Shown one piece after another: positions 1 to 64,000 of a DNA stretch of 64,000 nucleotides. Made by a program: the position numbers and the translations under genes. The notes under the pieces are model-generated. The model saw only the letters and a program-made list of their open reading frames with translations. It ran no database searches and was not told where the DNA came from. The stretch lies in the NCBI GenBank assembly GCA_019058315.1, contig JAHPZH010000001.1, forward strand, positions 471,536 to 535,535, in the 5' to 3' direction. Position 1 is the stretch's first letter. Each line of letters opens with the position of its first letter. Source of the DNA: Candidatus Helarchaeota archaeon (lineage in GTDB: Archaea; Asgardarchaeota; Lokiarchaeia; Helarchaeales; RDOG01).

Positions 1-91
1 GAGCAACATATTCTTCTGCAAATTGCTTTATTTCTTCTTTGAGTTCTAACTCTTCCTTTGAAAGAAATACACTCAAGGGACCATTCCTCAT
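1..91 (-). CDS. N-terminal fragment of a probable acyl-CoA dehydrogenase (runs off the window edge)
   Basis: Manual translation MRNGPLSVFLSKEELELKEEIKQFAEEYVA resembles the ACAD N-terminal 'LseEq..lr..vr.Fa...v.P' pattern. Confidence 0.5.
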   Translation of the reverse strand, partial: MRNGPLSVFLSKEELELKEEIKQFAEEYVA

Positions 92-335
92 TTTAATATT
101 TTTAATTTTTTCAAATTTAAATTAGTAAATATAACTTAAAGTAATTTACAGTGCATAAAAATGACCCATTTGTATTTAATAAAAAATAATATAAAATGCA
201 AATTGTACCAAAATAAAAACTTTTAAAAGCAGGAGAATTAACAAAAAACAAAATTATTGATAAGAATTGCAAAACTCATAATGTTAAAGACCCTACTCTC
301 TTTTATGTGAGGTTTTAGTAATCTTTAAATTGAAT

Positions 336-560
336 TCATAGGTCTCTATATTTCTTTTTACGTTTTTCAGTTTTACTTTTCTTTAATAATTCCGAATAAC
401 GAACATCAAACCTTATAAAATAAGTTCGACCACAAGCCTTACATGTAGCCTCTTTTATTTCATTATCCAGATAAACTGCCGCCCCACAAACGCAATGAAT
501 ATCAAGAGAATATTTGAATTCATTAAAATATACCCTCGATTCATCTATAACCCGTGTCAT
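336..560 (-). CDS. Small zinc-ribbon protein
   Basis: CxC-x14-CxxC followed by a basic tail. Confidence 0.55.
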   Translation of the reverse strand: MTRVIDESRVYFNEFKYSLDIHCVCGAAVYLDNEIKEATCKACGRTYFIRFDVRYSELLKKSKTEKRKKKYRDL

Positions 561-682
561 TCACTTCACTTTTTTCAAAAATTAAAAAACAAATATGATA
601 TTTTTCAAATTAAAATAATAATATAAAATCTTCTAATTATTTAAGATACCCCTAATATTGGAATTTATATCATAACTAGATT

Positions 683-1456
683 TTATTTTTGAGTTAGACT
701 ATTTTCACATGAAAATAACTTATTATAGTAACAATTCTTGCATTTTTTTTGACTTTTATGATTTCTTTCGATATAATAAGGGTCCTTACATTCATTAATC
801 ATTTCTAGTAATTGGTTCGCCGAATTCAAGATATTTAGGAAATTGAAAGGTATAAAGTAAATTTGATTGTTATAATTTCTGAAAAAATCTGAAGGATTTA
901 CCATTAAATCTTCCATAAAGTCTCTTTTATTAGTAGTATAACCCAAAATGGGATTCCCAATTTTATAATTTACTAGTTTTTTGAGAAGAAATTGATAATT
1001 TTCTAAAAATTCAAAACCTATTTTAATCTGGTATTTCCTTCTTTCCCGATATAAAAATCGAAATAATAAAAGATTATAAATTACCACAAGGTTTTTATCA
1101 CTTTTATAAGCAGAATTTGGAATCTTTTTCACTCTTTTAATATTTAAGACATGAATTGTCTCGGATTTTTCATTAAATAATATGAAATCTACAGATCCCA
1201 CCAAACAAAAATCTTTATCAACAAAAAGTGTTGTTTTTTGTTCGAAATTATTTGCAATGATTGTAAATTCATCTTTTATTATAGGTTCATTAATATCGAA
1301 TAATTTTGAGACATGTTGATAATTATTTTCATTAAATTGACTAATATTTTGACTTCTTGGAATTGGTCTTCCCCAAAATTTTGCTGTACAATGACAAAAA
1401 TGCCATTCTTTTAAAAAACTAATTGGAATATGCCGTATACTCAATCTACTTACCAA
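683..1456 (-). CDS. Solo Cas4-like PD-(D/E)xK nuclease-fold protein, probably catalytically degenerate
   Basis: N-terminal Cys (WHFCHC), LVGSVD..VLNIK motif, C-terminal CxxC-x7-C putative 4Fe-4S ligands. Confidence 0.55.
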   Translation of the reverse strand: MVSRLSIRHIPISFLKEWHFCHCTAKFWGRPIPRSQNISQFNENNYQHVSKLFDINEPIIKDEFTIIANNFEQKTTLFVDKDFCLVGSVDFILFNEKSETIHVLNIKRVKKIPNSAYKSDKNLVVIYNLLLFRFLYRERRKYQIKIGFEFLENYQFLLKKLVNYKIGNPILGYTTNKRDFMEDLMVNPSDFFRNYNNQIYFIPFNFLNILNSANQLLEMINECKDPYYIERNHKSQKKCKNCYYNKLFSCENSLTQK

Positions 1457-1500
1457 TAATTAGGTAAGTCCTTACTTTTTAAACCCATCAAAAAATTGTA

Positions 1501-2097
1501 TTATTGCCAATATTTTCCTTGTGCACAAGAAATACAAAGATTTTTTCCATCTTTTTTAATAACTCTAGTTGCCATTACTCCCTCATGACAATTCTCACAA
1601 ATAATAGTATTAAAAATTTGGGCTTCAGGTGGAATTTTCATTTGAACATTTTCAATTTTAAGGTAATCGCTTTGAGGCCTTTCTAATATTTTAAACATTA
1701 TCTTTTTTAGGAATTCTTTTCTTTCATCAGCGTTCAGGTTTTTCATTTCTTCACGCAAATCGCCTAAAATATTCCTTATTTGTGAAAAATCAAAACTCAA
1801 CCGAATTCCTTTTCCTGTAGTTCTATTAAATATTGTTGCAGCAGTTTTTCCATAATCTTTTAAAATCAAATTTCCTTTTCCTAGTGATGTGCCTAAAACA
1901 ATTTGAAGTGCGTCCACCATACAAGATTGCCCTTCCGAAATCGTAACTACTTCTTCATCAATGGATCTTGATGCTGCCAATTCTTTTAATGCGATAATCC
2001 CGATAATCATACCAGAAAGTAACCCAGGACAACTATGTCCATGAAATTCAACAGCTTTATCCCATAATCCAGTAATATCTAAATCCATATTCATCAT
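1501..2097 (-). CDS. fmdE: Formylmethanofuran dehydrogenase subunit E family protein with C-terminal Zn finger
   Basis: FHGHSCPG, CMVDALQ, GKGNL, C-terminal CxxCxE...CxxC. Confidence 0.9.
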   Translation of the reverse strand: MMNMDLDITGLWDKAVEFHGHSCPGLLSGMIIGIIALKELAASRSIDEEVVTISEGQSCMVDALQIVLGTSLGKGNLILKDYGKTAATIFNRTTGKGIRLSFDFSQIRNILGDLREEMKNLNADERKEFLKKIMFKILERPQSDYLKIENVQMKIPPEAQIFNTIICENCHEGVMATRVIKKDGKNLCISCAQGKYWQ

Positions 2098-2235
2098 CTC
2101 TATAAATTGGGCTGTATATACTATCTCTAAATTAAAATAATATTATGTATTTGATATAATATATTAGTGAAAATCATAATAAAAAATTAAGTAAAAATAG
2201 GTATTAATAGAAAAAAATAGAAGAAAAAAGGAAAA

Positions 2236-2427
2236 TTAATCTGTTTCTACTTCAATAGCATTCTCTGGACATTGATCTTGGCAAGCTAAGCATTCAATGC
2301 ACTCGTCTTCTGCGACAACTTTAGTTTTCCCAGCAGCGTCATCAAGCTCATATACTCCACTAGGACAAACATCAACGCACGTTCCACAACCAGTACATTT
2401 CTCAAAATCCACTTTTATTTTCGGCAA
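2236..2427 (-). CDS. 2[4Fe-4S] ferredoxin
   Basis: Two CxxCxxCxxxCP motifs. Confidence 0.95.
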   Translation of the reverse strand: MPKIKVDFEKCTGCGTCVDVCPSGVYELDDAAGKTKVVAEDECIECLACQDQCPENAIEVETD

Positions 2428-2482
2428 ATCTCTTCACCTATTTCATCTTTCTCATACACATTATTAGAGGAGGAAATTCTAA

Positions 2483-2674
2483 TTAATCTCCTTGCACTTC
2501 AATGGCCCCTTCTGGACATTGATCAGCACAAGCAAGACACTCTATACATTCATCCTCATTAACTCTACTTGTCTTTCCGGTGGCATCATTTAATTCAAAT
2601 ACTCCACTTGGACAGACATCAACGCAGGTTCCACAACCTGTACACTTTTCATCGTCAACTATTATCTTTGGCAT
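2483..2674 (-). CDS. 2[4Fe-4S] ferredoxin (tandem paralog)
   Basis: Two CxxCxxCxxxCP motifs; highly similar to the neighbouring ferredoxin. Confidence 0.95.
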   Translation of the reverse strand: MPKIIVDDEKCTGCGTCVDVCPSGVFELNDATGKTSRVNEDECIECLACADQCPEGAIEVQGD

Positions 2675-2737
2675 TTTTCATCATTTCCTTCAATTTTTAC
2701 TTTGAAATTTTCTAAAAAAACAATATTTTAACTGTTA

Positions 2738-4138
2738 TTATATTTTTTTATACCAAATCGTTTTATTAGGTAAATCTTTAACTTCTAAATTTAATTTATT
2801 CAATTCGTCACGAATCTTATCTGATAAAGCATAATCTTTACTTTGCCTCGCTTCTTGTCTTATTGTCAAAATTAGATCTACTAATTTGTCTGAAATACCT
2901 TCTTTATTTTCCAAAAAGATACCAAGAATACTCCCTAATTCCCATAATAATTTATGAGCTTGTTCCATTATTTCTGGATTTACAATTTCACCCTTTTGAG
3001 TTATTTTATTTATTTCTCGTGCTAATGTCTGTAAATGAGATAGAGCAAGAGGTGTATTAAAATCATCATCCATCGCGAGGATAAATTCAGATTGGGTTTG
3101 TTGAATGAGTTTTTTCAAATCTTCCGTTAGACTTTTTGAGTAATCTTTATTATCTATAAGATGTGCATTTCTTGAAGCCTCTAAAGCTACAAAAAATTTT
3201 TCAAGGACATTTTGGGCATGATCCAAATTCTCGTCACTAAATTCCATTGGTTTTCGATAATGAGTTGAAATTAAAAAACAACGGAGATTTTCTGGAGACC
3301 TTTTTTCCAATACTTCTTGAATTGTAAAGAAGTTCTTTAATGATTTTGACATTTTTTCCTTATTAACTGTTAAAAATCCATTATGGATCCAATATCTAAC
3401 AAATTTCTTACCGGTATATGCCTCAGTTTGGGCAATTTCATTCTCATGATGAGGAAACACTAAATCTTGACCACCCCCATGGATATCAAGAGTGCTTCCT
3501 AGATATTTTGTTGACATTACACTGCATTCAATATGCCAACCTGGTCTTCCAAGTCCCCAAGGTGATTCCCAAAATGGTTCATCTTCTTTTTTTCTCTTCC
3601 ACAAAGCAAAATCTTTGGGATTTCGCTTATCTGGGGAATCTTCACTGTCTATTAGTTCTTCAAATGGTTTTCTTGATAATTTGCCATAATCTTGGAAGGA
3701 ATCTACCGCAAAATATACATTTCCATTTGATTCATATGCAAATCCTTTTTGAATAAGAATTTTAATTGCTTCAATCATATCAGGAATGTGTTGAGTAGCT
3801 CGTGGAAAATAATCTGCTGATAATGCCCTCAATTTCTTCATATCTCTAAAATATAATTCTGTATATTTATCAGCAAGTTCATAAATCGTTAAATTTTCCT
3901 CATGAGCTCTTTTTATTATTTTATCATCAATATCTGTTAAATTTTGAATGTATGTTACATCAAAACCCCTAAATTTGAGATATCTATACATAATATCAAA
4001 AAAAACATAGGACCTAGCATGACCTATATGAGAAAAATCGTATACCGTCGGTCCACAAACATACATTTTAACTTTGCTTTTCTCTAAAGGAACAAAATCT
4101 TCTTTTTTTCCCGTTAAGTCATTAAAAAGTTTTAGCAT
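2738..4138 (-). CDS. cysS: Cysteinyl-tRNA synthetase (class I)
   Basis: CGPTVYD, HIGH, GRPGWHIECS, HGGGQDLVFPHHENE, KMSKS. Confidence 0.98.
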   Translation of the reverse strand: MLKLFNDLTGKKEDFVPLEKSKVKMYVCGPTVYDFSHIGHARSYVFFDIMYRYLKFRGFDVTYIQNLTDIDDKIIKRAHEENLTIYELADKYTELYFRDMKKLRALSADYFPRATQHIPDMIEAIKILIQKGFAYESNGNVYFAVDSFQDYGKLSRKPFEELIDSEDSPDKRNPKDFALWKRKKEDEPFWESPWGLGRPGWHIECSVMSTKYLGSTLDIHGGGQDLVFPHHENEIAQTEAYTGKKFVRYWIHNGFLTVNKEKMSKSLKNFFTIQEVLEKRSPENLRCFLISTHYRKPMEFSDENLDHAQNVLEKFFVALEASRNAHLIDNKDYSKSLTEDLKKLIQQTQSEFILAMDDDFNTPLALSHLQTLAREINKITQKGEIVNPEIMEQAHKLLWELGSILGIFLENKEGISDKLVDLILTIRQEARQSKDYALSDKIRDELNKLNLEVKDLPNKTIWYKKI

Positions 4139-4205
4139 TAAAGTTTTTCCTTAAATTATTTAAATTTTTTAATGAAAGAAATTTATATTCTTCCTTTAAA
4201 TATTT

Positions 4206-4281
4206 TGGAGCGGACGGAGATATTTGAAATCTCGTGCATACAGCTCTGCAGGCTGTTTCCTAACCACTCGGACACGTCCGC
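4206..4281 (-). tRNA. tRNA-Cys(GCA), CCA encoded, with atypical T- and D-stem base pairs
   Basis: Cloverleaf GCGGACG/CGTCCGC; ACAGC-CTGCAGA-GCTGT; GAGAT-TTCAAAT-ATCTC; U73 followed by CCA. Confidence 0.92.
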
Positions 4282-4398
4282 AAGTTCGAATTATATTATT
4301 CGAATATATAACATTATTATATAATATTTATTGAAAAATTAGATAAAAATAATGGTATAATTAAAAATTTTTAAGGTTTGATATCTGTCATAAATTCT

Positions 4399-5166
4399 TT
4401 ATTTATTATTTTTTTTCATAATTCCATTCCTAAAAACGTATATTGCCCAACCTTGTGTATCTCTACCCCAACACAGATATAACTTCTTCCATTTTTTAAT
4501 TCGCGATATGATTTCTGCGAGATCTTTGTCGTCAGGATTTGATCTTACATAATCATCTACTGCCCACCATTGGAATGTCTCATAATGATCCCAATCATCA
4601 TGATTGCTTACTAAAGTATAAAGACAGGTTAATCCTTCTTCCTCCCCTAACTTCATATTTTCATAATGTGAGTGGAAAGTTTCTTTCTTTATTCTCTCTG
4701 CTTTCAAATATTCTTCACTTGGCTCTTTTAACCAAAAAGGTTCTCCAATTAAAATTAGCCCATCTTGTTTTGTCCACTTTTTTAAAGCTTTTATGGTTCC
4801 CAAATAACCATTATATATCCAACTTGCACCTATACACATGGTTACATCAAAAAGTTCAGATGCTTCAGGTTTATATTTTGCACCATCCATTTCTAAAAAT
4901 TTTATATTTGATTTAGGGACTCGTTTTTGTTGTTTTTCCAAACAATTTTTTACAAAAAAAGGTGATATATCAACTCCAATGCCTGATATATCATAAAGTT
5001 CTGCTAACCTGATTAGAAATTCTCCTTTTCCACAAGCTATGTCTAATACATATGCCCCTCGTTTTAATTTGAGAAAACCACAAAGCTTTTCAAACTTTTC
5101 CTTATTCATTGGATTACATAAAAAGTGATTTTTATGAGTAATTGCATAATATTTCCACATGTCCAA
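4399..5166 (-). CDS. Class I SAM-dependent methyltransferase
   Basis: VLDIACGKG motif I, GVDIS, FDVTMCIGASW. Confidence 0.9.
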   Translation of the reverse strand: MDMWKYYAITHKNHFLCNPMNKEKFEKLCGFLKLKRGAYVLDIACGKGEFLIRLAELYDISGIGVDISPFFVKNCLEKQQKRVPKSNIKFLEMDGAKYKPEASELFDVTMCIGASWIYNGYLGTIKALKKWTKQDGLILIGEPFWLKEPSEEYLKAERIKKETFHSHYENMKLGEEEGLTCLYTLVSNHDDWDHYETFQWWAVDDYVRSNPDDKDLAEIISRIKKWKKLYLCWGRDTQGWAIYVFRNGIMKKNNK

Positions 5167-5263
5167 TAAATTTCACCTAAATTAAGTAAATCATAGATTT
5201 TTTATATTTACTCATTATTAAATAATTCTGATAATAATTTTAAGTTAGAAATGAATAAATTAA

Positions 5264-5506
5264 TTGAGAAAAATGAAAATTCCAGATCGAATAATTATTG
5301 ATGTTGAGGTGTGTGCTGGCAAGCCATGCATTCGTGGCACACGTTTAACTGTTGATTTTATTTTAGAATTACTAGCTATGGGTTGGGAATATAAAAAAAT
5401 CCAGGAAGAATATGATATTGAATATGAAGACATCCTTGCGGTTCTAGATTATGCACGGCAAATAATAAGTGACGAAAAAGTATACAAAATTGGTACTGAA
5501 ACATAA
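5264..5506 (+). CDS. DUF433 family antitoxin
   Basis: GKPCIRGTRLTV...IL..L..G motif; start may be the ATG at 5273. Confidence 0.9.
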   Translation: MRKMKIPDRIIIDVEVCAGKPCIRGTRLTVDFILELLAMGWEYKKIQEEYDIEYEDILAVLDYARQIISDEKVYKIGTET

Positions 5507-5564
5507 AATCCTATTTTTATAACAGATTTATTCCTGTCATCTTGTAATTTTAGGAAATGAATCA

Positions 5565-5930
5565 ATGAAATTATCTTTAATACTTGATGAAAACATTCCA
5601 AAGTCAACAATGGAGAGCTTAGAGAAAGTTGGTTTTCAAATTTTTTCAATTAGACAAAACAGACCTGGAATTACTGACAAAGAAATTGTAAAATTAAGTG
5701 AAAAAAAGAAACAACCAATTATTATTCTTGATAAAGATTTTGGATATTTAGTTTATAATCAGAATCTAAAGCCATATTGTGTGATGTTAATTAGAATTAA
5801 ACCTCAACAACCGGACCAAATATTTGAAGCTATATCAACTGTGTTAAAGTGGATAGAAAAAGAAAATATTGATTTAAACCGAAAATTTATTGTATTTGAT
5901 GGAAAATCTTTAAGAATTCGAAAAATATAA
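5565..5930 (+). CDS. DUF5615/Mut7-C PIN-like toxin (VapC45-like)
   Basis: LILDENIP, GITDKEI, ILDKDFG; lies downstream of the DUF433 gene. Confidence 0.88.
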   Translation: MKLSLILDENIPKSTMESLEKVGFQIFSIRQNRPGITDKEIVKLSEKKKQPIIILDKDFGYLVYNQNLKPYCVMLIRIKPQQPDQIFEAISTVLKWIEKENIDLNRKFIVFDGKSLRIRKI

Positions 5931-5982
5931 CTATTAAAGTCTCATTAAAGAAATATTTGCTTAAAAAAATGGAGGACAAATA

Positions 5983-7497
5983 ATGAAGGTTGAAGTGGAA
6001 AAAGATTCGCTCTTGAATGTCGAAGCAGAATCTTTAGTAATTAGTATATTTGAAAACATAGAAGATTCAAAACACCTTATAGATGAAATAGATAAAAAGT
6101 TGGATGGAACTATAAAGGAAAGAATAGAAATTGGTGATTTTAAAGGAAAAATTGGAGAAATATCAATCATATACACCCATAATAAGATTCCCACTAAAAG
6201 AATTTTATTGATTGGTCTTGGTAAAAAAGAAGAGTTAGATTATGAAAAAATTAGGCGAATTAATGGAATTGTAATAAAGAAAATTAGGAATTCTGAGGTT
6301 AAAAAATATAAAATCTGGTTAATGGGATCAGAAAAACCCGATCTAAAAGTTGAACAAATAGCCCAAGCAATCATAGAAGGAGCTATATTAGGAAATTATA
6401 AATTTTATAGACATAAGACAGAAAAATTAGAAGAAATTAAGTTAATTGAAGAAATAACTGTTGTTTATAATGATTTAATTGATGAAATTAAAAATGGAGT
6501 TCGAACTGGCCAAATAATTGCTGAGGCAACAAATTTTACTAAAGATCTGACTAATGAACCAGCAAATATTGCAACTCCGACTTATATTGCAGAACAAACA
6601 AAATTAATGGCAGATGAATTAGGAATTAAATGTACCATTTTTGGGGAAAAAGAAATAGAAGAAATGAAAATGGGTTCCTTCCTATCTGTCGCTAAGGGGA
6701 GTAATGAACCCTGTAAATTAGTAGTTTTAGATTATAATCCTAAACAGAATTTAGAAACCATAGTTTTAATCGGAAAAGGTATTACTTTCGATACTGGTGG
6801 CATATCCATCAAGCCAGCAATGGGTATGTGGGAAATGAAGCAAGATATGGCTGGTGCAGCAGCTGTTATTGGAACCCTAAAAGCTATTGCACAATTAAAA
6901 ATTCCACTTCATATTGTGGGAATTACTCCACTTACAGAAAATACACCTGGTGGGAAAGATCCTAATTTACCAGGAGATATCGTTAAGAGCCGTAAAGGAA
7001 AGACGATTGAAATTTTACATACCGATGCTGAAGGTCGATTAATCCTTATTGATGCATTAGATTATGCCAATGAATTCAAACCCAAAATAGTTCTAGATAT
7101 TGCTACTCTAACTGGTGCATGCGCTGTTGCCCTTGGAATTTACGCTTCTGGACTTTTCACTACAGATGATGATCTTGCAGAAAAATTAATTAAAGCTGGA
7201 GAAGAGACCCAAGAACGTTTATGGAGGCTTCCATTATGGGAAGATCACGAGAAAATTATGGAAAGCAAGATTGCAGATGTTAGAAATATTAATCCAAGTC
7301 GCAAAGACGGAGCTGGAGCTTCTAATGCAGCAGGATTTTTAAAACATTTCATTGGGGATTATAGATGGGCACATATTGATATAGCTGGTACCGATTTGGT
7401 ATCAAAGGGGAAAGATTACACCCCTCTTGGAGCATCAGGAGTTGGTGTTCGCTTATTTGTCCAATTTATAAAAAATTGGAGTAAAAAATCTAATTAA
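5983..7497 (+). CDS. pepA: Leucyl aminopeptidase (M17)
   Basis: GKGITFDTGGISIK, MKQDMAGAA, HTDAEGRL, DIATLTGA, WAHIDIAG. Confidence 0.97.
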   Translation: MKVEVEKDSLLNVEAESLVISIFENIEDSKHLIDEIDKKLDGTIKERIEIGDFKGKIGEISIIYTHNKIPTKRILLIGLGKKEELDYEKIRRINGIVIKKIRNSEVKKYKIWLMGSEKPDLKVEQIAQAIIEGAILGNYKFYRHKTEKLEEIKLIEEITVVYNDLIDEIKNGVRTGQIIAEATNFTKDLTNEPANIATPTYIAEQTKLMADELGIKCTIFGEKEIEEMKMGSFLSVAKGSNEPCKLVVLDYNPKQNLETIVLIGKGITFDTGGISIKPAMGMWEMKQDMAGAAAVIGTLKAIAQLKIPLHIVGITPLTENTPGGKDPNLPGDIVKSRKGKTIEILHTDAEGRLILIDALDYANEFKPKIVLDIATLTGACAVALGIYASGLFTTDDDLAEKLIKAGEETQERLWRLPLWEDHEKIMESKIADVRNINPSRKDGAGASNAAGFLKHFIGDYRWAHIDIAGTDLVSKGKDYTPLGASGVGVRLFVQFIKNWSKKSN

Positions 7498-7625
7498 CAA
7501 TATTAAAAATAATGCAAAATCGTAGGAAAAACTAATTTTATACACTTGGTTCTCAAAAGTGTAGAAAAATAACTAAATATTTTCCACACTCCTATAATCT
7601 TAAATAATTGACATAGGTGGTAAAA

Positions 7626-7883
7626 ATGGTAAATTATCGATTCAGATTATTAGGAGTTCCCCCAGATCAAGCAGTAAAAACTGGAGATATTGATGTTAAT
7701 CAAAATGTTGCAGAGGCTAAAAAGGTAATAAGAAAATTATATAAATTAAACCCTATTTTGTCGCTTCAATTCATCCATAAAGGTAAAGTTTTACCTAATA
7801 ATGTTAGATTTGCTAGCTTAGGTATAATGCCACAAAAAGATGTAATAACAGTAATGGTAAGTCAAGTAGGGGGAAAAAATTAA
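7626..7883 (+). CDS. Ubiquitin-like (beta-grasp) protein with C-terminal GG-KN
   Basis: QFIHKGKVL...SLGI...DVITVMVSQVGG parallels ubiquitin RLIFAGKQL...DYNI...LHLVLRLRGG; AGGTGG SD before the ATG at 7626. Confidence 0.75.
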   Translation: MVNYRFRLLGVPPDQAVKTGDIDVNQNVAEAKKVIRKLYKLNPILSLQFIHKGKVLPNNVRFASLGIMPQKDVITVMVSQVGGKN

Positions 7884-7956
7884 TTTCTTCTATTTTCAAT
7901 TTTTATTTATCGTAACTATTAACAATATTTGAAATGATAGAAGAGATGAAATAAGA

Positions 7957-8169
7957 ATGGACGAAAATTTAAAAGGATCAATTATGGCAGGAGTTATGGG
8001 GGCAATAATGGGTTTTATTATGAGTTTTTTTATAACCTTATTCTTAATACCACTCCCTGATACTGAAATCTCAAATGCGTTGTATAATGGAATGAGTGGC
8101 CTCATTAGTGGATTTATGGGTGGTTTCATGGGATTAATTATATATTTCAGAAGAAAAAAAGATGTGTAG
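7957..8169 (+). CDS. Small two-helix membrane protein, Gly/Met-rich
   Basis: Two hydrophobic GxxxG-rich helices. Confidence 0.7.
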   Translation: MDENLKGSIMAGVMGAIMGFIMSFFITLFLIPLPDTEISNALYNGMSGLISGFMGGFMGLIIYFRRKKDV

Positions 8170-8294
8170 AAAAGCCATGAAATTTATCCCTAATAAATAA
8201 TCTTTATTCTTTATTATTTAACTAAAACAAAAAAAAAACTCATCTGATCTTATTTTTCTAAAAGATGTAGAAAAAAAAGTATAATTTGGAAGAT

Positions 8295-8765
8295 TTAATC
8301 AATTGCCACTTTCGTTTTTGTTCTCTTTATTGGTGCATTTATTTGAAGGATACCTTTCTTGAAATTTGCTTTTATATCGTCAATATTTATCTTCACAGGT
8401 AATCTGAGTATTTTATGGAAATATTGAAAAGTTTTTTGAAAAGAATTTGTTCCCCATTTTTCAAATTTAACTTCTGATTTCATTTTTGCTTCGATTTCGA
8501 TTGAATCATCAGTGGCATTTATTTCAATATTCTCTTTATCTACATTAGGTAAATCTGCTGTTAAAATAACCTCATCCTTTGTAATTCTGTAATCCATAAG
8601 CGGTTGCAGACAACAGAGTTCGTTGTCCCAACTAGGCGAGAAAGAGCTTAAACTAAACATATCTCTAAATTTACGTTCCATATTTTCAAAAAGATCATCA
8701 TATAGGTCAAATATTGACTTTCTATGTCGCATAATTTTCATGTCTTTTTCATTTTCTTCGCTCAT
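8295..8765 (-). CDS. Small heat-shock protein Hsp20
   Basis: Alpha-crystallin domain (ADLPNVDKENI...LP....A.F..GIL.I..P) with C-terminal VAI. Confidence 0.93.
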   Translation of the reverse strand: MSEENEKDMKIMRHRKSIFDLYDDLFENMERKFRDMFSLSSFSPSWDNELCCLQPLMDYRITKDEVILTADLPNVDKENIEINATDDSIEIEAKMKSEVKFEKWGTNSFQKTFQYFHKILRLPVKINIDDIKANFKKGILQINAPIKRTKTKVAID

Positions 8766-8774
8766 TTTTCCACC

Positions 8775-9524
8775 TCACCCGTACATAGCTGGTAAATCAA
8801 CAGCAGTCATTCCTGGCACCTGTTTCGGCATTTCTTCTTGGGTTCGAGCCATAATATCACGTAATTTAATACGTAGTTCTTCAGCTTTATCCAATAATTC
8901 TTGAATATCTATATTAGTACCTATTATTTTATTTAGATCGGTTACAAGATTTGCTGACGCTTGAGGATCTGGATATTGAGCAAACGTTTCCACACCAAGG
9001 GCTATAATTGGCAACTCCTGCTTTACTGCTTCCCAAACTATAGCAGCGTGCATACCCGCTAGAATACCTGTATCAATAGATTTAATATCTTTTTCTTTTA
9101 GTAGCTTTTCATGATCGACGTTATTTGAATTAGCAAATGTTCCGGGAGTTTCTATATTTAAGCGATTAGGCACAGGGATCCCGTATAAACTAATAACTTT
9201 TTTAATATTTTTTTCTTTTAGCCATTTTACTAAAGCTCTTGCTAGGGGATTTATTGCATTTGTAGGAATTGGAATTTCGCTAATAATAACGGTGATCTCA
9301 TCATTTGAATAAATTCTTATAGGTGATTGAAATTTTCCTCCATGCATTACAACTAAAGGTGGAAATAAATCGCTTTGTATGTGTCCTTTTTCCGACAACT
9401 TCAAAGTTTCAATTATATGCATACAACTTATAAGCCCTACTAGTCCAACGTCTGGAAATCCAATTAGAACTGACTGAGATTTAGGACTAATACCTTCAAT
9501 AATTTCAACTGAATCTTCGGTCAT
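8775..9524 (-). CDS. Proteasome assembly chaperone, PAC2 family
   Basis: GFPDVGLVG, SDLFPP, PIRIY, YPDPQAS; C-terminal MYG resembles an HbYX motif. Confidence 0.92.
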   Translation of the reverse strand: MTEDSVEIIEGISPKSQSVLIGFPDVGLVGLISCMHIIETLKLSEKGHIQSDLFPPLVVMHGGKFQSPIRIYSNDEITVIISEIPIPTNAINPLARALVKWLKEKNIKKVISLYGIPVPNRLNIETPGTFANSNNVDHEKLLKEKDIKSIDTGILAGMHAAIVWEAVKQELPIIALGVETFAQYPDPQASANLVTDLNKIIGTNIDIQELLDKAEELRIKLRDIMARTQEEMPKQVPGMTAVDLPAMYG

Positions 9525-9883
9525 GTTATTCCTTCCATAATTAGAGTTAGTATTTCTATTACTAAGTTATAAATTTTTTAAATAAAAATGATATCTTTTT
9601 CAAAAAATAAAATAAATTTTCCAAATTGAATAAAATTTGATTATTTTTTTGAATTTATTAATATTATTTATTAAATATCATGAAGTTAATTTCTCAATAT
9701 ATTGGATAGCAAAAAATTTTATTGATTTCTTATATTATATATAATTTTTCTGCATTTTAGTTTTAAGTCACACCTTGTTAGTAACCTTTATATACTATGG
9801 TTATATAAATTATCTTAATGGGTAATTTACTCACAAGTTGTGAAAAAACTAAAAAATAAATTTCAAAAAATGGAAGGATAAAA

Positions 9884-10534
9884 ATGCTATCAAACCTGGA
9901 TTTAAATGATTTCTTTAATTTTGCTGGAACAAAAAAGAAACCAAAAGTCATTGAAATAAAAGAAGAGGATTATATAAAATTAAAAGAAAAATCCGAAAAA
10001 TATGATGAATTGCTTACCGAATATAAGAACCTAGAAAGAAAACTTGAAGCATTTGAGAATGATCAAGAGAAATTAAAAGAAAAAACTGAACTATCAGAGA
10101 AATATTTTAATGCATTAGTAAGATTACAAGCCGAATTTGATAATTATCAGAAAATATCTGAAAGAGAAAACCAAAAATTCAAAAAATTCGCATTAAAAAA
10201 CATACTGATTGAACTATTAAAACTACATGACGATTTACAAAGAGCTATAAATTCAGCACAGGGAAAAAAAGACTTTAAATCTATACATCAAGGCCTTCAA
10301 ATGATTCTTAATAATTTAAAAAAATTGCTAGAAAATGAAGGAGTAAAGCCTATAGAAGCTGAAGGCGAAATTTTTGATCCATCTAAACATCATGTTTGTA
10401 TGGTAGAATCAATTAAAGACAACGTTGAGATACCTGAAGATACTGTTTTGGAAGAAATTGAAAAAGGTTATTATTATAAAGATGCAGTATTGAGACCTTC
10501 TATGGTTAAAATCGCAAAATTTGTGAGTAATTAA
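9884..10534 (+). CDS. grpE: Nucleotide exchange factor GrpE
   Basis: RLQAEFDNY, FDPSKH, KGYYYKDAVLRPSMVK. Confidence 0.96.
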   Translation: MLSNLDLNDFFNFAGTKKKPKVIEIKEEDYIKLKEKSEKYDELLTEYKNLERKLEAFENDQEKLKEKTELSEKYFNALVRLQAEFDNYQKISERENQKFKKFALKNILIELLKLHDDLQRAINSAQGKKDFKSIHQGLQMILNNLKKLLENEGVKPIEAEGEIFDPSKHHVCMVESIKDNVEIPEDTVLEEIEKGYYYKDAVLRPSMVKIAKFVSN

Positions 10535-10591
10535 ATCAAACTAATCAAATAAAGTGAAATTATAAAAAATTAAATAAGGATGTGAAAATAA

Positions 10592-12454
10592 ATGGGTAAA
10601 GTTATAGGAATTGATTTAGGAACTTCTAACTCAGCCGCAGCTGTTGTGATTGGAGGAAAACCTACCATAATTCCAGCCGCTGAGGGTGTTACTTTAGGAG
10701 GCAAAGCATTTCCGTCAGTAATTGCATTTACAAAAGATGGACAAAGATTAGTCGGTGAACCTGCCAGAAGACAAGCGATTTCAAATCCTGATAGGACAAT
10801 TACCGCTATAAAGAGAAAAATGGGAACATCATACAAAGTAACTATTGATGGTAAATCATATAGCCCACAAGAAATTTCCGCTATGTTACTTCGAAAAATC
10901 AAAGATGATGCAAGTGCATTTTTGGGAGAAGAAGTTACAGATGTAATAATTACAGTCCCCGCTTATTTTAATGATAATCAAAGACAAGCAACTAAAGATG
11001 CGGGTAAAATTGCAGGGCTTAATGTAAAAAGATTGATTAATGAACCTACAGCAGCAGCATTTGCTTATGGACTGGATAAAGGCAATATAAATTTGAAGAT
11101 TGTAGTTTTAGATCTTGGTGGCGGAACTTTCGATGTGACCATAATGGATATGGGAGAAGGTGTTTTCCAAGTTGCTTCTACTTCAGGAGATACTGCACTA
11201 GGCGGAACAGATATGGATAAACTACTTGTTGAATATATAGTCAAAGATTTTCAAAGAGAACAAGGAATTGATTTACGAAACGATTCTATGGCAATGCAGA
11301 GGGTTCGAGAAGCTGCAGAAAAAGCAAAAATTGAACTTTCAACTTCATTACAAACTGATATAAATCTTCCATATGTTACTGCGGATAATAATGGACCGAA
11401 ACACATGAATTTGACTCTAACAAGAGCTAAACTCGAAGAAATTATTGAACCTGTTTTAAGCAGACTAGATGCGCCAATAAGAAAAGCATTAAAGGATGCA
11501 GATCTAAATCCTGACAAAATTGATAAAATTCTACTTGTTGGCGGACCTACTAGAATGCCAATTGTGAGAAAGAAATTTGCAGATATATTAGGAAAAGAGC
11601 CAGAACGAGGAATAGATCCTATGGAAGCAGTGGCTATCGGTGCATCAATACAAGGAGGAGTTCTCACAGGTGAAGTTGATAAAATGGTTTTATTAGATAT
11701 TACTCCCTTAACTTTAGGGGTAGAAACCTTAGGTGGTGTCCGAACTCCATTAATTGATAGAGGTACTACAATTCCAACAGAAAAAAGTGAGATTTTTACG
11801 ACCGCAGCAGATAATCAGCCAGCAGTAGAAATTAACGTTTTGCAAGGAGAACGTCATATGGCAAGAGATAATATATCCTTAGGCAAATTCCACCTGGTTG
11901 GAATACCGCCTGCACCAAGAGGTGTTCCTCAAATTGAGGTCAAATTTGAAATCGATGTAAACGGAATTCTAAATGTGTCGGCAAAGGACCTAGCAACTGG
12001 AAAAGCAAATGCTATTACAATTACGGCATCTACAAAAATGGCAGATGAGGAAATAAAAAAGAAAATTCATGAAGCGGAACAATACGCAGAAGAAGATAGA
12101 AGACAAAAAGAACTTATTGAAGCTAAAAATCATGCAGAATCGCTAATTTATCAAGTAGAGAAAATATTAAGAGAAAATGAAGCAAAAGTTGGAGATTTAA
12201 AGCCACAGATTGAGCAAAAAATACTATCATTAAAAGGTGCAATCGAGAGTAACGATTTACAAAGGATCAAATCAGGAATGGAAGATTTGCAAAGATCTAT
12301 GCACGAAGTTTCAGCGAGAATGTATGGACAACAAACCGGTCCACAACCAGGGTATGAGCAAACTTACACTCCCCCACACGAGACAGAAGAAGAACAATAT
12401 AGAAAAGCCTCCGCACAAGACGATGTAGTTGATGCTGATTTCGAAGTAGCGTAA
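10592..12454 (+). CDS. dnaK: Chaperone DnaK (Hsp70)
   Basis: [47 protein letters not shown] tail. Confidence 0.99.
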
Positions 12455-12543
12455 TAATTCCACATACATCTTTTATTTTTTTCAAACTATAAAAAATCGT
12501 CAGACTTTCATTCAAAAAATATTTTTAAATAAAGATTAAACAT

Positions 12544-12623
12544 GGGGTCGTAGTCCTAAGTGGTTATAGACACCGACGTTGACACGTTCGGAGATGCGGG
12601 TTCGATTCCTGCCGATCCCCCCA
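12544..12623 (+). tRNA. Atypical tRNA-Val(GAC)-like element (possible pseudo-tRNA or tRNA-like RNA)
   Basis: GGGGTCG/CGATCCC acceptor stem, GCGGG-TTCGATT-CCTGC T-arm and CCA end; but a 19-nt irregular anticodon arm and C73. Confidence 0.75.
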
Positions 12624-12685
12624 AATTAAAAAGATATTAATGAGTAAATGTTAAAATAAAATAAATTTATGATTATTAATTAGGT

Positions 12686-13063
12686 GTGTATATGGATACT
12701 AGACTTAAAGAAGAGATTCAAATTGCTGAAGCTATTATTCGTAAAGCTAATCAAATATTAAAGGAAAAAGAATCAGCAGTTGGGGATCTTAAACCGGTTA
12801 TTGAAAAGAAAATAAAAACCTTAAAAGATGCTATTAATAATAGAGATATTAATTTAATTCAAAACACTATGGATGAACTACAAGTTCCTATTAGTGAACT
12901 TTCATCTAGAATTTATGAACCCACACAAAAAAAAGAAGATCCTCTAGAATGTGATACTTGCCAAGTTAGTTTCAAGCTACCACCAGGGTTAGCTCCAAAA
13001 ACCACTAAAAAGAAAAAAGACAAAGATAAAGAAGAGATGGATGCAGATTTAGAAATAAATTAA
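12686..13063 (+). CDS. Stand-alone DnaK C-terminal lid/tail paralog with an added CxxC
   Basis: AEAIIRKANQILKEKESAVGDLKPVIEKKIKTLKDAI aligns with Dna[38 protein letters not shown]; tail MDADLEIN vs VDADFEVA; start may be the ATG at 12692. Confidence 0.85.
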   Translation: MYMDTRLKEEIQIAEAIIRKANQILKEKESAVGDLKPVIEKKIKTLKDAINNRDINLIQNTMDELQVPISELSSRIYEPTQKKEDPLECDTCQVSFKLPPGLAPKTTKKKKDKDKEEMDADLEIN

Positions 13064-13157
13064 TGATATGAAAAAAAACTCCTTCAAATTTCCCCTACAG
13101 TTATTCTAAAAGAATAATAGGGAAGGATATTTACGAAGGTTTTAAGAGGTAAATAAA

Positions 13158-14162
13158 TTGGTTAAAGATTATTATAAAATACTAGGCATTGATAAAAATG
13201 CGTCAAAAGAAGAAATTAAACGTGCATTTCGCAAAATGGCACGAAAATATCATCCAGATGTGAATCCAGGTGATAAAAGTGCTGAAGAAAAATTTAAAGA
13301 AGTAAATGCAGCTTACATGTTATTAACAGATGATAAAAAACGAGAAATGTACGATAAATTTGGGGTTGTAGAGGGTGATCCTTCAAGTTATCAGCAAGGG
13401 CCTGGCCCTGGAGGTGGCTTTCGAAGAGGACCGGGCGGGTCTTACACTTATACCGGTGGACCTGGTGGTATTAATCTTGAAGATCTATTTAGAAATATAG
13501 GAGGACAATCGGGACGTAGATCTAGTGGAGGCTCTCCATTTGAGGATTTTGACGTCTTTAGTGATCTAGGCGATATTTTTAATGTGTTTAGAGGGCAACA
13601 AAGAGGTCCTGGACGCACAGGGGCGAGAATGCCCCAATCTGGAGAAGATTTACGTTATGACATGGAAATAGATTTTCAAGAAGCATACTTCGGTGCCGAA
13701 AAAACAATTAGATTTAAGAAACCGGATACAAATAAAGAAAAAACTATTAAGGTTAAAATTCCAAGAGGTATACATCCAAATCAAAAATTAAGAATAACTA
13801 ATGAAGGTATGCCTGGTAAAAGGGGAGGTCCTGCTGGGGATTTATATATTTCTGTAAATATTAAACCACATCCTTATTTTAAAAGAAAGGGTGATGATTT
13901 ATATTATGAAACAGAAATTCCATTTACTCTAGCTGCGTTAGGAGGAAAAATTTCAGTTCCCAGCATGGAAGGAAATTTAAGCTTGAAAGTTCCTCCAGGA
14001 ACACAAGATTTAACAACATTTAGATTAAAAAATCAAGGTTTTTATGGAATAGGTTCAGAAAATAGAGGTAATTTATTAATTAAAGTTAAAATTAAAGTCC
14101 CCAAAGATCTGAATCCAAAACAGAAAAGATTAATAGAAGATTTACAAGCTTTAGGTTTATAA
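13158..14162 (+). CDS. dnaJ: DnaJ class B (CbpA-like, no Zn finger)
   Basis: J domain with HPD, G/F-rich linker, C-terminal domains, no CxxCxGxG repeats. Confidence 0.93.
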   Translation: MVKDYYKILGIDKNASKEEIKRAFRKMARKYHPDVNPGDKSAEEKFKEVNAAYMLLTDDKKREMYDKFGVVEGDPSSYQQGPGPGGGFRRGPGGSYTYTGGPGGINLEDLFRNIGGQSGRRSSGGSPFEDFDVFSDLGDIFNVFRGQQRGPGRTGARMPQSGEDLRYDMEIDFQEAYFGAEKTIRFKKPDTNKEKTIKVKIPRGIHPNQKLRITNEGMPGKRGGPAGDLYISVNIKPHPYFKRKGDDLYYETEIPFTLAALGGKISVPSMEGNLSLKVPPGTQDLTTFRLKNQGFYGIGSENRGNLLIKVKIKVPKDLNPKQKRLIEDLQALGL

Positions 14163-14214
14163 TTGAAAAGGATGATAATTTTTATTCATATTTATTAAAG
14201 AGGAGTGAAAATAA

Positions 14215-16824
14215 ATGTTAAGTTTTGATAAATTCACTGTTAAAGTTCAAGAAGCATTTTTAAGTGCTCGTTCGATTGCACAACAATCTAATCACCAAGC
14301 CATAACTCCAGAACACTTTTTATTTGCCCTTCTACAACAAACTGAAGGGATTGCAATTCCTATTCTTCAAAAAATTGGAATTAATCCCCAAAATTTAATT
14401 AATGATTTAAATCAAGAAATTGGTAAAATTCCAAAAGTAACAGGTTCTGGAGCAACAGAAGTTTTTATTTCACCCGAATTAAAAAATATTCTAGAAAATG
14501 CTTGGAAAGAAGCAGAAACTTTTCACGATCAATATCTATCAGTTGAACACATATTAATTGCCTTATCCGAATATCCTAATTCACAGGCAAGTAGGTTATT
14601 GAAAAAATATGGGATAGATAAGGATAAAATTCTATTAGCTCTAAAAGATATTCGAGGTGCTCACACTATTACTGATCAAGATCCAGAAGGAAAATATCAA
14701 GCTTTACAAAAATATGCTCGAAATCTTACTGATTTAGCGAGAAGAGGAAAATTAGATCCTGTAATTGGACGTGATGATGAAATAAGACGGATTATGCATA
14801 TTCTTTCTCGTCGTACAAAAAATAATCCCGTTTTAATAGGAGAAGCTGGGGTAGGAAAAACTGCAATAGTTGAAGGTCTTGCTAGAAGAATTGCCAATGG
14901 AGATGTTCCTGATTCACTTAAGAATAAGGAAGTAATATCTTTAGATCTTGGGGCATTAGTTGCAGGGACAAAATATAGAGGAGAATTTGAAGATCGATTA
15001 AAAGCTGTGTTGAAAGAAATCAACGCAGGTGCTGGAAAGTTTGTCCTATTCATAGATGAACTTCATACACTTGTAGGTGCCGGAGCTGCTGAAGGCGCAA
15101 TTGACGCATCAAATATGTTGAAACCAGCACTTGCAAGGGGTGAATTAAGATGTGTAGGTGCCACTACTATTAATGAATATCGAAAATATATTGAAAAAGA
15201 TGCAGCTTTGACAAGAAGATTTCAAACTGTTCAAGTTTCAGAACCTAGTGTTGAAGATACTATCGCGATCTTAAGAGGTCTAAAAGAAAAATATGAAATT
15301 CATCACGGTATTAGAATTTCTGATGCTGCTATAATTGCAGCGGCAACACTTTCTCATCGCTATATCACTGATAGATTTCTCCCAGATAAAGCTATAGACC
15401 TTATCGATGAAGCCGCATCTCGTCTAAGAATTGAAATTGATAGTATGCCTACTGAAATAGATGAAATTGAACGAAAAATTATCCATTATGAGATTCAAAA
15501 AGAAGCTTTGAAGAAGGAAATTGAAGATAAAACTTGTGCAGAAAAAATCCAGAAAATTGACAAAGAATTAGCTGAACTAAGACAAAAAAGTGATACCTTA
15601 AAAGCTCAATGGCAAAATGAGAAAAAAATAATTTCAAAAATTTCAGAAATAAAAGAAAAACTTGAGAATTCTCGTTATGAAGCTGAAAAAGCTGAGAGAA
15701 TGGGTGAATTAGGAAGAGCTGCTGAATTAAAATATGGGGTTATTACAAATCTAGAGAAAGAGCTTGAAGAAAATAATCAAAAATTAGAAGAAATTCAAAA
15801 AAATAAAACCATGTTAAAGCAAGAAGTTGACGCTGAAGATATTGCCAAGATAGTATCTCAATGGACTGGAGTCCCTGTTTCCCGGATGATGGAGGGAGAA
15901 CGCCAAAAATTATTACAAATGGAAGATCGATTAAAACAAAGGGTTGTTGGTCAGGATCATGCATTGGAAAAGGTTTCAAATGCAATAAGACGTGGTAGAG
16001 CAGGAATCCAAGACCCAAATAGACCAATTGGAATATTTATATTTCTCGGACCAACAGGAGTAGGAAAAACCGAGACTGCAAAAGCATTAGCCGAATTCCT
16101 ATTTGACGATGAAGCTGCTATGGTACGTATAGATATGTCTGAATTTATGGAGAAACATAGCGTTGCAAGATTAATTGGGGCCCCTCCAGGATATGTTGGC
16201 TATGATGAAGGTGGTTATTTAACAGAAGCTGTTAGAAGAAGGCCTTATTCTGTAATTCTTTTTGATGAAATTGAAAAGGCGCACCCTGAAGTGTTTAATA
16301 TATTACTCCAAATTATGGATGATGGACGACTTACTGATGGACATGGGAGGACTATAGATTTTAAAAACACCGTCATAATAATGACCTCAAATATCGGCAC
16401 AGAATTATTTACTCAAGAAAAAACCGAAAAACTAAGTGAACGAGATGCTGAGATACGCAATGAAATGAAAAAATATTTCAAACCTGAATTTTTAAATCGA
16501 ATTGATGACATAATTACATTTAACTTCTTAGATCAATCATTAATAAAACAAATCGTGGACATTCAGATAAAAAAATTAAATAAAATACTATATGAACAAA
16601 AAATTCAAATTGAATTAACTGATAAAGCTAAAGAATTTTTAGCTTGGCAAGGATATGAACCAGATTTTGGAGCTAGACCTCTTAAAAGGGCAATCCAAAA
16701 ATATATTCAAAACCCCTTATCCTTAAAATTACTAGATGGCGAATTCTTGGAAGGAGATATAATCAAAGTGGACTGGAAAAAAGATGAAATTTTGGACTTT
16801 GAGAAAACTGGAGAGCTGGAATAA
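14215..16824 (+). CDS. clpB: Disaggregase ClpB
   Basis: Two AAA+ modules ([16 protein letters not shown]), long M-domain coiled coil, GYVGY loop, no IGF ClpP-binding loop. Confidence 0.98.
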
Positions 16825-17193
16825 TTTAGTGGAATTAAAAAATTAAATAAAATTATGTTAAAACATAATTAAAGATGGAATTAAAGTATAAAAATCTTCA
16901 ATATATTGTATTTATGTCATATAACTTATTTTTCAATTTTTTTACTATAAAAAATTACTTTAAACTAAAAAAAAATCTAAACAGTATGAAAATATGTTAT
17001 TATATGCACAAATCTGTTAAATTATTTTATCAAAATTTAATGCGCCATTACAAAAACTTAAATATAACGCCGTCATATATACAAATAACGATGTAATTTT
17101 TTGCTGTATCAGATAAATTTTTAAATACTAAAGTATTAATAATAAATTGAGATATTATAATATTAAAATATAATAATAAACAAATATAACAGT

Positions 17194-18156
17194 GTGATTT
17201 ATTTGGCAACAGATGCCGTAAAAACAAAAGTTGTAAAAGATAAAAGAGATAAGGTAATATGCCCTGAATGTTTCAATGAAACAAATATAATTTCCGATTT
17301 CAGTACGGGCGATCAAATATGTGGGGAGTGTGGATTAGTTATTTCTGAAAAAATTATTGACCAAGGACCTGAATGGCGTGCCTTTAATGTAGCAGAACGA
17401 GATAAAAGAGCACGTACTGGAAGTCCTATTAGTATGACGGTCTTCGATAAAGGACTATCAACGATGATAGATTCTCACGATAAAGATTATTATGGCAATA
17501 AAATCAAACCCAAAAAGCGAGCACAAATATATCGCATGCGTAAATGGGATAATAGAACTAGAATACACGATGCAATAGCCAAAAACCTATCTAAAGCTAT
17601 GTCGGAACTAGATAGATTATCTTCTCAACTTGAAATCCCAAAAGATATTAAACAAGAAGCTGCATTCCTATATCGAAAGGCTCTCGATAGTGGAAAAATA
17701 AAAGGAAGAAATATAGCAGGAATGATGACAGCTGCCTTATATGCTGCTTGTCGTCTGCGTAATATGCCTCGTACTTTTGATGATTTTCAAAGATTTTCAA
17801 AACTAAGTAAAAAATCATTAAGAAAATTTTATAGAATTTTTGTAGAGACTATGAGCATTAAAGTCCCCCTTGCTGACCCTAAGAGTTACATTCCAAGATT
17901 TTGTGCGGCTTTAAAACTATCTATCCATGTTCAAAACAAGGTATATGAGATATTGAGTGATATTAAAGGGAAAAATATAAGTTCGGGAAGAGATCCCACA
18001 AAACTTGCCGCAGCAGCCATATATATTGCAGGAATTTTAGAGGGCGAAAAACGCACACAGAAAGAAATTGCCCAAGTGGCAAATATTTCTGAAGTTACTT
18101 TAAGAAACAGATATAAAGAAATCGCAAAGATTTTGAAAATAAGGCTGGAATTTTAA
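17194..18156 (+). CDS. tfb: Transcription initiation factor IIB (TFB)
   Basis: CPEC..CGECG Zn ribbon, GPEWRAF, cyclin repeats, SEVTLRNRYKEI. Confidence 0.97.
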   Translation: MIYLATDAVKTKVVKDKRDKVICPECFNETNIISDFSTGDQICGECGLVISEKIIDQGPEWRAFNVAERDKRARTGSPISMTVFDKGLSTMIDSHDKDYYGNKIKPKKRAQIYRMRKWDNRTRIHDAIAKNLSKAMSELDRLSSQLEIPKDIKQEAAFLYRKALDSGKIKGRNIAGMMTAALYAACRLRNMPRTFDDFQRFSKLSKKSLRKFYRIFVETMSIKVPLADPKSYIPRFCAALKLSIHVQNKVYEILSDIKGKNISSGRDPTKLAAAAIYIAGILEGEKRTQKEIAQVANISEVTLRNRYKEIAKILKIRLEF

Positions 18157-18234
18157 TCATTTTTTATTTGTGGGATCTCCACTTTTCTTTTTTTTTCAAA
18201 ATAAGATAATATATGTTTTTAAAATATGAGATAA

Positions 18235-18999
18235 TTATTTTTCTGAGGATTTTTTACTCATTTGGACCATATCTTCAATCTCATCACATGTAGGTTTATC
18301 AGGACAAGTATCACACTCCCATTCATTGTCACAGTCACTACGAATCTTTTCTAATCTCTCTTTCATTACTTTTTGAAATAATTTTGAATATTTACCACGA
18401 ACTTTTTTTGCTATTTGCTCAAGGTCTTGAACATCTTCTCGACTTGAAGTTACAAAAATAGTTTCTATTTTTTCTATTAAAGGGAATTTTGTCTTGAAAA
18501 TATGCATGTATGCTCTACCAATATTTTCAAATGAAATTCCTTTTTGTACTACATTCTTACTAATTCTACACCACAATTTCTGGGGAACCGTCCGTATCAT
18601 AAATCCTTCTATTTGATCCCCAACAAATTGTGCTCGTTCGAGTGATTTGTATTGATCATCGGTGATGTGTGCTCCCCCAATTAATAATACTTGACCAAAA
18701 TCAAGAGCTTGCCCATTAGCTTCTGGAATGTCTGGACCAATTAAAGTAATTTTCCCATCATCCATTAAATGAGGAAAATTAATAATAACAATAAAAGCAC
18801 ATGATGCAGTTTGTGGAGAACCTAATTCTACATAAGTGTCTTCTTTTAATAAGATATTTTCTCCCGCTCCAGGTCCCACTTTAAAAGGCAACCCCTCTAA
18901 TAAATTATTAGGATCACATTTAAATTCCCTAAAAGCGTCTTTTTTATTTTCTCTTTCCGCTAAATAATTTCTAATATCGTCCAAAAACATATTATTCAA
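18235..18999 (-). CDS. CO dehydrogenase/acetyl-CoA synthase beta (CdhC)-like single-domain protein with Cys-rich C-terminus
   Basis: ELG..., DGKITLIGPDI, EGFMIR...WCRISK resemble the ACS middle domain; C-terminal C-x5-CxxC-x5-C. Confidence 0.65.
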   Translation of the reverse strand: MNNMFLDDIRNYLAERENKKDAFREFKCDPNNLLEGLPFKVGPGAGENILLKEDTYVELGSPQTASCAFIVIINFPHLMDDGKITLIGPDIPEANGQALDFGQVLLIGGAHITDDQYKSLERAQFVGDQIEGFMIRTVPQKLWCRISKNVVQKGISFENIGRAYMHIFKTKFPLIEKIETIFVTSSREDVQDLEQIAKKVRGKYSKLFQKVMKERLEKIRSDCDNEWECDTCPDKPTCDEIEDMVQMSKKSSEK

Positions 19000-19043
19000 T
19001 TCAGGATTTTCTTAAGAAATATTTCTATAATTTTCTAATATAA

Positions 19044-19071
19044 AAAGAATAAAAAGAAAAATATAACTTAT
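19044..19071 (+). repeat. 28-bp direct repeat, copy 1
   Basis: aaagaataaaaagaaaaatataacttat, identical to 21667-21694. Confidence 0.8.
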
Positions 19072-19122
19072 CCATATCTATAATAAAAATAAGATTAAAC
19101 CTTTACTTTTCATATAACCCCT

Positions 19123-19311
19123 CTATTCAAAATCAATCACCTTTTCTTCAATTCCATGTCTTATAGCCATAAAAGGATATTCAATAGGATCGATTTCAAT
19201 AATTCCCATTCTCATTATAAAGAAGTAAGTAAAGATAAAAAACATTAAGCTTCCAATTCCTCCAATTATTAATAAAGCTCGGTTTTTAGGATAATCAATT
19301 ATTTTGCTCAT
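19123..19311 (-). CDS. Short membrane peptide; truncated paralog of an internal segment of the 19363-20829 protein
   Basis: KIIDYPKNRALLIIGGIGSLMFFIFTYFFI vs KIIYHTKNRSLLLIGGIGSIMFFFFTFFFI; AGGTGAG SD. Confidence 0.6.
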   Translation of the reverse strand: MSKIIDYPKNRALLIIGGIGSLMFFIFTYFFIMRMGIIEIDPIEYPFMAIRHGIEEKVIDFE

Positions 19312-19362
19312 AATAACTCACCTATAAGCATTTTTGGTTCTTTATAAATTATCATTCAATTT

Positions 19363-20829
19363 CTAATCCTCCTCCTTAAAGAGATCAGGATCAAGTTCAC
19401 GCTCACCAATTTTTTCCCAATAACTTTTTTCTTTAGCTTTTTCTGATTTTTTTTCTTTTACTTTCTCTAATGGTTTTTTTTCAATTTCTATGGGTTCTTC
19501 CTTTTTGTTCTCCTTTTTTTGTGCTTTTATTTCATCTGTTTTTTTTAATTCTCTATCTTTTTGTACCTTTTTATCTGTTTTTTGGTTATAAGTTACAGTT
19601 TTAGATGTGGATCCAATAAAAAAAGTTATACCTATTAGGATACAGGAATAAATCAGCAATCCAAATGAAAACACCCAAAAATTAAAAAGACCTATCCCAA
19701 AAAAAAATCCTCTTCGAAAATAATATATAATAAAAATCGATAAGAAGAAGCCAATTATTGTAATAATGCTTGTGATTATATTAACTATTCCAGTAATAGC
19801 GGTAAAAGTCGGAAATCTTGTATCCTTTTTTATTTTTAATAATCCTATACTTATTAGAATAAAAAATGTATAAAGGAAAGGAAATCCAAAGTAAATTAGA
19901 TAAATAATTAAACTGAAATGATAATTAAATCCAATATTCATTGTAAAAAATATTCCTAAAGTAATGCTTGAAATTAGAGAAAAAATAAAAGCAGTTTTTG
20001 CTAACTTACTTTCATATTGTTTATGATAGCCTAGAATTGCAACACCCATTAAAACTTCTCCTACGATAAGAAGAATAGAAAATATAAACGTCCAAAATTT
20101 AAATGTATAAAAATCATAAATTCTATTACTTACAACAATTATAGGAAAAGGTATAGGAAAAGGAGAAGGTTGGTTACCAATAATTGTTATTCTAATAATA
20201 AAGAAGAACGTAAAGAAAAAAAACATTATACTTCCAATTCCCCCAATTAATAATAAACTTCTATTTTTAGTATGATAAATTATCTTTTTTGGTTTTTTAC
20301 CAATTACTCCACTCCATAAATACATTTTACTACTGAAAATAACACTAAGAACTGCTGAAATTATGTTTAGGAAGGAGAAAATTAACATCCAAATTGGCAT
20401 TTTTGGATAATTATAAAAAAGGAGAAATGAGAAAATTGGAACGTGTTCTGCTTCAGAATAAACAGGCAAATAAAGAATAACGAGACCAAAATTTAAATCA
20501 TATCGGAATGTTGAAGCACCCCAGAAGAAAAATATTAAAATCGAATTTACGAGAATAAAAATCCAGGTAAATAATCCCAGAGAAGAAAATTTTCTTGGAA
20601 TTTTAGTTTTATTAAGTGTAGCAGTAATATATCCAATATGTAGACAAAAACTAATTATGTTAAGAGTCAAAAATATACTTAAGATTGGGATTTCATTTGG
20701 TAGTGCTATCTCATGTACTGATATCAATACAATCAATTGTAATATTTGCGAAACAATTAGAATAGTAATAATTCTATTAAAAATTTGTGTAAGTTCATCT
20801 TTACTCCTCAATTTAATACCCTCATTCAA
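19363..20829 (-). CDS. Multi-pass membrane protein with charged Lys/Glu C-terminal tail
   Basis: About 10 hydrophobic segments. Confidence 0.8.
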   Translation of the reverse strand: MNEGIKLRSKDELTQIFNRIITILIVSQILQLIVLISVHEIALPNEIPILSIFLTLNIISFCLHIGYITATLNKTKIPRKFSSLGLFTWIFILVNSILIFFFWGASTFRYDLNFGLVILYLPVYSEAEHVPIFSFLLFYNYPKMPIWMLIFSFLNIISAVLSVIFSSKMYLWSGVIGKKPKKIIYHTKNRSLLLIGGIGSIMFFFFTFFFIIRITIIGNQPSPFPIPFPIIVVSNRIYDFYTFKFWTFIFSILLIVGEVLMGVAILGYHKQYESKLAKTAFIFSLISSITLGIFFTMNIGFNYHFSLIIYLIYFGFPFLYTFFILISIGLLKIKKDTRFPTFTAITGIVNIITSIITIIGFFLSIFIIYYFRRGFFFGIGLFNFWVFSFGLLIYSCILIGITFFIGSTSKTVTYNQKTDKKVQKDRELKKTDEIKAQKKENKKEEPIEIEKKPLEKVKEKKSEKAKEKSYWEKIGERELDPDLFKEED

Positions 20830-21148
20830 AATGAAATTGAAGCTGTTTAAATTTGGAATCCTATATATTAGTTTTAAATGATATTTACTAAATTTTCAAC
20901 TTATCCTCTAAATTTCCTTTAAGTAATGTGCTTTTACATTTAAGCTAACTTGTTATTAAATTTTGTGAAGTAAAAGGAAGTAACTATTTTTTAATATCCT
21001 TATTATCCAATTTTAAAAACTTGTCATATATTCCAATCCTCTTAATTGTTTTAATTTACTATTTAATTTCTCTCCTTGAAGGATTCAAAACACCAAAAAC
21101 TATTTTAATTAGTTTAGTTCTTAAAATTAACTGGATAAGGTTAAAAAA

Positions 21149-21616
21149 TTGTCAAGTAGAGAAAGGTTTATCACCGAATATTGTCCTCATTGCGGGTTAA
21201 GTTTAATATCAGATAAATTAACAAAGAATTGTCCAAATTGTGGATATCAGGTTACTATCACGAATAAAGACCTAAAGAACATGATGCCACCAGAAGGAAA
21301 AGCGTTGGTCTACATAATACGTCCACAAATTCAAGGCTCATTAGTTGTATTTAAAAATTATATTAATGAACGTTATATTGGAGCCACAAAGGGTAGAAAA
21401 TTTCTTTATGAAATATTAGAGCCAGGAATGTATACTATTACTTCAAAGGCAGAAAAATATAACTCTCTCGAACTAGAAGCCGAACCTAATAAAATTTATT
21501 TTATAAAACAAAACTTGAAAATGGGAATCTGGATGATGAGAGTTCAATTAGAATTGATAAATGAGGTAAAAGGTCGCAAATTATTGAAAAAATGCAAATT
21601 ATTCACAAAATATTAA
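21149..21616 (+). CDS. Zinc-ribbon plus DUF2846-like domain protein
   Basis: CPHC..CPNC followed by PPEGKALVYIIRP...Y..LEPG.Y.I. Confidence 0.7.
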   Translation: MSSRERFITEYCPHCGLSLISDKLTKNCPNCGYQVTITNKDLKNMMPPEGKALVYIIRPQIQGSLVVFKNYINERYIGATKGRKFLYEILEPGMYTITSKAEKYNSLELEAEPNKIYFIKQNLKMGIWMMRVQLELINEVKGRKLLKKCKLFTKY

Positions 21617-21666
21617 ATATTAAAAATTTTACATTCAATTCTCAACCTCAAGGGTTATTAAAATAT

Positions 21667-21694
21667 AAAGAATAAAAAGAAAAATATAACTTAT
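21667..21694 (+). repeat. 28-bp direct repeat, copy 2
   Basis: Identical to 19044-19071. Confidence 0.8.
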
Positions 21695-21786
21695 TTTTCA
21701 AATAATTAAAGAATAGAAATTAAATATTATTGAAAAAATAAAAATAAGAATGAAAAGAAGAATTTCGAAATCTATGAGATGATTAT

Positions 21787-22050
21787 ATGACTCGATACGA
21801 AGCATTTTTATGCAATGACTGTGGTTGGGGCAGTAAGAAAGATAACTGCGTCAAATGTGGTAAATGGATAGGATCCTCTGGCGTCCCCGCTATATTGTGC
21901 GACGATTGTGGGTGGGGCTCTAAAAAAGACGACTGTGTGAAATGTGGAAAGTGGATGGGTTCAACCAAAATCCCAGCAATGCTATGCAATGATTGTGGAT
22001 GGGGCTCAAAAAAAGATAATTGTGCAAAATGTGGTAGATGGGCTCCCTAA
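21787..22050 (+). CDS. Three-repeat 12-Cys zinc protein, PHF5A/Rds3-like
   Basis: Three 29-aa repeats A.LC(N/D)DCGWGSKKD(N/D)C.KCG.W, each CxxC-x8-CxxC. Confidence 0.8.
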   Translation: MTRYEAFLCNDCGWGSKKDNCVKCGKWIGSSGVPAILCDDCGWGSKKDDCVKCGKWMGSTKIPAMLCNDCGWGSKKDNCAKCGRWAP

Positions 22051-22131
22051 TACTCGTATACATTATATCTTATAATTTTTTCATTTTTCATTATTTAAGT
22101 TTTTAAAATTTGAATATAATTAGGTACTTAG

Positions 22132-22881
22132 ATGAAGCTTAATAAATTACAAATATCCATCATTGCTTGTGGTTGGTTTTATTCAGCATATTTTGCAATC
22201 TGGGCTTTTATTGTGTATTCCACAAGCAATCCCTATAATGCTTATGGATATGGGCTGGCAGGAACATTTATTGGTGGAATTACGAAGGCATTGACTTTCT
22301 TCTTCGTTAATGGATTAATAATTCTTGTTAGTTCTATTCTAATTATCCTTGATAATCGTCAAAGACAAGATGAAATAGATCGGGCTCTTCAAAAAACTGA
22401 TTATATACGGATAATTCTTTTAATAGTTGCATTCTTTTTTGCCCTTCCTTGGTTATTTGCGATTCATGGAATATTTATTTCAGACATCCCTATATTAAAT
22501 TTAATATTTTTAGGAAGGCAACCGGGAATTCTCGGCACAAACTTTTTTGATTATATTTATCCTTCCGTACACCTCGGATTGCATCATGGTACAGATGGTT
22601 ATTTACATATTTCTTATGCCATCCTTCTTTCAATCCTAATTTTCAAAATGAAAAATCCAATAATTCGTAATGTCTCAATTTTTGGAATGGGTTTTCTAGC
22701 ATCTTACGGTCTTATTGCATATTTGGAGGATATTTTTCATGAACAAATTCTAAAACGAGGTTTTCTTCCTCCTATTTGGCATTTAATAAAATTATTTTAT
22801 GATTATGGCATATTCTTTGGACTAATATTCGGATTAATAATTTTAATTTTTGGAGTGTATTATTTTCACGAAAAAGAATAA
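22132..22881 (+). CDS. Membrane protein with conserved-looking His motif (HLGLHHG.DG)
   Basis: Six to seven TM segments and a His cluster. Confidence 0.75.
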   Translation: MKLNKLQISIIACGWFYSAYFAIWAFIVYSTSNPYNAYGYGLAGTFIGGITKALTFFFVNGLIILVSSILIILDNRQRQDEIDRALQKTDYIRIILLIVAFFFALPWLFAIHGIFISDIPILNLIFLGRQPGILGTNFFDYIYPSVHLGLHHGTDGYLHISYAILLSILIFKMKNPIIRNVSIFGMGFLASYGLIAYLEDIFHEQILKRGFLPPIWHLIKLFYDYGIFFGLIFGLIILIFGVYYFHEKE

Positions 22882-22890
22882 GAGCTATTA

Positions 22891-23085
22891 TCATCTAGTA
22901 TCGAAAATAAATACAAGAATGGAGCAAATCCCAAACCCTAAAAATATAAGCCCCTCATTAAGAAAATAGCCAAAACTAGGTACAATTAATAAAAGAATGA
23001 GTAAGAATCCACCTAAACCAGTAAAAGAGATACCTAGGATTAGGAAAAAATATTTTTCTAAAGTCGATTTCCTTCTGACTGACAC
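22891..23085 (-). CDS. Small two-TM membrane protein
   Basis: Two hydrophobic helices. Confidence 0.5.
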   Translation of the reverse strand: MSVRRKSTLEKYFFLILGISFTGLGGFLLILLLIVPSFGYFLNEGLIFLGFGICSILVFIFDTR

Positions 23086-23121
23086 TATTTTCTACCATAA
23101 TATATTTTTGAATTATTTATC

Positions 23122-23199
23122 GAATTATTTAACGGGCACAAACCGCTGGTCAATTATTTCTTCAAAGATTTATAAAAATAATTTCATCCCAAATAATTC
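23122..23199 (-). promoter_or_regulatory. Eukaryote-like SECIS element in the 3' UTR of the DsbA-like selenoprotein gene
   Basis: GAAUUAUUU-GGG-AUGA-AAUUAUUUUU-[AUAAAUCUUUGA]-AGAAAUAAUU-GA-CC...-AAAUAAUUC. Confidence 0.8.
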
Positions 23200-23213
23200 T
23201 ATTATTCTTAAAT

Positions 23214-23852
23214 TTAGCTTGGTTTATTTTTAAGATAAACATTTTCGAATATTTGTTTAAAAGTTTCAATTGGTTGACAGCCTGCAAATAATGCTTTTTT
23301 TATATTACCTGCTATAAAGGCGGGAACTGCAGAAATTCCATAAGAAAAAGCCTCTTGTTTCGATTGTTCAACAATAGGAGTAAATAATCCCGTATTTAAT
23401 TCTTCCTCAAGTTCTTCGATATTTAAACCCGTTTCAGCAGCTACGTTTAAAATAACTTTTAGTTTTTCTATGTCTTTCATATCTAAGAAGTAGGCTTTAT
23501 ACATCAAATCCTGAAACATCTCATATTTTTCAGGTTGTAATCTAGCAAATTCAGCTGCTTCAAGTGCTAATCTTGATTTGGATAATGCATTTGGAAGCTT
23601 GATTGAGATATTATTAGTATTTGCAATTTTTTCAATTCGTTTCCAAAAAGATTTAATATAATCATTTACATCAATCGGCAAAAAGGACATTGCCAAATCT
23701 GCTTCAAGCCCCTTTGGATGAAGTTCATATGGTTTCCACGTAATTAACAATTTATATTCTCCTTCTGCATCAATCTTTTTAAGAATCTCCTTAGCTAAAT
23801 AACACCATGGTCAAATAAAATCAAACCAAGCAATAATATTAATTTCTTTCAA
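23214..23852 (-). CDS. DsbA/FrnE-family thiol oxidoreductase, selenoprotein (Sec14, UPWC)
   Basis: GGAGTGA SD, TTG start at 23852, MKEINIIAWFDFI-U(TGA 23811-23813)-PWCYLA in frame with the listed 178-aa ORF; WKPYELHP, GISAVPAF, GCQP. Confidence 0.88.
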
Positions 23853-24131
23853 TATATCACTCCGATATTTTATTAATTAGACTAAATATTTCTTTTAATT
23901 TATTCACTATTTTAAAGTTAAAAACATAATATAAAAAATATATTTTAATTTGTTCAATTTAAGTTCAATCTTTGTATATTATTTTATTCTTTATTAAAAT
24001 TCTTAATAATTAATTTAAATTCGTTACACTCCCGAAATGTCCATCAATTCGAAATTTTGTCGACATTTTCTTTGTCAAAAAGACTTATAAGACAAAAGAA
24101 ATAATATATCTCAAACAATTTCAATTTTTAA

Positions 24132-24587
24132 CACCGGGATACTAAAGGAAGTTTTAGAACGAATCACGAGGAAAATAATGGCTCAGTTCCCGATTGGGTA
24201 AAAAACCTTTTTAAGGATATTTCTCCAGAGTCATCAAAAGGCGAAATTCAAGAAGCTCATGATTGGGCAAAGGAAATTATTCGGACCACTGAACAGAAAA
24301 AATCCCGAGACCCATATTGGATAGAATACCCTCTAATACAACGAGAGGCAAAATTATTAGAAGGTGAACATCTTAAAATTTATGGGTATATTCGTTCCAA
24401 TCCCACTTATGATTTAAATAATCTCTTTTTAAGAAGTGGTTGTGAAGAAAATAAATTCTTTAAAATAGTTAATGATTTAATTAACTACAATTATTTGAGA
24501 ATATTTTTTGTTTATTACTCCCTTGATTATACAAATCGACAATCTGCTTCTCCATTTTTAAGAATGAAAAAAAAAGCAGTAACATAA
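24132..24587 (+). pseudogene. Start-less 151-codon open frame with a wHTH-like C-terminus (probable 5'-disrupted gene)
   Basis: Manual translation ...VPDWVKNLFKDISPESSKGEIQEAHDWAKEII...HLKIYGYIRSNPTYDLNNLFLRSGCEENKFFKIVNDLINYNYL...; preceded by TAA with no early ATG/GTG/TTG. Confidence 0.5.
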
Positions 24588-24627
24588 TGGATTCAAATTA
24601 GTATTAGAATATGGGAGGAAGAAATTT

Positions 24628-24993
24628 TTGACAGATATGTCCAATAAATCTAAATTAGATGATATAAGAAAACTTATTGAGCTTATGGGCGCAAAAAATA
24701 TCGCACGGCAATCGTTCGATTTTATTTTACAATCTTATAAGGAACAAGACCCTGAGATATATGAAATTTTAGAAAAAAGAATTAATTTAGAAGAATTGAT
24801 TGTTGAAATTTTGACTAATGTATATAATAAATATTTCACTGAAGCTGAAATTGAAGAATTGATACGTTTTTATGAAAGTTCGCTTGGAAAAAAATTATTG
24901 AGCTTAAGCCCTAAAATGTTTCAGGAAGCTGCGCAAATGGCTCAAGAACATGTTCAGAAAAAATTAGAAGAATATACGGATTATTTCTCTTAA
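24628..24993 (+). CDS. DUF2059 family protein
   Basis: VYNKYFTEAEIEELIRFYESSLGKKL..L.P. Confidence 0.85.
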   Translation: MTDMSNKSKLDDIRKLIELMGAKNIARQSFDFILQSYKEQDPEIYEILEKRINLEELIVEILTNVYNKYFTEAEIEELIRFYESSLGKKLLSLSPKMFQEAAQMAQEHVQKKLEEYTDYFS

Positions 24994-26081
24994 TAAAAAT
25001 CTTTAATTTTTTTAGATAGTTTATCAATTTCCTTTTGTAGGTGTTCATAATCTTCCAATTTTAAACCTTTCATTTTGCTTTTCGCTTCTAATATTCCTAA
25101 TTTCTGAATTAGTCTATTTAATTCTTCTTTTCTTTTTTCTTCAGTTTGTTTTAAAAAATTAACTATAAAATATGCTCCACTTTGATAGAGTTCCTTGTCC
25201 TCTTTTGATAAAAGCTCTGGACTAAGTTTAAAGTTCAATAAATTTTCTAATTTACCTAGTCCCTCAATTTTTTTTATTTTATTATTTGCCAGATATAAAT
25301 CCTTTAAATTCTTCAGATTTTCTAATCCCTCAATATTCATAATCTGATTATTACTAATTCCAAGACTAGTTAAGTTTCTTAGGTTTGTTAATCCTTCAAT
25401 TTTTTTAATCTGATTATTATTTAACCATAATTCATTTAAATTCGGGAGAGTATAAAGGCCCTCTATTTTTTGAATTTTATTGAAATCAGCACTTAATAAT
25501 TCTAAATTCTTAAGATTACTTAGACCTTCTATTTTTGTGATATCATTATTGTATATAAATAACTTTTTTAGATTGATGAGATAATCTAATCCTTCAATTT
25601 TTTTTATTTTATTATGGTGAATACTCAGTTCTTCCAAGTTTTTGAGATTATCCAATCCCTCAATTTTTTGAATATTGTTATTACCAATCCAAAGAATTAT
25701 TAAATCTGAAAGGTTTTCAAGGCCTTCTATTCGTTCTATTTGATTATTATATAAGCTCAATTTTACTAATTGTTTTAGGTTATCAAGCCCCTCAATTTTG
25801 GTAATTTTATTTGTAGATATATGTAAACATTCTAGTTGGGACAGATTTTCTAATCTCTCTATTTTTATAATTTGATTCGAATTAAGATTTAATTCCCTTA
25901 AATGTGTTAAACTCTCAATATTTTTAGGAATTTCTGTCAAATCACTATGAAATAAACTAAACTTTACTACATATCCATTTTTATCAATATCAAGTTGATA
26001 GGAAGCTAATTTATATTTATCATTCAATTTCGAAATTACTTCTCTTTCTTGCGTATCCTTAATTTCTTGGATTGCTTTCAT
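24990..26081 (-). CDS. Leucine-rich repeat protein (SDS22-like 22-aa repeats)
   Basis: About 10 repeats of L.NL..L..L.L..N.I.KIEG. Confidence 0.93.
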   Translation of the reverse strand: MKAIQEIKDTQEREVISKLNDKYKLASYQLDIDKNGYVVKFSLFHSDLTEIPKNIESLTHLRELNLNSNQIIKIERLENLSQLECLHISTNKITKIEGLDNLKQLVKLSLYNNQIERIEGLENLSDLIILWIGNNNIQKIEGLDNLKNLEELSIHHNKIKKIEGLDYLINLKKLFIYNNDITKIEGLSNLKNLELLSADFNKIQKIEGLYTLPNLNELWLNNNQIKKIEGLTNLRNLTSLGISNNQIMNIEGLENLKNLKDLYLANNKIKKIEGLGKLENLLNFKLSPELLSKEDKELYQSGAYFIVNFLKQTEEKRKEELNRLIQKLGILEAKSKMKGLKLEDYEHLQKEIDKLSKKIKDFY

Positions 26082-26224
26082 TGAAAATCCCTATTAGTAA
26101 TATGCCTTTAAACTCAAATAATTCTTAGTATTATGAATTATCTTAATAATTTATACGATAAAATAATTTAGGATATAATTAAAAGTAGTTTTTTAAATTG
26201 TTTAGTTAAAATTGGAAGTAATAT

Positions 26225-27073
26225 TTAAAAATCCCATTTCTTTAATTTTCTTTTCTTGGGTTTCGCTGTTTTCTTTAATAATTCATCCTTAGCAATCAAT
26301 GCTGCACCTAATGCACCAATTATCTGAGGATCTATGGGGACTTGTAAAAGTTTCATTCCTAATTTTTCTTCAAGAGCTTTTTTCACACCGATATTTTTAG
26401 CTACGCCACCTGTTATAGTCAGATCAGGTTCTAATCCAACCCTATTAATTAATGACATTGTCCGGCTAGCTATTGATTGATGCAGTCCTGCAACTATATC
26501 TACGACTCTTTTGCCTTCTGCAACTAAACTGACTACTTCTGATTCTGCAAAAACACTACATTGTGAAGTTATCAGTGCTGGGCGTTTAGATTTTAAAGAT
26601 AATGGTCCTAATTCATCAAGAGTAGTCTCAAGAGCTTTTGCCATAACTTCTAAAAATCTACCTGTACCAGCAGCGCATTTATCATTCATTGCAAAATCTA
26701 CTAATTTTCCAGTTTTATCAATTTTAATGACTTTGCAATCTTGACCCCCAATATCCACTATTGTGCGTACAGAAGGAAGAAAATGATGCGCTCCTCGCCC
26801 ATGACAAGTGATTTCTGAAATATTTTGATTCGCAAAGGGAACACGGACACGCCCGTAACCTGTGCCCACAATAAATTCAATATCATCTCGAGTTAAGCCG
26901 GTTTCTTGAAGTACTTCATCCATTGCATCATTTGAAGTCTTAGATGGGAGGATTCTTGTAGGTACTACTGAACTTGCTAATATAACCGGTTCATCGGAAT
27001 TATCTTCACCATTAAATTTAAGAAGAACTGCCTTTCCGGTTAGAGAACCGACATCAATTCCAGCAACAATCAA
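26225..27073 (-). CDS. 2-hydroxyacyl-CoA dehydratase activator / BcrAD-BadFG ATPase
   Basis: GIDVGS, TGYGR, EITCHG, DIGGQD.K, NDKCAAGTGRFLE, CSVFAESE. Confidence 0.95.
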   Translation of the reverse strand: MIVAGIDVGSLTGKAVLLKFNGEDNSDEPVILASSVVPTRILPSKTSNDAMDEVLQETGLTRDDIEFIVGTGYGRVRVPFANQNISEITCHGRGAHHFLPSVRTIVDIGGQDCKVIKIDKTGKLVDFAMNDKCAAGTGRFLEVMAKALETTLDELGPLSLKSKRPALITSQCSVFAESEVVSLVAEGKRVVDIVAGLHQSIASRTMSLINRVGLEPDLTITGGVAKNIGVKKALEEKLGMKLLQVPIDPQIIGALGAALIAKDELLKKTAKPKKRKLKKWDF

Positions 27074-27277
27074 ATGCGCAACCTCGAAATTTTAAAAAAG
27101 TAATAGACAAATTAAGCTTCAAGTAATTCTAAGTAATTAATTTTTTAAAAGTAATTATAATAGGTTTGATAATTAGTTAAGATTTCAATTAGAAATGTAT
27201 TAGAATTACAAAAGTTTATAATTATTTTATCGATAAAATTAATTAATGAATCGAAATTGTTTTTGAGGATTATTTAA

Positions 27278-28060
27278 TTGGTGAAAAACAATTTAAATAA
27301 AAGGGTAATTGCCGTTGTGGGTAAGGGTGGGACTGGAAAGACTATAACTACTGCATTAATGGCTAAAATCATAGCTAGAAGTAAAAAATATAAGTTATTC
27401 CTGATTGATGCAGATCCAGCAATGGCACATCTAGCAAGGGTTTTAGGTTTAGATGTTTCCAAAACTTTAGAAGACATTCGTGATGAAATAATAGAAGTTG
27501 CAGGTAGAAAGATAACAGAAGAAAAAGAAGAAATGGTTAGAACTTTGGATTACAAAGTATTTGATGCGTTAGTAGAGGGAAAAGAATTCTCGTTATTAGC
27601 AATGGGTAGACCTGAAGGACCTGGCTGTTTTTGTCCTGCTAATGTCTTATTAAGGAAAAGTATTGAGGTTTTATCCAAATACTTTGATATTATGTTAATC
27701 GACTGTGAAGCAGGTTTAGAGCATATTAATAGAAAAGTGATACGAAATATTGATACCTTAATTATGGTTTCAGACTCTACTATTAGGGGAGTACAGACTG
27801 CAGAAGCTATAAATAAAGTCTCTGAGAAATTTACTAAAAGTAAAAATACAGGACTTGTAATTAATAGGGTAAAAAATTCAGCAGAAACAATTCAAAAATA
27901 TGCAGAAAAAGTGGGTTTAAAGATATTAGGATTAATACCTGAAGATCCTTACATTACTGAATTAGATAATTCTGGTGGAACTTTAAAAGATCTCCCTGAA
28001 GATAGCCCTACTATAAGGGCTGTTGAAAAAATAATAAAAAATATTGGTATCGAACTTTAA
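27278..28060 (+). CDS. CooC/AcsF-like CODH nickel-insertion ATPase
   Basis: GKGGTGKT, IDADP, GPGCFCPAN, DCEAGLEH. Confidence 0.92.
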   Translation: MVKNNLNKRVIAVVGKGGTGKTITTALMAKIIARSKKYKLFLIDADPAMAHLARVLGLDVSKTLEDIRDEIIEVAGRKITEEKEEMVRTLDYKVFDALVEGKEFSLLAMGRPEGPGCFCPANVLLRKSIEVLSKYFDIMLIDCEAGLEHINRKVIRNIDTLIMVSDSTIRGVQTAEAINKVSEKFTKSKNTGLVINRVKNSAETIQKYAEKVGLKILGLIPEDPYITELDNSGGTLKDLPEDSPTIRAVEKIIKNIGIEL

Positions 28061-28779
28061 ATTAATTTTAAAGCTTCTTTTTGTTTTGAAATTAAGATTT
28101 TAATACCTTTTTCTGCTACATTTAATACTTCATCTAAGAGTTCTCTAGAGAAAGGCTCAATTTCAGCAGTTGCTTGAATCTCAACAAATTTTCCTGATTC
28201 AGTCATAATACAATTAAAATCAACATTAACCATGGAATCTTCCTGGTAATTCAAATCTAATAAAATTTGACTATCTGTAATTCCCGCGCTTATGGCTGCT
28301 ATAAATTCTATAATTGGATTCTCTGAAATTATATTATTCTCTAATAAATGATTCACTGCATCATAAAGCGCAATAAAAGCTCCTGTAATGGATGCAGTTC
28401 GTGTCCCTCCATCTGCTTGAATGACATCACAATCAATATAAACTGATCTTTCCCCTAATTTGTCTAGATCAATAGCAGCTCTTAAAGATCTACCAATTAA
28501 TCGTGAAATCTCCATTGTTCTGCCATGAATGTGACCTATCCTGCTTTCCCGCTCGTTTCTCGTATGGGTGGCCCTTGGAAGCATGGCATATTGAGCTGTT
28601 AACCATCCACTTCCTTTTCCCATCATCCATGGAGGTACTCTTTCAAGAACGCTCGCACAGCAAAGAACTTTTGTATCTCCAAATTCTATCAAGACATTAC
28701 CTTCTGGAAATTTAACAAAATTTCTTGTTATTGTCACAGTTCGTAATTCATCAAACTTTCTCTTATCTACTCGTTCCAT
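28057..28779 (-). CDS. rph: Ribonuclease PH (bacterial type)
   Basis: YAMLPRAT..R..RE...G...GRT.EI.RLIGRSLRA, DCDVIQADGGTRTASITG. Confidence 0.95.
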   Translation of the reverse strand: MERVDKRKFDELRTVTITRNFVKFPEGNVLIEFGDTKVLCCASVLERVPPWMMGKGSGWLTAQYAMLPRATHTRNERESRIGHIHGRTMEISRLIGRSLRAAIDLDKLGERSVYIDCDVIQADGGTRTASITGAFIALYDAVNHLLENNIISENPIIEFIAAISAGITDSQILLDLNYQEDSMVNVDFNCIMTESGKFVEIQATAEIEPFSRELLDEVLNVAEKGIKILISKQKEALKLI

Positions 28780-28900
28780 TTAAAAAATTTCCTTAATTTA
28801 TAAAATTGTATTAAATAAAACTTATTTGCTAATTGTTAAATTAAAACTTTTTAACTATTAATTATTATGGCTCATAACTCAAAAAAAATGAGGTTTTTTC

Positions 28901-29836
28901 ATGATAATTGACTTCCACACACACATTTGGACCGAAAAAATGGTTTCTCCAGGATATAAAAAATATCTAAATAATTTTTCGGAAATATCACATGTAGATA
29001 CTAATCAATATAAAGCAGATCCAAATAATCTAATTGAAGATTTGGATGAAGCGGAAATTGATAAGGCTGTTATATTCATTTCAGATTATTCGTTCACGGA
29101 AGCCAAAATGGCAACGTCTATTGAAGACTATATTAATTTTGTAATTAAAAGCTGTGATGAATATAATGATAAATTTATCGGATTAGTGGGTGTAGACCCC
29201 AGACATGGAGAGAAAGCACTAGATTTGATCAAATATGGAATTGAACAAGGTTTGAAAGGTTTAGTCTTAACTCCTACTACTGGGTTTTTTCTAAATGATA
29301 AAATTGTAACTCCTCTTTATGACCTTGCTCAAGAATTAAAAATTCCTATTATAATTCATGATTTTGAACTTGTTCCAATGCCATTTGCTATCAAATATAT
29401 CGACCCTTTTACTCTTGATGATGTATTAATGAAATATCCTGATGTAAAATTTGTTCTAGCACCAATTGGTATGGCAACTGGTCAAACAATAATGATGATA
29501 GCAATACGGCATTTAACTCATGTATATGGAGAAATTTCGGGGTTTACTACACAATTTCTGGTTAATAAAATGCCTGATATGTTTATCGTCCAGCCATTAG
29601 GGATGTCAAAAGCACTCTATGGATCCGAAAATATGCTTTTTGGTAGTAATTGGCCATTTTTTGAAAATGTAGTTCGCCTTAAGGAATGGACCCAGAAAAT
29701 TAGAAACGCAAAACTTCCTTTACTCATGAGACCTCTTGGATTCCCAAGCTTAGAGGACGAAGATAGGGAGAATATTTTAGGATTAAATGCCGCTAAGCTT
29801 TTTGGGGTAAAAATTGAGCGTCGCAAAAAGAAATAA
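28901..29836 (+). CDS. Amidohydrolase_2 family protein (possibly with degenerate metal site)
   Basis: IIDFHTH, FGSNWP (normally D), ILGLNAAKL. Confidence 0.85.
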   Translation: MIIDFHTHIWTEKMVSPGYKKYLNNFSEISHVDTNQYKADPNNLIEDLDEAEIDKAVIFISDYSFTEAKMATSIEDYINFVIKSCDEYNDKFIGLVGVDPRHGEKALDLIKYGIEQGLKGLVLTPTTGFFLNDKIVTPLYDLAQELKIPIIIHDFELVPMPFAIKYIDPFTLDDVLMKYPDVKFVLAPIGMATGQTIMMIAIRHLTHVYGEISGFTTQFLVNKMPDMFIVQPLGMSKALYGSENMLFGSNWPFFENVVRLKEWTQKIRNAKLPLLMRPLGFPSLEDEDRENILGLNAAKLFGVKIERRKKK

Positions 29837-29889
29837 ATTTATATTTAATACTATATCTTTTTATAAGACTTCTTAAGAATGATTATATC

Positions 29890-30663
29890 ATGAAAAATTT
29901 GTACAGCGAACATACAATTATTAAAGAAAGTGATATTTTTATTAAGTCAGACCTCAAACTCGCCATAGATAAGGCGATTGAATCTATTAAAAAAAATCGT
30001 AAGATCTTAGAAAGATATATCAAAAAACATCCCGATTTTAAAAGTTCTTTTAAACCGATTAAGATTAATAAAGATGCTCCTCTAATAATAAGAATGATGG
30101 CTCTAGCTGCAGAAAAATCGGAAGTAGGACCGATGGCTGCAGTTGCTGGTGCATTAGCTGATTTGGGATTGGATGATATGCGTAAAATCGAAGCTAAGGT
30201 TTGTGTTATTGAGAATGGAGGGGAGATAAGTGCTTATTCCAATATCCAAATAGATGTTGGAATTTATGCTGGTGAATCAATTCTATCTGAGAAAATAGGA
30301 TTTAGATTGAATCCAAAGGATTTTCCTATAGGTATTGGAACAAGCTCAGGAACTGTAGGTCATGCATTTAGTTTCGGAGTTGCGGATGCTGCTATAGCAA
30401 TTGCGGATAATGCAACACTTGCTGATGCTGCGGCAACAGCAATAGGAAATGAAGTACGTGGAAAAGATCGGGAAAAATCTATACAAAATGGTCTAGAAGT
30501 TGCAGAGACTATTGAAGGAGTTAGAGGTGCCTTTATAATACTTGGAGATAAAGCTGGTACTGTTGGAAAGCTTCCACAATTTATAAAAATTAAAGGAAAA
30601 AAATGGGAACTCGTAAAGCAAAAATTAGATTTTTTACCAGATTACATAAGAGATTTTTATTAA
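29890..30663 (+). CDS. UPF0280 / ApbE-like protein
   Basis: VGPMAAVAGA, ENGGEI, TSSGTVGHAFSFG.ADA, ADAAATAIGN. Confidence 0.92.
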   Translation: MKNLYSEHTIIKESDIFIKSDLKLAIDKAIESIKKNRKILERYIKKHPDFKSSFKPIKINKDAPLIIRMMALAAEKSEVGPMAAVAGALADLGLDDMRKIEAKVCVIENGGEISAYSNIQIDVGIYAGESILSEKIGFRLNPKDFPIGIGTSSGTVGHAFSFGVADAAIAIADNATLADAAATAIGNEVRGKDREKSIQNGLEVAETIEGVRGAFIILGDKAGTVGKLPQFIKIKGKKWELVKQKLDFLPDYIRDFY

Positions 30664-30716
30664 ACTGTGTTCAAAATCTATTTCTCTGAGGATGTGATTA
30701 TGAGAAAACAAGACCC

Positions 30717-30890
30717 TTATTTTACGAAGTGATCAATTTTTCTTTGTATTGTTGGTTCAAATTTGTCACATTTAATTGGTAATTTAGCTATATACTCCTT
30801 GTTAAGTTCACAATAGGCTAACCTACTAATTTTTCCCCATTTGCACTTACTACACATGTTTTCAATTTTTCTTTTTATCTTTATGGTCAA
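30717..30890 (-). CDS. Unlisted 57-aa Cys4 small protein
   Basis: Manual translation: TTG start after GGAG; MTIKIKRKIENMCSKCKWGKISRLAYCELNKEYIAKLPIKCDKFEPTIQRKIDHFVK. Confidence 0.55.
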   Translation of the reverse strand: MTIKIKRKIENMCSKCKWGKISRLAYCELNKEYIAKLPIKCDKFEPTIQRKIDHFVK

Positions 30891-31147
30891 AAATCGTTCT
30901 CCAAAATATTAGACTAATAGAATTAAGGATTAAAACATATTATAATTTAATTACTTATTGTCGGTGATAATAAGGATAAACAATATAATCTTTGATGAAT
31001 TTATTGATTACTTGGACAAATGACATTTTAAGTTGAAAAAATTTTTTAATTTTAACCTTCTTTTATTATTCTGCTATAATAATTTTTTATTTTAAGTGGA
31101 TTAATAAGAATTTAATATAAAAATAGTTTTATTATTTTTTAAAAAGG

Positions 31148-32332
31148 ATGATTATTATGCCTCAATTTACCTATGGAGATCTTCCGGACAGTCTAATTCC
31201 AAAAAAACTTTGGACTTTAGGTCGCCATGTATGGACTGTATGTAAGGAACTTGGTTATGATTATATTGTGGAAAAATTTGACCTAGCAATAGATAAAGTA
31301 ACATATGATATTTTTAAATTAAGATTGGATAATGCTATTCAAACTGCTAGAGCTGTAATGGAAGGAAAAGTAGAACAAGCTGATAAAACTCCTGCATTTA
31401 GCTTATTTCCTCCTGGAAATATTATCCGATCTGATTTGCAACAAGGAAGTATGAAACTTCTATATGGTGAGAGTTGCGATATTGCAGCAATAAGTGTTAG
31501 AGACGATATAAATGAGGCATTTTTGATTATAAATTGCCATCTAGAAGATGGAATTCCCGTAGATTGGTGGCTATTAGGTCATTCAGACGAAATTTTTGAT
31601 AGAAGACATCGAAAATTAGGCTACAAATTTAGAGATTTACCTAAGCACTCAAAAAAATTATCAGAATTAGGATTTCGATTTCAAGATGTCTTAAAAGATA
31701 TTCGTAATGAACGTACTCCTGAATGGGGGGCATCGCCAATGATTTGTTTAATTAATTGGGTTATGTCATCTTGGAATTTCATATGGGAGATCAGCTCATG
31801 GGAAGTTTATGCTTCACTTTTCGATGGTTTAGCGGCAAAAAGTGTTCATGGTATGCCAGATAATGCTTATGAATACATACCTTCTCTTCCTTTACTGAAT
31901 TCAATGATATATATGGGTCGAAAGAATTTTACCCTTAGGTTTGCGGGACTAATGACTGGACATCTTTTATGTTGGCATGGCATGGAACCAGAAATTTATC
32001 AAATTATAACTGAAGATTGGCCAGAATATACCCAAATCCTTATTGAACGGAATCGGAAAGAGATAGGATGTCCATATCCTATTCAAACTGTTGATTGTAA
32101 ATTGCCAAATTATAAGAACTCAAAAGTATTTGAAAGCAATGAAACTTTGGACTGGAAATATCCGAAAGGTGAGTGGATTAAATTAGAACACCTTGGAATG
32201 AGTTATGAAGAGCAATTCAATTTTGTTTTTATGGATATAACACATGATATTGAGCCAGGACAAACCCCTGAATTTGTACAAGAACGTATAATTTCTACTG
32301 GTATTGGAAAAGATGCAATATTAAGAAAATGA
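31148..32332 (+). CDS. Hypothetical soluble protein
   Basis: Long ORF with normal codon usage; no recognised motif. Confidence 0.8.
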   Translation: MIIMPQFTYGDLPDSLIPKKLWTLGRHVWTVCKELGYDYIVEKFDLAIDKVTYDIFKLRLDNAIQTARAVMEGKVEQADKTPAFSLFPPGNIIRSDLQQGSMKLLYGESCDIAAISVRDDINEAFLIINCHLEDGIPVDWWLLGHSDEIFDRRHRKLGYKFRDLPKHSKKLSELGFRFQDVLKDIRNERTPEWGASPMICLINWVMSSWNFIWEISSWEVYASLFDGLAAKSVHGMPDNAYEYIPSLPLLNSMIYMGRKNFTLRFAGLMTGHLLCWHGMEPEIYQIITEDWPEYTQILIERNRKEIGCPYPIQTVDCKLPNYKNSKVFESNETLDWKYPKGEWIKLEHLGMSYEEQFNFVFMDITHDIEPGQTPEFVQERIISTGIGKDAILRK

Positions 32333-32337
32333 AATAC

Positions 32338-32721
32338 TTAATCTTCATTTTTACTTTCATGAATTCTTTCTTCTAGGTTTGGACAAATTAAGGCAATAAA
32401 ACCAGCTCCAGTTCCCCACAAAGTTGCTAAATAAAACCCACCACCAGTTATTGTACCAACTATTGCTGCAAATAATATAATACATCCTCCAATTCTATAT
32501 TTAAACGAATAAACAAAAACTCCACCGATCACCATGAGAATAGCAAAAATTATACTTAACATTCCCGCTATTAAACCAACTTGAGAAAAAAGTGGAGCAA
32601 GATCTTTTGCGAATTTTTCTCCAAAGCCTATAAATAAAATTCCTGCTAAAAATAAGAATATACTACTAATGATAGCGAGCATTCCGGAAGCACTTGCTGT
32701 TGCTAATTTTTCTCTCTCCAT
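32338..32721 (-). CDS. Small membrane protein (DUF4064-like), paralog 1
   Basis: Three to four TM helices; near-duplicate of the next ORF. Confidence 0.8.
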   Translation of the reverse strand: MEREKLATASASGMLAIISSIFLFLAGILFIGFGEKFAKDLAPLFSQVGLIAGMLSIIFAILMVIGGVFVYSFKYRIGGCIILFAAIVGTITGGGFYLATLWGTGAGFIALICPNLEERIHESKNED

Positions 32722-32816
32722 AAACCTAACTTGCTTAAAACAAATTTAAATTATTATTTTATAGCTGATTCATAATTTACAATTATAAATTGTCTAAAAA
32801 AAGAATATATTTGAAA

Positions 32817-33200
32817 TTATGATTTTCCTTGTTGGATTTTTGCTTCTAAATTAGGACAAATTAATGCAATAAATCCTGCACCACTTCCCCAAAGAGTTGC
32901 AACATAGAAACCACCACCAGCAACAATGCCCACAATTGATGCAATTAAAATAAGTATTCCTCCAATTCTATACTGAAATGTATAAACTAGATAACCGCCA
33001 ATTATACACATAACTGCAAAAATAAAACTTAAAATGCCCGCAGTTATACTTTGGTTACCTTGCGCAAAAAGGGGAGCAAGGTCTTTTGTAAACGTTTCTC
33101 CAAAGCCTATAAATAAAATACCTGCTATAACATACCAAAGCGCGCTAATTATTCCTAACATACCAGCAGCACTTGCTGTTGCTAATTTTTCTCTTTCCAT
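32817..33200 (-). CDS. Small membrane protein (DUF4064-like), paralog 2
   Basis: Same length and the same MEREKLATASA...GGGFY.ATLWG.GAGFIALICPNLE motif. Confidence 0.8.
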   Translation of the reverse strand: MEREKLATASAAGMLGIISALWYVIAGILFIGFGETFTKDLAPLFAQGNQSITAGILSFIFAVMCIIGGYLVYTFQYRIGGILILIASIVGIVAGGGFYVATLWGSGAGFIALICPNLEAKIQQGKS

Positions 33201-33322
33201 AAGAAATCCTTCTCAAATTTTATTAAAAATTTTTAGGATTAAAAAAAAAAATACAATTAATATTTTTAAATGAAAAAAACGTCTTTTTTTATGTTTCGAT
33301 TCTAAATAATTAGGAAGTTTGA

Positions 33323-34357
33323 TTGGGTATGAACGATTTTTGGTTCGCTATGTATCATACTTATTCAATTAAAAAAAGTTTTGATAAACGAGCTCTAAAA
33401 ATTTTTGAGAAAGATGTAAAATTTGCCCAAGAATTAGGAATTGAAGGATTAGTCCTTGAGGATTATTACAATGATTGGATTTGGGGCGAATACACAAATT
33501 TTTGGAATGAAAAAACCTTCCGAGAAATGGTTAAAATTGTTCATGATTATGGATTAAAGTTTATTCCTTATTTAGATGTAACTGAATTGGGAGTACATGG
33601 GAAAGTTTATAAACAAAATGGAAGAAAATGGGGAGCAAAAAACCGTTGGGGCAAAAATTATTCAGCATTCTCATCAATCTTTCTTGCTGATTACTATCCT
33701 GTGGATTGGCGAACTAAGTTAATGTGTCCCTCCCCCTCTTCTGGATGGTTTAATTATCTTACGAATCAAGCTCATGTATTATTAACTCAATACGAAGTCG
33801 ACGGGATATATCTAGACCGAATGGATTATCGTACAACTTGCTATGATCATTCTAAAGATCAGGCACACTTCATTCAAGGAATACCCGCTTTAGTAAAAAG
33901 TATAAGGGATGAAGTTAAGAATGCTAGTTTAAAAAATTTATTAATAATTAATGATTCATGTGTAGATCCAGATCCCCCGTTGATAAAATGTATGAAATTA
34001 GCAGATTTTGTTCTCACGGAATTATTACCCATAGACACTGATACAACCGATTTTAATTGGAGATTTTTAATGGAATATGGTGATATAATCTGGACGTTTC
34101 ATAGATTTATAAAACCTGTAATTAAACTATCAACGAATCTATCTTTTCTATCTGGTGCGATGTTAGATACTAATCGTCTACAAAGAATAATTAACAGATT
34201 AAAAATCCATGTTGGAAAAAAAATCATTGTATTTTCTCACAGAAAGGATTATGAAGGGTTTAAAGCTATTAAAAAAATTGTTGAAAAGAATAAATTAAAG
34301 CAAGGTTTTTTTCCGGGTAGAAAAAATTTACATACGATTAAAAAATTTTTCAAATAA
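33323..34357 (+). CDS. Glycoside-hydrolase-like TIM-barrel protein (DUF6259/GHL-like)
   Basis: FREMVKIVHDYGLKFIPY, MCP, YEVDGIYLD, CYDHS..H. Confidence 0.65.
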   Translation: MGMNDFWFAMYHTYSIKKSFDKRALKIFEKDVKFAQELGIEGLVLEDYYNDWIWGEYTNFWNEKTFREMVKIVHDYGLKFIPYLDVTELGVHGKVYKQNGRKWGAKNRWGKNYSAFSSIFLADYYPVDWRTKLMCPSPSSGWFNYLTNQAHVLLTQYEVDGIYLDRMDYRTTCYDHSKDQAHFIQGIPALVKSIRDEVKNASLKNLLIINDSCVDPDPPLIKCMKLADFVLTELLPIDTDTTDFNWRFLMEYGDIIWTFHRFIKPVIKLSTNLSFLSGAMLDTNRLQRIINRLKIHVGKKIIVFSHRKDYEGFKAIKKIVEKNKLKQGFFPGRKNLHTIKKFFK

Positions 34358-34420
34358 AAAAATATAAATTATTTTAATATTTTGTTCCTCTTAATAATAT
34401 AAAAAACGGCAGTTACAACC

Positions 34421-35272
34421 ATGGATATACTCGAATTACTTTTTTCAAACTTAGAAATCAACATTGCGCCTCCAGATATTGTTTTTGCAATGTTGTTAAC
34501 TATCATTGCTGGCCTATCAACTGGAATAGGGAGTGTTATTGCATATGCTATTAAAAAGCCTAAACTGAGTTATTTATCGGTCCTATTGGCATTATCCGCT
34601 GGAGTCATGCTCTATATATCATTTGTAGAGCTTTTAGTAACTGCAATTTATGATGTAGGGTTTGCTTGTGCTAATTGCTTTTTTTTCGTTGGGATAGGAA
34701 TTATCTTGTTAATTGATCTTATAGTTCCTCATGCATATGAACAAGAAACGGACTGTGATTTATCTCAACTAATTGATAGTGAAGGTAAAGAATGTACAAT
34801 CTGCCCAGAAGATAGAAATTGCTTAATGAGGACTGGATTATTTGTTGCTTTAGGCATTGCAATTCATAATTTTCCAGAAGGATTAGTAACATTTAGTAGT
34901 GCACTATCAGGTAATATTTCTTTATCAATAACGGTCGCATTTGCAATCGCTATTCATAATATTCCAGAAGGAATTTCAGTTTCAATCCCAATTTTTTATG
35001 CAACGGGAAGTAAGAAAAAAGGAATGTTATATTCTCTAATATCTGGATTATCCGAGCCAGTAGGTGCATTAATAGGCTTATTAATCATATTACCATTTTT
35101 AAATGTATTATTATTATCTAGTGTTCTAGCAGCTGTTGCTGGAATAATGGTTTATATTAGCCTGGACGAATTACTTCCAAATGCCCAAAAATTTGGCAAA
35201 GAACATTTGGTTCTTGGTGGTATTTTAGCAGGTATGGGCATTATGGTTATTAGTTTAATTTTCTTACCTTAA
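34421..35272 (+). CDS. zupT: ZIP-family metal transporter ZupT
   Basis: SAGVMLYISFVEL, IAIHNFPEG, IHNIPEG, ISLDELLP. Confidence 0.95.
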   Translation: MDILELLFSNLEINIAPPDIVFAMLLTIIAGLSTGIGSVIAYAIKKPKLSYLSVLLALSAGVMLYISFVELLVTAIYDVGFACANCFFFVGIGIILLIDLIVPHAYEQETDCDLSQLIDSEGKECTICPEDRNCLMRTGLFVALGIAIHNFPEGLVTFSSALSGNISLSITVAFAIAIHNIPEGISVSIPIFYATGSKKKGMLYSLISGLSEPVGALIGLLIILPFLNVLLLSSVLAAVAGIMVYISLDELLPNAQKFGKEHLVLGGILAGMGIMVISLIFLP

Positions 35273-35374
35273 TCAGTTAATTTTTTTATTAGAATTGAAA
35301 AAAGAATTTCATTTTATTTTAAAATTTGGCTTTTTTAATAAACCTAAAAGTCTTAGACATACCTTAATATATCC

Positions 35375-35390
35375 CTTAGGTATACCTAAG
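35375..35390. promoter_or_regulatory. Perfect palindrome CTTAGGTATACCTAAG, probable DtxR-family operator of the feo operon
   Basis: 16-bp palindrome 31 bp upstream of feoA; TTAGG/CCTAA half-sites are typical of DtxR boxes; two DtxR genes are in the locus. Confidence 0.7.
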
Positions 35391-35421
35391 TTTTAGTAAG
35401 TTTTCTAATCTTCAATTAAAC

Positions 35422-35673
35422 ATGAGAGTTTTTGTTATGAAAGAGATTTCCTTGAGTCTAGTAAAACCAGGTGACAAAGGAAAAATTTCCAAAATTGGTG
35501 GAAACCGTCGATATCGTAAAAGATTATTGGATTTAGGATTAACAAGGGGTGTTTTGATTGAAGTGATCAGAAATGCGCCTCTAGGTGATCCTATAGAAAT
35601 AAATGTACGAGAATATAAATTAAGTTTGCGCAGAGCTGAAGCAAAGGATATTTTTATTATCCTTGATGAATGA
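35422..35673 (+). CDS. feoA: Ferrous iron transport protein A
   Basis: RLLDLGL..G...IRNAPLGDPIEINVR.Y.LSLRR.EA. Confidence 0.95.
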   Translation: MRVFVMKEISLSLVKPGDKGKISKIGGNRRYRKRLLDLGLTRGVLIEVIRNAPLGDPIEINVREYKLSLRRAEAKDIFIILDE

Positions 35674-35721
35674 AAAATCCCCCAAACTTAATTTAATTTT
35701 AAAATTGATTGTTAATTTATT

Positions 35722-36441
35722 TTGAGAGTAAAAAATATGACTATTACAGTTGCCTTAATTGGTAATCCTAATGTAGGAAAGACAGTAATATTTAATAATT
35801 TAACAGGAGCAAAACAACATGTTGGGAATTGGCCTGGAGTTACTGTCGAAAAAAAAGTAGGAAAATGTATTTATAATGGAATTGAAATGAATATAGTCGA
35901 CTTGCCCGGAACTTATTCTTTAACAGCAAGATCTATTGATGAAGTTGTTGCTAGAGACTTCATTATGAACGAGCAACCTGATGTTGTGGTAGATATAGTT
36001 GATGCTACAAACTTAGAGCGGAATTTATATTTAACGCTCCTTCTTCTTGAAGTTAATGCGAATTTAGTTATCGCTTTAAATATGTGGGATGTTATTGAAG
36101 CAAGTGGAGCTAAAATAGATGTTCAACAACTTTCTGAGCGTCTTGGAGTTCCAATAGTTCCTACCGCTGGAACTTTAAATAGAGGAATGAAAGAACTTAA
36201 AGAAGAAATTATAAAAACTTCTAAGAAAAAGGCGATTTCAACTCAAAAAATAATTAAGTATAGGCCTGAACTTGAAGATAAAATTTCAAAAATCATAAAA
36301 ATCTTAGAACCACACCAACTTCCAAATTGTAATTATCCTCTGCGCTGGGTAGCTATTAAAGTTCTAGAGGGGGATATGGTTGTTTTAAACAACCTTAAAC
36401 TTGCTAAAAAGTATAATGACGTTATGGAGATTATAAAATGA
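35722..36441 (+). CDS. feoB: FeoB N-terminal GTPase domain (split gene, part 1)
   Basis: GNPNVGKT, VGNWPGVTVEKK, DLPGTYSL, NMWD. Confidence 0.92.
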   Translation: MRVKNMTITVALIGNPNVGKTVIFNNLTGAKQHVGNWPGVTVEKKVGKCIYNGIEMNIVDLPGTYSLTARSIDEVVARDFIMNEQPDVVVDIVDATNLERNLYLTLLLLEVNANLVIALNMWDVIEASGAKIDVQQLSERLGVPIVPTAGTLNRGMKELKEEIIKTSKKKAISTQKIIKYRPELEDKISKIIKILEPHQLPNCNYPLRWVAIKVLEGDMVVLNNLKLAKKYNDVMEIIK

Positions 36442-37907
36442 GCGAAGAAGTCGATTATGAATTAGAACTTACTGAAAATCGATATGAAATAATCGATAAA
36501 GTACTTAAAGGGGTATATACAAAACCAGGGGAAAAGGTAACTTGGACTGAGCTTCTAGATCATGTGCTTCTTAATAAATATTTAGCGATTCCGATCTTTA
36601 TCGCGATATTATGGGCTATGTTTCAGTTTACTTTCGAAGTAGCAGCTCCCCTAATGGAGCTTGTTAAGATAGGATTCACCACACTAGTAAATGTAATCAA
36701 ATCACCTTTCGAAATCAATGTTCCGCCAGATTGGCTTCCTGATCTCGTAAAACTTTTAGGAATCGGTTCCTTCCTTAACCGCCCCGATGGTGATGCTATA
36801 TTCTTTCTATGGAAAGAATTAGCAACTAGTCCTTCAGAAATCTGGGGTTCTTTTCTAGGTGATGGAATTATCGGTGGAGTTGGGTTAATCCTCACATTCG
36901 TTCCAAATATATTTTTGTTATTTCTGTTCCTTTCTTTTCTAGAAGATAGCGGTTATCTTAGTCGTGCTGCATTTATTTTAGATAGAGCAATGGTGAAACT
37001 TGGCTTGCACGGAAAATCCGTTATTCCCATGTTAGTTGGTTTCGGTTGCAATGTTCCCGCAATTATGGCAGCCAGAACTATTGATGATGAGGTCGATAGA
37101 AGAATTACAATTCTAACTAACCCATTTATTTCTTGTGGAGCAAGATTGCCCATTTACATTTTAATAGGTGGTTTCTTTTTTAGTGCTGCAGCAAGTTCGA
37201 TTGTATTTGTTCTTTATATTTTAGGTATGATGATTGCTATAATAATGGGTTTTATTTTGAGAAAAACAATAATGAAATCAAAACCATCAGCATTTATATT
37301 AGAATTTCCGCCATATAGGTCACCAACAATCAAGAGCGCAAGTTTACATATGTGGGAAAGAGGTAGGGAATATATAATAAAAGTATTTACCATAATCTTT
37401 ATAGGTTCTATTTTTATATGGATGATAACCTATTTACCTTGGAAAAACCAACCATATAACTCAATAGGGGCTTTATTTGGAAAATTATTAACCCCAATTT
37501 TTGAACCATTGGGGTTTATAACCAGCCCTATATCCTGGATATTAATAGTTGCATTGATTTTTGGTTTTGTCGCAAAAGAAATGGTAGTTGGTGTAATCGG
37601 TATTATTATGGCTGCAATTGTCACTTCATTTGGTCTAATTGCAGAAGTAGCAGGATTCCAAAGTTTAGTAGGTATTAATCTAGGAGATATTTTTAGTTAT
37701 AACCTATTGTTTACATCAAACATAACAGTATTTTCATACCTAGTATTTACCCTCTTATATATACCCTGCCTTGCCACTGTTGCGGTAATAAAAAAAGAGT
37801 TGAATAGTTGGAAATGGACTTTATTTTCAATATTCTATTCATTTGGTGTTGCCTATATAGCGAGTTTCTTAATTTCTGGTATAGCACATTTATTGGGAAT
37901 TATTTAA
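36438..37907 (+). CDS. feoB: FeoB membrane domain (split gene, part 2)
   Basis: LEDSGYLSR, GFGCNVPAIM, SCGARLP, AKE.VV, LYIPCLAT; ATGA overlap and GGAG SD. Confidence 0.92.
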   Translation: MSEEVDYELELTENRYEIIDKVLKGVYTKPGEKVTWTELLDHVLLNKYLAIPIFIAILWAMFQFTFEVAAPLMELVKIGFTTLVNVIKSPFEINVPPDWLPDLVKLLGIGSFLNRPDGDAIFFLWKELATSPSEIWGSFLGDGIIGGVGLILTFVPNIFLLFLFLSFLEDSGYLSRAAFILDRAMVKLGLHGKSVIPMLVGFGCNVPAIMAARTIDDEVDRRITILTNPFISCGARLPIYILIGGFFFSAAASSIVFVLYILGMMIAIIMGFILRKTIMKSKPSAFILEFPPYRSPTIKSASLHMWERGREYIIKVFTIIFIGSIFIWMITYLPWKNQPYNSIGALFGKLLTPIFEPLGFITSPISWILIVALIFGFVAKEMVVGVIGIIMAAIVTSFGLIAEVAGFQSLVGINLGDIFSYNLLFTSNITVFSYLVFTLLYIPCLATVAVIKKELNSWKWTLFSIFYSFGVAYIASFLISGIAHLLGII

Positions 37908-37919
37908 GGTGAATTAACT

Positions 37920-38552
37920 TTGAATAAATTTGAAAAAAAGACCATAACTTATAAAGATTCGACAAAAGAAAAGATGGCGATATATAGCCTTACAATTGGA
38001 TTAATTGGTATTATTTTGGGTTTAATTATTATTGTCTTAGGTGTAATGGATTTTCTAGGATATAATTTTATACCTATTTGGGTTAAATATCTACGAAATT
38101 CGAATTATGCCACTATATTGGCTGTGTTCTTAGTACCCGAATTGGAAAATTCCTTTTTTCTACCCTTACAAATTCTTGCTGAAATAAACCCCTATAATAC
38201 AGCTTTTAAATTCGTATGGGAAACTCCAATTTATATATTTGATATTCTTAAACCTGATATATTTTTAGGGATTATTTTTATAATTATTGGAGTGATATTC
38301 TTATCTGGGGTAAATGATTTATTTGGAAAAAAAGATATTGGTGTATCACATCTAGTTGTAGGTTCTATGCTTTCTCTTGGATTTGGAATTATCTATTTTC
38401 TAATATTCCTTGCTCATGGAGCGATGTTTTTACTTGGAAATGATGACTATCTCTCTTGGAAAGCACTATATGACTTTAGCCCCGCAATTTGGTTGGCATT
38501 TTTATCAATCCCTGGAGGTTTAATCGCCTGGAATATTAAAGATATTAAATAA
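37920..38552 (+). CDS. Membrane protein in the feo operon
   Basis: About four TM segments; operonic position. Confidence 0.75.
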   Translation: MNKFEKKTITYKDSTKEKMAIYSLTIGLIGIILGLIIIVLGVMDFLGYNFIPIWVKYLRNSNYATILAVFLVPELENSFFLPLQILAEINPYNTAFKFVWETPIYIFDILKPDIFLGIIFIIIGVIFLSGVNDLFGKKDIGVSHLVVGSMLSLGFGIIYFLIFLAHGAMFLLGNDDYLSWKALYDFSPAIWLAFLSIPGGLIAWNIKDIK

Positions 38553-38573
38553 TTATTTGGATAAGGTATAGAT

Positions 38574-38852
38574 TTGTTTCGAAAAATTTTGAATTATTTA
38601 AAAGATAAAAAGGTGATAAGTTTGAGGGAAATTGCTAAGGTCTTAAATAAAGATATCTCGATTATATCAGATGCTGTCAATTTATTAACTATTAAGGGAT
38701 ATTTGATTAATTTGAATTGTTGTGAAATCAATCCCAATCATAAGAATAAATGCTTATTATGTTCTCAAAAATCTGTATGTCATTCCAATTTTGAAAATCA
38801 ATATGAAATCACCCCTAAAGGACTCCAATACTCCAAAGGAGGAGTTGAATAA
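38574..38852 (+). CDS. FeoC-like winged-helix protein with Cys cluster
   Basis: wHTH pattern plus CC-x9-CxxC-x5-C in the wing. Confidence 0.7.
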   Translation: MFRKILNYLKDKKVISLREIAKVLNKDISIISDAVNLLTIKGYLINLNCCEINPNHKNKCLLCSQKSVCHSNFENQYEITPKGLQYSKGGVE

Positions 38853-38857
38853 GAAAA

Positions 38858-39328
38858 ATGAAATCAATTAGCCTAAGTAGAAAAAAAGAAGATTATATAA
38901 AAGCTATAAAAAAAATTATTGAGAAAGAAAATTTTGCTAGAACAAAAGATATTGCTAATGAACTTAATATAACACCACCTAGTGTTTCTGAAATGCTAAA
39001 AAAATTACGAAATGAAGGTGTTATAAATTATGAAAAAAATAAACCTATCACATTTACTGAAAAAGGGGAAAAAATTGCTAAAGAAATAACCGAGGAATAT
39101 CAAGTACTTTCTCAATTATTAATTAATCTTTTAGTACCAGAAGAAATTGCATTACTTGATGCCTGTAATATGGAACATAATTTACATGAAGAAACAGTAA
39201 TTCAATTGAAAAGATTTGTAAAATTTATTGAGTCGGTGCCTGATACACCAAAATGGTTAACTCATTTTGAGGAATTTTGTCAATCTGGAACATTTGAATG
39301 CAAAGAAATTGAAAAAAGTATAAAGTAA
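38858..39328 (+). CDS. DtxR/MntR-family metal-dependent regulator
   Basis: EDYIKAI, ARTKDIA..L...PPSVSEML, DACNMEH. Confidence 0.93.
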   Translation: MKSISLSRKKEDYIKAIKKIIEKENFARTKDIANELNITPPSVSEMLKKLRNEGVINYEKNKPITFTEKGEKIAKEITEEYQVLSQLLINLLVPEEIALLDACNMEHNLHEETVIQLKRFVKFIESVPDTPKWLTHFEEFCQSGTFECKEIEKSIK

Positions 39329-39434
39329 ATCATAGAATTTTAAATAATTACTTAAAAAAAATTCACTAGATTCTTTGATCCTCTTTTTTTTATAGGAAAA
39401 GTTCTACTTAAAATCGTTAAGACTCATGATATCT

Positions 39435-40130
39435 TTATATCCAACGCTTCTTGCCCTTCTTCTTCCGATGTTTTAGTTCTCTATCTGCCCAATGCTTCCA
39501 CTCCTTTCTCCAGTGTTCCCGACCAGTTTTTTTCGCTTCTACCAAAATTCTACTAGCCTGCCCAAAGCCAAGCATTAGTTCAGATCCTCTTACTTTAATT
39601 TTAACTGGTCCTCTATGTGAGCTTGTTTCTAAAATTTTTATCTCACAGTTACCACATAGACCTAATTCACTTAACCTATGGGTAATCCCATACCCCCCCT
39701 CAATCCTAACTAATCTTGCTACATCTCCCTTCTCTAAAAAAGTAAGTGGAACGATTCTTCTCCAATATTTATAATGCCTTAAAATATGCTCTAAACTTCT
39801 ATCTGTTGCATGACTGGAGATATGTTCCAATATATCAGAATAAATATGAGCAACATGATGTCCTATTTTTAGAATTTTTTTAAAAAAATCCTCAAATAAT
39901 TCATGTCTTTTATAAACACTCTTTGCAACTTCAAAACCTTTATCTGTAAAGTTAAACTCATGATTTTCGTAAGTAATATAGCCTTTTTCTATAAGTTCCT
40001 CAATATTTTTTTGGACTTCGGATTGTTCGGTTTCCAATATTAAAGCTATATCTTCATTTTCAATTTTCTTTTTATCTAAAGATAAAATGTATATGATTTT
40101 TAAGTAATCTTCTAAAGTCTTATTCTTCAT
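39435..40130 (-). CDS. DtxR-family regulator with C-terminal FeoA domain
   Basis: LEDYLKIIY, RHELFEDF, LEH, FeoA domain (RLSELGL..GPVKIKVRG); likely start MKNKTLEDY at 40130. Confidence 0.88.
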   Translation of the reverse strand: MKNKTLEDYLKIIYILSLDKKKIENEDIALILETEQSEVQKNIEELIEKGYITYENHEFNFTDKGFEVAKSVYKRHELFEDFFKKILKIGHHVAHIYSDILEHISSHATDRSLEHILRHYKYWRRIVPLTFLEKGDVARLVRIEGGYGITHRLSELGLCGNCEIKILETSSHRGPVKIKVRGSELMLGFGQASRILVEAKKTGREHWRKEWKHWADRELKHRKKKGKKRWI

Positions 40131-40426
40131 TTCAATTAAGTACTCAATAATTTTTCTAAAAAACAATAATAAGGTAAATAAAAAAATCTTAGGCAATTAA
40201 AACTTTATGTAGAGATTGAATTTAATAAACCCAAATTGCCTCCTTACTTTATTTTCATTCTATATCTGGAATTTAAGGTGAAAAAATAAGATTACAACAA
40301 AAAAAATTAGCAATTCTAATTTAAAGTTTTAGTTTTTAACGTATTTTTAACCCAATCCAGATTTATTTAAATATTAAAAAATATTTAAAAAAGGTAACTT
40401 ACTTTAACTATCACGTTAATTTAAAT

Positions 40427-41632
40427 TTGGTAAAAACCTTGGAAGAGGATAATTTAATTAAGTCGGAAAATTCTAAAAATATAGTATTATTAGGAATTTT
40501 AGCATTATTAACAATTATATCAGTATCTATACTACATGCTAATGAATACGAATTTATAGTTATTAGATTTTATGGGCTAACTCTTTTTGAAACATCACTT
40601 TTCGATTCAATGTTATACATGTCTTATTTAATTATGGGTATTTCTGCTGGTATTCTATCAGATCGGTTTGGAAAACGAAAAATTTTTATTATTATTGGTA
40701 GTGGGTGTAGTATAATCTTTTTTTGGTTAATGACTATTACTTTAGAATTTGGTTTTTTACTAATTTTCAGATTTTTCCAAGGAGCATTTACAGTTTTGAG
40801 TTGGCAAGTTCTAATGACAATAGTTCTAGATTTATCCACATCTGAAAATAGGGGAAAAAACATGGGTGTTTTTGGAATTTTTCTCGCTTCTGCAATGGGC
40901 GTTGGTCCAGTTTTAGGAGGTTTATTTGCAAATTTAGGAGTATTTATTCCTTATTATGCTGCAATGATCTTCAATGGAATAGTTTTTCTAGCCACTCTTT
41001 TTCTAATGGAACCGAAACAAATTAAAAAGAATCCATCTTTTAAAAAAATTTTAACTAGTATCCAGAGACACCCTAAATTAATTATTCCTGGACTTTTTAA
41101 TTTTGTAGATCGTCTTCATATGGGATTCATTATATTTATACTTCCAATGTATCTACAATTCATTTTGTATAAAGGGCCTGAACTTCGAGGAATGGTTTTA
41201 GGATTATATGCCCTGCCACTAATACTTCTTCAATATCCAATTGGTAGATTATCTGATAAATTTGGGCGTTATAAACCGTTAATCATTGGAAGTCTAGGAT
41301 ATGGTATTATTTTAATTTCAATAGCTTTTTTTGGATCATATGGAATTTTAATGCTTATAATTTTATTTATTATCTTAGGCGTCCTCGCTGGAATAACTAC
41401 TCCTCCAGCGATGGCTTTAATTGGGGATATAGTTAACAAAGAAGAAAATGCTATAGGGATGGGTTTTTTTAATTTTGTTGGTAATGTTGGAATAATTATT
41501 GGTCCATTAATCGCTGGATATATAATAACCATTAGTAATTTTGATCTTGCATTTCTAATTGCAGGTCTAATAGAATTAATCTCGCTTGGGGTAATATTAT
41601 TAATTCTTTTCAAATTTAAGGAACTTAGCTAG
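40427..41632 (+). CDS. MFS transporter
   Basis: GILSDRFGKRK and GRLSDKFGR motif A; 12 TM segments. Confidence 0.93.
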   Translation: MVKTLEEDNLIKSENSKNIVLLGILALLTIISVSILHANEYEFIVIRFYGLTLFETSLFDSMLYMSYLIMGISAGILSDRFGKRKIFIIIGSGCSIIFFWLMTITLEFGFLLIFRFFQGAFTVLSWQVLMTIVLDLSTSENRGKNMGVFGIFLASAMGVGPVLGGLFANLGVFIPYYAAMIFNGIVFLATLFLMEPKQIKKNPSFKKILTSIQRHPKLIIPGLFNFVDRLHMGFIIFILPMYLQFILYKGPELRGMVLGLYALPLILLQYPIGRLSDKFGRYKPLIIGSLGYGIILISIAFFGSYGILMLIILFIILGVLAGITTPPAMALIGDIVNKEENAIGMGFFNFVGNVGIIIGPLIAGYIITISNFDLAFLIAGLIELISLGVILLILFKFKELS

Positions 41633-41667
41633 TACATATAAGAAACATAAAAAATTGGCGAGATAAA

Positions 41668-42762
41668 TTGGACATCCTATTTGCTCATAATAAAAAAGAA
41701 GGAATAGAATTTATTGAGAGACTTAAAGGAAAAAATCCGGGATTTATTTGTGTTATTGGTAACACTGAAACTGCAAAAATATCTGGAATATCAGTTGCTG
41801 GAGCAAATCCAGAAATAACCGATTTTACTCCTGCGGCAGACTGTGAATTATTATATTTTGGAGAATGTAAATGTATTCCCGGTGTACCTATTACTCCAGA
41901 TGGGATTCCAACACCAGGTTTAATCACTATGTCTGCATTAAATTTGGCAGACCTATCTAAACTTGTCGTTATTGGTGGTGTGCGAGTATATCCCCAAATC
42001 CCCTATGTAGAGGTAGGAGGTTCTCCTGGGAGTGATATTAGAACTGGAAATGCAGTAAAAAATGTAAAAGAAGTTATTGGTAGGTCTATAATATTAGGAG
42101 AAAATTTAGCTGATTATTGCGATAAACTTAATTATTTGGTGATTGGAGAAAGTATTGCTGGAGGGACCACAACTACACTAGGTGTATTGAGTGCTATGGG
42201 CATAGAGGGAAAAGGTAAGGTGAGTTCCAGTATGCCTATTAATCCTCATAAATTAAAACAAGAAATAATTGAAGAAGGTATGAAATCAGCAAATCTTGAA
42301 TTTGGAAGCTGTAAAGATGATCCTATTAAGGCAATTGAATGTTTAGGAGATCCAATGATACCTGCTTGTGCGGGATTGGTCCTAGGTGCAGGAAAAAAAA
42401 TTCCTATCTTATTGGCTGGAGGTACCCAAATGACTAGTATATTAGCTGTGGTAAAAAAAATTAATCCTAAAATCCTAAAAAATCTAGCTATTGGTACCAC
42501 AAGATGGATTATTGAAGATGAACAATCTGATATTAAAGGAATTGTAGATCAAATAGAAACTATCCCCATTTTAGCCGTTAATCTCGATTTTAATAAATTA
42601 AAAGCTGAAGGTCTAAAGGCTTATGAAAAAGATATCGCTAAGGAAGGTGTGGGTGCTGGAGGTTCTTCTATTGCTGCTATTCTCAAAAATGAAAATATAA
42701 ATACAGATACACTGCTTGTAGAAATAGAGAAAAACTATGAAATTTTAATGACCAAAAAATAG
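41668..42762 (+). CDS. cobT: Archaeal nicotinate-nucleotide--dimethylbenzimidazole phosphoribosyltransferase (UPF0284)
   Basis: TPAADCE, GESIAGGTTT, LAGGTQM, KEGVGAGG. Confidence 0.9.
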   Translation: MDILFAHNKKEGIEFIERLKGKNPGFICVIGNTETAKISGISVAGANPEITDFTPAADCELLYFGECKCIPGVPITPDGIPTPGLITMSALNLADLSKLVVIGGVRVYPQIPYVEVGGSPGSDIRTGNAVKNVKEVIGRSIILGENLADYCDKLNYLVIGESIAGGTTTTLGVLSAMGIEGKGKVSSSMPINPHKLKQEIIEEGMKSANLEFGSCKDDPIKAIECLGDPMIPACAGLVLGAGKKIPILLAGGTQMTSILAVVKKINPKILKNLAIGTTRWIIEDEQSDIKGIVDQIETIPILAVNLDFNKLKAEGLKAYEKDIAKEGVGAGGSSIAAILKNENINTDTLLVEIEKNYEILMTKK

Positions 42763-42816
42763 GTTTTTATTAAATAAAATTAGAGTATATTAAAGAGATA
42801 TTTAATTCTTAAATAA

Positions 42817-43050
42817 TTATTCTACACTAGCTACTTTTTGTTTTTCTCTTTCATCTCTGAGAAAATCCACGTAACATTCTTTACATAATTTTAAGCCGTC
42901 TTTATTTTCCAAAAAAAAAGTTTTACCAATTTCTTTATCTTCTACATAATAGGACATTTTCTTTTGTCCACAGTACGGACATGTAATTTTACCTGCTTTA
43001 TAAAGTTTTTTTCCTTTATAGAAATTATCAAATTCATCATAAACTTTCAA
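42817..43050 (-). CDS. Small zinc-finger protein
   Basis: CPYC...CKEC. Confidence 0.65.
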   Translation of the reverse strand: MKVYDEFDNFYKGKKLYKAGKITCPYCGQKKMSYYVEDKEIGKTFFLENKDGLKLCKECYVDFLRDEREKQKVASVE

Positions 43051-43095
43051 AAATATCCCATCTTTATTTTTTTATCTAATAATGATTGAAGGAGT

Positions 43096-45264
43096 TCATA
43101 TTAAAATCTTTTTTTCCGTTAATAGCTCTTTAGCTTTTAAGGAAACTTTCTTATTCTTGTCATTGAGGCAAATTATTAGTGGGGGGATAATTCTATTAGA
43201 ATTAATCTTACTTAATTCATCGATTACTTCTAACTTTGTTTTCAAATCATTTTTTTGTAATTTTTTAATCTGTATCTTAATTTTAATATCATCTTCTATT
43301 TCAGATAATGCCCACAATATGGTACCTCGTAACTCTGCTTCTTCAGCCAGCTCCAATATTGGTTTTACAGCTTTTTTATTTCCAATTTTTCCTAAAGCCA
43401 AAATAATTTCTTTTTTACTATTAATTGGTTCATTATTTAATAAATCCAATAATTTATCTAGAGCCTCGGGATCTCGCAGAATCCCCAATGCCCTTATAGC
43501 TTCCAGTCTGACTAATTGGACATCATCCAGCTTTTTTAATAAATAATGTGAAATATTTTTATCTCCTATTAATCCCAAAATTTCAACAGTCTTTGCTCTA
43601 ATATTTGGATCATCGTCTTCTAATGTAGTTAATAAATTAGTTACGATTGACGGATCACTAATTTTTTCAAATGCATCCAGGACTTTTAATCTAATTTTAG
43701 GATTTGGATTGTCTAAAAATGGAATTAACGGTTCAATAGCTTCTCTGTCTCTTAATTTACCCAAAGAAATTATTGTTTCCCAGATTACGTTTTTATTTTC
43801 ACTATTTAATTTTTTAATTAATGGTGTAACTGCTAATGTATTACCTAACTCACCCAAAGCTCCAATAACCTTAGCTTGGACATCATAGGAATTATCATTT
43901 AAATGCAAAATTAAAGGTTTAATCGCCTCTTGGTCTCCAATTTTTCCTAACGCTTCGGCAACTTTTGCCCTTGTACATGAGTCTGATTCTTCAAAAATTT
44001 TTAAAAGTGGTTTGATTTTTGTTATACCAATATTACCAATAATTTCAATAATTTTAATTCTTATTAAAGGGTCTTCTTCCACCTTTAAAAGCTCAAGTAA
44101 TGAATAAGCAATAGTTTCAAACTGGTAAATTTCCTCTGGTGTCAATTGATCAAAAATTCTATGTATTTTCAAGAATGATAAATTAATTTTATCTAAAATT
44201 CTTAATTTAAATTCTAATGCCATGTTGGAGAAATTTTTAAATAACAAAAGATAGCCATCTATGTTTCCAATCTCTAATAAAATAAAAATTATTTTATCCA
44301 TCAATTCTCTATCTTTGAAATCCAGAGTTCTTTCAAAAAAAAGTAAAGTTTTTCGATTTTGGATGCAATTAAAAAACCAAAAAATTTTTTGCTTCACAAT
44401 AGAATTTGAAATATCAAATGATTTTAGTAAAGAATAAAGAATTCTTTCATTCACCTTTTTTTCTATTAGATAATTAATTTTTAATTTAACTTCATCATCT
44501 TCAGTATGGTAAATTCTATAAAGATAATCAATAAGGTTGAATTTATCATACAATTTCTCAAACCAATCCCCTTCTATGTCTGCATAATCAATTAGAGCTT
44601 TAAGTTGAATATAAATCTGAAATTCATACAAATCTTCGTCTTCAATTAATTTGTAAATAATTTCCAAAATTTCATCTAATCTGATTTTTAAGAGTGTTGA
44701 CGAGGCAAAACCATTGTCAATTAAAATATTAAATGCTTGATGGATAATATTCAAATCAAAAGATTCATATACTGGAATAGTTTCCCAAAAAAAAGCATCT
44801 AGATTAGAAATTGTGACCGAAAGTTCATCCCAATTAGATAACTTGATTTTTCTTGATTCTATCTTCTCCCCTTCTATGGAATAATCAATAAGAATTTTAT
44901 AACATCCAATTTTGCTTATAATCTTCTTTTTTTCAGGAGTTTCGACAAATACTCTCAATTCTAATTCATTTTTTTCAAATCGAAGGGCAAATCGGGCTTG
45001 TATTTCTTGATCTTCAAAAAAAGCTGGAGATAAAATATAAGCCTTATTTTTTATTTTTTCAATTTTCCACCTAGTTTTAGTCCAATAACTAGTTCTAAAA
45101 ACTTTATCACTAATTCTGGAACCAAAAAGGGTCTCAGCTTCTCCTGAAAAAAAACCTAAACTGCCTAAATATAATTTAAATTCCCGATCTTTTACTAATT
45201 TATCAAATGATAATTTTTTAAATTTTGCTACTTGAAGATCGTATATTTTCGCTTTATAATCCAT
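43096..45264 (-). CDS. HEAT (PBS-lyase-like) repeat protein with unique N-terminal region
   Basis: About nine repeats of VR..A..ALG.IGD..A..PL...L.D. Confidence 0.9.
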   Translation of the reverse strand: MDYKAKIYDLQVAKFKKLSFDKLVKDREFKLYLGSLGFFSGEAETLFGSRISDKVFRTSYWTKTRWKIEKIKNKAYILSPAFFEDQEIQARFALRFEKNELELRVFVETPEKKKIISKIGCYKILIDYSIEGEKIESRKIKLSNWDELSVTISNLDAFFWETIPVYESFDLNIIHQAFNILIDNGFASSTLLKIRLDEILEIIYKLIEDEDLYEFQIYIQLKALIDYADIEGDWFEKLYDKFNLIDYLYRIYHTEDDEVKLKINYLIEKKVNERILYSLLKSFDISNSIVKQKIFWFFNCIQNRKTLLFFERTLDFKDRELMDKIIFILLEIGNIDGYLLLFKNFSNMALEFKLRILDKINLSFLKIHRIFDQLTPEEIYQFETIAYSLLELLKVEEDPLIRIKIIEIIGNIGITKIKPLLKIFEESDSCTRAKVAEALGKIGDQEAIKPLILHLNDNSYDVQAKVIGALGELGNTLAVTPLIKKLNSENKNVIWETIISLGKLRDREAIEPLIPFLDNPNPKIRLKVLDAFEKISDPSIVTNLLTTLEDDDPNIRAKTVEILGLIGDKNISHYLLKKLDDVQLVRLEAIRALGILRDPEALDKLLDLLNNEPINSKKEIILALGKIGNKKAVKPILELAEEAELRGTILWALSEIEDDIKIKIQIKKLQKNDLKTKLEVIDELSKINSNRIIPPLIICLNDKNKKVSLKAKELLTEKKILI

Positions 45265-45363
45265 CTAAATCGCAATTAATAATCTAATAGAAATAAATAA
45301 AATTATAAGATGCAACTAAGGAAAAATTATAAACCATATTTATGATTTGAAAAACCACAGAAT

Positions 45364-46191
45364 TTATTCTTTAAGCTCTTTATTATATTCTTTTAAAGTT
45401 TCTTGAACTTCCCAATTTTTATGTATAATTCTACATAATGCCCTTACCAGTACTGTTGGATTCTCTGATTGAAATACATTTCGACCATATGCAACACCTG
45501 CTCCCCCTGCTTCAATAGAATCTTTAGTCATTTTCAATAATTGTTCTATCGGACTACCACGAGCATTTTCTTTTATTTTAGGTCCCCCAGCAATGACAAC
45601 GGGGGCTCCACACCCTGCAGTAACTTCTTTAAAAGTTTCAATTGAGCCCGTATAATTTGTTTTTACGATATCCACTCCAAGTTCAGCAGCAATTCTAGCT
45701 ACATGTTTAACAACTTTTACATCGTGTTCATTTATCTCATGCCCTCGTGGATACATCATCGCTAAAAGTGGCATGCTCCATTCAAAAGCTTTGCTTGATA
45801 CTTTTCCTAATGTGGATAACATTTCATGTTCTCGTTCATCTCCGATATTGATATGGACAGAAACTGCGTCTGCTCCAAATTTGATAGCATCTTCAATTGA
45901 AGTAACTTGAATTTTAGAATTTGGATATGGACCTAGACTAGTGCTTGCACTTAAATGTATTATTAACCCTACATCTTTACCATGTTTCCTATGGCCATAA
46001 ATTGGTAGACCGATATGACCCAGTACAGCATTCGCTCCTCCTTCAGCAACTTTATCAACCATTTCACCTAGATCAATAAGTCCTTTTATTGGACCAGCAC
46101 CCATACCATGATCCATTGGTATTATAATGGTCCTTCTCGTATTCCTATTAATAATTCGTTCAAGCCTAATTGCTTTTCCAATTGAACTCAA
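45364..46191 (-). CDS. 2-amino-3,7-dideoxy-D-threo-hept-6-ulosonate synthase / DhnA-type class I aldolase
   Basis: IGKAIRLERI, PMDHG, AMMYPRG, ELGVDIVKT, IAGGPK, GRNVFQ. Confidence 0.9.
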   Translation of the reverse strand: MSSIGKAIRLERIINRNTRRTIIIPMDHGMGAGPIKGLIDLGEMVDKVAEGGANAVLGHIGLPIYGHRKHGKDVGLIIHLSASTSLGPYPNSKIQVTSIEDAIKFGADAVSVHINIGDEREHEMLSTLGKVSSKAFEWSMPLLAMMYPRGHEINEHDVKVVKHVARIAAELGVDIVKTNYTGSIETFKEVTAGCGAPVVIAGGPKIKENARGSPIEQLLKMTKDSIEAGGAGVAYGRNVFQSENPTVLVRALCRIIHKNWEVQETLKEYNKELKE

Positions 46192-46277
46192 TGAATTTCA
46201 CCAAATAGGATTTCAATTTTAAATTATAAAAATGTTGATAATATTTGGATTTAAAAAATTAAAAATATTTTAAGTTG

Positions 46278-47483
46278 TTAAATTACTTTTTTCTGTTTCA
46301 ATTCTTGGATTTCTGATTCTTTATAACCCAATTCTGTTAAAATTTCTTCGGTATGTTGTCCCATTGGAGGTGCAGCAAATAGAAAAGATGCTGGAGTATC
46401 TGACATTTTTATTGGGAAACCAATTTGTTTCATGGTCTTTCCTTCACCAAGAGGAACTTTAATAATCATCTCTCTATGTTTTACTTGGGGATCATCTTCA
46501 ACTTCCCAAATCTCATTCATAGGAGCGACGCATGTGTCAACTTTCCTCAATTCATCTAACCAAGTATCCCGATCTTTTGTTTTAAAGATCTCTCCGAATT
46601 TTTTAAAAATCGCCTCTTGATCACCCTCTCCAAAAAACTCAGTTGCACTTTTTGAAAGATCTTCAATTCCCAACACTTTTACTAAGTTGTTGTAAAATTT
46701 AGGTTCTAATGCTCCTATGGTAATAAATTTCCCATCTTTACACTCATATATGTGATATTCAGGAAGTGCTCCAGATAAATTTAATCTTCCTGGTTCTGGT
46801 TTTATATTATCTACCAAGTATGAAGCTAAAATCATTGGTAAGTAACTTAAAGTTCCATCCATCATAGCAATATCAATATATTGGCCACGACCAGTTCTTT
46901 CTCTAGCAACAAGTGCAGCTAATATACCAATAACCGAATGGAGTCCTCCACCAAACATATCTCCTATCTGAACTCCAGGAACTACCGGTTTTCTAGTAGT
47001 TCTGTCCCTAGTTACAGATGCTACACCAGATACACCAATATAATTTAAATCATGTCCCGCATAATCCCTATAAGGACCATCTTGACCATATCCTGTTATT
47101 GAACAATAAATTATTCTCGGATTTATCTTTGAAATTGTTTCATAATCAATTCCTAGTTTTTTTACTACTCCTGGACGATATTGCTCTACAATTACGTCTG
47201 CTGTTTTTGCTAATTTTAAAAAAATTTCTCTTCCTTCATTTGTTTTTAAATTTAATGAAAGATTTTTTTTATTACGATTTAAGTTATGATAGAAATAACT
47301 TTCTCCACGTTTAGTCCCAGGAACTTCCACTAATGGGGGAAAAAATCGTACAGCGTCTATCCTTACTTTAGATTCAATTTTTATAACTTCCGCACCAAAA
47401 TCCGAAAGATATCTTGTACCAAAAGGTCCGGGAAATAACATTGTTAAGTCTAAAACTCTAATTCCCTCTAATGCTAATGTCAT
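46278..47483 (-). CDS. CaiB/BaiF family CoA-transferase III
   Basis: LEGIRVLDL, GAEVIKIE, NRNKK, SITGYGQDGPY, GHDLNY. Confidence 0.95.
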   Translation of the reverse strand: MTLALEGIRVLDLTMLFPGPFGTRYLSDFGAEVIKIESKVRIDAVRFFPPLVEVPGTKRGESYFYHNLNRNKKNLSLNLKTNEGREIFLKLAKTADVIVEQYRPGVVKKLGIDYETISKINPRIIYCSITGYGQDGPYRDYAGHDLNYIGVSGVASVTRDRTTRKPVVPGVQIGDMFGGGLHSVIGILAALVARERTGRGQYIDIAMMDGTLSYLPMILASYLVDNIKPEPGRLNLSGALPEYHIYECKDGKFITIGALEPKFYNNLVKVLGIEDLSKSATEFFGEGDQEAIFKKFGEIFKTKDRDTWLDELRKVDTCVAPMNEIWEVEDDPQVKHREMIIKVPLGEGKTMKQIGFPIKMSDTPASFLFAAPPMGQHTEEILTELGYKESEIQELKQKKVI

Positions 47484-47636
47484 ATTTATCTTCTCATTTA
47501 ATTTTTTAATAATGTTTTTATAAAAACATATTACAGAATTAATTTATTTTAAAATTATCTTGTAAATAATTTTTTTATTATTTCACATCTGTAATAAACA
47601 GTTATAACAATTTTTCCTTTAATATTAACTTCTTTT

Positions 47637-47858
47637 CTATTGTTTATAAGCTAACTTTATATCAGAGTCGATAATGGTTTTTCTACGAGCATGCTCTGCC
47701 AAATCTCTCGCCATAATAGCAATCTCAATTCCAATTTCTTCTAAAATTGTTCCCAACATTCTAACCGCCTTTTCAGAAACTCTATCTGCTTTTGCTTCTC
47801 TTATGAGACGATCAATTGGTGCTAATGGAAGTATCTTTTCTCTACTTCTTTGAGTCAA
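47637..47858 (-). CDS. Archaeal histone
   Basis: LPLAPIDRLIR..RVS..A....LEE...A.HARRKTI...DIKLA. Confidence 0.95.
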   Translation of the reverse strand: MTQRSREKILPLAPIDRLIREAKADRVSEKAVRMLGTILEEIGIEIAIMARDLAEHARRKTIIDSDIKLAYKQ

Positions 47859-47919
47859 AAAATCACCTTTTATAATTGCAAATAAAATGAGAATTAAAAT
47901 AAGAATGTTAAATTATTTT

Positions 47920-48324
47920 TTATTCTTGCTTTTTACGTTCTTTAATATCTTCTAATTCAATAATATCTTGCATTCTTTTCAATTCTTTTGATTCTGCGAG
48001 ATCTTTCAGTTCTTTTAATCTGAGCTCAAGGTTTTTTTCTAAATAATTTGTTGTATTAATGATCTTTTGAATATCAGGGTCTTTTTTTCTTAAATCAGAT
48101 GCTATATCCCAAATATCATCACCAATTGTTTTACCTTCTTTAAGCAATGTTATTAGCCCTTTTTCATATAATGTTACCAAAAATTGTAGTAATTCTAACA
48201 GAGTTATTTTAAATTCATTTGCGATTTTTTTAGCAGGAACTCCAACATATCTATGTTTTGAAAGATAATAGAATATTTTTCCCTCAAATGTGAAAAAATC
48301 TGGAAGTCTTTTCTTTTTAAGCAT
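47920..48324 (-). CDS. Hypothetical protein (wHTH-like N-terminus plus coiled coil)
   Basis: Downstream of, and probably co-transcribed with, the giant protein gene. Confidence 0.65.
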   Translation of the reverse strand: MLKKKRLPDFFTFEGKIFYYLSKHRYVGVPAKKIANEFKITLLELLQFLVTLYEKGLITLLKEGKTIGDDIWDIASDLRKKDPDIQKIINTTNYLEKNLELRLKELKDLAESKELKRMQDIIELEDIKERKKQE

Positions 48325-48344
48325 TGAATATACTCCATTAATAT

Positions 48345-51300
48345 TTATGAATCTCCAAATAATACTACTTTTAATTTGTCTTTTTTCTTTTTAACTCTAG
48401 GTTTCTTTTTTATTCTTTTTTTCAGCCAACTACCTGATCTTCTAGCTGCATTGATGCTTGGTGAAAATACTGCTGAAAACATATTATTAAGGACTGCTGC
48501 CAATTTGCTTGGTTTTCCTAATTTTCTCCAAAACGGTAATAGTAATAGAGTTGAAAATGTCATATCGAAGAATGAATTTTTCTTTAGCTTATCAAAACAT
48601 TCATCAGTATACCATCTAGGTCTAACTTCCTCTCTGAGTCTTCCTCTAAAATTTTTTAATCGATTATATTGGGTCTTATTTATCGTACCTCTCTCCAACG
48701 ACCTCTTCCATAACTTTTGCCTCCCCTTTAACCATGTAATTAGATTTTTATAAGCTAATCTTTGAATTTCATAAGATGTACGTCTTTTAAAATACAACCA
48801 TTCGACAATTAAGGCAAAGAAGACAATAAATATTATATAAATAAGGGGATCAGATAAAAATTGCTGAGTAGGTGTTGGTTCTAGTGGTGTTAAAGGTAAA
48901 AATGGAACCCTTATTGTGTAAACTTGAAAAACTGGATAAGTTATAGAATATGAGAATGAGGTAGATACGGGTTCGTAAGTAACTTTTGGATGAATAACAG
49001 ATACATCTGCCCAATAAGTAATATTGAGTGTTCCATTTAGATCTCTAACTTCAAAGAAAATAGTTCTGCCTCTCCAGTCAATGCTAGAGTTTTTTTGCTC
49101 GAAAGGATTAATTTCTATGAAGGGTTTAAATCTTAATTCTCCTGAATCATTATCATACGTTAAATCTAACATATCTAGAGTCAAATTATAATAATCATTG
49201 TCCAAAATATTAATGTAGTCTTGACCATTCCACATGTAAAACCTACATTGATTCATTGTAATAGTATTGTTATCATCTTTTAAAATAACAACAAAATAAT
49301 TCAATCTTAATAGATCTTTGCTATCATTGTTGTAGATTTCGAACCAAGTTAAATTTCTGGATCCAAAGTCAATGGGTTCTGTTGTATTTTTTTGAATAAT
49401 TTCATAATTTGGATTATAACCAGGTTCTCTAACTTCCGGCTTACCTGTATATTCTCTCTGAGCTAAAGTAACTTGCCCAACTTCATCTAATGCCATAATA
49501 GTTTGTATTTGATAAATCATTAAATTAAATAATCCTATTCCACTAGGAATCTGAACATCAGCTAAATCTTCAAGATTGATATCCATTCCGTCCATTCCAA
49601 AATCCAACATAGAATCTAGTCCAAGGTTCATATCTGTATCCATGCCCATAAAATCTTCCATAACTTCATCCAAATCATCATATATCATCTCAAATATTCT
49701 ATCACTTAAATCATAATGGAATGTAATTGAATCTTTAGTAGTACAAAATTGAAATGTAGGAATTTGTCCAGTTATTTGATGTGTCCAAAGAATCGAAATA
49801 TTTGAAGTATCTGTTATATTTAAGCAATAAACCAAATTCTCATCTGAGCCAATTACTATTTCTGGTATGCTATCATTAGTTACATCCCCTACTGTAATAC
49901 TCTTAATCTCACCAGTGATATTATATATCCATAAAAGCTGACCGTCTGTCCCATTTAATGAATAAAGGTTATTGTCACTAGACGCAGCTAAAATTTCTTT
50001 TTTTCCATCTAAATCAATATCTTCTATTACTAAATCGTCAATAGGACCATTAGTTTCATAAGCCCACAGAAATTCTCCTGTATCTCCTTCATATATATAA
50101 ATTTTCTTATTTCCTGATCCAACTATAATCTCTTTAATTCCATCATTATCAAGATCTTCAACCATTAATTTAGTAACAACTCCCATTGTCAATTGACTAT
50201 CCCATAGATTTGAACCATTTAATAGATCATGAGAATATAAAATTCCATTCATATTAATAAAAATTAATTCCTTATTACCATCATTTTCTATATCTGCGAC
50301 TTCAAATGATTGTCCAATCCAACCCGAAGAAATTTCCCACTCTTTGTTTTGATTATTTGTATTGTTAAACACCAATCTTAATTCTGGGGTTGTTTCTAGT
50401 GTACCATTTATTGCGTAAACCTTATCCTCAGTAAATATTAGTAGCATATAGAAATTGGGATTTAGTGCATCTGAGCAATTTATTATGTATGGTGTTTGGA
50501 TTATACCCAGATTTGGACCTATGTAGGTATGATTTATGTATGTTGTCCCATTAAAGAATTGAGTTTCATTTAGTAGGTCTTCTCGTGAATCTATTAGATT
50601 TCCTGTATAATTTATAAGATATGTGAAGGAACTTGCATTTGAAAAATAATAATATTTTATATAGACTGTATCATTAGGCGTATCCAAATCCCTTCCTAAG
50701 GTTATATTATATCCATAAATCGAGCCACCAGGAAAATAATTAATACCTGTCTGATCAGATTCATTCCATACTCCGATTATAGTTTTTGGATAAAAATCCA
50801 TTGTAACAGTAGTAGCACTCTTTTTTGTATAATTTATTACCAAATCTGTTTGATTTGAGTTAAGATCTGGGCCGAGATGTATTGTTCTACCAACAAAATA
50901 CGCTCCAGCACTTTCATTATAATAGTTAGTTGCACCTGGAAATGGTTCTTTACTTGTAAAATCAAACTCACTCCGATTCCAAACTCCGATAATCGCTTGG
51001 GTTTCATAAGTGCTTATATTATAATTAACTTCTACAGTGCGATTATCTATCGAAGTTTGATTTTCTAATATATTTTCAGTAAAAATAGTTGAATTTTGTG
51101 TTTCATTTGCCATAAGCCATTGATTATCGATATTTAATACATTTGCTCTTATAATATTATTATCATCAAATGACATATCAATTATAGGACCCTCAGTCCT
51201 AAAATCCCATAAAAGATCCCTATTACTACTATTCAAAGCTCTAATTTCATATGTGGGGTAAAAACCATTTACTGCGACAATCGTATCATTTTCATTATCA

Positions 51301-54300
51301 TTATTAATATCCTTAATTAATATAGGATTCAAATTTAATCCCTTTGGAAAGTCTGAATATTGTGTGTAATTTTGGAAAATTGCATAATCTTCTAATCCCA
51401 AAAATGATTGAAGGGATAAAGTCTCTAATATTTGGTTTAGAGCGGAAGTACCTTGATTAATTGTTATATTTGTAACAAATCTCGAATGTACCCTAGGATC
51501 TGTATAAATTTTACATTGAGTTAAAAATTCGTAATTTCCAAATTGAGTCAAGAGATCCATATCAGTTGTAAGACCAGTAGGTAATGGTATATCCATCGAT
51601 GGTGTGGGTTCAAAGGGAGACGTTGTTAAATTTAACATTTCATCAAAAGAAGAAAATAAATTTATGATATCAAATTGTGAAACAAATATTATAGGTTTAT
51701 ATGGTCCAATATCTGGTGAGATAGTGGAATTTAAAATTAAAATTTGCTTAGATAAAGACATTGTAAGATTTCCTATTATTCTAATCAATGGACTAGTTCT
51801 TATGTCAAATAAATGTGCAATGAATGGATATATTGCAGGTAAGGTTTGATTTTGTCCTGGAAATGCATATTGATACGGTGGAACATTTGTTATATTAAAT
51901 CCAAATAAAGGATCAGCAAACATATAAAATGAATAATTTACTACAAGGTCAAGTGGGTGACCAATGGGAACTTTGAATGTTATATTATTTCCTTCATAAG
52001 TTCCTTTTAATGCAGGGTTACCAGGAACTGGATCATATAAATTAGTTGCACCTGCTAATGGTAAACCAGTTGTATAATTGAATTGAGACCTATCCCAAAC
52101 TCCAATAACTCCACTTAATGGATCAGCTGTTTCAGCACTTATCCTTTGTGACACATTTGTTAGATAATCGTTAATAGATGTGGTATTCTCAATAGTGTTT
52201 AATGTAAGTTGGAATAATGATGGACCAGTTCCATTATATACATATGTTAAATTTTCTACTCTTGGTGGATAGGAAATAAAGACATTCTGTAGCTGGATCT
52301 CTACATATAAATTAGTAGTTGACTCACTCGTTACTGTTAAATTGGCAAATACTTTTACATTCAAATCATAAATATCAAAAGGTTTAAGAATTACGTGGAA
52401 TTTATCATCTTTACCCATAATAACTAGATCTGAATATCCATCACCATCTAAATCTCCCGATGCTAATCCTTTAATTCCATAGTCGGTTGTGTTTAAATTA
52501 TACTCCAAAATTTTACTAAATTTATTGTTTCCAACACTTTCATAAAATAAAATACTTCCATTCTCAGTAGCGGTTATAATTTCATTTTTATCATCCAAAT
52601 CAAAATCTTCTAATATTAAATTAGTGATAGATGTGGCATTGGAAATTTCTGAACTAATATTAATGGATGAGGTATGTATATATCCCTCTAAAGTCTTGAT
52701 TATGATAGTTTGCGTAGGATCTGTATCATTATTAATTACTTGTGTAGAAATATTAGGTTTAAATATATTAATCCATGTTTCATTATGGGTAATTATTTCT
52801 ATATTATTATCCGAATCAGAATCACCTGTTATTATACCTAAATTATAATTTGATAAATTTTTTAATGGCATAAAACCCAAACTGGTATTTTCAAATATTG
52901 AAATCTGCGTATTATTTGAACATAGAATTTCTTCACGTGTATCTTGGTCTGTATCTCCATGAGCAAGAGAATAACATGAACCATCTATATTTTTTGACCA
53001 TTTTTTAGACCAATTAATCATTCCACTTTCCCAAGTACCATTTATAACATATACTGAACCATTATCTAAACCAATAACAAACTCATCATTAGCATCTTTA
53101 TCCAAATTAAGACCATCTTCTACTAACAAAGATAGAATTCCACCATTTTGAAATGCAATATTATAAGATTCAAAGTTACTCAAATCTAACGTCGTATTAA
53201 ATTCAAAAAAAGTTAAATTTCCCTTTCCATCATTATCAGTAAGTCCAACAAATAATTCTTTATTATTGTCTTGATCCATATCTCCAGTCCCAATACATTT
53301 ATGATTAACTGTTCCATTTAATGGAGGTGAATCCCAAATTGATAGATATTGGTCTCCTTGCCTTTGGAATATTGAGATATTAGTATAATCATTACCAGCT
53401 TGTGTCCAATTATATGCAACGATAATTTCAGAAACTCCACTTTTATCCAAATCATTACTTACTGCTATAGCAGTGAGATTTCCTGTAAATAGAGGACTAT
53501 CCCATGTATTATTTTCAGCTAGCGAAAAATTGTATAATTCTATATCAACAGGGTTTCCCAACAAAGCAAGTAACTGTGAACCAATTGCTTGAACCGTAGA
53601 ATTTTCAATTAAATCTAATTCATCCGATATGATATCCTCTCCAAAAGGATATCCAATTAAAATCGATGAATTCAATATACCTCGAATATTTTCAAAAGCT
53701 ATTAGATTTCTAATTAAACCTGGTCCATTAATCATATTATCCAATAATTCGGTAATTGAAAATCCTTCAATATGAACTAGTGTATTCAGAATAGTATTAA
53801 ATACTGTATAATCAGTCATCAAAATTCCTGTTAATAATTCGAGTAACGGGGATAACATAGTAACTTGATCCAGCATTGATTCAATAGTTAAATATGCCCA
53901 GTACCCTTCTAAACCTGTAACTAACCCTAACATTGCATTTAAAGCACTAATTGCTGCATAAAATGTTTCTGGACTTCTAATTATGTCTATCCGTAGAGGT
54001 TCAAACTCAAGAAGTCCCCAACCCCCTCCCTCTATTATTTGAACAGTTGTATTAAAAATAATTGGATCGTCACCCAAAAGTCCGAGAAAGGTAATTTGAT
54101 TTACACCACTAATCTCATTACTCATAATTGGAGGAGTTGAGAATCTAGGTTCTCCCAAAATATCCAACGGAAGCGCCAGCGTAACCATGGCAATATTAAT
54201 AGGCTGAACTGTATCAGTGGTTACAAATAATCCTCCACCATTGTTAGTTAGGGTTATAGAAATTGTTAAATTTGAATCTATTGGTGTTTGTAATTTAAAG

Positions 54301-54878
54301 GTACTATCTTCTCTTTCAGGTTCTGTTGTAACTCCATCTACTGCATAACTAATGCTAAGATTTACAGGAAGTTGTTTATCTTGTTCGACTAAGTAACTTA
54401 ATGTTTTTGAGTCCTCCTTCTCAATTAGAAGTTTTGACCAATTTAAAATTAGGAGCCCATGTTCATTGGTAACATTTGGCATATCAGTACCTTCAGCTGG
54501 ATTTACCTCATATCCCCCTTCAACGCGATCAAAAAAGTCAATGGATACATCCTCAGAATGATTATTAGAAATTTCAATATTAATTTGAGTTGTACTTTTT
54601 TGTAATTCTCCAATTGCGTTATATTCAGCAGTTATTACTTCTGACTTTGACACTCTAACATCTTCAATATTACCTGTTTGAGCAGAATCCAAGTTAACAA
54701 CATTATCATGTTCAATATTGTTTAAAGTATATGGCTCAAATTGAACTGGAGTTATTACTGATCTGTTTAAAATAGAAAATATTATAAGAAAACTAAGTAA
54801 AACCAAACTCGTATAATGAAACGTTTTTCTAATTCTTTTATTCATTTGATTCCTTCCTCTTTTTTTTAAATTGGTCAA
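48345..54878 (-). CDS. Giant membrane-anchored surface glycoprotein with FG-GAP/PQQ-like beta-propellers
   Basis: N-terminal hydrophobic signal, about 12 DxDxDG-type Ca-binding loops, many NxS/T sequons, C-terminal TM and basic cytoplasmic tail. Confidence 0.88.
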   Translation of the reverse strand: MTNLKKRGRNQMNKRIRKTFHYTSLVLLSFLIIFSILNRSVITPVQFEPYTLNNIEHDNVVNLDSAQTGNIEDVRVSKSEVITAEYNAIGELQKSTTQINIEISNNHSEDVSIDFFDRVEGGYEVNPAEGTDMPNVTNEHGLLILNWSKLLIEKEDSKTLSYLVEQDKQLPVNLSISYAVDGVTTEPEREDSTFKLQTPIDSNLTISITLTNNGGGLFVTTDTVQPINIAMVTLALPLDILGEPRFSTPPIMSNEISGVNQITFLGLLGDDPIIFNTTVQIIEGGGWGLLEFEPLRIDIIRSPETFYAAISALNAMLGLVTGLEGYWAYLTIESMLDQVTMLSPLLELLTGILMTDYTVFNTILNTLVHIEGFSITELLDNMINGPGLIRNLIAFENIRGILNSSILIGYPFGEDIISDELDLIENSTVQAIGSQLLALLGNPVDIELYNFSLAENNTWDSPLFTGNLTAIAVSNDLDKSGVSEIIVAYNWTQAGNDYTNISIFQRQGDQYLSIWDSPPLNGTVNHKCIGTGDMDQDNNKELFVGLTDNDGKGNLTFFEFNTTLDLSNFESYNIAFQNGGILSLLVEDGLNLDKDANDEFVIGLDNGSVYVINGTWESGMINWSKKWSKNIDGSCYSLAHGDTDQDTREEILCSNNTQISIFENTSLGFMPLKNLSNYNLGIITGDSDSDNNIEIITHNETWINIFKPNISTQVINNDTDPTQTIIIKTLEGYIHTSSINISSEISNATSITNLILEDFDLDDKNEIITATENGSILFYESVGNNKFSKILEYNLNTTDYGIKGLASGDLDGDGYSDLVIMGKDDKFHVILKPFDIYDLNVKVFANLTVTSESTTNLYVEIQLQNVFISYPPRVENLTYVYNGTGPSLFQLTLNTIENTTSINDYLTNVSQRISAETADPLSGVIGVWDRSQFNYTTGLPLAGATNLYDPVPGNPALKGTYEGNNITFKVPIGHPLDLVVNYSFYMFADPLFGFNITNVPPYQYAFPGQNQTLPAIYPFIAHLFDIRTSPLIRIIGNLTMSLSKQILILNSTISPDIGPYKPIIFVSQFDIINLFSSFDEMLNLTTSPFEPTPSMDIPLPTGLTTDMDLLTQFGNYEFLTQCKIYTDPRVHSRFVTNITINQGTSALNQILETLSLQSFLGLEDYAIFQNYTQYSDFPKGLNLNPILIKDINNDNENDTIVAVNGFYPTYEIRALNSSNRDLLWDFRTEGPIIDMSFDDNNIIRANVLNIDNQWLMANETQNSTIFTENILENQTSIDNRTVEVNYNISTYETQAIIGVWNRSEFDFTSKEPFPGATNYYNESAGAYFVGRTIHLGPDLNSNQTDLVINYTKKSATTVTMDFYPKTIIGVWNESDQTGINYFPGGSIYGYNITLGRDLDTPNDTVYIKYYYFSNASSFTYLINYTGNLIDSREDLLNETQFFNGTTYINHTYIGPNLGIIQTPYIINCSDALNPNFYMLLIFTEDKVYAINGTLETTPELRLVFNNTNNQNKEWEISSGWIGQSFEVADIENDGNKELIFINMNGILYSHDLLNGSNLWDSQLTMGVVTKLMVEDLDNDGIKEIIVGSGNKKIYIYEGDTGEFLWAYETNGPIDDLVIEDIDLDGKKEILAASSDNNLYSLNGTDGQLLWIYNITGEIKSITVGDVTNDSIPEIVIGSDENLVYCLNITDTSNISILWTHQITGQIPTFQFCTTKDSITFHYDLSDRIFEMIYDDLDEVMEDFMGMDTDMNLGLDSMLDFGMDGMDINLEDLADVQIPSGIGLFNLMIYQIQTIMALDEVGQVTLAQREYTGKPEVREPGYNPNYEIIQKNTTEPIDFGSRNLTWFEIYNNDSKDLLRLNYFVVILKDDNNTITMNQCRFYMWNGQDYINILDNDYYNLTLDMLDLTYDNDSGELRFKPFIEINPFEQKNSSIDWRGRTIFFEVRDLNGTLNITYWADVSVIHPKVTYEPVSTSFSYSITYPVFQVYTIRVPFLPLTPLEPTPTQQFLSDPLIYIIFIVFFALIVEWLYFKRRTSYEIQRLAYKNLITWLKGRQKLWKRSLERGTINKTQYNRLKNFRGRLREEVRPRWYTDECFDKLKKNSFFDMTFSTLLLLPFWRKLGKPSKLAAVLNNMFSAVFSPSINAARRSGSWLKKRIKKKPRVKKKKDKLKVVLFGDS

Positions 54879-55830
54879 AAATGAATACTTCTTTAGTTGA
54901 AGTAATTTCTGCCATTATTCTTTGTTGAAGGTGCGTAATTCTATTAACATAATCTTCTCTGGCTTTTCTAAATAATATTGGGTCAAGTTCATCTTTTCGT
55001 TTTAAAAATAGCTCAAACTCAGTCTTATATAATTGCAATTCTCTCTTCGATGTCTCAAGCTTTGCTATTTTGGCTTGTGTTGATTCATACATTCTTTTAG
55101 CAATATGATCAGTAGGAGGTGACACACCTGGGGGAACATCTAAAGAAATTTTACCATCAATTACATAAATTGAACGTGAAGCTACTCCTGCAACTCCAGG
55201 ATCATGAGTTACAATTACAAATGTTTGACCAAGTTCTCGGTTTAGTCTTTTCATCAACCTTAAAACTTCTACACCTGTAGCTGTATCTATACTTCCTGTT
55301 GGTTCATCACATAAAATTAAGGCTGGATCATTTGAGAATGCACGAGCTATAGATACACGTTGTTGTTGACCTCCGCTTAATTCCGTTGGTCTATGGTTAA
55401 TCCTATCTCCAAGCCCAACAAGGTTTAGAAGCTCTTTAGCTTTCTCTCGAGCTTCATTTGCGGATAAATCACCTGCAAATAACATCGGTAACTCGACATT
55501 TTCACGTGCAGTTAAAAGGGGTAATAAATTAAAAAATTGAAATACAAATCCTATCTTACGTCCTCGATAATGAGCAAGTCTTCCTTCATCATAATCTGTA
55601 ATATCTGCCCCATCAACTATTACTCGCCCTGATGTTGGTCGATCTAATGCACCAACCATATTTAATAAAGTAGTTTTCCCCGAACCGCTTGGTCCCATAA
55701 TAACACTGAACTCTCGTTCTTCAATATCAAGTAGTACTCCTTTAAGTGCTTGAACCTTTATTTTACCTAAATCATAGATTTTTGTGACCATCTTCAGTTC
55801 AATCATTTTTTTGACCATTTTATTCACCAT
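54838..55830 (-). CDS. ABC ATPase, LolD/MacB type, with C-terminal helical extension
   Basis: GPSGSGKT, LSGGQQQRV, DEPTG, VTHD. Confidence 0.95.
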   Translation of the reverse strand: MVNKMVKKMIELKMVTKIYDLGKIKVQALKGVLLDIEEREFSVIMGPSGSGKTTLLNMVGALDRPTSGRVIVDGADITDYDEGRLAHYRGRKIGFVFQFFNLLPLLTARENVELPMLFAGDLSANEAREKAKELLNLVGLGDRINHRPTELSGGQQQRVSIARAFSNDPALILCDEPTGSIDTATGVEVLRLMKRLNRELGQTFVIVTHDPGVAGVASRSIYVIDGKISLDVPPGVSPPTDHIAKRMYESTQAKIAKLETSKRELQLYKTEFELFLKRKDELDPILFRKAREDYVNRITHLQQRIMAEITSTKEVFIFDQFKKKRKESNE

Positions 55831-55881
55831 AACATAATTATAATAGAAAGAAAAAATGAAGAAAAAGAGAATTTTAAATTC

Positions 55882-57048
55882 TCATTCATATCTGAGTGCT
55901 TCAACTGGTTTCACGCTAGCTGCACGCCATGAAGGATATAAGGCCGAGATAAAACCAATCCCGATGCTCATAGAGATGCCTATTACGAATAACCACCATG
56001 GAAATTCATAAGGAAGCCCAAATGTCGATATTTTACCTATAAATTCGGAAAGTATTGTAACCCCAAGAACTGATAGAAGACAACCTAATATACCACCAAT
56101 AGCAGACATGATTAATGCTTCGGTTATAAAAATTTGAAGGACTTGACTTCTTTGGCCACCAATAGATTTAATCATTCCAATAGCTCTTGTCTCTTCCAAT
56201 ACTCTTGTCATCGTTGAATTCATAATTTGCATCGCTCCTACCATTAGAGTAATCCCTGCCATCACACCTAATACTATATTAATAAGTTGGATTACAGAAT
56301 TAGCCATTGCCAAAATTTGTTCAGATTCTATAACCTCTGCCTTAGGAAAAGCATCTCGAATAACTTCAGCTACACTATGTGCAAATGCATTATCATCAAC
56401 TTCAACGAAGATCATTTGAACATTATTTGTTGCCATAATGTTTTGTAAACCATCTAAAGTCATAATTATCGATGAATCAGTAGTTGTTTCACCAGTTGAT
56501 GATAAAAAACCAACAATTTCTAAGACAACTGTGCCTGAAGAAATAAGACCTGATAAAACTATTTTATCTCCAATCCTTTTACCTAAAGACAACTTGAGAC
56601 CATATCCACATACACATTTATCATAATCTTCAGGCCTATTCTTTAATTCTCTCCCTTCTATCACCTGTACAGGAACCATTAATGTTAATTTGCTAGGATC
56701 AATCCCTACAACCGGAGCAAATTCCCCTTCAACGGTCATGAAATTCGTAATTATTCCTGCTGTATCAGTAACATGAGGTATTGAAGCAATAATATTGACT
56801 GTTTCTTCAGGTATTTCGGGTCGTGTACCTCGCATTTCCGAAGTTACGATTATAGGGGCACCAACAAAAGCTCTAAGAATATCCTCTATTTGTGTTCTCA
56901 TCCCTAAGGTGATTGAAATTAAAGATACAAAGGTTGTGATGCCCACCAAAATACCAATTATTGTTAAAGCTGACCGTAACTTTCGTTTGCTCATACTGCG
57001 GAATGCCATTAGTAAGGAGAATTTAAATAGTCTCGTTCGACGACCCAT
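55882..57048 (-). CDS. ABC permease, MacB/FtsX family
   Basis: RSALTIIGI.VG, periplasmic domain, E.T..IG..K.IG, YPSWRAA.VKPVEALRYE. Confidence 0.95.
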   Translation of the reverse strand: MGRRTRLFKFSLLMAFRSMSKRKLRSALTIIGILVGITTFVSLISITLGMRTQIEDILRAFVGAPIIVTSEMRGTRPEIPEETVNIIASIPHVTDTAGIITNFMTVEGEFAPVVGIDPSKLTLMVPVQVIEGRELKNRPEDYDKCVCGYGLKLSLGKRIGDKIVLSGLISSGTVVLEIVGFLSSTGETTTDSSIIMTLDGLQNIMATNNVQMIFVEVDDNAFAHSVAEVIRDAFPKAEVIESEQILAMANSVIQLINIVLGVMAGITLMVGAMQIMNSTMTRVLEETRAIGMIKSIGGQRSQVLQIFITEALIMSAIGGILGCLLSVLGVTILSEFIGKISTFGLPYEFPWWLFVIGISMSIGIGFISALYPSWRAASVKPVEALRYE

Positions 57049-57574
57049 TTCAAAACCTTATTTGATTCAAATAATTAATTTCTGTAATAATCATGAATTA
57101 TGATAATATATAGTATACTATTCTTCTTACTACTAAAAAATAAAAAAATAAAAATAATGTTTCGGTTCGTTCTTTTTATTCTTGCTAACTATACATTATG
57201 ATAGAAATTTTATCCATCTTATAATAATTATACAGTTTCACTTACGCTCAAATAACTAAGAAGAAAGAAGTTATTTATTCAATTATTACTTTATCCAATA
57301 ATCACTACTATACAATCACACCATCGAAAAATTCTATCATGAAATATGTTAAAAATCACCTTAGAATCAAGAATTGGAATACTAAACTGACAGTTAATAA
57401 ATTAAATTATAATAAATAATATACTTAATAGAAAAAAAACATAAAATAAAATTTAAGATACAATTAACTAATTTATTTTTTTAAAAATTAAAAAAAAAGT
57501 TAAATTTTGTAATAGAGTATTTGAGCTATCATAATATTTATCGAAATCATTGAACCCTTTAAACCCCATTTATT

Positions 57575-58039
57575 TTAAAATTTCTCCTGTGATACAAGGC
57601 CAAATGATATTGATCCAAAGATAAGACAAACGCCCATGACAATTATATTGACAATGTCCCATGTTAAAGCCCTTGTCAATAAACTTATGTAACTAATCTG
57701 CGTTATTACAAAAAGGAAATACGGATCTATAAGAATTATCAATATTAAAAAGAAAGTTTCGCTTGCAATACTTTGTTGAATACCAATTATACTAAGAACC
57801 ATAATAAAAATAAAACCTATCCAAGTGCCCATACCAACTCCGAATCCTGTACCTGATAAACCTTTACTGTTCCAAATGCCACCCATCATAATTAGAATGC
57901 ACATATTAATATTAATTATAACGCAGAGTACTCCAAGCATTCCAAGTATAGGTGAAGTCGTCATATAGGGTATAAAGAGAAGTACTATTGATGTAATCAT
58001 AGCTAAAAGTCCTAAAACGAATCCTGATGTGTTTTCCAT
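57575..58039 (-). CDS. Membrane protein
   Basis: Four to five hydrophobic helices. Confidence 0.75.
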   Translation of the reverse strand: MENTSGFVLGLLAMITSIVLLFIPYMTTSPILGMLGVLCVIININMCILIMMGGIWNSKGLSGTGFGVGMGTWIGFIFIMVLSIIGIQQSIASETFFLILIILIDPYFLFVITQISYISLLTRALTWDIVNIIVMGVCLIFGSISFGLVSQEKF

Positions 58040-58241
58040 GACTATCCCAACTGTTATTAGTTAGTATATTCTAATATTAATTGGGACGAATTTAAATATT
58101 TCTCTTTTTTTGAATATAGATTAACATTCTACTTATACGCAACTATAGATTTTTAAATAACTAGGATAATAAGAATTTAAAAGCAAATATCTGAAAAGTC
58201 TACTCGTAATTATTTATTAATTTTCTATTTCAATAAGCTGA

Positions 58242-59144
58242 ATGATCATGGCAGAAAATGAGAAAAAAGAAGAAAATTCAGAAAAAGACATAACAAAACA
58301 AGCTCGTGAAAATATACCTATAGAAGTTTGGAATACATTACCCGACCATATTAAAAAGGAAATTGACCCTAATTACGAACCACCGCCACCTGAACCCATA
58401 TTCAAAGGTGTTTCCCCAGATCTAGCCGATTCCCTTAACCGTTTACGCGATGGATTTGAAAAAATTGGTCTCACTCTTATTGGTCGAATGGGTGAATTTG
58501 CAACCACTCTTGAACGTGTCATGATGGCAGTGGCTCGAATAGATAAAGTCGAAAATCTGGTTTCAGAAATAAAATACTTTCTTAAGGGACTTCAAAAAAC
58601 CCTTGATAATGTGGATTCGACTTTAAATAAATTGGATACGACTGTTATTGCATTTGAATTGGAGAATATTAAAAAAATGTTACAAAGTGGAATTCCAACT
58701 GCATCAACTCCTGTGAATCCTCAACCTGTAAAAGTCAACCCCAAACCAGCTCCAGTAAGTATTAACGTAGAAAATTCTAAGACGGCAGAACCAGCTCCAA
58801 AACCAGCAGCTCCAATACAAGCAGAAGCAGAAGTTATTAGTTCTGGAGATCTACCTCTTGAAAAACTTATAAAAGAAAAAACTACACCAAAAGAGAAGGT
58901 CCAAAAAGTATTCGCTTTTATGAATAATTTACTTAATTCAGAGATATCTTATCCGATACTAGTAAAAAACCTTGAATTAACCCGGGATGCAATTTCACAA
59001 TGTTACAAATGGGTTCCTACATTGTATGATATCGGTAAATCCGTTAGAAAATATAAACCAAAAAAGGATCCTAAGTTATCTCCTGAAACTATAAATGAAA
59101 TTAGACAGAATCTTGAGCAATGGGAGAAAACGATTCTCGGTTAA
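58242..59144 (+). CDS. Hypothetical protein: coiled coil, Pro/Ala linker, C-terminal helical domain
   Basis: Heptad region followed by a PVNPQPVKVNPKPAP linker. Confidence 0.8.
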   Translation: MIMAENEKKEENSEKDITKQARENIPIEVWNTLPDHIKKEIDPNYEPPPPEPIFKGVSPDLADSLNRLRDGFEKIGLTLIGRMGEFATTLERVMMAVARIDKVENLVSEIKYFLKGLQKTLDNVDSTLNKLDTTVIAFELENIKKMLQSGIPTASTPVNPQPVKVNPKPAPVSINVENSKTAEPAPKPAAPIQAEAEVISSGDLPLEKLIKEKTTPKEKVQKVFAFMNNLLNSEISYPILVKNLELTRDAISQCYKWVPTLYDIGKSVRKYKPKKDPKLSPETINEIRQNLEQWEKTILG

Positions 59145-59288
59145 TTAAATATTTTTATACCTTACTTTTATTAATTAGTCCCATATGACAACTAACATAA
59201 TTAAATATTAGGAAAATTTCATATGTTTTTTTTCCAAAGAGAATAAAAAATTTAAATTGGTAGGCATAACCCTGAAAAAAATTAAGGA

Positions 59289-59957
59289 TTGGTTACTTCA
59301 TTGAGTGATAAAAAGGACCAGGAAAAAATTAGCCATTATGGAAAAGGACTTGCAATGTTCACTTTAGGAAAATATCAGGAAGCAATTGAATGCTTTGAGG
59401 AATTATTAAAAATTGATCCTAAAAGAAAGTTCGCTTGGTTTAATTTGGGACTTAGTTATTTAAAATTAAACAAATTTGAGAAAGCTATAGAATCTTTTAA
59501 AAGACTTCTTAAAATTGACAATAGAGACATTGATGGTTGGGTTAATATGGGTTTGGCATATGGAAATCTAGATAATTATCAAAAAGAAATCGAATGCTAT
59601 CAAGAAGCAATTAAAATAGACCCAGAACATAAAACTGCTTTGTATAATATGGGACATGCCTATGAAAATTCTGATTTTCCTAAGGCAATTGAGTATTATA
59701 AAAAAGTAGTTGCTATTGATCCCAAATATGTTGATGCATGGTTTAATATGAGTATACTAAATTATCATTTGAAAAATTATAATGAATCTATTAATTGTCT
59801 TGAAAACGTTATTAAATTAAATCCAAAAGAAGATGGAGCTTTTATTACCTTGGCAGCTAATCATATTAAATTAAAAAATTATCAGAAAGCATTAGAAAAT
59901 TTTGAAAAGGCTATAGAGATTAATCCTAATTTAAAATGGGCTGAGCGGATTAAATAG
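59289..59957 (+). CDS. TPR repeat protein
   Basis: About six 34-aa W.N.G..Y......A...Y..A..IDP repeats. Confidence 0.93.
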   Translation: MVTSLSDKKDQEKISHYGKGLAMFTLGKYQEAIECFEELLKIDPKRKFAWFNLGLSYLKLNKFEKAIESFKRLLKIDNRDIDGWVNMGLAYGNLDNYQKEIECYQEAIKIDPEHKTALYNMGHAYENSDFPKAIEYYKKVVAIDPKYVDAWFNMSILNYHLKNYNESINCLENVIKLNPKEDGAFITLAANHIKLKNYQKALENFEKAIEINPNLKWAERIK

Positions 59958-60137
59958 TTTTTTGGAGCAGATTTTCTTTAAATTATAGGTCTTTTAACTT
60001 TTATAAGATTAAAAAAAAAATTTCGAAATATAACCAATCTTTTCCTTACAAATTCATTAAAAATTTAGTTATATCTTTAAAAAAAACTTTTTTGGAAAGG
60101 ATTTTAGGTAAAACGAAAAATTATCGCATTAAATTCA

Positions 60138-60659
60138 ATGTTAGTGATAATTATGGGAAGTTATTATATTTTAGAAATTGAAGTTAGCCCAGGTGGGGCT
60201 AGAAAAGATGATTATTATGTTCTCAATAATCTTGAAGATATAAAAAAGGCATTAGAAAAAGATTTTTCCGAGCAAGGAGAGATTTATTTATTGACTTGGT
60301 ATGGAGAAGATGTAAATTTAATGATTTGTAAAGATAATGCTGTTATGAAAACCATAAATTTACTTCCTTTTATTAAAGTGAGACTTGATGGATATCCAGA
60401 AATCAGTTTTAATAATGACGGAAAATTAATCGGATTTAATTTTGAGAAAGATGATAAAGAAAATGAGGAAGAGGATAGATTATCTTATAAACTCTTTTTA
60501 AATAAAATTAAGAAGGTTGAAGTAATTATCGATTGGAATAGTATGAAAATCCCGAAATTAGAGGGTGAAATCATTGAAAAAGGAGAACCAGTTAAAATTT
60601 ATCTTCCCCGTTGGTCTGAAATGTTTGAATTAGATTATGGCTACAATAATCTTGCTTAA
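60138..60659 (+). CDS. Hypothetical acidic protein
   Basis: ORF with plausible composition. Confidence 0.65.
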   Translation: MLVIIMGSYYILEIEVSPGGARKDDYYVLNNLEDIKKALEKDFSEQGEIYLLTWYGEDVNLMICKDNAVMKTINLLPFIKVRLDGYPEISFNNDGKLIGFNFEKDDKENEEEDRLSYKLFLNKIKKVEVIIDWNSMKIPKLEGEIIEKGEPVKIYLPRWSEMFELDYGYNNLA

Positions 60660-60929
60660 AAAAGTATCGGAAAGGTAGAGGTTGACTTTTCCATCCTTTA
60701 CTTCTTGACAATATTTAATTACTTGTGCATTTTATATCCAATTCCTTTATCTTTATGATTTAATTATCCTGAAATATTAATTGCTATAGTATCGAGTAAT
60801 TTGGTTTCAGATATTGTTGAATTAATTAAAAATAAGAAATGTAGAATAATTCGAATTTAACGAAATATAACTAATATTATATTCTATTTAATAATACCAA
60901 GAAAACTCTTATTTTAAATAAAAAACTTA

Positions 60930-61871
60930 TTATCGTAATTGTACTATATAAACGGGGATATCCTTACCTACCGAATCATTTTCTTTAATTTTTTGTTGCA
61001 ATTCTTCATTTTCTTCTTTTAAAGTAGATATATCTTTTTGCAACTTTGAAAGTTCTGATTTATCTGCTTTCTTTAATTCTTCATTTTTCTTTAGAAGTTC
61101 TTCTATTTTTTGTTCTTTTTCCTCCAGCCTTTTTTGTATAGGTTTTATTTCATCATAATCACTGATTTTTTCTTTTAATTTTAGTCTTAATTCTGCAATT
61201 TTTGCTTCTTTTAATGCAATTTCTTTCGATAACGCTTCAAGAGCTTCTTTATTTATTATATTTTCTTGCTTTTGGGAAGCAATTTCCTCTAATTCTTCAA
61301 GTTTTTGTTTGAGTAAATCATTATCTTGCTTAAGCTTATTATGTTCATGTTCAAGATCTGAAAAATCTTGTTCTTTTTTATCAATTTGTTGTTTTAAATC
61401 ATTTTTTTTGCTTTCAAATTCTTTTTCTTTAATTTTTAATTGATTTCTATTTTCTGTAAGGTCATTCTTTAAAAAATGAATTTCCGCATCTTTTTCAGAA
61501 TTTTCTTGTTCCATTTTTTCTAATGCTACCTTTTTTTCTTCAAGGATTTTTGATAATTCTTTAATCTGCTCTAGGTTTATTTGATCAATTTTGCCCAGCT
61601 CTATATTTTTTGTCCTTTGTTTATATGTATTCTTTTTTTGTTCTGCCTTTAATTTTTTCATTAATCTATTTTGTTCTTTTATTGACTGGACTGCCTGATA
61701 TTCCGCCATTTTTTTCTCTTTTTTGAGGGTTAAAATTTCTTTTTCAAGCTTAATATTTCTATCAAACCTTTCAGCTTTCTCTTGTTCTAAATTAGAAATC
61801 TGCAATACCAATTCTTTAATCCGAGCTTCAAGCTCTTTTTTACTTAATTTTTTTAGTTCTTTTTGTTCCAT
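60930..61871 (-). CDS. Long coiled-coil protein
   Basis: Continuous K/E/Q/L heptads; short beta-like C-terminus (IPVYIVQLR). Confidence 0.8.
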   Translation of the reverse strand: MEQKELKKLSKKELEARIKELVLQISNLEQEKAERFDRNIKLEKEILTLKKEKKMAEYQAVQSIKEQNRLMKKLKAEQKKNTYKQRTKNIELGKIDQINLEQIKELSKILEEKKVALEKMEQENSEKDAEIHFLKNDLTENRNQLKIKEKEFESKKNDLKQQIDKKEQDFSDLEHEHNKLKQDNDLLKQKLEELEEIASQKQENIINKEALEALSKEIALKEAKIAELRLKLKEKISDYDEIKPIQKRLEEKEQKIEELLKKNEELKKADKSELSKLQKDISTLKEENEELQQKIKENDSVGKDIPVYIVQLR

Positions 61872-62056
61872 AAAAAACCCTCAAAATATTGAAATTAATA
61901 ATATATAATCTAAAACCTATGTGAATATATACAAAATTCGATATTTTAAACTTTAATAATATTTAGGTATTCATAAATAAATATTCAATTTCATAAAGTC
62001 GAAGATTTATCGCAACTGTTAAAAATTAAGGAATATTGGATTGGTTGTAAATTATA

Positions 62057-63265
62057 TCAATCTTTTTTAAGAATACTTTTAATTAAATTTAATATTCTTG
62101 TTATTAATTCTGGTGGGATATCGTCTACACCCTCTTCTGTCAAAGCTAACTTTATTAACTTTTGTACATCTGGGTTTGAATTAGCCAAATTAATCAGAGC
62201 ATTAACTGTATTATTAAGATCATCCATTAACAAATCTCTAAATACCTTATGTGCTGAAAAAATTGTGAATAAATTTTCCTTTCGTAATTTTTTCTTATAA
62301 TTTTTTAAAATGCTTATTGAATAATCTCCCTTTTCAATAGCTTGAATTGCAGTTTCTGCAGCTAGCTTTCCTGAAGTCATTCCATAGCTGATTCCTTCTC
62401 CTATAATTGGAGAAACAAATCCCACAGCATCTCCAACTCCCATAAAACCGTTCGTGAATAATTTTTTAGAAATCCCTTGAATAGGAATTGGAAAATTGCT
62501 TTTCCATATTATATCTTGTTCTTTAAATTGTTTTTTTATTCGAGGCCATTTTAAAAATTTATGAAGATACTCCATAGGATTTCCTTTGGTTTTAAAAAGC
62601 CCCAGACCTACATTGGCAAGATCTTCAGAAAATGGAAAGACCCATGCATAAGCATTAGGAGCAATCTCATTGGATAAATAAAATAAATTAATAGAATTTT
62701 CACCATCAAGCCCTATATAACCTTTTACGAATACAACAGCACAAAATCCAAGTTGTTCTCTTTCCCATTTATTTCGAATTCCAGATTTTGGAACAATTTT
62801 TGATCCTACTCCATCGGCTGCAATCGTTATATTAGATCTGAACTCCCTAATCCCATCAGGCGTTTTAACAACTACACCTTTCACAAAGTCGTTTTCGATA
62901 ATTAAATCTTTCACAAAAGATTCTTCTATTATTTCTGCTCCACTATCTATCGCTCTATCTGCTAGAAATTTGTCAAAGATAGAACGCTTAACATTCCATC
63001 CAAAATTCGGTTCTGATTTTATAACAAAACTTTTATTGTTAGGTGCAATCATCATATTCCCAAGTATTTTCCTTTCCGCTACATTATTAGGTGGAATATT
63101 AAATTCATCCCACACATGCTTAGGAACACTTCCCCCACATGGTTTTTCCCAACGAGGAACTAATTTATGCCTTTCAAAAATAAGTACTTTCAAACCAGCA
63201 CGTGCCGCGGTTTCGCCTGCTATTGATCCCGAAGGACCAGATCCACTAATAATAACATCAAACAT
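62057..63265 (-). CDS. Geranylgeranyl reductase family flavoprotein
   Basis: GSGPSG, KPCGG, RSIFD, ADGVGS, YAWVFP, GDAVG..SP..GEGI. Confidence 0.93.
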   Translation of the reverse strand: MFDVIISGSGPSGSIAGETAARAGLKVLIFERHKLVPRWEKPCGGSVPKHVWDEFNIPPNNVAERKILGNMMIAPNNKSFVIKSEPNFGWNVKRSIFDKFLADRAIDSGAEIIEESFVKDLIIENDFVKGVVVKTPDGIREFRSNITIAADGVGSKIVPKSGIRNKWEREQLGFCAVVFVKGYIGLDGENSINLFYLSNEIAPNAYAWVFPFSEDLANVGLGLFKTKGNPMEYLHKFLKWPRIKKQFKEQDIIWKSNFPIPIQGISKKLFTNGFMGVGDAVGFVSPIIGEGISYGMTSGKLAAETAIQAIEKGDYSISILKNYKKKLRKENLFTIFSAHKVFRDLLMDDLNNTVNALINLANSNPDVQKLIKLALTEEGVDDIPPELITRILNLIKSILKKD

Positions 63266-63694
63266 TTAAACTATCTCTTTAATTTCTATTTCAAATAATT
63301 CTAAATCCTTTAAATTTTTTATATCTTCTGAAAATTTAATCATTTCTGGACTATCTCTTTTTAATTTCAATGAAATGATTTTGTTAATAATCTCCTCTTT
63401 TACTCTAATTTTTATCTTATCTGTTTCGGTTTCAAATATCGCTTCTAATATATCACTTTCTAACACACTAATATTATTCTTTCCTAAAGTACATAAAGAG
63501 GAAACTTGAATTCCATCTATTATACAAGAATATGGAGTTCTTAATTTAGTTTTTACAATCGCTTTTATAGAATGTATTTCTTTAGGTTTTAATTTTTCCC
63601 GTGCCAATAACCCAATTCTCAAACCAATTATCAAAAAGGGACCTAAATGTCCGTGAAATGCAGTTGCTCTTTTAATTAAATCATCAGTAATCAT
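63266..63694 (-). CDS. FmdE-like protein (no Zn finger)
   Basis: FHGHLGPFL..G.R.G, SCIIDGIQ...CTLGK. Confidence 0.88.
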   Translation of the reverse strand: MITDDLIKRATAFHGHLGPFLIIGLRIGLLAREKLKPKEIHSIKAIVKTKLRTPYSCIIDGIQVSSLCTLGKNNISVLESDILEAIFETETDKIKIRVKEEIINKIISLKLKRDSPEMIKFSEDIKNLKDLELFEIEIKEIV

Positions 63695-63695
63695 A

Positions 63696-64000
<305 letters not shown>

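Follow-up and report, generated by a model that had tools for sequence, protein, structure and literature searches.

On its minus strand, the window (the whole 64,000-nucleotide stretch of DNA analyzed here) carries a gene that very probably encodes a cytoplasmic DsbA/FrnE-like thiol-disulfide oxidoreductase with the active site U14-P-W-C17, in which selenocysteine (Sec) is predicted to be inserted at an in-frame UGA by means of a kink-turn SECIS element in the 3' UTR. A preliminary description of this DNA had arrived at a 212-aa UxxC DsbA/FrnE-like selenoprotein with a eukaryote- or Loki-type SECIS in its 3' UTR, and the Sec machinery of the genome, the conserved UGA and the conserved hairpin all agree with this central proposal. 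The DsbA-like selenoprotein has already been published for this exact sequence, and the present analysis is a confirmation and not a discovery.

Reading frame, conservation of the UGA and protein family

The features of the gene are the following.

23863-23856, minus strand: Shine-Dalgarno-like GGAGTGAT, 3 nt upstream of the TTG start
23214..23852, minus strand: coding sequence of the DsbA/FrnE-like selenoprotein, 212 aa plus stop, translated with TGA = U
23852-23850, minus strand: TTG start codon of the selenoprotein gene
23813-23811, minus strand: UGA codon 14, predicted to be read as Sec, first residue of U-P-W-C
23214..23750, minus strand: 178-aa ORF of the ORF list, from an internal TTG (23750), without the redox motif
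23216-23214, minus strand: TAA stop codon of the selenoprotein gene

The frame 23852..23214 contains a single TGA, and its translation with TGA = U gives the N-terminus MKEINIIAWFDFI-U-PWCY, with FDFI-U-PWCY as the motif region. The ORF list holds only the 178-aa tail of the gene (23750..23214). The preliminary description had extended this tail through the TGA to a TTG start behind GGAGTGAT, giving 212 aa, and had remarked that the listed ORF lacks the CxxC and that the UGA stands at the first Cys of the family motif; all of its coordinates match the sequence, and both remarks were verified. Its expectation that standard annotation would truncate the gene is also borne out by the protein collection, in which only forms of 175-192 aa are stored. 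Nine close relatives were found there among 5.8 billion proteins, namely the window's own truncated ORF and eight proteins on contigs of other samples, all of them such fragments.

The eight orthologous contigs come from several studies, with protein identities of 63-91%, and in every one of them the frame runs upstream through a TGA at the identical codon (8/8, or 9/9 with the window gene), inside the common motif (F/Y)-D-(F/Y)-I-TGA-P-W-C-Y. The differences upstream of the TGA are mostly in third positions (ATT/ATC/ATA, AAT/AAC, TTT/TTC), and the 12 codons before it show 72 synonymous versus 54 non-synonymous pairwise differences. The preliminary description had named TGT or TGC at the UGA site in raw reads as one sign that its reading was wrong; the independent contigs keep TGA instead. 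Contigs of two runs of another study (X2 and X3) span the Sec codon as well, and among the differences listed for them, none falls at 23811-23813. In an alignment of 23 sequences, U14 is placed against the first Cys of the CP(W/F)C motif of 15 Cys homologues, so that the alternation of Cys and Sec looked for among homologues is present, with Cys at this position in these 15 and TGA in 9/9 orthologues.

The signals for initiation are conserved too. The sequence GGAGTGAT is found in 5/7 orthologous loci that are long enough, the other two having GACGTGAT (L043) and GGAGCG (L045), and a TTG, CTG or ATG stands at the same codon behind this Shine-Dalgarno site in all 7 loci that reach it. The start codon, at 23850-23852 in the window and at the same codon in loci such as L042, L046 and L047, alternates among the orthologues, being TTG in four cases, CTG in three and ATG in one. 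One of the CTG loci has a stop six codons upstream and no canonical start in between, which would require initiation at the CTG or at an internal ATG. With CTG in three orthologues, the exact start site is thus not certain in all of them.

The protein matches the Pfam family DSBA (PF01323) at 95.4 bits (cut-off, 25.6) over residues 6-201, a range that spans the UGA. The AlphaFold2 model, which was built from the alignment (pLDDT 94.4, pTM 0.90), predicts a thioredoxin fold with the DsbA helical insertion, composed of strands 2-10 and 33-41, helices within 49-170, strands 178-181 and 187-190, and a helix at 195-208. Strand 2-10 leads into the U-P-W-C turn, and helix alpha-1 (residues 15-29) comes directly after Sec14, so U14-P-W-C17 lies at the N-terminus of alpha-1 as the CxxC of the family does, with Sec replacing the first Cys. 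Across the 23 aligned sequences, P177 never varies and V176 hardly does; the two align with the G-V-P of FrnE and are predicted from this to form the cis-Pro loop facing the active site. A signal peptide or N-terminal extension, as expected of a classical secreted DsbA, is absent, as strand beta-1 begins at residue 2; since the protein begins directly with this strand, the model suggests that it is FrnE-like and probably cytoplasmic, and not a classical secreted DsbA.

Foldseek places FrnE, the SCO1869 DsbA and kappa GST at the top of its matches. By sequence (E 1.7e-10, residues 3-211) as well as by fold (TM 0.77-0.84), the best match is the FrnE of Deinococcus radiodurans (among other structures, PDB 5CNW and 5COH), which is a disulfide oxidoreductase/isomerase of the DsbA family and cytoplasmic. 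The two proteins have in common the D-x-x-C-P-W-C-Y motif (with U for the first Cys here), the G-(V)-P-x-F loop and the lack of a signal peptide, but they are only 21-22% identical, and the selenoprotein ends at residue 212, with the alignment stopping at FrnE residue 224 of 260, so that the C-terminal tail of FrnE is missing. This tail, which we take to carry a CxxxxC motif, holds the second cysteine pair by which FrnE proper can be recognized, and the selenoprotein has no such tail. It has a cysteine of its own near the C-terminus, Cys193 (G-C-Q; codon at window positions 23274-23276, minus strand), located in the loop before the last helix. This residue is found in 8/8 aligned full-length Sec-form sequences, whereas every aligned Cys-form homologue has V, F, Y, A or L there, a distribution which suggests that Cys193 could possibly be a third redox residue specific to the Sec clade.

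Downstream of the selenoprotein gene, and convergent with it, the window contains genes for an 87-aa protein (21787-22050, plus strand) with three repeats of C-x-D-C-G-W-G-S-K-K-D-x-C-x-K-C-G and 12 Cys, and for a 249-aa multi-pass membrane protein (22132-22881, plus strand). The orthologues in L040, L041 and L043 are followed by genes of equal sizes and orientation, which means that the neighborhood is conserved.

The SECIS element of the 3' UTR

The element and its parts are located as follows.

23122..23199, minus strand: SECIS element, in the 3' UTR, starting 14 nt after the stop codon
23199-23191 with 23130-23122, minus strand: helix I (outer helix, 9 bp), GAAUUAUUU with AAAUAAUUC
G23190-C23148 and G23189-C23149, minus strand: kink-turn stem
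23188-23186, minus strand: 3-nt bulge (N-A-U)
23187-23184 and 23151-23150, minus strand: core, AUGA and GA
G23185.A23150 and A23184.G23151, minus strand: tandem G.A pairs
23183-23174 with 23161-23152, minus strand: helix II (10 bp)
23173-23162, minus strand: apical loop, 12 nt, with AAA
23147-23131, minus strand: side hairpin
23118-23110, minus strand: second copy of AAAUAAUUC, alternative 3' partner of the outer helix

The hairpin had been recognized in the preliminary description with its helix I, AUGA/GA core, 10-bp helix II and AAA loop, every coordinate of which is correct. The GG/CC stem, the 3-nt bulge and the tandem G.A/A.G pairs add up to what we take to be the geometry of a kink-turn. 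As the 3' strand of helix I is duplicated, the outer helix has two possible registers: the minimum free energy (MFE) fold pairs it with the copy at 23118-23110 and the centroid fold with that at 23130-23122. The second copy (23110..23118) is not conserved in the orthologues; the outer helix itself is present in each of them, in a variable register. The side hairpin (CGG...CCG), which follows the GA-CC and precedes the 3' strand of the outer helix, reads AGG...CCU in two orthologues.

All six orthologous contigs that reach the region have the element, in full in five of them (L040, L041, L042, L043 and L045) and in part, at the contig end, in L046, so both the UGA and the hairpin turned out to be conserved in relatives, as the preliminary description had required. 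The invariant columns include the GG before the core, the AUGA, the AAA of the loop and the GA-CC after helix II. The six full sequences (the window and five orthologues) have 93% of their cells paired and five pairs changed on both sides; with the partial seventh sequence, in an alignment to a covariance model built from the SECIS core of this family (R1), there are seven compensatory pairs, a number reached in 0/500 shuffles, and the paired share is 92-93% across both alignments. None of 500 shuffles reached the covariation score or the paired share, and 0-2 of 500 reached the count of compensatory pairs, while pairing dropped to 44-58% when the 3' partners were slid as a control. Helix II is 94-97% paired with four to five compensatory pairs, and the GG/CC stem becomes AG/CU in one orthologue, which is itself a compensatory change. 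The fold energy of the single sequence is not unusual compared to shuffles (z = -0.73). A loose descriptor of the K-turn hairpin finds 440 matches in 11.6 Mb (both strands of this AT-rich genome), so that the 150 nt behind a given stop codon would be expected to hold about 0.006 of them.

The covariance-model check that had been proposed did not bring support, as the Rfam SECIS families give no match at E <= 10 on 23000-23300 and none at the gathering thresholds over the window, these searches having only chance-level matches. Mariotti et al. (PMC4989117) reported that no Loki SECIS matched curated models of eukaryotic SECIS elements, and the Rfam result therefore does not separate the DsbA element from accepted lokiSECIS elements. 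R1, which is dominated by family-specific sequence, scores the window element at 74.7 bits and finds no other SECIS genome-wide among the 150 that were scored of about 12,000 first-look candidates, its next matches having E > 1 and not being near known selenoprotein genes. Because R1 finds only its own site, the kinship with the other SECIS elements of the genome rests on architecture and not on a scored match.

The element has several details in common with the lokiSECIS (PMC4989117): the upper stem is immediately flanked by AUGA on its 5' side and by GA on its 3' side, the apical loop begins with adenines and, in most orthologues, ends with A-G, and the stop codon lies only a few nucleotides upstream. 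The lokiSECIS of 2016 was fixed at 9 bp and 11 nt, whereas the stem here has 10 bp and the loop 12 nt, with up to 17 nt in orthologues; these values fit the limits of the type I eSECIS-like structures (PMC11227280), which are 7-15 bp for the upper stem and 8-20 nt for the loop. Unlike the lokiSECIS as the text of its descriptions presents it, the DsbA element has its GA separated from the 3' strand of the outer helix by a conserved GC-rich side hairpin.

Selenocysteine machinery and readings of the UGA

The genome (5.79 Mb in 12 contigs, about 30% G+C) contains the components that the preliminary description had listed as a check: tRNA-Sec, SepSecS, EFSec, a PSTK-like gene and SelD. The tRNA-Sec scores 63.5 bits (cut-off, 47), is identified by ARAGORN as tRNA-SeC with the anticodon UCA, and directly adjoins the genes for SepSecS (400 bits in the profile match) and for EFSec, a SelB-type factor (287 bits; cut-off, 242). 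SelD (235 bits) has its own in-frame TGA, in a G-U-S-C-K motif, and the PSTK-like gene has a score of 170 bits, below the strict cut-off of 290.5, with an E value of 1e-49. TGA closes 374 of 2,436 long open frames (15%), and no tRNA with a UCA anticodon was found in the genome besides tRNA-Sec, so the code is not globally changed. ARAGORN finds only 26 tRNA genes genome-wide, which suggests that many tRNAs are probably non-canonical or intron-bearing; in the window, Rfam gives a tRNA at 12544-12620 (plus strand, 35.2 bits), where ARAGORN finds none.

These data can be set against other readings of the UGA. It could be a nonsense mutation or a miscall (a sequencing or assembly error) in a former CPWC DsbA gene, and gene callers do stop at it; we give this practically no chance, since the identical codon occurs in eight independent contigs from several studies at 63-91% identity, purifying selection is visible upstream and downstream of it, the stop codon is followed by a conserved SECIS, and a search of the genome at E <= 1e-10 found no second, Cys copy of the gene. 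Very improbable as well is that translation ends at the UGA, with a 178-aa DsbA-fold protein without the redox motif as the product, and that the hairpin acts as a terminator or is some unrelated RNA. In favor of this, a possible start codon opens the 178-aa ORF, and the DsbA fold does occur in redox-inactive proteins, of which relatives of kappa-class GST and of HCCA isomerase are examples among the fold matches. Against it, strand beta-1 and helix alpha-1 of the thioredoxin fold would be missing from such a product according to the model, and conservation at the protein level, with synonymous changes, extends over the 13 codons before the TGA, which have a conserved Shine-Dalgarno site in front of them. 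The AUGA/GA core and the A-rich loop stay invariant while the stems covary, and the hairpin is without the U-run typical of an intrinsic terminator.

A code change or a near-cognate read-through, by which Trp, Cys or Gly and not Sec would be inserted, deserves mention because TGA was rendered as W by some pipelines in a related small gene family of these organisms, and because stop-codon recoding has been described in some Asgard lineages (PMC9723677). The 15% of long frames closed by TGA and the lack of any UCA-anticodon tRNA found other than tRNA-Sec speak against a standard amino acid; furthermore, one orthologue of the gene itself terminates in TGA, the UGA stands exactly at the position of the catalytic Cys, which is the classic Sec/Cys pair, and a complete Sec pathway and a SECIS are present. 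We hold this reading to be highly unlikely.

The analysis shows the reading frame, the conserved UGA, the fold, the Sec machinery and the conservation and covariation of the RNA. For the selenoprotein, the following course of events can be proposed, in which we infer the Sec insertion, the cytoplasmic location, the redox chemistry and the substrates. Translation would start at the TTG behind the strong Shine-Dalgarno site, and at codon 14 the archaeal/eukaryote-type EFSec would bring Sec-tRNA(Sec) to the UGA instead of termination taking place. This recoding would be directed by the kink-turn SECIS 14 nt after the stop codon, with its AUGA/GA tandem sheared pairs, 10-bp upper helix, A-rich loop, 3' side hairpin and outer closing helix. 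In the folded protein, Sec14 would sit at the N-terminus of helix alpha-1, opposite the putative cis-Pro loop V176-P177, act as the attacking active-site residue and cycle between the selenol/thiol state and a selenylsulfide with Cys17.

Published record, origin and other selenoprotein genes of the genome

Whether the family had been catalogued in Asgard archaea was left as a question in the preliminary description, and the answer is yes. Huang, Xiao and Zhang (ISME J 2024, PMC11227280) analyzed more than 400 Asgard genomes and reported DsbA-like selenoproteins as two sequences from Lokiarchaeia/Helarchaeales, whose only SECIS structures are eSECIS-like and resemble the ones of frhA, hdrA and frhD of the same organisms, and they concluded that these proteins evolved from Cys homologues; a 2026 review (PMC13188914) lists DsbA-like among the archaeal selenoprotein families as one found only in Asgard archaea. 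The entry "Lokiarchaeia_GCA_019058315_U" in the supplementary FASTA of PMC11227280 is identical to the window protein in 212/212 residues by a by-eye comparison; it writes X for the Sec and shares the first residue derived from the TTG. The second DsbA-like entry is a close relative. The gene is one of the two behind the argument of Huang et al. 2024 that Asgard archaea convert their own Cys proteins and acquire eukaryote-like SECIS elements. What our analysis adds to the two published sequences are eight more contigs with orthologues, support for the SECIS from covariation, the conserved Shine-Dalgarno and start site, the reading of the element as a kink-turn and three-way junction with a 3' side hairpin, and the Cys193 of the Sec clade. 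The text of PMC4989117 and of PMC11227280, figures aside, has no mention of the side hairpin and the kink-turn stem, and the searched text of the published descriptions has none of Cys193 as a feature of the Sec clade. Such genes are also systematically truncated in public protein collections, as 9/9 members are stored as fragments of 175-192 aa.

The closest Cys forms are 36-40% identical, have a CPFC motif and come from genomes of the same order, and none of the remaining proteins among the 5.8 billion exceeds about 35% identity. A pattern search of metagenome and genome contigs gave only distant Cys DsbA genes (20-38% identity), the patterns being too query-specific. In the tree of PMC11227280, the two Sec forms (100/100) have four Cys forms of Lokiarchaeia as their sister group (97.6/100), and all of these fall within a wider clade of Lokiarchaeal Cys proteins. 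The hedged suggestion of a bacteria-derived gene is not supported, given that the nearest Cys forms are Lokiarchaeal and that the published tree nests the Sec pair among them; a recent bacterial origin is not indicated, and the sequence searches agree with a local one. Form 1 of the bacterial DsbA-like selenoproteins (UxxC, PF01323; PMC13188914) belongs to the same Pfam family and has Sec at the same position, but the bacterial proteins have an in-frame SelB-type SECIS just after the UGA and there is none here, and the nearest relatives of the window protein are the Lokiarchaeal Cys forms and not the bacterial Sec forms. A bacterial SelB-type in-frame SECIS was considered for this gene and rejected, as no stable hairpin lies downstream of the UGA (z = +0.98).

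As a separate observation, the Cys-form gene is adjoined in two related genomes by a gene for a Cys-rich Fe-S protein of about 360 aa (L037:1457-2539, minus strand; L038:394-1491, plus strand), HdrD/CCG-domain-like by eye. The Sec-form genes have no such neighbor.

Other selenoprotein genes of the genome were found via their in-frame TGAs, and these code for SelD, three FlpD/VhuD proteins, a VhuU-like peptide and a Prx-like protein. The 3' UTR elements of those other than SelD are located as follows.

C11:675788-675870, plus strand: element of a non-SelD selenoprotein gene
C5:666156-666240, plus strand: element of a non-SelD selenoprotein gene
C11:387955-388034, minus strand (approximate): element of a non-SelD selenoprotein gene
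C5:1207635-1207720, plus strand: element of a non-SelD selenoprotein gene
C5:351820-351915, minus strand (approximate): element of a non-SelD selenoprotein gene

In the MFE folds, all five consist of an outer helix, an arm of 9-10 bp and a small side hairpin; the arm loop is A-rich in most of them, and four of the five have GCAA in the loop of the side hairpin. The core ahead of the arm is not always canonical: FlpD_a has AUGA and FlpD_b has UUGA, and Prx and FlpD_c are without a clear AUGA/GA pair. The SelD SECIS looks different from these five. By its architecture, the DsbA element belongs to the genome's own SECIS class. A further reading, which is tentative and which we consider somewhat unlikely, is that the SECIS elements here and in at least five other selenoprotein genes are not simple two-stem hairpins of the eukaryotic type but three-way junctions in which the small, mostly GC-rich side hairpin 3' of the GA is functional, for example as a docking site for an archaeal SECIS-binding factor, and, separately, that Cys193 serves as a third redox residue. 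To our knowledge, archaea lack SBP2. If functional, the side hairpin would bear on SECIS recognition in archaea, and we offer it as a lead and not as a result.

A looser descriptor of the three-way junction has 602 matches versus 329 in the reversed sequence, which is too permissive when used alone, and it is informative only after a filter for an upstream frame with an in-frame TGA. Three small ORFs, each with one in-frame TGA, were observed in the genome.

G000:C5:240976-241398, plus strand (= L064:176-598): 140-aa ORF, TGA motif A-I-U-G-T-G-G-S
G000:C3:786494-786865, plus strand (= L063:194-565): 123-aa ORF, TGA motif S-I-G-U-G-G
G000:C2:186051-186374, minus strand (= L062:251-574): 107-aa ORF, TGA motif F-S-U-C

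Each is followed, after 1-4 nt, by a three-part SECIS with an upper helix of 9-11 bp. None of these families is among the seven that Huang et al. 2024 (PMC11227280) give for the selenoproteins of Asgard archaea. The 140-aa protein has homologues in other metagenomes whose stored sequences show W at that position, and the one contig that was checked translates only with TGA = W. Two of the three small ORFs have weak matches to HesB/IscA (PF01521), with E values of 0.005 and 0.08.
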